A DNA stretch of 63,766 nt, the filler included, from Olpidium bornovanus S191 (lineage: Eukaryota > Fungi > Olpidiomycota), in assembly GCA_017911155.1 (NCBI GenBank). It is 27 parts of 27 records of this genome, joined end to end, with 100 filler letters (N's around TTAATTAATTAA, not from the genome) between each part and the next. Parts side by side here need not be neighbours in the genome. Positions count along the whole stretch, not along the records: positions 48,650 to 54,277 come from JAEFCI010000570.1; 26 more parts are not named here. One strand, written 5' to 3'. The notes under the pieces were generated by a model, which was not told the DNA's origin, did not search any database, and saw only the letters and a list, made by a program, of their open reading frames with translations. A program made the position numbers and the translations under genes. Shown in pieces: positions 1 through 63,766 of this stretch. The number at the start of each line of letters is the position of its first letter. Within the stretch, counting starts at the first letter, position 1.

Positions 1-88
<88 letters not shown>

Positions 89-183
89 TTCTGGGCTGTG
101 CGCTCGGACGGCATCGTCGCTTAGGACTTCCAACAAGGTCCTCACCCGGTGCTTTCCTGTTTCGCTGGACCCGTCGACCGTTT

Positions 184-880
184 GTTTGCCAGCGGTGTTT
201 GCAAACCGGCCACTGGTCGTACGAGTGCAAGAACGCCCCCGCCCAGTATATAGCCCAGCCTTCCCGCACGAAGCAGCTGGAAGAGGGCCGCCGTCGCGAG
301 CCGCAACCCGTGCCGTTCCCCGGCGACAAGGACTTCGCCCCGGTTGAAGGCCTGGCCAACAAACTTCTCGCGGAAAAGGAAAAGAAGAGGAAGAGGTAGG
401 CCGCGCTCCCGAGTCTCCGCCGTCAAAACTGATTGAATTGACCGGCCACTCCCGGCTTACGGTTTTCTTTCCCGAAAAAATGATGGTAGATCGATTTCCT
501 CCTCCTCCTCGTCGTCGACCCTCAGCTCGTCCAGCGACTCGGATTCAAGCGACTCGTCCTCCGTCGTTTCATCGTCATCCTCGGCGTCCTCGCGACGCCG
601 TCGTTCCCGCCGCGGTCGCCGCCAAAGCTCCCCTTCCGACTCGAGCAGCACCGACTCGTCCACATCCGGCAGCGACGATTCGGATTCAAGTTATTATCGT
701 GACAGGCAGGCGGCCGGGCGGCGGGACCGTCGGCGGACTTCCCGTTCACCGACCGGCGCTCGCCGTCCGTCTCCGTCGCGCGGTTATCGGCAGCTGCCGA
801 GTGATGGGCGAAGGCGAAATTACGACAACTCGAGGCGCGACTTGTCCGACCGCGTTCCCTCGCGGAGCCAGAGGCGATAG
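184..880 (+). CDS. ZCCHC10: Zinc-knuckle protein with Ser/Arg-rich tail (ZCCHC10-like), 5' part missing or unresolved
   Basis: VCQRCLQTGHWSYECK (CX2CX4HX4C) followed by PSRTKQL; GT-AG intron 396-489 joins in frame to a poly-Ser exon ending at TAG 878-880. Confidence 0.8.
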
Positions 881-2402
881 TCGGGAAGCTCGCTGGGAGG
901 TCGTGGAATCATGCACCTCTCGCACGTTTGCTGGTGGCTTACCGTCAGGCGCTGTGCAGGCTGCGGTGATGACCTACCCACCTGTTCTTCCTGAGTTAAC
1001 TCATCCGAATGTTTCGCTGCGCGAATTTATCCGGTTGAACGGCTATTTGGTGAAAGATCTGGCCGCCGATGTGGGGAAAGTGCTACGCCAAAGAGTCCAG
1101 CGGGAATGATTATCACTGGCATGGCCCGGCCGGGACGCACCATTGTATTCACCCCAAAATACCGGTGTGAAGTTCCAATAACAGTTGACGAGGCTGCTGA
1201 AGTACGGGAGGCGCTGGAAGCCGCAAGGGTGTCCGAGACGCGCAGTGTCCGGTACTGTGCTGAGGACTTTGTTTAGAGTTGTTACGTCGTCGGAACGTTT
1301 GGGGGCCAAAATGGGACGTGACTACGACGACTGCGCTCCGCCTGGCCACGTCAGGGTCGAAACGACGCCATGATTTTTGATAAGCATCATTGCAAAACGC
1401 CGAAAAGTAACGGCGGAAGTGACGAACCGAAGCGACCGCGAGTGACGAAGTTGTTTGTGGAGGCGTCATGGCCGTGTCGGTAGGGAAGATTTGTCGGACT
1501 GCTGTGCTGTACCGGAGCGTGTGGGGGGAAAAGGGGGCGGTTGTCGTCAGCACCAACTTTCGCGATGTGAGCGAAGGGCCGGGCGCCCCCCTTCATTTGC
1601 GTCAGGGTCCGCTACGAAGCCGTTTTTGCCGGAAGGCCCGCGCGAGATTTTCTTATAACGATTTTGCAAGCCCCGCTTTTTGGTACCGTCGGCGATATTC
1701 TACATCATTCTCCGGCGGTGGACTTTTCGAGGCGGCGAGTCCCGTCGCACAGGCAATCCTAACGCGCGCCGTGCATCCGGCGTCAGGATCTCGTTGCTGC
1801 GGCTGTGATGCGCGTCCTCCTTGGACATGTCGAACGAAGGGGCCCCGTCAACGCCCTTGGGAGAGCCGTTCGGGCGCTATTTTTTTTATTTCTTCCCACC
1901 GAGTCAATTCGCGGTAGTGACCGTCGTCGAGGTTTTGAAACGACCGGTTTCGGGGTTTAACACGGCGATGCCCCGACGTGCTCGCCCGGATACGGGCGCG
2001 CGGATGATTTGTTTTTCGGCGGGGCGCGCGGTTCTCCTCGGCGGGTTTCTCGCGTTCCTTGCGGCTCCGCTCCCGCCTGTTACGCGGCCGGCGGGGTCCG
2101 ACTTCACGCCGGATTACGGGCCGGGCCGAAGGACGGAGAAAGTGCCGTCGCCGTTCCCTCCGCCGCGGTGCTCATGATCGCCGTCGCCCCGGGGCTCCGC
2201 GCGGCGCCGATGCCGCGGTTGCCAGCGGGTTCCTCGAAGCGGCCGCGCCCGCGCTGGCGGCGCCGACGCGGGCGGTCGGCGCCGCGGTCGCTTCGGGAGA
2301 CCTGTCGCGTAAAATCAAGATTTCCGAGTCGCTTGCTCCGCGGGGGGCCTTTCGCCGTGCGACGCGGGACAAGCCGGATGGAATTTAGGCGTTTAACTAC
2401 AC

Positions 2403-2520
2403 TTTCCTCCACCTGTCTCCAAAATAGCATTTCACCAAAAAAAAAGGGAAAAAAAAACGTTTCCTCCACCTGTCTCCAAAATAGCATTTCACCAAAAAAA
2501 AAGGGAAAAAAAAACGTTTC
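2403..2520. repeat. 57-bp direct tandem duplication (2 copies)
   Basis: TTTCCTCCACCTGTCTCCAAAATAGCATTTCACC(A)nGGG(A)nCG occurs twice, head to tail. Confidence 0.9.
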
Positions 2521-3731
2521 TGCAATGTTTTCCCGAACAGTCCCGTTGGGCGTCTTCTCCACCCCGCAAAATCCTTCCGCGCTAAAAATTTTCGCTACGC
2601 GAAGATTTTTTTTCGATTCGGAAAACGGCTAGAAAACGAAATACATTCGGCGGAAGCTCTCCTCTCCGTCTTTTCGTTTTGTTGTCTCCGCTCGTCGTTC
2701 GTGTTGTTTGGTTTTTGCCTTCACGCGCTGTTGTGCCCCCAGGCCTTGCTCTTTCCACAAAACTATACGTTGCTTCCTGCTTGTTGCCTTGCACGCCCAC
2801 AATTGATAACTTTCTCTCCCCACTAACTCCTCCTGAATTGTCCTACTTGATCTGCCTATGTTCCCGGTTTTTGTTGATGTATTCCGAGCTCGAAAACCGG
2901 ATTCCTCCACAGCGCGCACCGAGACCTCCCCGACATTGTCTTCGGGGTCGAACCCTACAGCAATTCGCCGGGACAACCTTTGCTTCCCTTTCCCCCCCCC
3001 CCCCCCCCCCCTCCCCCGTCGTTTCCCGTCGCCGTCGGCACTTCGTTTCGTTTGCTTGCCGTAGGAAAAGAAAATACAAACGGCTCCCTCCCCAGTTCCC
3101 AAACGGCGCAGAGAGAAAGTCCCTTCCCTTGGTCTCCGACCGGGCAAAAGACATTGGCAATCTGGACCCCTGCTGTCACTTTCTGAGAAAGCTCACTTTT
3201 CCTTCTACGCCCTTTTATTCTGCGACTTGTTTCGATGGCTCGGAGACCGCAGAAACAGGAGACAGGACGTGGTGTGGGAGACTTCAGGTACAGCACCGAG
3301 GAGGACATAACCCGCAGCCCACATCATCATGACGAACCTGTGTGTCATCACTATGTTTCCCAGCCGCAGCTTTTTCTATTTTCTTCAAAAACTTTTCATA
3401 CAATAAGTTTTCGCGCAGCGGTCATCGCAAAAGCTGCTGCAAAACTCTTTTAGCTCCTGTGTTTTGCAGTTCTGCCGGCGGTGCAAGCATCCGCAGGACC
3501 TCCATGACAGAGGTTCGTCCTCGTTAATCAAGTGACCCGCAGAGCGCTCGTAACGTTCGCGACAAAACCAACCGGCGCAAAGAAGCGGCATGTCCCGAGG
3601 TGAAACGGAACTCGCAGAGGGGGGGGGGGGTGTGGTAGGGCCCGGAGAAAGTACAGTTAAACGCGTTTAACTGATTGGCAATCGGGGAAAGACCGCTTCC
3701 TTGTGCGACTGTCTTGTGTCCAGCATGGCCG

Positions 3732-5347
3732 CTACGGTCTGAGGCAGTAGGTGCCGATAAGCGCCGTCAAGCAGCTGGTGGTCAACGATGAGATCATGTT
3801 GACCTCGAGTTCAGGGCGTCGTACGAAACTTGCAGTTATGAAGGCGTGTCCCGAAACCGCTCAGAGTCGTGTCGGCCGTACTTTAGATTCTCTCACCTGG
3901 TTGTTGTCCAACAGGTCGCGCCCGCTTACAACCTTCGCGCGCGGTCCGTGAGACATTGGACTGACAATCATCTTCGTGTCGGGGTCGCACACAGAGATTT
4001 GAAGGGTAGCGCCCAGAACGGAATCTAGCTGCGGAGAGCCGGTACCAGCGTGAGTGCTGAAATAAAACCGGAACGAAAGGGCGACAGGTAGCGCCGTGGT
4101 CGACGTCCGTCAGCCGGCGACTAAGCGCCATCACTGGCGTTTGACGTCGGCGGGCCCGCGGAGATCTCAAAAAAGTCATACGCGCGCATCAACTCACCAA
4201 GGAACCAAAGAGGCCGGTCGCCGCTCCGATTACGGGAAAGACGACCCATGACGGGTATGTGGGGCATTCGTGAAACGAGATCGCCATAACAACGCCGATA
4301 AAAAGGCCCCCCAGAGTGGAAGCCAGAAGCCCTAGGGGCGAGACTCCACCGTTTGTGCCCTGGGGAACCTAGTGATGAAGGTTTGGTTCAAACATAAGAA
4401 TCTACCATCTCTAGAAGTCAGAAAACCGGGGGACGGCGTTCAGCCACCTAGTAAGCTCACAAGCGTTAACCCAGGACCAACAACGCACAAGCGAGCGCGC
4501 GGTTGTTATTCCAAGTACAAACAATGCGCGGGCAAGCATACAGAGGTCATCCCAATTCCAACGAAGTGCGCAAGCGAGCGTCAACGCGCTGCCTACCGGT
4601 TTTAGCGTCGTGATGAGAACTGGCCAAGTTTTCTGCAAGACGCCCAACTCGCTTGCCCACTGAGCGGGCAGTTGGGAAGGGAGGGGGGAGGTCGCCGGTG
4701 CCGTGTCAAGCAGAACGAGATCGCCGCTCAGGTTCCGTTTCGCGAAAGACTTACGGTGTCCCCGCAACAGCAAGCGTAGTGCCTTTTCGCCGGCCAAAAA
4801 AATTACGTCAACAGTGGTAAACCGGTGGCTTTCTTTTAAAAAAAAAACTGGCACGCACCGCGTCAATTGCGGGGGCTTACCCGAGGTACATGAGCAGTAT
4901 GCAGGCTTCCGTTGAGCCCCACCACGCGTCTGGGATCGAAGGCGGCGGGCAAGTCGGTCGGCCGCCGCCGACGAAAGCGGTGTAGATCAACGCCAGCAAC
5001 GCGCCGAGGGCGCCGTTGGACAGAACTTGCACGTGGTTCCGCTGTCCACCTGGCCCACGACCATCACGCGCACCGTTGGTTCACGGTTCCCCAACGACTC
5101 CGACAAAAACGCGCCCGGCGCTGCGTTCTTCGGTTCGACAAGGCGGACGCAGCCGGGAAAAGGGCGGGGGAAGGGGGAGGGATGCGGTTCCGTTTTCCCA
5201 CCTTCTCGATACTCCTCTTCCAACTTTTTCTTGACCGCTGCCTTGTACTTTTTTTTTTTTGTTTCCGCAACGAGAAAAAAAAAAGCACGTTGAGACACGA
5301 CGTGACTTCGCTCGAACGCCCGGACGGGACCAAAGACGCGCGAAAAT

Positions 5348-5387
<40 letters not shown>

Positions 5388-5597
5388 GCGCGGAGCGGCG
5401 CCGCGCCGTGCCTTCGTCAGCTTCGAGGAGGACAGGTAGAACGCGAGGAGCACGGTCGTGAAGCAGGGGACCGGGGCGGTGAACGTGGCCATGCCGACAG
5501 CCACAGCGGCCGCTGCGCCGTCCGGCGAGAGCGACTTCGACCGGAGCCCGCGCGCGGCGAGAAGCGCGCAGGCCAAGGAGGCGAGCGCGACGTGCAT
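3732..5597 (-). CDS. TMEM19: TMEM19/DUF92 integral membrane protein, multi-exon and complete
   Basis: Exons give SLSPDGAAAAVAVG...FYLSSSKLTK, EEEYREG|GQRNHVQVLSNG, ACCCGDT|WASELG, VPQGTNGGVSPLG, LDSVLGATLQ, DLLDNNQ|VNMISS; splice sites are GT-AG. Confidence 0.92.
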
Positions 5598-5979
5598 TGC
5601 TTTTTCCCTTTTTTTTTTTCTCGCGAAAGCACGGTAGATTTTCCCGGCCGAAAGACGAAGGAATAAAGAAAGACGACGCCGGGAAACCAGGAGAGTTTTT
5701 TCAGAGAGGAAAAAAAAAATAAAATATAAAATAAAATGAGGGAGTAAGCCCGACTTCGCGGCGGAACCGAACCGTTGCGGTGGAGAAAGAAACGAGTAAG
5801 ATTTAGCAAACGAGGTGCATTTAGCAGAGCGGGGTTTCCTCTATGGTACGGGGCTTAAGACAATGATTAGCATTGGTGTCAGGAACACTTGGAAGTCCGT
5901 TCCGGTGAACGGAGACAGAGGATGGAAGGAGGACAGTGGCGTTTGGTTCTTTTCGTTTTTTGCAGAGTCACTGGGTAGC

Positions 5980-6235
5980 GCTTTCAGCAGTCCGCTTTCA
6001 CCGCGCACTGCGTTTAGCTGCTATGAGCAGAAGGCAGCATTCGCAGCTTGCAGCCCGAGCCGACGTGCATACGTGTGCCTGCGGTCACCGCGCTTACAGT
6101 GTTCACCGCTACATGCATGGGCAGTGGCCTTCAGCCGTCCACGCTGCGTTCAACAATGACTGCTTTCAGCGGTGTTCACCGCCGACCGTGTTCAGCCGTG
6201 TTCACCTTTGGCGGCATTCAGCCGTCGGCGTTTTC
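5980..6235. repeat. Cluster of about 13 degenerate 9-bp motifs, consensus G(C/T)NTTCA(G/C)C
   Basis: Copies at 5980, 5994, 6010, 6037, 6081, 6099, 6127, 6146, 6162, 6172, 6188, 6198 and 6214. Confidence 0.65.
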
Positions 6236-6264
6236 TTTTTTTTTTAAGAAAGAGTGCGCGCATC

Positions 6265-6309
<45 letters not shown>

Positions 6310-6411
6310 CCAAAGGGGGGGGGGGGGGGGGGGGAAAAAAAAATGGGGGGGGGGGGGGGGGAGGGAAAAAAAAAAAAAAATAAAAAAAAAAAAAAACAAA
6401 AAAAAAACCGG

Positions 6412-6463
<52 letters not shown>

Positions 6464-7227
6464 AAGAANNNNNNNNNNNNNNNNNNNNNNNNNNNNNNNN
6501 NNNNNNNNNNNNTTAATTAATTAANNNNNNNNNNNNNNNNNNNNNNNNNNNNNNNNNNNNNNNNNNNNAGGAAGGGAGTGAGGGCGGTGGAGGAATTTTT
6601 TGTTCCCGCAAAACGCGAATCGCTGCGTCAAGGTTCCGTGGTTGTCACGCCCACCCTCGTACTTTTCGTTTTTTTTTTTTTTTTTTTTTTTCGCGTGCGT
6701 TTTCCGGGATATATTTTGTCTCTCAAACACCTCGGGTAAGTTTTCTCCCCAAGGTTCATGCCCCGCTCTTTCTCCCCACCTTCCCGCCTGGCCGACCGGC
6801 CGGAACCGGCCGAGAAAAAAAAACGGGGTAAATAGACCAACGGTGGGGTTCCGCAACCGTTCCGGCGAAAGGCTTTTCTTTGATTCGGATTCAGGGCTTA
6901 TTCACAAGGCGCCCGCCGGAGCGCAACATCTATTTGGTGGGAGATGTTCCCCCCCTGGGGTGTTGGGAGTAATGCCGATTGGGGAGGGCGAGAGGCAAGG
7001 CCAAAAAGCGCGCAGAACCGAGTATGATAAAAAGCCAATCAGGTGGCGCAAAGGAAGGAAAAGGGGAGAGGGGGGGGGAGCGAGAGGGGGAGGGGGGCGG
7101 GATGGTGGGAAAGGAAACTTTTTCGACCCCTTCCGGGGGCGGAGCCCACCCGCGTCCGGGCCGAATTTTGCGTTCGAAAACCCTGGTTTTTTTTTGTTTT
7201 TCGTTTTGTTTTTCATTTTCTTTTTTC

Positions 7228-8300
7228 TCAGACGACCGCCATCCCGGCGAGCTCGCGTTCCAGGGCCTCGTCCGCGGGAGGCGGCTTGCCGATCTGGTTT
7301 CCCACGTTGGCAGCCACCGGCTGCAACTTGCTGTCGTCCGGGATGTTCTCGTCGATGGCGTCGCGCTTGGGGCCCGGGAGCCTGTCGGGCAGGGAGGGAG
7401 CGAAAAAAAAAAAAAAAAAAAAAAATCGAACGAGTTCGCAACCTTCAGGCACAATTACTGGGGCCCCGGAAAAGCCAAGAAAAAGAACAACCAAATAGCT
7501 TCTTCCCGCGCAAATAATGCTCCGCCTACGTACGGCTGGGTCGGACGATGCGGGGTTCCGCCCGGCGGCTGCTGCATCGAGGATTTGTACGCTTTGTACT
7601 CTTCGGTGATGAGATCTACATCATAGGCCGCGCCGGCAGCCGTTTAGGATTCTGAGCGCCCCCCGCATCCCCGCCCCCCTTCCCCCCATTCTTTCCTTCG
7701 CGAAACGCGGCGACGACCACGCCGAAAAGGGGAGTAATTGGGGGAGAAGAGGAAAGGAGCCGCACCTCTGATCTCGTCGACGCCCACCGCGCTCTCGAAC
7801 GAGAAGTCGAACGCGCTCTCGTGCGACGGCTCGTCCTGCTCGTCGTGGTACGCCTCGAGGTAAGGGTGAGCCAGAGCCTGCTCCACCGTGAGGCGCTGGG
7901 AAGGATCGAAAGTCAACAGCTTCTCCAGGAGGTCGAGGGCTGCCGAGTCGGAAAAAAATTTTGTTCCGGCGGGGAAGCGGTAGAAAACGTCAGGCGCTCT
8001 GGAAAAATCGTTCGGCTGACGGCGGCTTTGGGGGGGGGGGGGGGGGGGAAAGGGGGGGGGAAGGGGGGATGGGAGGGCCTCGCTGGGCGCGCGGAACTTT
8101 TGGGCGGACGCGTTTTTTTTTTCTGCTACCAGAACACCGACCTTTAGGGGTCGTTTTGGGGAAGAGCTTAGAAAAGGGGATTTTTTTGGTCTTTTGCAGG
8201 CCACGGATGTACACCTGGGCGCGCTCTGAACCGACTTTCTGGAGGTCGGCTTCGCTGGGCGTTCCGAGGATGTTCAATATCTGGTTGAGCTGGTCGACGT
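7228..8300 (-). CDS. SLT2: MAP kinase, Slt2/Mpk1 (cell-wall integrity) type, 3' part
   Basis: [76 protein letters not shown], and a C-terminal LERELAG; spliced. Confidence 0.85.
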
Positions 8301-8819
8301 CTGAAGTGAAAAGAAGGCGGGACGCCGATCGGGAAAGCGCGCGGAGAGAGGGCAGAAAAAAAAAAAGGAAACAGTCGGCAAGGAAACAGCATCAGCGGAT
8401 CGGTCGTGAAATGGCATTTAGAACCCGAAGCCCGGTTGCGACGGCGGACGATTCCCGATTTTGTCTTTTGGTTGATTTTTTTTTTTTTTTTTTTTTTTGG
8501 TGCCCGCTCGAAACGCCGCGGCCCTCCCGTTTTGCTCTTTTCACACGCGCGTGCTCGCCGCGTCTCCGTTTTCGNNNNNNNNNNNNNNNNNNNNNNNNNN
8601 NNNNNNNNNNNNNNNNNNTTAATTAATTAANNNNNNNNNNNNNNNNNNNNNNNNNNNNNNNNNNNNNNNNNNNNCCATTATTGTGGCGCCGGTATTGGCG
8701 CCAGGCCTTGGAATTATTCTCCGCAGCCACAGCGTGGTGGTAATTCGTCGATGCTACGGCTCACCATAGCGCTGGTGCTCACTATACACACCGTCCAGGT
8801 CTTGGTCTAGGGGTCTTGA

Positions 8820-9653
8820 TCTGGAGGTCATGTGACGTCGCGGCTAGACACACCGGTGTGTCTAGTGATCTCGGTGATTTCAAGGTCACGTGACTTTCTT
8901 GGCTGGCTGTTTGGCGGATTGTCCTCGATAAGGACTTGACATGGCCCGAGAGGGGTTTGACGCCACCGGAGCGCGCGGTTTGACGCCACCGGAGCACGCT
9001 CTGTGACAACTTGCATGAGTAGCCGAAGAAACAACTGAGGTAACGCTTTCAGTGGGAGACGGGCCACGACGGCGACGGTCTTCCCCGTCTTTGTCGCGGT
9101 CGTGGCTACGGCTGCAGCGGCCCCGCGGCTCGTTCTCACGCAGTGAAAGTGCCTTGATCAACTGTTCGATTTGAGCGTCCTTGCGAGCGAGCTCTTCCTG
9201 CGTCTGCTCGAACATACGACGAACTTCGTCGGCCGGAATCGAGTCAGAGGGATTTTTCTCAACGGCTGAGGAGCCAGACCGGCTGATTCCCTGTGCCTTG
9301 AGGCGTTCCACGGCTTGTGGAGCTGAGGGCTGAGGCGGGGTCGGCTGCGTTGACGCGCTTTTCGACAGTCCGGGCTTGGTACCGGACGACGCGCCTAACA
9401 ACTTGCCCGACTCTGCTGCTTTTCCCTTCTCACGCAAGGCGTGACCGAGGCCAAGCTGAGAGTTTTTGGTACCGCGGCCGCCAGAGCGGGCCGCTTCCTC
9501 CTTTTCCGCAAGCGTGCGGGGTGAGGGCCTCCTCCCGACGGTCATGGTGTCGATCCGAGATCGAGGGGTGACGCCGTCGTCGAGGAAAGAGAGAGAGGAA
9601 AAACGCGTACACACGTAGAGTGAGCGGGCCAAACCAGAAAACTCTCCAGACAA
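8820..9653 (-). mobile_element. Possible decayed retrotransposon gag-like ORF
   Basis: Intronless low-complexity ORF with a coiled-coil segment (RRMFEQTQEELARKDAQIEQLIKAL), an apparent frameshift near 9130 and an internal 23-bp duplication; no diagnostic motif. Confidence 0.3.
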
Positions 9654-9884
9654 CGAGTTCTTCGCCCGTCGCCTTGCGGCCGGCCCCGTCCTTGACAGGT
9701 AAGAAGAGTAAACGAGGTCTTTCAGAGGGTCCTTGGGCTCATAACCTCTGAGCCGAGCTCAGAGGACAGTGGGGTCTGGTTCGGNNNNNNNNNNNNNNNN
9801 NNNNNNNNNNNNNNNNNNNNNNNNNNNNTTAATTAATTAANNNNNNNNNNNNNNNNNNNNNNNNNNNNNNNNNNNNNNNNNNNN

Positions 9885-10880
9885 CATGCGGAGTTGAGAT
9901 ACCTTCCGAGCCCTGTGCCCAATGTCCTCACTGGGAGGGGAGAAATCACGATCGAGGCGGCTCGCCGTGCGGTATCCGTCGATGTTGACATCATTATCGC
10001 CTGACCGGACAAGAAGCTCGTCACAGAGGTTGATGCCGGCCTGGAATCCAAATTCAAGATGAGCGACGGGAGCAAATCTGACCTTCACACTCTGGGTGCC
10101 GGCGGCGGCCTGTCAAGACGGGGTGCGCACGACATATCAATCGCACTACGTCATACAACTTCTCGCCACGCACGGGATGCTTGACGCGAAGCCGGTTGCA
10201 ACGCCGCTGGAAAACGGGGCAACGGAGGCTCTGACGGCGCCCGGGGGGCAACACCTGATGAGCACCGGTCGGTACGCCCCGGAGAGCCGTTGGGTCCTCA
10301 CTCCGGCTAACTTCCGCGACGCGACCGGACTTGGCGTTTCGCAGTCGCGTTCCTCGTCGGATTCGGCGCCGTCGCCGGCCGCGCGCCCCCTGCGGCGCGA
10401 ATATAACAAGCCGCTCAGACACCTGCGAGGGGGGCAAACGGACTTGGGGCCCGGAAACTTTGCCCGGCCCCCGGCAGGACGGCACCAAACAGAAAGCGTC
10501 GAAACGCACGGCGGCCCTGACCGGGGCGGGTTGCCGAGAAAAACTCGGGGCCTCAACCTCAGGATCTGTCGCGCAATTATTAAGTGGAAGATCGGCACAC
10601 CAAGCGTTGCGCAGCAGCGTCGTCTAGCGAGGCCGAGTTCATCGCAGGATTTACCGCAGGGCGGGAAAACGCAGTGACTGCGACGCCCTGCGGCACGTCG
10701 GCCTCTCCGCCCGTGCGCTGACCAACGCCGCTTTACATCGACAATTCCGGGGCAGCGGCACTTTGCAGCAGACGTCGAGGAATGCATTACCCAAACACCT
10801 CGTTTCGTCCCATTTGAATTTTCTCGCGTCGGAATGGCCCTTCCGTTGAAACTGGAGGTCTCCGTCGACATTTTTGTGGT
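9885..10880 (+). mobile_element. Degenerate Ty1/copia pol (RT + RNase H) remnant
   Basis: VDVDIIIA* (YVDD-like) ... LESKFKMSD ... YQSHYVIQLLATHGMLDAKPVATPL; later SSSEAEFIA and TPLYIDNSGAAALC; contains stops and frameshifts. Confidence 0.8.
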
Positions 10881-11154
10881 ATCCGGAGATGTGCTAAACC
10901 AGNNNNNNNNNNNNNNNNNNNNNNNNNNNNNNNNNNNNNNNNNNNNTTAATTAATTAANNNNNNNNNNNNNNNNNNNNNNNNNNNNNNNNNNNNNNNNNN
11001 NNCATGCACCCGACTTTGCCCAACCACACCTATCTACCCCGGAATCCCCAGCCAAAGGAAGAAAGGTAAAGAAGAAAGGTGCTTAGCTCGCCATCCTGTC
11101 CGTGTTTGGAGCGAGGTCGGAGTCCTGGAGAATACCCGGCGGCGGTCCTAACAA

Positions 11155-11470
11155 ACGGAGGCGGAGGCGCGAGCCGAAGGAAGGCGGAGGCACGAAACGA
11201 ACGAAACAGAGGCGGAGGAGCATAAAGAACGAACGGAGGCGGCGGCGCGTAACGAACGAACGGCGGCGGAGGCGCGTAAAAAACGGGCAGCGGCGGAGGC
11301 GCGTAACGAACGGCGGCGGAGACGCGTAACGAACGGGCAGGGGCGGAGGCGCGTAACGACCAGAGACGGAGACGCGTAACGAACGAGCAGAAGCCGAGGC
11401 GCGTTACGAGCGGCGGCGGAGGCGCGAAACGAAGCGGAGGCGCGATACGAAAAGGCTGAGGCGCGGAACG
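11155..11470 (+). repeat. Degenerate minisatellite of about 13 units of 18-28 bp, encoding ERAAAEARN-like coiled-coil repeats
   Basis: Core GAACG...GCGGAGGCGCGTAAC repeated; 27-bp units keep the frame and 23-bp units shift it. Confidence 0.8.
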
Positions 11471-36063: not shown

Positions 36064-37290
36064 GGGGGCCCGGGGGGGGGGGGGGGGGGGGGGGTGGGCG
36101 TTTGCCGAGCGGGGGAGAGCNNNNNNNNNNNNNNNNNNNNNNNNNNNNNNNNNNNNNNNNNNNNTTAATTAATTAANNNNNNNNNNNNNNNNNNNNNNNN
36201 NNNNNNNNNNNNNNNNNNNNCATGCAAACCTGAAAAGTGCAGTCCACTGTAATTGAACCATAATTGCTATTTTAGTATACACACATTACACTAGTTAGAC
36301 TAATATATTCATAATTCACGCTGCGACATCACGAGGGACGTCGCAGGATGTCTATGCCCGATGTTTTGGAATGGCGAGTGTAAGATCACACGCAGATGTG
36401 GGGGGAGCTGTGTAACGTGAGCGCAGAAAGAACACGCACTATACATTGCACGTTCGTACCGAAGCGGAAAAAAAAAATTCTGAACGCGAGAAGCCGAGTC
36501 AGTTTGAATTGGACAACAAACTGCAGCAGACAAGATCACGCGGGACACCTCGCCCAAAAAGAGAAAAAAACCCCCAGGATTTCCGTCGTAAAAATTTTCT
36601 GTTTCTCGCTACCGCGCGCGGTGGAACTGGGTCGTGTGTGAAATGTTTCTCCAGCAGAAACGGCAAAAACCCCAGCGCGTCAAATAGGGGCGCGCCTCAA
36701 CTTCCTCTTCCCCCTCAACACCTGACCCCCACGTCCGGGGAAAGTCTGCAACGACTTAGCGGATGCCTCCCGTGCACTGCACACACGAGCCGACGAAGCC
36801 TGCGCTAGTCGTCCAGGTGATATACGCCCTCGCCCGGCGGGGTATGGCACCGCACCGTCCAGCGGGACTGCGGAGCGCGCGGCGGCCGCACCCCATTAGC
36901 AAAAACGTCCCCCTCCGATGGGAATGGTGATTTTAGCGGACCAATTTTTTTCCCGTGCATTTTTTTAGGAGGAAAGAGGGCCAGGGAGGGTGGGGGAAAG
37001 GGGGGCGGTGCTCGTCGTCGTTTAAGAAAGGGGGGCCTACCTGTAACGCGTACAGTCCTGCACAGTACTGCATTGCACTGTATGGAAAAAAAAAACACCA
37101 GCGCCGACAGCCCGTGAACACGGTACATGGCTCCCGTAAAAGCCTAGAGAGATTGGACTGTCACCACCGCGCGTACCGTGGTACAGCAGACGTACGCAGA
37201 GAACCTCCGCGCTAACGCCATGACGCGTGTTCCTGCCGCTCGGCAATCCACTTTGCATTTTCGTCGCTCCCGGGAGATGTGTCACGTTGA

Positions 37291-37782
37291 TCACGACAGG
37301 CAGCTTCGGTGCCAAGCTTTGCCGAAACTGCGCGGGTTTTTCTGATCGTATCCTGGCAACCCAGTAAAGACCCGGACGTGCGGCAGAATGAACTCAGCGT
37401 TCAGACCTTGCCTCTTGATCAGGCGGCCGCAACCGCAGCAAGGGGCGGTGAAGAGGTCATGGTAAAGCTCGAGCCATTCCTGTTGGGCGGGCGCGAGCGC
37501 AGCGGGGGGGAGGGAAAGGGGGAATGGGGGAGGCTCTCAGCTGTAGGACTGGCGGGCAAAGCCTTCGTCCGGGTCCGCGAGGGCAGTTCGACGCTGCGTC
37601 CGCGTACCATGAATTCCCAAGCGCCGTTCACCTCAAGGAATTTCTCCTCGTCGTCGTCTGTCATGCCCTCCGGTGGCGACGCCGTGGCCGCCGGACCGCG
37701 CAGCATAACGCGCTTCCGCGAGGGTCGCCGTCCGAAATGGTCCGCCGCCTCTCCAGCCCAGTCCGAGAGCATCCGGAACAAA
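37291..37782 (-). CDS. MED27: Mediator subunit Med27-like C-terminal region
   Basis: EWLELYHDLFTAPCCGCGRLI ... AWHRSCLS* matches the Med27 WL..Y..LF..PC..CG ... H..C motif. Confidence 0.6.
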
Positions 37783-37882
37783 NNNNNNNNNNNNNNNNNN
37801 NNNNNNNNNNNNNNNNNNNNNNNNNNTTAATTAATTAANNNNNNNNNNNNNNNNNNNNNNNNNNNNNNNNNNNNNNNNNNNN

Positions 37883-38280
37883 CATGAACAAATAATTCGT
37901 ATCGGGGCACTGCCCGCCGACTTCGAACAGCTCCTTCAGGTCGTAAAATTGCCCGTGAATGTCTCCGCATATCTGCCGGCAAGCGGATCCTCGGCAAGTC
38001 AGGCTTCCGCCACTGGACGGCCCTGCGTACAGTCCGCGAGACGTTGCCTTCGTACCGTCACCGGGGCGTCGACGCGCTGCACGTTGCTCTCCTCGACCAG
38101 GATTTCGCGGGCCTTGTTGCAAAGCTCCTTCACTTCGCTTTCCTTTATGGTTTCGCACCGTCGCAGCTGATCAATCTGCCTGCGTGGGCCGCGGTTGCGG
38201 CGTCAGTTGAAGTCGAATTTCCCCGTCATTTCCGTCGTAGGACCTCGCCTCCCGACAAACCTGTCCAAGTCGCTGAACAT
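37883..38280 (-). CDS. PPH3: Protein phosphatase 4 catalytic subunit, 5' part
   Basis: MFSDLDR|[41 protein letters not shown]|[16 protein letters not shown]. Confidence 0.92.
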
Positions 38281-40419
38281 GGTATGACGCAGTGACTCTG
38301 ACGCGGCGGACTAGTTAAGGGTTGGGTAACCGCCCTCGGTCGGTTGCTTCGCGCCGTTCGACCAAATTATCTTGTTCCCTCCGCCCGCGCTTCTGACGGC
38401 AGCTGCCCTCGCCCTCAAGCGCACCGCGCTGACGATCTCCGCGCGCTGGTTCGCCGTCTCTTGATTAAGTTGCGTTTGTCCTCTGCTGCCGCCTCGTGCT
38501 CGCGGGCTTTCGCGTAGCCTCGCTTCCAGGCAGCAGCGGAGCGGGGCGCCACGCAGAGGCGCCGCGCCTGCCCGCCGCCCGCCTCTTTTTCTCCGAGAGC
38601 GCTTCCTGTGCTGCGCAAGGCCCGCTTTTTTAGGCTCTGCCAAGGCGGTTGCCGCCGACCTCGGGCTCTGGCTTTTCGTTCTCCTTATCTCCCTTCCGGC
38701 GGCCGCAGAGCAGGCAGGCAGGCAACCGGCCGGGTTTTGAAGAGGGTCGGTCAGGGCGGAGGCGGGTGGTGCCTGTCCGCGAGAGCGGGCGGGAAAGCTG
38801 GTTTTTTTTTTTCCGTTTCTTTTTCCTTTTTCTTTCTCCAGGTCCAGACCGCCTGGCCCAGTTGAGAATCGGCGCGCGATCCTCGGCGCGGGCCCCGGTC
38901 AATCCTCGCGCACACCCGCCTCTCCGCGATGGTCGGTCACTGCCGGCAGCGCCCTTCCCGGCGGCTCCCACTCGCAAGGCCGAGATGGTCCGGCGGGGAC
39001 GAGGCGTGTTCGAGCGTCCTGGGAGGGGAATCTCCGCTGTTTTGAAAAAGGCGCTCTGGCTGGCCGACGGAGCACTCTACCCGCTCCGCAGGCCTTTTTG
39101 ATAAATAACCCCGGTGCCCCTCGCCTGCCCGGGACGAGTCCCTAAGCCCGCGCAACAATGCAGACGGTACAAGGAGGAGCGATTCGAGCTTCGCAAATTT
39201 GCTCGGCCTGCTTCCCCATTTTTTGCTTTTTTTGTGCGATCTCCGCCTTGGATCATCCGCCGAGGAACCCGGCGAAGAAACATGCGAGTCCGCGCGAATC
39301 CGCAAACGTTCCTCGGATCGGCGAAAATCCCGTGAATCTGCGGTCACGCGGGATCCCGCGGATCCCGGCTCCGGCTCCGGTCGGTTTCCGGGTTTCGGGC
39401 GGATATACGTGCAATTGTCGCTTCCGGGCATGCGCACGCCGCGGCGCGGGCGCAAGGCTTCGATGACATACAGCACGCAGCCGCTGCACATCTTCCGGCT
39501 GTCTGTCGCGGGCAAAGAATGAGGCCAATCGCGCCGGCAGCTACCCGTGGATGAAATCTCGTTTTCGAGAATAAACGCTCTGACTGAGTAACTTGCGCGC
39601 GCTGGATGACGAGCCGCTGTGAGCTGCTCAACCCGGATGGCTTCAACAACATGATCATCCCGCTTCGCACCTGCCTGTTGCGAAATGCTGGTTCCGCGTC
39701 CCCAAGCAATGTTGCCTGACTTTGGTTAACAAAGAAACTTTCGTCAGGCCCTCGTGGGTGCCAGATTCATCGCCGTTAAAAGGGGCATTTGCTTATTGCT
39801 GCACTTGCATCGCCCCTGTTCACGGCCGGGGTTTGGCGCCGCGCCTTCAAACCTCTCCTTTGCCGACAAGGGCTGCGCCGCAACACACGCGCAATGCCGG
39901 CGACCAACCGGTACCGGGCCCGCAATACTGGGTAGTCGCGAGCCGTGCCTGTACTGCACCACTAGAACCCGCACTACTAGACCGTGCGCTCTGGCGCTCG
40001 CCACCGCGGGCGCGTGGCGATATATGATTTTGAAGCACCAACAAATCCCCAGATCCGGAGCTAAAAAGCAGAAGGCAACGCAACTTGAATTTGCCGATCG
40101 ATCTGTCCGGGGTGTTGATCTTTTTCGAAGCGCTTTTTGGGTGGCGAATGAAAATGGAAAAGGAAGAGAGGGAACGGGAAGTCCTTTTCCTCTTTTCGGT
40201 CTCTTTGGACTGCGAAACGGGATGCGCAAGGTCCGGCGGGCCTTCCAGGGCCCGCTGTGTGTTGACGGGGAAAAACCGCCTGCTCGCCTCCAGAGCACGG
40301 GCGCCGGAACATCAGGGTTTGCGGGTCTCCTTTGAAGTGCTCTTGCTCCCCTCTGACTCGACTCTCGCAGCAGCTCCGCAACGGAAGAGTTTCTGAAATT
40401 GGGGCCCATTGCCGTTACA

Positions 40420-40570
40420 ACTCCCCTTCACTCAAGAGCGTCGGTCGCAGGACACACAATAGACGTCCCGGTAGACATCGGTTGTACGAGAAACATAGTC
40501 GTCATGTCGCTTCCGCAGTGCCTGGGTTTCCCGGCTGCAAAACCGGACATGATTAACGGTGCGACGAGTC
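40420..40570 (+). mobile_element. Degenerate retropepsin (Ty3/gypsy-type aspartic protease) remnant
   Basis: SVAGHTIDVPVDIGCTRNIVVMSLPQCLG resembles V.G..I..LVD(T/S)GAT.NFI...L...LG, with the DTG motif altered to DIG. Confidence 0.45.
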
Positions 40571-40628
40571 AACGTACGAACCGAGACTACGTTTACGATC
40601 TATCAGGTATACATAGGAATTTATCCAA

Positions 40629-42327
40629 CTAGACGTCAACATCTGGTTCTGAGTCGTCGTCGTCGTCCCCGGACACCTGGGTGTTCTCCCGCTCAAGATC
40701 TGCCATGAGAGCGGCAAGTGCCTGGTCATCCGACTCGCTGACAGCCCGCGGCTGATAGGCGACAAGAGACACAGGCGGAGAATGATTAACGATTGAAAAT
40801 TCCTCAATTATTTCATGGCGAGAGGGCTACTATCGCGCGCAGACGTACCTTCGTCTTCACTGCCAGCTGGCCTCCCAAACCCCGGATCGTCTCCTCGACC
40901 TTCACGATAGCCCTTTCCAAGGTTTCAATGCCGATAGCCTTGTCCAGCGAGCTGGTAACCATCACGTAGAACGGCGGCGCCACAAGGCGAATCTTGATCG
41001 GAACCTCCGGCGTTGAACACGCCTCACCCTCATTCAGGGCAGCCTTGACAGCGTCGATCCCTTCGTAGCCGTAACAGGCCACCTCGATATCTAGTTCGAC
41101 CCAACGAGAAGCGGATGAATTAGGCTCTCATTCTCAGAATAAAAGCTTACAGCCGTGAATGAAAAATGGAGAACTAATCTGCGAAGCGAGGTGTCTCGCA
41201 AAAGATACCGCCCATTAAAGCACACAGACGACAGTCCTTACCAGCTCGAATCTTGATAGGCTGGGGAGTTAACCTCCGCTTGATGTTGTTCAGCAGCTCC
41301 CTGTTGACGTGCTCGTTGGTGAGGACGTGGTTCTCGCGGTCGACGCTGACGGCGGACGTCGCGGAGGCAAGGAGCAAATCTATGTCCAAGACCTTCTCGG
41401 GCTCCACTATTGCCAACTTGAAAGCGTCGAAGCAATGCTGATATTTCTTGTACAGCGGCCAGCCAATCTGCTGATATAACGCCTCCAGGTCGACGTTTGT
41501 CTTCTCTGCCACGTGCCGCATGATAGAGTGAACCTATGACAATAGGTGTCAGCTTGATGTATTTGGTTTGTCTGCAATACAGAAACTGCGTGCCAACAAC
41601 CCTGACGGCGCGTCGATGCAAACATACAGCTTTGGATTTGTTGTACCGCTCCTCGCACTTTTCTACGTCTTCCGGTGTGACGCGGCGTTTCGACAAGTCA
41701 ATGTACCCTGGAAAAAGGCGAAGACACCATAACAAAAGCGTGACGGCGCCACGTTAGCACCTTCAGACGAAAGGAAGGAGTCGCGTATACGGGACGCGTC
41801 TGCGCACGGTGACCCGCCACGCCAGGACTGCAATCCAGCGCGGCGTTTTCGGCCAACGTGCAACGTATCCGACGTCTGCGCGGAGTTCGCAAGACCTCCG
41901 CTTGAGGCTCCGTGCAAAGCCGGGTTAACACCCTTCGTAGCGGCAACGACGGGCTCGATCGACAACTGTGCCCGCGAAGGAGGCACGACGCAAACCAAGG
42001 ACGTTGAAGCCGCGCAAAGAGGTTGCGACGGGGAAACAACGGCGGCGGGAGAGAAAGAAAGGGGGGGGGGGGGAATTAACCTTTTTCCTTGTCGACCCGG
42101 AGCACGACGACGACCTCGTTCCTGCCGACGCGGATGAGCTTCTGGATGCTCCTGATGCGCCTCCGGGAAAGCTCGGAGAGGAGGATCATGCCCTCGACGT
42201 TGTCGTATTCGAGCAGCCTGACGTAGGCGCCCATCTCGGCAATCTGCCTGACGTTGACCATGACAAGGTCGTCGACCTCCGGGTAGCGCGCCTCATACAT
42301 TCGGCACTGAAACCGAGCGCTGGCCAT
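40629..42327 (-). CDS. SUI2: Translation initiation factor eIF2-alpha, complete
   Basis: [59 protein letters not shown]|[16 protein letters not shown]. Confidence 0.98.
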
Positions 42328-42528
42328 TGTTCCGTCGCACTCCTTGTTTCCGTGTTTGGTTCCGCTCGTTTGGTTGAAGAGGGTGCGCGGTTTGTTCACT
42401 CCGCAACACCTCCCTCCCTTACTCCATGNNNNNNNNNNNNNNNNNNNNNNNNNNNNNNNNNNNNNNNNNNNNTTAATTAATTAANNNNNNNNNNNNNNNN
42501 NNNNNNNNNNNNNNNNNNNNNNNNNNNN

Positions 42529-42970
42529 ATCCAACGCGGCGCTGTTGTTGTTGAGGCCGCAAAGAACCTTGTCCTCGACGCCGTTGTCGAGCAAACGATC
42601 CAAACGATCCAACGCGGCGGCATCCAAATGATCCGACGCGGCGGCATGCTCGGCATCCTCCTCCCCCTCCTGCTCGGCGACGAGACGAGAAAGTGCATCT
42701 GCATCATGGTGGCGAGCTGCACTGCGTTGACGACATTCGAAAGGAAAGTCGGCGAGAAACATGACCAAACGGGCGAACTTGCCGGAGAGGTCGGGCTTCT
42801 TGATCAAATCAACGATCGCCGTACAGTCGGTCCACAGAACAAAAGGAGAGTGTAAAAGAAACGGGCGGTATTTGCGACAGGAATGGACAACTGCGAGACA
42901 ACCCCGTTCTGGCTGACTGTAGTTCTGCTCCGTCCGCGAGAGCTTCCAACTGCCATGGTAGCACACCCTG
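42529..42970 (-). mobile_element. Ty3/gypsy RNase H remnant
   Basis: SWKLSRTEQNYSQPERGCLAVVHSCRKYRPFL...FVLWTDC...LSGKFARLVMFLADFPFE...DADALSR. Confidence 0.9.
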
Positions 42971-43696
42971 TGGTGGCCGGAGTCGTCGCGTTGATACAGG
43001 TTGCCGGAAATCGCGCGTGGACCGGCATCAACTGCGAGCTCGAAGGGGCGCGACGGATCGGGGTGAGTAACGACAGGAGTGTGCAGCTTTATGCGCCTAG
43101 TTTTCTTTTATTATTTATTCGGAGTGTGGAAAAGTGTTGTTCTCGTTCGGGGGTTTTCTTCTTTTAATGCGCTCGTAACTACCGTATTCTACGACACCCC
43201 TCCTCGAGCGCACATGGTAACAGGTGAAGGGAAAATGAAAAGGAAAACTTCGGAGGGGTAAAATAAGAGGTGAGATTACGTGTAAGAAAAGGAGAAGAAA
43301 AGAAAGGAAAAGAAAAAAAGGAAAATATGCGATCTTTGCCTTCACAGATCCCGCGTGCCTTTCCATGACGTTAACCGGTGCCCGTCTTGATGTCTTGTGC
43401 CGAGGGCGAAGGTTGGACACCGATTGCGTTGCGGAACTTAGAAAACGCGGGTGCTGGGAGACCTTTCGTCATTCCGTCAACGAGGTTCTCAGTGGTTGGA
43501 ACCGGGAGGACGTCGACCTTTCCGTCAGTCACGCATTCGCGAACGTAGAAATGCCGGAGGTCGATATGTTTAGACCGTTTTGAAGTGCGGCGCGGGNNNN
43601 NNNNNNNNNNNNNNNNNNNNNNNNNNNNNNNNNNNNNNNNTTAATTAATTAANNNNNNNNNNNNNNNNNNNNNNNNNNNNNNNNNNNNNNNNNNNN

Positions 43697-44922
43697 CATG
43701 AACGCCGCACTCCCCAGGCATGAGCAACGAACCAAGATCGGGGACAGCCCCCGTCGAAGGTAGCAACCATAGTAGAAACTGCAATACCTCCGAAAAGCAG
43801 TCTCATTGATCGAGCTGGGACCAACCGCTGAGATAAACGCGGAGAAGCCTCGAAGAACGGATATTGCACCGAGGATCCTAGTTCGGACCGCCTGTCTCGG
43901 GCACAACGTCAGTGACCCAAGTACGCAGTACACGCACAACCGAAGTTTGAGGTAACGCGTACCGCAGCCATACGATCGCAGTCCGCAGTCTCCGCGCGGA
44001 CAGACGCGCGGAACATTGCAATGAGGATCGCAAAAACGACCACGATTCCGACGCAAGAGACGGCCAGGGCGGCCAAGTGGCCGCAGGAGACCCTCGTCAG
44101 TCTATTTACAACGTTGGCTGATCCTGCAGAACTGCTGTTGTCAGTTTTCTGGTGCGCAAAAAGGACTTCGGGAGGTGGCCTTTCGGCCTCGCTTCCGGAG
44201 CTGCCGACCGTCCGAGCCACAAAGCTGCCACTGCTTTCGGGCCAGCTTCCGGCCAAGGCGAACGCGTCGTCTTTCTGCTCGGCCGTCTCGCGGGGGTCCG
44301 GCGAATACGCAACAGCCCGCCTCCTCCTTTTGGGAAAGTAGATACGGTCCAGCTGCAGGCAGCCAGAACTGCCGCTCCCGTTTCTACTTCGGCGGTACGG
44401 CGGGCTGTTGCCGGCGTCGCGTGCGCTGCAGGGCGAAGCGCGTGCCGCGGGGTCCTCGACCTTGTGCGCGACGTCGACGTCCAGCTCGTCTCCCAGCAGG
44501 TTGTAACTCGAAACGGCCGTCACGCGCGTCGCGTCGTTGGCGTTTGGCCCGCCGGATAACCCGAGCGACTCACGGGCAGAGAGGGGCGCCTGGCGAGCGG
44601 ACTGCTCACGTGGTGACGACGGCAAGGCCTCGGCGGTTGGCTTTCCCTCTGGCCGCTTCTGCTCGTCCGAAGGCCTGCGCCAGTCAGCCGACCTGCGCAG
44701 ACTGCGCACCCTGGGAGTCGCCCGGGTGCCGTCCGCAAGCCTGCGGTAGCAGCTGCCGGAAGGGCTCGGCGCGTTGGCACCCTCCCGGTCCCGGGCAAGA
44801 GACAGGCGACAATACTCGGAGCCGCGACGGAACGGCGGCGAGTAGTTTGTCGGCGAGAAGGAAGAACCGGAAATTTCGATAGCGGGCCGATCAGGCTCCT
44901 GTTCTTTTTTATTTTCTTCCAT
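43697..44922 (-). CDS. Membrane sensor with TM helix and CHASE-like (cytokinin-receptor-like) domain start, 3' truncated
   Basis: Long disordered N-terminus, TM helix LAALAVSCVGIVVVFAILIAMF; phase-0 intron 43892-43962 gives CDRMAA|AVRTRILGAISVLRGFSAFISAVGPSSINETAFRRY. Confidence 0.55.
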
Positions 44923-45052
44923 ATCTGCTCCAGTTTCGCCCCTTGATACTTTTTCGCTCGGGCTTCCGCCGCCTGCGCGCGCGCTCCCCCCGGCGCCACA
45001 CGCCCTACCCGCCCCGTCGTTTTCCTCTCTTCTCTCTCTGCTCTCTCTCTCT

Positions 45053-45128
<76 letters not shown>

Positions 45129-45397
45129 CCCCGCGTGGACAACGGGCAGGTTCCCTTTCCGTCGGTCCCCTTTTTTCCCTGCGTGGCCGCCCGCTTCCCC
45201 ACCTCCCCGCGGGGCCCCGGTCCGGCCGTTCTCTCGCCCCGCCGGCCTCGTACTGCTTCCGTGCGCGGCTCCCCCGCGCCCGTCCGAACCGCGCCGCGGC
45301 GGCGATGATTCTGCGATTTCCCGTGCAGCCGGACGGGTGCTGTGCGCGGGCGGCCGGAGTCTCTGAGCGAGAGATCAGCAGGGGCAGGCGGGGGGGG

Positions 45398-45476
<79 letters not shown>

Positions 45477-46412
45477 GGACGCGGTTCTTGCGCAAATGGA
45501 GAGAGCNNNNNNNNNNNNNNNNNNNNNNNNNNNNNNNNNNNNNNNNNNNNTTAATTAATTAANNNNNNNNNNNNNNNNNNNNNNNNNNNNNNNNNNNNNN
45601 NNNNNNCTTTTTTTTTTTTTTTTTTTTTTTTTTCCTTTTCTGACCTTGTCGCCTTGATTACCCACCGGCCGCACAAGAAAGGTCCCAGATTTTTTCGTTC
45701 ATTTAATTATTTATTTTCTTTTTCAGGAAGGGGAGAACGGTGAGATCATAACCCGTTAGTGTTGCATATTCGCACTTTTGTGCATGCGGTGCTACAGCAG
45801 TGTACGCTTTGCAAACGCAAAGTGTGCAGCGCGGCCGGACGGCGCCACTTATTCGCACAAGTTGCTCTATCATGGCGCACGGCGGCATTCAGGCGGTCGG
45901 CGTGGCGTATTCGCCCGCTGCGACACACGCTCTGCTGGAATGGCCGGCGAATGGCGAGCCCAGGGTGAACAAAAATGCCGTGAGGGTAATTTGATTGAAC
46001 TCATGGCCAGCACTGCGTGGCGCAGTGTGCGCGCGGCCTGTTAATAGGAAGTAATGCACGTTACGGGAAGGGTTTTTCCCTCCGCCTTCCGCGCCCCTCC
46101 CGTGGCTGCCAGGGCAGCCCGGGCGCAGAAGGGCGCCAAAGGCAACCCGCGTAGCCTGGTCGTGTCGAAGACGGCAGCCTGTACGCGTAACCTGCCGCGT
46201 TGCAGCCGGCACTCGCCCGCGGGGACGTCGCGCGGTGTTGGAACGAGCGGTGCGAGGCCACACGCCACTGGCAGGCGGCCTCGAACGGGGCAGCAGCAGC
46301 CGGATTTGTCTGGCGACGCGCCAGGAGAAGGCCAGGCCACGACAGGCGAACCGCGGCCGTCGTCATTCGTGAAAAAAAAAAATATTAAAAAGAACGACCG
46401 CGTGAGCTTCGA

Positions 46413-46919
46413 TTGTCACCCACCGCGTCTCCCGTTAAACAAATTTTGGCTGTCAGTTCGTCGCTCGTCGGAAGCGGAAGCCAGTGTCCGGTGGACATTA
46501 TGGCCAGGGGTGGCACCCGTGTTAACGACGCTGGCGAACGATTGAATGTGTGCAGCAAAGCTGCCGAAAGTGAGCATTGGAATTGCAACGGACCAATAAA
46601 ACTGGACGGTTCCGAAATGAACGAAGCCAGCACCGTGTTGAACCGTGAAATTCTGGAAGCAAACGATTTCGAAGCGGGAGCAATTGAATTTGATAAATGC
46701 ATTAAACTTGAGGACAAAGAGGAATCGACCGTCGCTGAAACGACGCGAGACGTTTTTGTCTGGGAAAATCGCCGCGCAACGCTTGGAGATGGATCCACTA
46801 CGGACATTGTTGCGGGGAAGCTCGAGGACGTTGACGATGATATTGTCGAAAGCGAAACAAACGGAGGAGCGACCTTTCGCGGCCTGACGTATACACAGCA
46901 ACTGGAGAAAGTAGGTTAA
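46413..46919 (+). CDS. Hypothetical acidic protein exon
   Basis: 168-codon ORF with protein-like composition and a plausible GTAGGT donor near its end. Confidence 0.45.
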   Translation: MSPTASPVKQILAVSSSLVGSGSQCPVDIMARGGTRVNDAGERLNVCSKAAESEHWNCNGPIKLDGSEMNEASTVLNREILEANDFEAGAIEFDKCIKLEDKEESTVAETTRDVFVWENRRATLGDGSTTDIVAGKLEDVDDDIVESETNGGATFRGLTYTQQLEKVG

Positions 46920-48049
46920 GCTGTTGTGGTTATCAGGTCAACCCCCGGGCATCGCTGGAACTGGTTCTCGTCCTTCGTTAATTGCACTTTTGCCAGTAGA
47001 TTATTTCATCAGTTTTGCATGANNNNNNNNNNNNNNNNNNNNNNNNNNNNNNNNNNNNNNNNNNNNTTAATTAATTAANNNNNNNNNNNNNNNNNNNNNN
47101 NNNNNNNNNNNNNNNNNNNNNNCATGAGGGCGGTCCCCCATCACGTTTTTGACATCCGCGAGTTGGGCGTTGCCTGTTTCCGCCCTTAACTGGACGCCGA
47201 AGCTAAGCGGTACACGGGCCCCTCACGTGGGGGCAGAGGAAGAACCTTCTCCGCGCGCAATTCTCACGCGATTTTATTTCGGAAAACGTTGTTAGGCCAG
47301 CTTGTGAATAGTATGTGAAACACAAGCTGCCCCAAGTGGGGCCGGAGGAGTCGAAGAGCCTTGTCGTTCCGTCTCAACCCACTCCCCTTCCTGCCCACAG
47401 GGAATGTTACCACACGCTGCGGACAACGCCCCCCTCAACGATCCTCATTCCTTTCTTTCACCCTTCCCCAAAAAGGTTGAAAAATAGACGCCGTTATGAA
47501 CGCCCATTGGGACCACGCGAGGCTGCGCCCCCCCCCCGCAGCCCTTTTTTTTTTTGTTTCCTCCCCGCCTACTCTCTGCGTTTGGGGAGGGGAGGGAAGT
47601 GATAACTGCAGCGGCGCAACCGAGCTTTGTCCGAAGCGCGGGAAGGGGGAGCGTCCTGGTGGCTGCCCCTCCCCGTTCGCGCACACTCTACAGGAAAAAA
47701 AAAAAAAAAAAAAAAAAAAGAAGACGAAAGGGACCGGGCTATTTCAAGCCCCGCGGCGAGCCTTGTATTCGGGGTGTGGCGTCACTGCTCCGCTCTAGGC
47801 CTCTTTTGCGTGGCGAGATACAAGGAATTGAACAAAGACTGGTCCGCGCAGTGCGTCCGTCTCACGGCTCAGTCTCCCGCACTTTCGCCCTTTTATTTTC
47901 CAACTCCCAGCCTCACAGGGCGCACCATGACGCCCGTGCTCGCAAGTCTATGACGGCGCGCCTATTCTGCTCTTCTCCAATTTTTGATTTCCCGACGGTT
48001 TGATGTTTTGGCCGTGAGTCATTCGGCAAAGTCGGGATGGGGCCCCTTG

Positions 48050-48549
48050 ACGGCTCCCACCCCGATCTCATCTCCCCGAACTTGACGAATTTCATCTCGT
48101 TTAGCAACTTAGTAAAAAGACGTCCACTGGGTTGTCCGCAGACGGGTTCACGCTCGATTCGGATGATTCCATTTGCGGCGCATTGCGGCAAGTGGTGATA
48201 TCGGATGCCGATGTGCTTTGGCCTCGATGACCCTTCGCATTGGTAGCAAGCTCTGCGGCGCACGCGTTGTCCATCCACAGGGGAATCGGCTCGGCAATGA
48301 ACGTTTTCTTTGTCATTTTGTTCCCGCGATTGGGCGCAGCCGTTTCGTCTGTTACAATCGCGACAAGACCTGGACGCGAGTTTCTTCTTCGCAGGAAAGA
48401 TGTCGCGACGCGCTTCTGGCGTGTCAACCTCCGTGAGATCAGGCCCTATTCCGCACTTGATAAACCTTCTGTCGTGGGTGCGCGGGTTTCCGGGCAGCCG
48501 GCCCACCGCTCCAATATCTGTTTCCTCGCGTTCTTCTCTCCAAGGCATG
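48050..48549 (-). mobile_element. Degenerate Ty1/copia RNase H remnant
   Basis: PIPLWMDNACAAELATNAKGH(fs)PKHIGIRYHHL...GIIRIE(fs)DNPVDVF/LFTKLL. Confidence 0.85.
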
Positions 48550-49946
48550 NNNNNNNNNNNNNNNNNNNNNNNNNNNNNNNNNNNNNNNNNNNNTTAATTA
48601 ATTAANNNNNNNNNNNNNNNNNNNNNNNNNNNNNNNNNNNNNNNNNNNNCCATGCCGGAATCGAGGGACTTCGTGAAGAGGGGCGGGATCCTAACGAAGA
48701 GGGACCAGAACCGACCTAGGATATTGGTGTTTAGTGACGTCGAGAGGATGAACGGCGCCGCGGAAGACACCGGTCTTGTGGAAACCCTTGTTCGGGCAGT
48801 GAAGCGCCAGAGAGCCCTGAGTTTAGAATGCCTGCAATTTGCTTACTCGATGCCGGGGAATTCCCAGGCAAGTCGTGCGGGTGTGCATGGTGGCTCTGTA
48901 CGGCCCCGTCTCCAGTGTCAATGGAACCGGCGAGTGCGCCTTCCGAGGGTCCCAATCGACGAAGCTGAACCGCAGCAGTTCCGCCTACAACCCCGTACCG
49001 CTGAATTTGAGAGCAATGGAAGAGCTGGAATTCCTCAGCGAGCGCCCTGTGTTCGGACGTCAATTTTTCTTCCCCGGTAGTACTTCTTTCGCCAGCGACG
49101 AGCCTGACGCGGTATGGATTCCCGGCGTCCGGCCGGCAGCTCGTGGCATTTTGGGACGAGTGCTGTGAAAAGCGGCAGCGGAGGAGGAATTATGAGGATA
49201 ACCTTGCAGATCTGAGGGCAGCTTGTCGGGCGCAGGGCGCGGACTTGCTCCTGGAGGATGATGAGCGACTCTGGCTGGAGGAGGAGGAGGACGCCAAGAA
49301 GGTTCTGCAGAATTTAGTTGCAGCGCCCGCCGACCGTCTGGTGTCGCAGTCAGCGAACGCCGGTAGGAACGGCAAATTTTCGTGCGGGGCAAGGCCCAGG
49401 AGAGGTGTTTATTTTTTTTATTTTGTTCTGCGGACCCGGCTGAATAGCAGGTAGTATGTAGCCGTAAGAAACGGCGTTGGGTTGGGCGGTAGCCGGTAGT
49501 GGTCGGCGGAGGCCTTGTCATGGCGGCCCGCCGCCGGTCTGTTCCCTCGGAAGAGAAGCATCCGGATCCACCAATCTCTGTCGTTCCACTGCTTCCACGG
49601 CGGCTCCCCCGGCCCTTCCCCGCCCGCCATCCCTCCCTCCGTACGCCCCTCGCACACCAGCCGGTCAAGTATCTTTCGTTGAACGTCGAAAACCCCCCTC
49701 CCGCTTTCCCCCTCCCCACGCCTCTCCCCCCCGCCCTTCTGCGTCCAAAAGGGCACGCTTGACTTGCTGCTCCTGAGGAATTCCCTCCATTCCTCCCCGC
49801 ACCCGGGGGCTTATCCTCCGCGGCGGCCCGGCGCGCCGATGCAGCTGCGGGTCACCTCTCGCTTGCGGCTCGACGAGACGAATGAACCGTCATGTTCCGT
49901 CTGCCATGTAGTGCGGTGTCGTCTAAATCAAACACATCCTCGTTGT

Positions 49947-50017
49947 CGCCTGATGGTTTAGTGGTATAATTCACCCTTAGGGTGGGTGAGACCCGAGTTC
50001 GATTCTCGGTCAGGCCC
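49947..50017 (+). tRNA. tRNA-Pro (AGG), intronless, with a C1:C72 mismatch
   Basis: CGCCTGA TG GTTT AGTGGTA TAAT T CACCC TTAGGGT GGGTG AGAC CCGAG TTCGATT CTCGG TCAGGCC C; TTTT shortly downstream. Confidence 0.9.
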
Positions 50018-50949
50018 TACAGGACGGTTTTGCCGATCCGTACTTTCGGACCCGCCGTTTGTACATGCAACGCGCAATGCACGCGCCTTTCCTTTTTTTT
50101 TTTTTTTTTTTTTGTTCCCCCAACAGAAACTGCCTCTTTGACTAGTGTGTGGTCTACGAACGCGCGCCGCAGCGTCGTTGGGCGGCCGGAGTTTTGATTT
50201 ACGGCAAAATGCACGGAGCAACGTGCACAAACAATTTGAACTCCTGTACACACACACTCACTCACTCACGGGGATTCCGGGCTGCGGGCGTTTCTTGAGG
50301 AGAGGGCGAGTGGAAAAACCGCATCTACGTTGCGTGGTGACGGGCTTACCACTACAGGGAGAGGGGCCTAGCGAGCGGTGATGCATTGAACGGCTCGTGA
50401 GAAAAAAACATATCACCTCTGCTTCTCGCACGCACGCTTTTTTTATGAGGCTGAACGAAGACCGTCTCAGGACTGAGCAGTCCTCGCACCAAATTCTTCC
50501 CGCCCGGCGAATCCCGGTCCAGGTACCGGCGCCTTCCAGAATATGCGGGCGATAACTCCCCCCCGCTTTCCCGGCTGCACACGCAAAAAAGGTTCGGCCG
50601 CCGTTCGCGGTCTCGCAGGAAAAGCCCCGCAATACCCTTCTTTTTTTCCCCCTTCGGGTGTATAACCCACAGGCGGACGGAGAAGGGAAACGCGGCGGGG
50701 TTGGGCAGTGCGGTGGAAAGCCGCGTGGTCCTCTCGAAATCGGGGAGAAAGCGGCCGGGGCCCGGCGGAAAATCTTTCGTGCAAATAAGGGAAACGCAGT
50801 TCCGCGCGGGGAACGGGCGGGCGTTCCCAAGTCAACGTTCTGCCGCTTCGCACGGCGACGCTACCGACGCTTCTCGTTACGCCGTCACGGGCGGGCGACG
50901 GGTATTGCCTTTTGTAGAATTGCAAGAAGCGCGCCGCGCGCCGTCACTG

Positions 50950-51650
50950 CTTCGGCACAGCCGACCAGTACAGCGATCAACGAAATGTTGTACCTCGCTG
51001 GGTCACTGGTGCACATGGCAAACAGCACGCAACCGGACATCGGCCGAATGTGCTGGCGTGACGCAATGCCAAAACCTGCAACCGGCATTGTGACACGGTC
51101 AAGCACGACATGCGATCAGAGCCGAAGGTTTGAGAACATATTGTCCATGCCATTAAATGCCTCAGCCGGCGAATTCCTCCACATTATCTTCAATGACCGG
51201 AGCAACTCCCGAGTTCCGGACGGTCAAACTATTCGTGGGCTCCGGATTTTGGATGAACCAGCGGACCGTGAACCATCGGTTCACGTACGGGCCCATTACT
51301 CGGCTCAAGAATTCCTGTTGCTATCCGCTTTTTCGATAGCGCGATTGATTACAGCGGGCTCACGGCACCGGAATCGAATTTCCTCGGAAGGGTGTTCCGA
51401 AATGAAAATCACCATTAGCGGTGCGATTTTCGGGATCTGCACATCCGATATCGTTGTCCGAAAATGCAAACGCTCCGTCGAATTCGGTGGAGTCGGTTCT
51501 CCTTGACGGAATTCTGTGATGAGCGGGTGACGGAAAAGGGGTGTTGCGGGCGAATTTACCTTGTACGCTGACGTGGGGAACATGCCGGCTTTAAACTGTT
51601 CTACGGCCTTGCGGGCGGCCGGATTTTTCGCGAAATACGGTTTTTTTTTT

Positions 51651-51688
<38 letters not shown>

Positions 51689-52260
51689 GCGAGAATTTCG
51701 GTCCGAGATTTACGCCGTTGTCAAGCGAAAGTCACAGCCACGCCCCCGAAATTCTGAATTGTCCGCTTGAAACTTATCCTCGCACCACCGAATCGGGCGT
51801 CGGCAACATATTTTTTTCTGTCTCTTTTTTGGCTCTCCTCACGCGGTCACTCGCCACTGGGAAAAATTTGTCTAGTCCCCAGAACTTGATCGCAGGATGC
51901 GGCGGCTCACACCCTGCGCACATGTGTATTTATTCGCCGTACAATTTCAGATTGTAGGCCGACGCCGGGTTGGAGCCGTACTTCACGTGCGCCGACCACA
52001 TGGGAGGGCGCATGGCCGACTTCGCTGCGGACACCGGACCGCACCCAGCGCGTTCAGGTCGGTCGCGTTATCAACCGTCGTGGAGGCGATACCGCAATGC
52101 ACAAACCATCCATGACCACCGTTCCGCTGCGAGGGGACAAACAGGGCAGTAGTGGTAACCGCTTCTCTTTGGATGTCGCATAACCAATACCGCCGGAATG
52201 GGCTCTGCAGCACGGCACACGGCAGTTGTAAAACGAAAAGGCAATGAGGCGTTCATTGTA
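50950..52260 (+). mobile_element. Highly degenerate Ty1/copia RT/RNase H remnants
   Basis: AGSLVHMANSTQPDI (GSLMYLA..TRPDI-like), MADFAADT (DADFA-like), SVALSTVVEA (VALST.EAEY-like). Confidence 0.65.
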
Positions 52261-52800
52261 TTTGCCGTTGAAAGGCGGGGTGGGTCATGGCGCTCGTTGT
52301 GTGTGAAGTAACGCCAACGCAGGCGAAATAGGAGCGTTCGCTCTGCAAAAACGCTCCTCCCGATCCTGGACGGCACTCGGACAAGAATAACCGTCGTGGG
52401 GGTTGCCGAAAGCGCGCCTCCGGGATCATCTTGCACAAGAGGAGCCCGCCCGTCGCATTTGCGTCGCCGGCGCCGAACGGAGCAAAGCGTCGCAGACGTC
52501 CCTCCGGAATCGCTCCGGATGCCCCGCTCGCGACGCCTGCCGAGTCGCACGCTTCCGGGGCGGGGTTTGCCGTAACCGGAGTCGGCGCGGGCGCGGGGCG
52601 GGCGGCCTTGGAGGCTTTTGGTCCCCCGAGCGGGGCGATGGCAGAGCTCAGCGAAACGTTCTTTCCGTTGAGTCTCGAGAGCTGAGGGCCAAATTCGAAA
52701 TCCACAACATGGCAGGTTAGCCGCGAAATGAGAACGGCCGGGAATTGTGTTCTCCGTGCAAACAAAAACCACCAGCCGAAATGTAGCCCTTTTCCTGTTG

Positions 52801-54075
52801 TTATCTCCGCACCCTCCGGTGTCGCCCTTGACCTACACGGCTTTGGCACGAGGACTTCGAACGCCCGAGGGTGTACGCAATTTCGTTGTAATCGCGCATG
52901 CGGCTCTTATTAGCCCATGAGAGGAGTATGGTGTCTTCATCGAAAGTCCAGTGTTTAAGCAGCGGAACCGGTACTCGCAGATCAAATGCTTCAACCCGCG
53001 CAACCAACTGCCGATTGTCACGATCGCCGAGGAACCTCTGCCATTTTACTGCAAATCTCCTTCTCATCAACTCAAAAAGATCCGGTCTCAGCTGCCTACA
53101 CCGCCGCTTAACTGTCGAGGGATCTCGGCCAATTGCTGCAGCGAATTCTCTCCAATTGACATTCCGCGCCGACCTGCGCACCCGCCGCTCGAACTCAGCG
53201 CCGACAGCGGCGATCTCTTCGGCCGTCCACGGCCTACGAACCGAAATTTCCCGGGCACCGCGAGAATTTAATCGGCACGCCTTTGTCACGCATGCTCCGA
53301 GTTTCCTGCCGGGTATTTGGCCGGCGACAGCTTTCCACGTGTTTCTTCCAGAGTTTTCCGCGTAAACTGCCAGGCGAGTGAGTAGGTCGACTTCGCCTCG
53401 GGTCCACCGCGGCTTGACCGCGGCCGCAGCGCCCGAATCCTGCTCCCTGCACACACGCGCTCGGACCTCCGGGCCCTCGCGGGTCCTCCCCTCCGTTGCT
53501 CTCTTCCGCATGGCCCTTAGCTTCCGCAACCGCCCGACCACCGCTTTTCTCGAGCGGCCGGTGATCCTCGCGGCGGCCGACGTCCAAGCCCGCTCGCGTC
53601 CGTTCCGCAGAGCTTGCGCCAGGGCCCACAGCTCGGCGTCCTCCTCGGGCGTCCAGGCCGGAAGCAGCGAGGAGCCTTTGCCCGTGCGCAGCAGGTACTG
53701 GGCCTTCCGCTGGCACTGCTGCGCGGACCGTCCCGCCACTTTGCTCGCGACTGTGGTCCACTTTTCGGCCGATTCGCATAAACGAGCTTCGGGCGAGTTG
53801 ATGGCCGTAATCAGATTCGTGACCTCGTCTTCGCTCCAGAGCCGGCGGGTCGAGCGCCGGGCTGCACCGACCGGCGGCGGGCCGAGCGTCGTGGTGGCAC
53901 GGCGGTCGACCCCACCTGTCTCGCGCACGACGGACGACGACGCCGTCTCCTGGGCCGCGCCGGCGGCGAGCACGGCGGCGCCCGGCGCCGGCCTAGGCAA
54001 GCGGAGGTGTGCACGTGGCGGAAGGGCGGCGGCGGCGGCGCCATCGGCGAGGCTCCTAGGGCACCTCCGGGGCAT
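52801..54075 (-). CDS. Intronless protein with about 5 Myb/SANT repeats
   Basis: WSEDEVTNL..W..VA..V.GRSAQQC; WTPEEDAEL..W..AA..ITGRS; WTRGEVDLL..W..VA..IPGR; WTAEE..W..FA..IGRD; WTFDEDTILL...IA..LGRS. Confidence 0.85.
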   Translation of the reverse strand: MPRRCPRSLADGAAAAALPPRAHLRLPRPAPGAAVLAAGAAQETASSSVVRETGGVDRRATTTLGPPPVGAARRSTRRLWSEDEVTNLITAINSPEARLCESAEKWTTVASKVAGRSAQQCQRKAQYLLRTGKGSSLLPAWTPEEDAELWALAQALRNGRERAWTSAAARITGRSRKAVVGRLRKLRAMRKRATEGRTREGPEVRARVCREQDSGAAAAVKPRWTRGEVDLLTRLAVYAENSGRNTWKAVAGQIPGRKLGACVTKACRLNSRGAREISVRRPWTAEEIAAVGAEFERRVRRSARNVNWREFAAAIGRDPSTVKRRCRQLRPDLFELMRRRFAVKWQRFLGDRDNRQLVARVEAFDLRVPVPLLKHWTFDEDTILLSWANKSRMRDYNEIAYTLGRSKSSCQSRVGQGRHRRVRR

Positions 54076-54377
54076 TGTCTCCTGGTTCCGTTCGTGGGGG
54101 GGGGGGGGGGGGGGGGGGGAAGGGGGGGGCGGATCAGCCCACGCCCATCAGCGCGTTTTTGCGCCAAAGGGAACGGACACGGCGCCGCCGCCCCCCCTTC
54201 GCCCGCTCGGGGCTCACCGACGCCGCCGCCACTGCCGTCGCCGCTGCCTCTCACGCTGGCACCTCCGCTGCCGCCGGNNNNNNNNNNNNNNNNNNNNNNN
54301 NNNNNNNNNNNNNNNNNNNNNTTAATTAATTAANNNNNNNNNNNNNNNNNNNNNNNNNNNNNNNNNNNNNNNNNNNN

Positions 54378-55033
54378 CATGCCTCCGATACGTCCATCAT
54401 ATGGACCGTCTTTGCCCGCTGGAGCCGCAAAAATGCCGCAACGGCAGGCGCGTCGATCAGCGATGACGGAGACGCGTGCGCTGCGGCGACAAGGGCTTCG
54501 TCGGCTGCAACGGCCTCTGGATCCTTGGGCCTGGCCGAGTTGACGGGTTGAAAAATCTCGGCGTTGTTCTCGAACTCCGTGTCCACAAACCAATCCGAGT
54601 CCTCAACTGCGTCGTCGTGGTCTGTGCCGTCGTCGTCTACTTCGCCGTCGAGCTCTTCGTCAAACTCCCTCGCTAACCGAGCACTCTCCTCTAAGTCGTC
54701 ATTTTCCTCCAAATCTTCCGCTGCGGCGAAATCGCCTGTCGTAGCCTCCGAGGGCTTCCCAAATATCGCCTCGTAGTCCTCCTTACTCAGCAATTCTTCG
54801 GTGTGCTCCAAGTTAGGATGCATGCGGAAGCTTGACCCGTGTTTGGCATCGCCAACCGGAGTGGAGCATACCCAGCGAACGCCGGCACGAAAGGCGCTCC
54901 TCGCGGTGACTAGTCTTTTAGGATGAAAGACCGCTGCACTCGTGGAGATGATACCTGCCTTTCGGAGTTCCGCCACTTCAGTGGCGCGACGAGCAACAAC
55001 GGGACGCAGGTGCCGGGCAGCGTTTCTCAACAT
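54378..55033 (-). CDS. Mitochondrial RsfS/Iojap-domain protein (Atp25/MALSU1-like), 5' part
   Basis: Arg-rich presequence MLRNAARHLRP..., acidic linker with WFVD, then AVAAFLRLQRAKTVHMMDVSEA resembling the start of the RsfS fold. Confidence 0.6.
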
Positions 55034-55804
55034 GGCCAAATGACTGGCGCGTAGAGTGAAGGGCACGAGGGCGCAGCAGGGCGTGGGGGAGGGTGCGGAG
55101 CGCGGCCGCGCCAATACGGCGATGTCTTGTCAGCTGGAGTGGCGCCGGTCCGGGGAACCCGCTGCCGCCGTGCAAGGGCGCCCCGGTTGCAAACAAGCGG
55201 CGAAACAAGCCAAGTGGATCACCACTTCTCCTGCACGGGCCCGCAACGAGAAAGCTGCGCCCGCTGCGGGATGCACGGGGCGGGGTGCCGGCAGCGTCCC
55301 TCGCTGCGAGACAAAGCGAAACCTCGCCCCGGGCGCTTTGGGCGCGCCGCGTACCTCTCTGGGGCTTCGCCGTGTGTTCCGGTCGGTGTGCGCGATGCTT
55401 TAAGCGCGGGCTCGCCTTCCAGCCAGGGAGGGAGCCGGGGGGGGGGGGGCCTTCAGGAAAACACGCCGCCGGGACCCACTCCGCCAAAGCAAGCACGGGA
55501 GCAAGAAGATGCTGACCTAACGTCTTTCTGTCTGCAGGAAGCAAGCAGGCCAGCAGGCAGGAGTGAGAGGCCACGCAGGTGAGCATGAAGCTGAGAAAAA
55601 ACAATACTTTTAGACGAGGGCGAATTTGAGGGGCGCGGCTGCGAAGACAGATTTTTCGAATACGCGGTAACTCGTCACACTGGGATGAAGTATCTAGTCG
55701 CGTANNNNNNNNNNNNNNNNNNNNNNNNNNNNNNNNNNNNNNNNNNNNTTAATTAATTAANNNNNNNNNNNNNNNNNNNNNNNNNNNNNNNNNNNNNNNN
55801 NNNN

Positions 55805-57290
55805 CACAATCAATGTATTGAACACAAATCTCGGGCTGGGCCCCGCAAACTCTTCTGCCTGCCCCGTGCCGTTGCCGGTAACGACGTCGATAATCGCGGC
55901 CCTGCGTCGGCTGTACCGCTCCATGACGGCCAGCGCCTCTTTCGGAAGCCTGGAGCAGTTCACCCGGGGGAGGACGGGTGGGATGCGTACGAAAACCTTG
56001 GCTTCGAACGAACTGGACACGGTGAGCAAACCGGAAGTCCCTTTCCTTGCCAGAAGGAGAAAACCGTCATGCAGCCGGTCCGGGACACCTCACCTGGTGC
56101 CGAGCCGCGGGTGGCCTCAAGGTCCCATATCTTGGCCGTGCTCCACCGGCGATATTTCCTTTCCATCGCGCGCCGATCGTCGGTGGTGAGCAACACCGAG
56201 GACTCCGGCCGCAGAACGGAACAGGGCACCGTGGCCCTGCGACGCATGGAGCCGGGCGCCCTTGACCTGAATTCCCCCATCCCGAGGTCGTCCGAACTCT
56301 GCAAAGCGTCAACGACAAACACGTTTCCTGGTTACTCTTCCCCGGACCAATCACTCGCACCAATCCATGATAGAAAAAAAAAAAAGCCGGCGTTTTTCGG
56401 CGCGCCCACCTGCAGCACCGAGAGCTGGCTGCCGAACGAGCCCAGGTCGATTCCGGTCCCAACGGCTCCGCCAAGGTCAAAAGAAGGCGGGAACATCCCG
56501 GCCTTGGCCACTGGAGAAAGCGGACCTGCCGAGGAGTCCGAGTCGTTGTTGTCGCTGCTGTGGCACGTCGTAGTGTCGCACTGGTGGCCGTCATGGTCAT
56601 AATTTTGGGGATGATCACCGCGCAGCTTGGCACGAATCCTCTTGCCCAAGCGGAACCTGCGGATTTTCGACGACTGTGTAACAGAAAACGCGAGCGGAAT
56701 CGTGGGCCAAATGTCAAGGTCTGAAATCAGCGATTAGGGCTCATGACATAGATTGATGGCAAAAACCGCTAACCTCCGCCAGGTGGTGTGCCGCATCGTT
56801 TCGGTTGCCCGGTGAAAAACGGCTCTTCGACATGGCGGCTTTGGAAGCGGAGGGGGGGGACTCTGTCAAGCTGAGCACGGGAGTCCTGCTGATATCAACA
56901 TTAGCCACGGCGTACAACGCCGAGGGCCTGAGCAGCCCTTCCTCGATTTGCCGTGTGACCGGCTTCTCTTGCACCGACACGTTACGGCTGTGGCGGGCTC
57001 CCGGCCCCCGACGGGCCGGTCCGGAGAATTTACCGATGCTGAAGGAGTGACGCTTGTTCCTGCCTGAAATAGCCCCGGGCGGCGGACACGGGGCGGAGTG
57101 AACGGCGGGTGGCGAAATCGGCGCGTTCAGCAGGTCGGCCGGAAGCTGGACAGCCTGTTGTAACCTCTGCAGAGCAGGAGACAAGGACCCGACCGACCCA
57201 GATGACGCAGTGGACGGCGTCGCGGCCGGCTGGTCCGGGGAGAAAGGTTTGTTTAATGACTGCTCCGCCAGCAGCCGCAGCTGAACCATG
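55805..57290 (-). CDS. Hypothetical spliced protein, internal fragment
   Basis: Several GT/AG-bounded open segments, Ser/Pro-rich, ending in RIPPVLPRVNCSRLPKEALAVMERYSRRRAAIIDVVTG. Confidence 0.5.
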
Positions 57291-57390
57291 NNNNNNNNNN
57301 NNNNNNNNNNNNNNNNNNNNNNNNNNNNNNNNNNTTAATTAATTAANNNNNNNNNNNNNNNNNNNNNNNNNNNNNNNNNNNNNNNNNNNN

Positions 57391-59982
57391 CCATTATGAG
57401 CTCGTGGTCAGCGCCTGAGGCCACGGCAATGTCTAGAGCTTCCTTGTAGTGTCGGAGACCTCGCTCTTTCAAATCTGCCGCTTCGTCCCTCGGACACTCT
57501 TGTTGCATGTCCATAACGACGTCGCCGAGCTTGACCAGCACGGGCAGCGTCAGCCACGGCGCGGTTGACCGGACAAACTGGAGGGCAGCCCACGCCTGGT
57601 CGAGGTACCGAAGGACGGTTACTGCGTCGGTGTTCGCATGGAGTTCACAGGCCAGGAGGTACTTTGTCCCCGCGAGGAGCGCCTGGCTGTTGGAATGCGC
57701 GGCCCGCTCCTCTGCCGTGAACATTTTGGACAGCCGCTCCGCCGCCACGTGCGCGTGGTTTAACAGGGCGAGCCTGGCGGACGCGGACTTCGCGATGCCT
57801 GCGACCAGCTGCGCGACGACGATCATGTCGCACGTAAGAAGCGGCATGCGGAACACCTGGTTCTCCAGTTGGACGAGGTCCGATTCCGTCGTCCGGCGCA
57901 TCGAAAACGGCGCGAGGCCGTCGGCCACGACCATGAGCGCGGTAATTGCCACGTAGCTCGTCGAGGAGTTCACGAGGCGGGCTTCGTTAGCAGCGAGCGG
58001 AGAGTTTCGAGCCGCGATGACAAAGTAGCCTTGGCGGAGCATCCAATCGATGCAGTCCATCCGCCACCTGAGCAGGGTCGCCCGCGACAATTCCGTCTGG
58101 TCGATCACAAGCCTAACCTCCTCGAATGCGGCGCTGTTCAAGGCGGCGAAGATGCTGAACATTACCTTAATAGACACGTCCAGGTTGCCTCGTTGCGCAA
58201 AGGCGTCGGCGACAATCCGGTAAGCAAGAACCAACGCGACCAATCGGTCCACCGGGGGTTTCCTGCTGGGACTTCGGTTATGCTCGTTCACCACGTCTGT
58301 TATTATCAACGACGCCAACGCCTCTGCACGATCTAGCAGGACGGCGACGTCGATGACGGTTTTCTTTGGCAACAGAGACATCGATGTCTTTCTGCTGGCA
58401 GAAGCGAGGTTACCGGCGACAGAGGTCATCGACTCCGCGGGCGAGACCTCTCCCTCTTGGGACTGTATCGCGACTCGCGCCAGCGAATCGCTCGACTTCG
58501 TAGGAGAGAGTTTGCTCGGCAACTGGCTGCCGGTGTTTTTGTCGTTTGGTCTGAACTCTCCAGCGTGTCCCAAAACTTCCAGTCCTTGTTCTGTCTTCGC
58601 CAACTCGAGAAGAAGTTTCCCCCTGCACAGCTCAATTCTGTCCACCATTGCTTTGCCGTAACAAGTGCCCACGTTCTCAGAGATGGCCTGATCTACCAGC
58701 TGCTTAAGCAGCCTTGCATTATTTGAGCTAAACAGTCCCTGGCTGCTGACGTACATCACCTTCGACGGCAACGCTCGGATGCCAAGAGCGACCCTCCTCT
58801 CTGCGGGAATGGCGTATCCGTTACTGACCTCCGTCAGATTGGATATCGCTAGAGGCAGCATCCCCAGTGACATCATGACCTGGATCCTTTTGAGCTTGGT
58901 GGCAATGAGGAACGGCAGGCTGTTCATCATCCGCGTGGCGACGTATTCGGCGAGGGAGAGCAGCGGCAGGACTTCGTGGTAGCACGAGGGGTCAATGAGG
59001 GTGCTGGCGACATAATCAAGGCACTCCACTAACTGTCCCATTTTCGTCGTCCGCGGCTCGTTCAGAAACTCAAAGCCGGGAATGAGCTGTTCGGGAACGT
59101 AGCTCATGTACTGCTGTGGCTCCTGCGGGTTCGGCAGCGAGGCGTGCAGGGGCGCCGTGCAGAGTTCGGCGGCAAACTGGCACAGCTCAAGGTGCTTGTC
59201 CAGATGCCCCGGGTAAGAATAACGGGCCATCTTCGCGAGCGCGATGGCGGCGACGTAGCAGTACCTTGCGCCGAGTCGCGGGACGAGGCTGGCCGGCTGC
59301 AGCTGTTTCTGGATCACGTGCTTCCACCGCTCCACGACGCGGGGGATGCCGAACAGCGAGTCCACGCACTTGCTCCAGTAGAGGGCCGCCGCGTCCGTGT
59401 CACCCTGTTCGAAGAAGAAGTCAGCGAGTTCGGAGCACACGAGAGAGGCCGTGGACGGATCGTCTGCGGCGTTCGCCTCTCGGAGGGCGGCGTGGTGGGC
59501 CGAGATAACCTGAGGTGCGGTCGCCGGAGGTCCCGCACCCGAATCCCGGCCGCACCGGGCGACGAGGTTCCTGCATTCGTGCAGTGACTGGAGGTGGACG
59601 TGGCCCTTCTTGCCCCGCGCGGCGGGAGCTGTGAGCACGACGTCCTCGCCCCTCTCTTTTAGCGCTGCGCACGCACGGTCGACATAACCGCTGGTGAGGT
59701 CCACGTACGCAAATCCTGTCACCTGGAAAAGCGGCCGTAGGAAGGGTGGGAAGGACGGGGGGTGGAGAGAGACTCAGGTAAGAGACAATATTCGCGACCG
59801 GTGAGAGATAAAATGTGCGGAGCGTAGGAAAAAAATGAAAAAGAAGGGAAAAAAAGGAACAGAAATTCCCGAATCACGATCCCCCCGAAAACGTCTGCAG
59901 GCGATTTTCGTGACTCTTGCTTGCCTTGTTAAAGCTTTCACCGACGGAAACGACGCGGTGGTACCGCTCCGCCTGCAGGAGG
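57391..59982 (-). CDS. CFAP54: Cilia- and flagella-associated protein 54, internal fragment
   Basis: ELADFFFEQGDTDAAALYWSKCVDSLFG...W, AAIALAKMARY, SLPNPQ...Y...QLIPGFEF, VLPLLSLAEY match the CFAP54 pattern (W..ALD, LPHP...Y....LLPG.E.F, VLPLL.L..Y). Confidence 0.8.
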
Positions 59983-60378
59983 NNNNNNNNNNNNNNNNNN
60001 NNNNNNNNNNNNNNNNNNNNNNNNNNTTAATTAATTAANNNNNNNNNNNNNNNNNNNNNNNNNNNNNNNNNNNNNNNNNNNNATGTCAGCGCGCTTGCGT
60101 GTGCGGACAAACTCTGCGGTTTTTTTCTTTTCCTTTTTCTTTCGGGAACCGTCCCCCGCCCCGAGGCCCCCCACGCCCCCCCCCCTTCCCCCCCCCCCCC
60201 CCCCCCGCCCCCCCCTTTTCCCCCCCCCCCTTCCCCCCCCCCCCCCCCCCACCCGCTTCCCCGCACGCGCCCGCTCCGCTTTTTTGGTCCAGGCAGCTTC
60301 ACTTACTTTCGACCGTCGGCGGGGGCCGCGCCGCTCATACGCGCGGAGCACCCCGCCGGCGGCGGGGCGGGCCCGGCG

Positions 60379-61122
60379 GTGTGGGCGCCCACCCGGCACT
60401 CGCTGGTGGCGCCGGCCCCGCCGCCGCCGCCGCCGCCACCGGGCGACCACCGCCACCCCCCCCCGGCGGGCGGCCCGGGGCCCCACGGCGGCGTCGCGCC
60501 CCGCTCGGCGGCGCGAACCCCGCGCCGCGCTTCATCGCCCCACCGCCGGCGGCCCGAGGAGGAGGCTCGGTGCAGCAGCCCCCGGTGCCTGAGGCTTTTC
60601 GCGCAAGGCATGGGGTGGCCGGTCGATTCCCTGGTCCGCCTGGGACTCCTCGCGGACCTCGACGGCGGCGGGGGCGGCGGCGGCGGCACCGCCCGTCCTG
60701 CCCGGCGCGGCCGGTCCGAGACCGGCCGGGGCCGGGAAACTCCCGCCCCCGGCGCCGACCCCGGCCGCGTCGAGGGAGAGGGGGCGGGGCCGGGAGACGC
60801 CTGCGGAGAGGAAGGGCGTCGCGACCGCGCGGCGGGCGGCAACCCGCGAGCCGCCGGTGGAACGTGGGGGCGGAAGGCGCGGCGGCCGTCGCGGCCCGGA
60901 GACGTCAAGGTTGAGGAGGGAGCAGGCGACGTCAAGGTGGAGGGAGCGGCGCCCGCGGCGCGCGGAAAGCGGAAGCCGACTTCGGAAGACCACGCCGGAG
61001 AAAGGCGAGGCAGGTTGTTCCCGGAGGGACCCGCCGAGCGGGCTTCCGGAGACCACGGCGACTACGAGACCGCCGGAGACGAACTTTGCGTCAACGTCAA
61101 GACGGAGGAGAACGTCTCGTAG
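60379..61122 (+). CDS. Hypothetical Gly/Pro/Arg-rich protein, C-terminal part
   Basis: Very GC-rich ORF with SPRCLRLFAQGMGWPVDSLVRLGLLADL and DVKVEE repeats; start is uncertain. Confidence 0.4.
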   Translation: MWAPTRHSLVAPAPPPPPPPPGDHRHPPPAGGPGPHGGVAPRSAARTPRRASSPHRRRPEEEARCSSPRCLRLFAQGMGWPVDSLVRLGLLADLDGGGGGGGGTARPARRGRSETGRGRETPAPGADPGRVEGEGAGPGDACGEEGRRDRAAGGNPRAAGGTWGRKARRPSRPGDVKVEEGAGDVKVEGAAPAARGKRKPTSEDHAGERRGRLFPEGPAERASGDHGDYETAGDELCVNVKTEENVS

Positions 61123-61467
61123 TGCCGGGCGCCAGGATGAAGCGGCACCGGTCGCTGGGCGGCACATCGTTTTCCACTGGACTCCTCGAATGATTAGTGA
61201 CGCTCGCTTTTGTCTGCACCGCTCGCCGTATATCTACAGATTGATTTATGTACAATGTCGCCAGATATCGGCGCGCGACTGGGTATATCATATCTGGGGA
61301 TGCATGCNNNNNNNNNNNNNNNNNNNNNNNNNNNNNNNNNNNNNNNNNNNNTTAATTAATTAANNNNNNNNNNNNNNNNNNNNNNNNNNNNNNNNNNNNN
61401 NNNNNNNCCACCGGCCGACCGGGTAGGTAAACCACTCACCGCCCCCCCTCCTCCCCCCCACACCCCC

Positions 61468-63766
61468 ATGGCGGTCGCAACAGCTGAAGTCAGGAACTAC
61501 CTCGAGGTGTACCAGAAGGTCCGTTTCGAAGGACGAAGGAGCGGAAGACCGGGGGGAAAGGCGGGCGGGCGGGGAGGGAGGGAGGTGGGGGGGATAGGGG
61601 AAGAGGACGGGAGGGCGGAGGAGGCACCGTGTGTCCGCCCCGCCCCCTCCCCCTCCCTTCTTCCGCCCGCCTCCCAGATGCCGTTCCCCGGCTTCGCGGT
61701 TGCCCCGCCACTGGGTGCGGTCGGCTCTTTGTGTTAGCTGACCTTCAACTGCGGTTTTTGCCTTCTTAGGGCACCAGGTGCTGGTTCCGCGATCAGGTGG
61801 AGGGCTGGATAGGAGGGGTGCTGACCGAGCGGCAGATCGACCCTGGATCGCAAGTTGCGAAGCTCACCTTCAAAAATGAAGATGGCAACACGCACGTGGT
61901 GGTTGTACCCTTCGGGAACGACGACGCGGCGAATTGCGCTCTGCCGCCTCTGAGAAACCCGCCGATGTTGGAGGGCACCGACGATTTGACGAACTTGAGC
62001 TACCTGCACGAGCCCGCCGGTACGGGGAGGCCCCCCGTCACTGTCCCTCCCCTTCAGCGATTTGCACGGGGCTTCGTTGACCTTGGCCATAGGGGGTTCC
62101 AACACACCGACATTGCGATTTCAACCTTACAGTCTTGCATAACATTAGAACGCGATACGCGCAGCAGAACATCTACACCTACTCCGGCATCGTCCTGATC
62201 GCGCTCAACCCCTTTGAGCGCGTCGCCCTGTACTCGCACGATGTCGTGCAGGCGTACAGCGGGAAGAAGCGGGGCGACCTCGAGCCTCACTTGTTCGCCA
62301 TCGCGGAGGACGCGTACAGGTGCATGATCACCGAAGGCAAGAACCAGACAATCATCGTGTCCGGCGAGTCCGGGGCGGGGAAAACCGTCAGCGCTAAGTA
62401 TATCATGAGGTACTTCGCCACGGCCGACGAGGAGGGGGGGGCCGACGCGGGTTACCCGGGCGCCGGGGACGTGCGCCGCCGAAGAGGGAAGAAGCCCAAA
62501 AAAGTCATCTCCAAGAAGTCCAGTAACCTCAGCTTGCCGGAGTCCACGGCTATTAATGCGCAGCTGCAGGGGTCTGGAGGGGCAAATGGGGAGAGCGGCA
62601 TCAGCGAGACAGAGGAGCAGATCCTTGCAACCAACCCGATCATGGAAGCATTCGGCAACGCGAAGACCACCCGCAATGATAACAGGTGGAGACTTTCTGG
62701 GTTCCTTACATTTCGACGCACAATTTTCTCGCCGTTTGTCATCTGACTTGCGTTGTCCTAACTTACAGCTCCCGATTCGGAAAATATATCGAAATCCAGT
62801 TTGACGAGGAACAGACGATCGTCGGAGCGAAGATCCGCACATATCTTCTTGAGCGGTCCCGCCTGGTTCTTCAGCCCCAGACCGAACGGAACTACCACAT
62901 ATTTTATCAGCTGGTGGCGGGCGCCCCGCCGTCGGAAAAGAAGGAGCTCGGCCTGGGGTCGACTTTCGAAGACTTCCATTCGTTGAAGCAGGGAAGCCAG
63001 GGGTACATCCGCGGCGTGGACGACGCGGCGGAATTTGAGATTACCCAGCGCGCTTTATCAACGATCGGCATCTCCGTGCAGCTGCAATGGCAGATCTTTC
63101 GGGTGCTGGCAGCGTTACTGCACATCGGGAACGTCCAGGTCTCGGGCTCAGACCGGACCGACGCGTCCATCTCCGAAACGGACGAGTCGTGCAACCATGC
63201 CGCCCGCCTCTTGGGAATTTCCGGTTCGGAGTTTCGGCGGTGGATAGTCAAGAAGCAGATCATCACGCGGACGGAGAAGATCGTGACGGCCCTGAAGGCC
63301 CCGGACGCGGCTGTCGTCCGCGACGCAGTCACGAAGTACATATATTCCAATGTATTCGACTGGCTGGTGAAGATAGTAAACTCCAGTCTTAGCCTGGCAG
63401 ATGAGGGGCAGAAAGTCAGCACGTTCATCGGAGTCCTCGACATTTACGGGTTCGAGCATTTCCAAAAGAACTCCTTCGAGCAGTTTTGCATCAATTATGC
63501 CAACGAGAAGTTACAGCAGGAGGTCAGTAGATCCGAATCCGGATTTCGAAAGACGAGGCCATCTGCGGCAGCACGCCTTCTGACGATAATTCCGACGATG
63601 TGGGCAAGTTTGCAGAGCATGTATTCAAACTAGAGCAAGAGCTTTACATGAAGGAGCAAATCAAGTGGACATTCATCGACTTCAGCGACAACACGCCCAC
63701 CATAGAGATGCTTGAAGGGAGGTTGGGCATCTTGGCTCTCCTCGACGAGGAGTCCCGCCTGCTTTC
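61468..63766 (+). CDS. MYO2: Class V myosin (Myo2-like) heavy chain, 5' part
   Basis: [73 protein letters not shown]|[17 protein letters not shown]. Confidence 0.97.

Follow-up and report, generated by a model that had tools for sequence, protein, structure and literature searches.

Is a nuclear tRNA gene whose first acceptor base does not pair used as it is encoded, or is its 5′ end repaired? The question is raised by a tRNA-Pro(AGG) gene in which C1 stands opposite C72, found in the root-parasitic fungus Olpidium bornovanus at positions 49947–50017 (+) of the window, by which we mean the whole stretch of 63,766 nucleotides. A reproducible defect of the 1:72 pair, restricted to the 5′ side of a nuclear tRNA, makes this the kind of gene that a repair pathway would target, and Olpidium is placed between the chytrids that edit their mitochondrial tRNAs and the terrestrial fungi. 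In our analyses the gene is of an ordinary kind, and the single feature that sets it apart is reproducible, which makes it a modest curiosity. The facts are only compatible with repair of the 5′ end, and a simpler reading, in which the mismatch is tolerated, fits them equally well.

The gene and its setting

The gene lies within a 5,628-bp piece (positions 48650–54277) that corresponds to contig JAEFCI010000570.1 of the assembly GCA_017911155.1, and it is the single tRNA, tRNA-Pro(agg), that ARAGORN called there. It is 71 nt long including the discriminator base C73, and its identification rests on ARAGORN, the Rfam family RF00005, and covariation. The Rfam match reached 47.7 bits (E value 3.9e-08; gathering score 29) and covered model positions 1–71 with a posterior probability of "*" throughout; given the top posterior probability at every aligned position, we rejected an alternative register or fold. 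Rfam flagged two nonstandard pairs, 1:72 (C × C) and 13:22 (U × U). Direct reading of the acceptor strands, CGCCTGA and TCAGGCC, showed pairing at six of seven positions, so the original prediction had described the stem accurately as failing at 1:72 alone. The T12–A23 pair in the D stem and the CACCC/GGGTG anticodon stem, both part of the same description, are present as well. A free-energy fold returned acceptor pairs 2–7 as before and left C1 unpaired.

The unpaired base is the C at 49947 (+), a position at which the relatives have G, and its would-be partner is C72 at 50016. C72 and the discriminator C73 (50016–50017, +) are both canonical for eukaryotic tRNA-Pro, C73 being a proline identity element (PMC9976931). 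The anticodon AGG (49979–49981, +), given by ARAGORN at position 33 and also by the Rfam alignment, sits in the loop TTAGGGT with G37, and the proline identity elements G35 and G36 (A34 type) and C73 (PMC9976931) are present. The variable loop consists of four nucleotides (AGAC), and the bases engaged in tertiary contacts are all in place (U8, A14, G15/C48, G18 G19, U33, and the T-loop TTCGATT). Absent from 49947–50017 is the G1–C72 first pair that is the norm of eukaryotic cytosolic tRNA-Pro.

The surrounding signals resemble the layout of a Pol III gene. Positions 8–18 of the tRNA read TGGTTTAGTGG (49954–49964, +), which we take, from general knowledge of the consensus, to be an A-box-like promoter element, and the T arm contains AGTTCGATTCT (49996–50006, +), presumably B-box-like by the general pattern of type 2 Pol III promoters. 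A TTTT at 50028–50031 (+), 11 nt 3′ of the gene, is a candidate terminator. Such internal boxes followed by T residues would fit transcription by Pol III. A run of 21 T at 50093–50113 (+) may serve as a back-up terminator, although T runs of this kind also occur away from the tRNA in the piece (repeat family D1, and a run of ∼47 T at 51641–51687).

The assembly is a binned metagenome of 13,695 contigs; the zoospores behind it were non-axenic and had been washed off the roots of cucumber (PMC7865070). The sole called gene of the contig encodes a spliced Myb-domain protein (∼51930–54266, –) that bears the name of Olpidium bornovanus; the contig gave no protein match besides this one, and the protein is known from one contig alone. 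The Myb ORF contains both CCC and CCT codons, which call for a Pro(AGG) tRNA. The GC content of the contig is 52–78%, and from the high GC, the spliced Myb gene, and the A34 anticodon we judge the tRNA locus to be probably of nuclear type.

The 3.3 kb around the tRNA (48650–51930) contain no called gene, and their longest ORFs, at 49060–49719 (–) and 50658–51506 (+), have no Pfam match. When we used these two ORFs to seek further copies of the locus, they were not on record elsewhere. We found no repeats or SINE structure around the tRNA inside the 5.6-kb piece, and the gene has one defect only, both of which speak against a tRNA pseudogene or a tRNA-derived repeat. The long homopolymer runs of the piece fall in intergenic or 5′ regions: in addition to the T run at 51641–51687, there are ∼34 G at 54096–54129, within sequence of 75–78% GC. 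A match to mir-9128 at 54113–54204 was taken as chance, given its score of 33.4 bits versus a gathering score of 53 and the same 75–78% GC composition.

The base at position 1 across samples and relatives

One account of an isolated mismatch is that the base is wrong, through an assembly or base-call error, or that the contig belongs to another eukaryote in the non-axenic sample. The origin of the genome as a metagenomic bin of zoospores off cucumber roots (PMC7865070) and the lack of any protein match on the contig beyond its own Myb gene lend this some ground. We compared the region 49700–50300 with contigs of four public runs, of which two (X5 and X6, with a small share of words) contributed none; the contigs of the other two, X1 and X2, show the presence of variants and not their absence.

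Run X1, dated 2012, provided two contigs. The first (1,676 nt, depth 30) covers 49700–49976 with no differences and has C at 49947. The second (157 nt) matches 49947–49995 only, also with no differences and with C at 49947, while the 108 nt preceding the tRNA are unrelated to the window and the likeness begins exactly at position 1. The different 5′ flank marks this as a second locus of tRNA-Pro(AGG), also with C1; its depth is 7.5, versus 30 for the first contig, and a minor strain may be its source. Run X2, from 2025 and from another study under another organism label, provided a 315-nt contig that covers 49784–50080 and has C at both 49947 and 50016. The sole difference in 297 nt is a T>C change at 49912, 35 nt upstream of the tRNA, by which X2 represents a different isolate from the assembly and X1.

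A base-call error at 49947, which the original prediction had itself named as fatal to its case, is thus excluded by the two X1 contigs and X2, and we rejected an assembly error on the same evidence: C1 is found in both X1 contigs, and C1 together with C72 in the contig from an independent study. Foreign DNA would alter the name of the organism and not the observation. Overall, we regard an artifact or a foreign contig as very improbable.

The same contigs are informative about other copies of the gene. Those of X1 end within the tRNA, at 49976 and 49995, and such breaks show that the sample contained other sequences with 30-mers in common with the tRNA; these variants could include canonical copies. 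On the other side, none of the X1 contigs that match the tRNA at ≥80% likeness has G1, and the contig from X2 passes through the tRNA without a branch, with no other copy sharing 31-mers, such as a G1 twin, seen there; both are weak absences.

To place C1 among related genes, we searched metagenome contigs from JGI and NCBI. The exact central 36-mer of the tRNA had no match among them. In a second scan, the D arm with T12/A23 and the AGG loop were fixed and the anticodon stem was left free, which recovered 19 loci; these carry 18 intact tRNA-Pro(AGG) genes that share the D-arm type. G1 was found in all 18 of these environmental relatives, paired with C72 and accompanied by C73 in 16 and forming G1·U72 with A73 in the other 2 (L005 and L007), and none of the 19 loci had C1, which leaves the Olpidium gene without a relative of the same signature in this set. 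Since G1–C72 with C73 is normal for tRNA-Pro(AGG), the deviation lies in the 5′ base, as the original prediction had held. The non-pair U13 × U22, in comparison, is universal among the relatives. The tRNAs encoded on the same loci, taken together, served as controls: their acceptor stems pair at all seven positions, with no 1:72 mismatch in 16 distinct sequences (29 copies). The canonical relatives scored 54.9–57.3 bits in Rfam, versus 47.7 for the Olpidium gene, and this gap of 7–10 bits is about one terminal pair's worth.

Canonical eukaryotic tRNA-Pro(AGG), read as IGG and exemplified by L002 and L005, shares with the Olpidium gene the loop TTAGGGT, the D arm, and the T arm, and most of these relatives also share its C73; the difference is G1 in the relatives and C1 opposite C72 in Olpidium. 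Because the search pattern included T12–A23, finding this pair in the relatives does not count as independent support. We counted covariation on five distinct aligned members of the family, using the cloverleaf structure and 500 shuffles. The cloverleaf paired in 94.3% of the cells, and nine pairs changed on both sides; the covariation score was matched by none of the 500 shuffles and approached by no slid register. The only unpaired cells in the alignment were the universal U13 × U22 and the C1 × C72 of Olpidium. Relative to the other members, the double-sided changes of the Olpidium gene are located in the acceptor stem (5:68, 6:67, and 7:66) and the anticodon stem (28:42 and 30:40). The fold is under selection and the gene is otherwise intact, and with nine double-sided pairs and a score that shuffling never reached, the earlier argument for selection on the fold instead of pseudogene decay was sound.

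Possible fates of the mismatched pair

Imposing the cloverleaf on the sequence gave an energy of –21.1 kcal/mol with C1 versus –24.1 kcal/mol with a hypothetical G1, a loss of 3.0 kcal/mol that leaves six pairs of the acceptor stem in place. The identity elements of eukaryotic tRNA-Pro are C73, G35, and G36, and the pair G1–C72 is "without effect" for the human ProRS, which recognizes the anticodon branch and the backbone (PMC9976931). Since this eukaryote-type enzyme is indifferent to 1:72, charging should survive the C1 × C72 mismatch, and because 1:72 is not read by a eukaryote-type ProRS, we tentatively favor tolerance over repair: the tRNA may well be made and used with C1 unrepaired, a reading to which we give something short of an even chance.

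If the mismatch is tolerated, the tRNA would be transcribed from its internal A and B boxes and cleaved by RNase P at the normal site, and C1 would be retained in the mature molecule, giving a six-pair acceptor helix with the last pair frayed. The tRNA would still be charged and used, with ProRS reading G35, G36, and C73 and not 1:72. The G-to-C substitution at position 1 would have been mildly harmful or neutral and could have been fixed in an obligate parasite with a small population, possibly spreading between the tRNA-Pro(AGG) copies. The gene would then provide a natural elongator tRNA with a frayed first pair, and its use would bear on the question of how far RNase P, exportin-t, and eEF1A depend on the 1:72 pair.

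Tolerance has to contend with the rarity of terminal mismatches in elongator tRNAs (0 of 16 controls and 0 of 18 relatives), and a terminal mismatch could weaken the binding of the elongation factor or nuclear export. The bacterial and organellar initiator tRNA-fMet has a conserved and functional C1 × A72, which indicates that a tRNA can be processed and charged despite a frayed first pair. In tRNA-fMet, however, the mismatch is a mark of initiator identity, whereas the Olpidium gene encodes an elongator tRNA-Pro with C × C.

Alternatively, the gene could be a weakened or near-silent variant, a piece of mutational load, with canonical G1–C72 genes elsewhere doing the work. Mutation in nuclear tRNA genes is exceptionally fast and linked to transcription, and natural variation includes alleles whose acceptor stems are imperfect (PMC13010820). 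In an assembly as fragmented as this one, with 13,695 binned contigs (PMC7865070), other Pro genes may sit elsewhere. The breaks of the X1 contigs inside the tRNA, which signal more variants sharing 30-mers, and the low depth of the second C1 locus (∼7.5 versus 30), possibly from a minor strain, point the same way. However, a gene with a single flaw, and with double-sided compensations in the rest of its cloverleaf, is not decaying; C1 is common to two loci and two samples; and the G1 copies expected under this explanation went unseen in the contigs of X1 and X2, weak as these absences are. We consider a weakened copy possible but somewhat doubtful; if it is nothing else, the mismatch would represent ordinary mutational load.

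The third explanation is templated repair, in which a Thg1-like 3′–5′ polymerase of the cytosol or nucleus would put G1 in the place of C1, with C72 as the template, making the gene a candidate for nuclear tRNA editing. Mitochondrial tRNAs with 5′ editing are known from Acanthamoeba, Dictyostelium, and the chytrids Spizellomyces, Harpochytrium, and Monoblepharella, in which the 3′ strand serves as the template from which Thg1-like proteins restore the 5′ end. The Olpidium gene resembles these tRNAs in that one of the first three acceptor pairs is mismatched as encoded (C1 × C72), and in that the deviation is on the 5′ side, while the 3′ base is canonical, retained as C72 by the relatives, and able to template the repair, which is the signature of edited mitochondrial tRNAs (PMC4284800). 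In addition, selection acts on the remainder of the tRNA and C1 is conserved at two loci; chytrid fungi perform mitochondrial 5′ editing, and cytosolic Thg1/TLP enzymes without known substrates exist, with amoebae among their carriers (PMC4284800). If repair does take place, this would be the first 5′ editing of an acceptor stem outside organelles and would offer a substrate for the cytosolic TLP-type enzymes.

Several observations weigh against repair. All known 5′-edited tRNAs are organellar, with many per genome and the replacement shown by cDNA, whereas the Olpidium case is one gene, on a nuclear-type contig and with A34, seen as DNA only. Editing systems hit many tRNA species, and this 5.6-kb contig carries one tRNA. 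A single terminal mismatch is cheap to tolerate, at ∼3 kcal/mol and with a human ProRS that is indifferent to it, and the fast mutation of nuclear tRNA genes and the imperfect acceptor stems of natural alleles (PMC13010820) form a strong competing background. Lastly, 5′ editing has been tied to no nuclear-encoded tRNA besides the G-1 of tRNA-His (PMC4284800).

The addition of G-1 by Thg1, the only accepted 3′–5′ addition on nuclear-encoded tRNAs, differs from the proposed repair in its position, as the change in Olpidium would be at +1 after the removal of C1. Thg1 selects tRNA-His via its GUG anticodon, and the Olpidium tRNA has AGG instead. According to PMC8127993, the Thg1 family can add G in the Watson–Crick manner with C73 as the template. 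On balance, we consider templated repair of the tRNA-Pro(AGG) unlikely.

Loci carrying the relatives

The nearest relatives of the Olpidium gene, L005 and L007, are 71 nt long and have the AGAC variable loop and a T arm identical to that of Olpidium. Their genes (L005:11625–11695 and L007:3701–3771) have a G1·U72 wobble as the first pair and A73 instead of the eukaryotic C73, and the contig that carries them is compact, eukaryotic, and equipped with an ORF resembling MSS1/GTPBP3. This ORF indicates that the L005 taxon is eukaryotic and does not place it any finer.

Two further environmental sequences, L019:1434–1529 and L020:5107–5202, resemble tRNA-Pro(AGG) with a normal 5′ half and a T arm interrupted by unrelated sequence. 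ARAGORN called no tRNA at either, and they could be genes with T-loop introns, split genes, or decayed copies. At L015:1–2211 (metagenome contig JAAUXZ010135671.1), 11 tRNA genes are packed on one strand with spacers of 0–15 nt, flanked on one side by the 3′ end of an LSU rRNA and on the other by the 5′ part of an SSU rRNA, both eukaryotic, a position that places the cluster inside the intergenic spacer of the rDNA.
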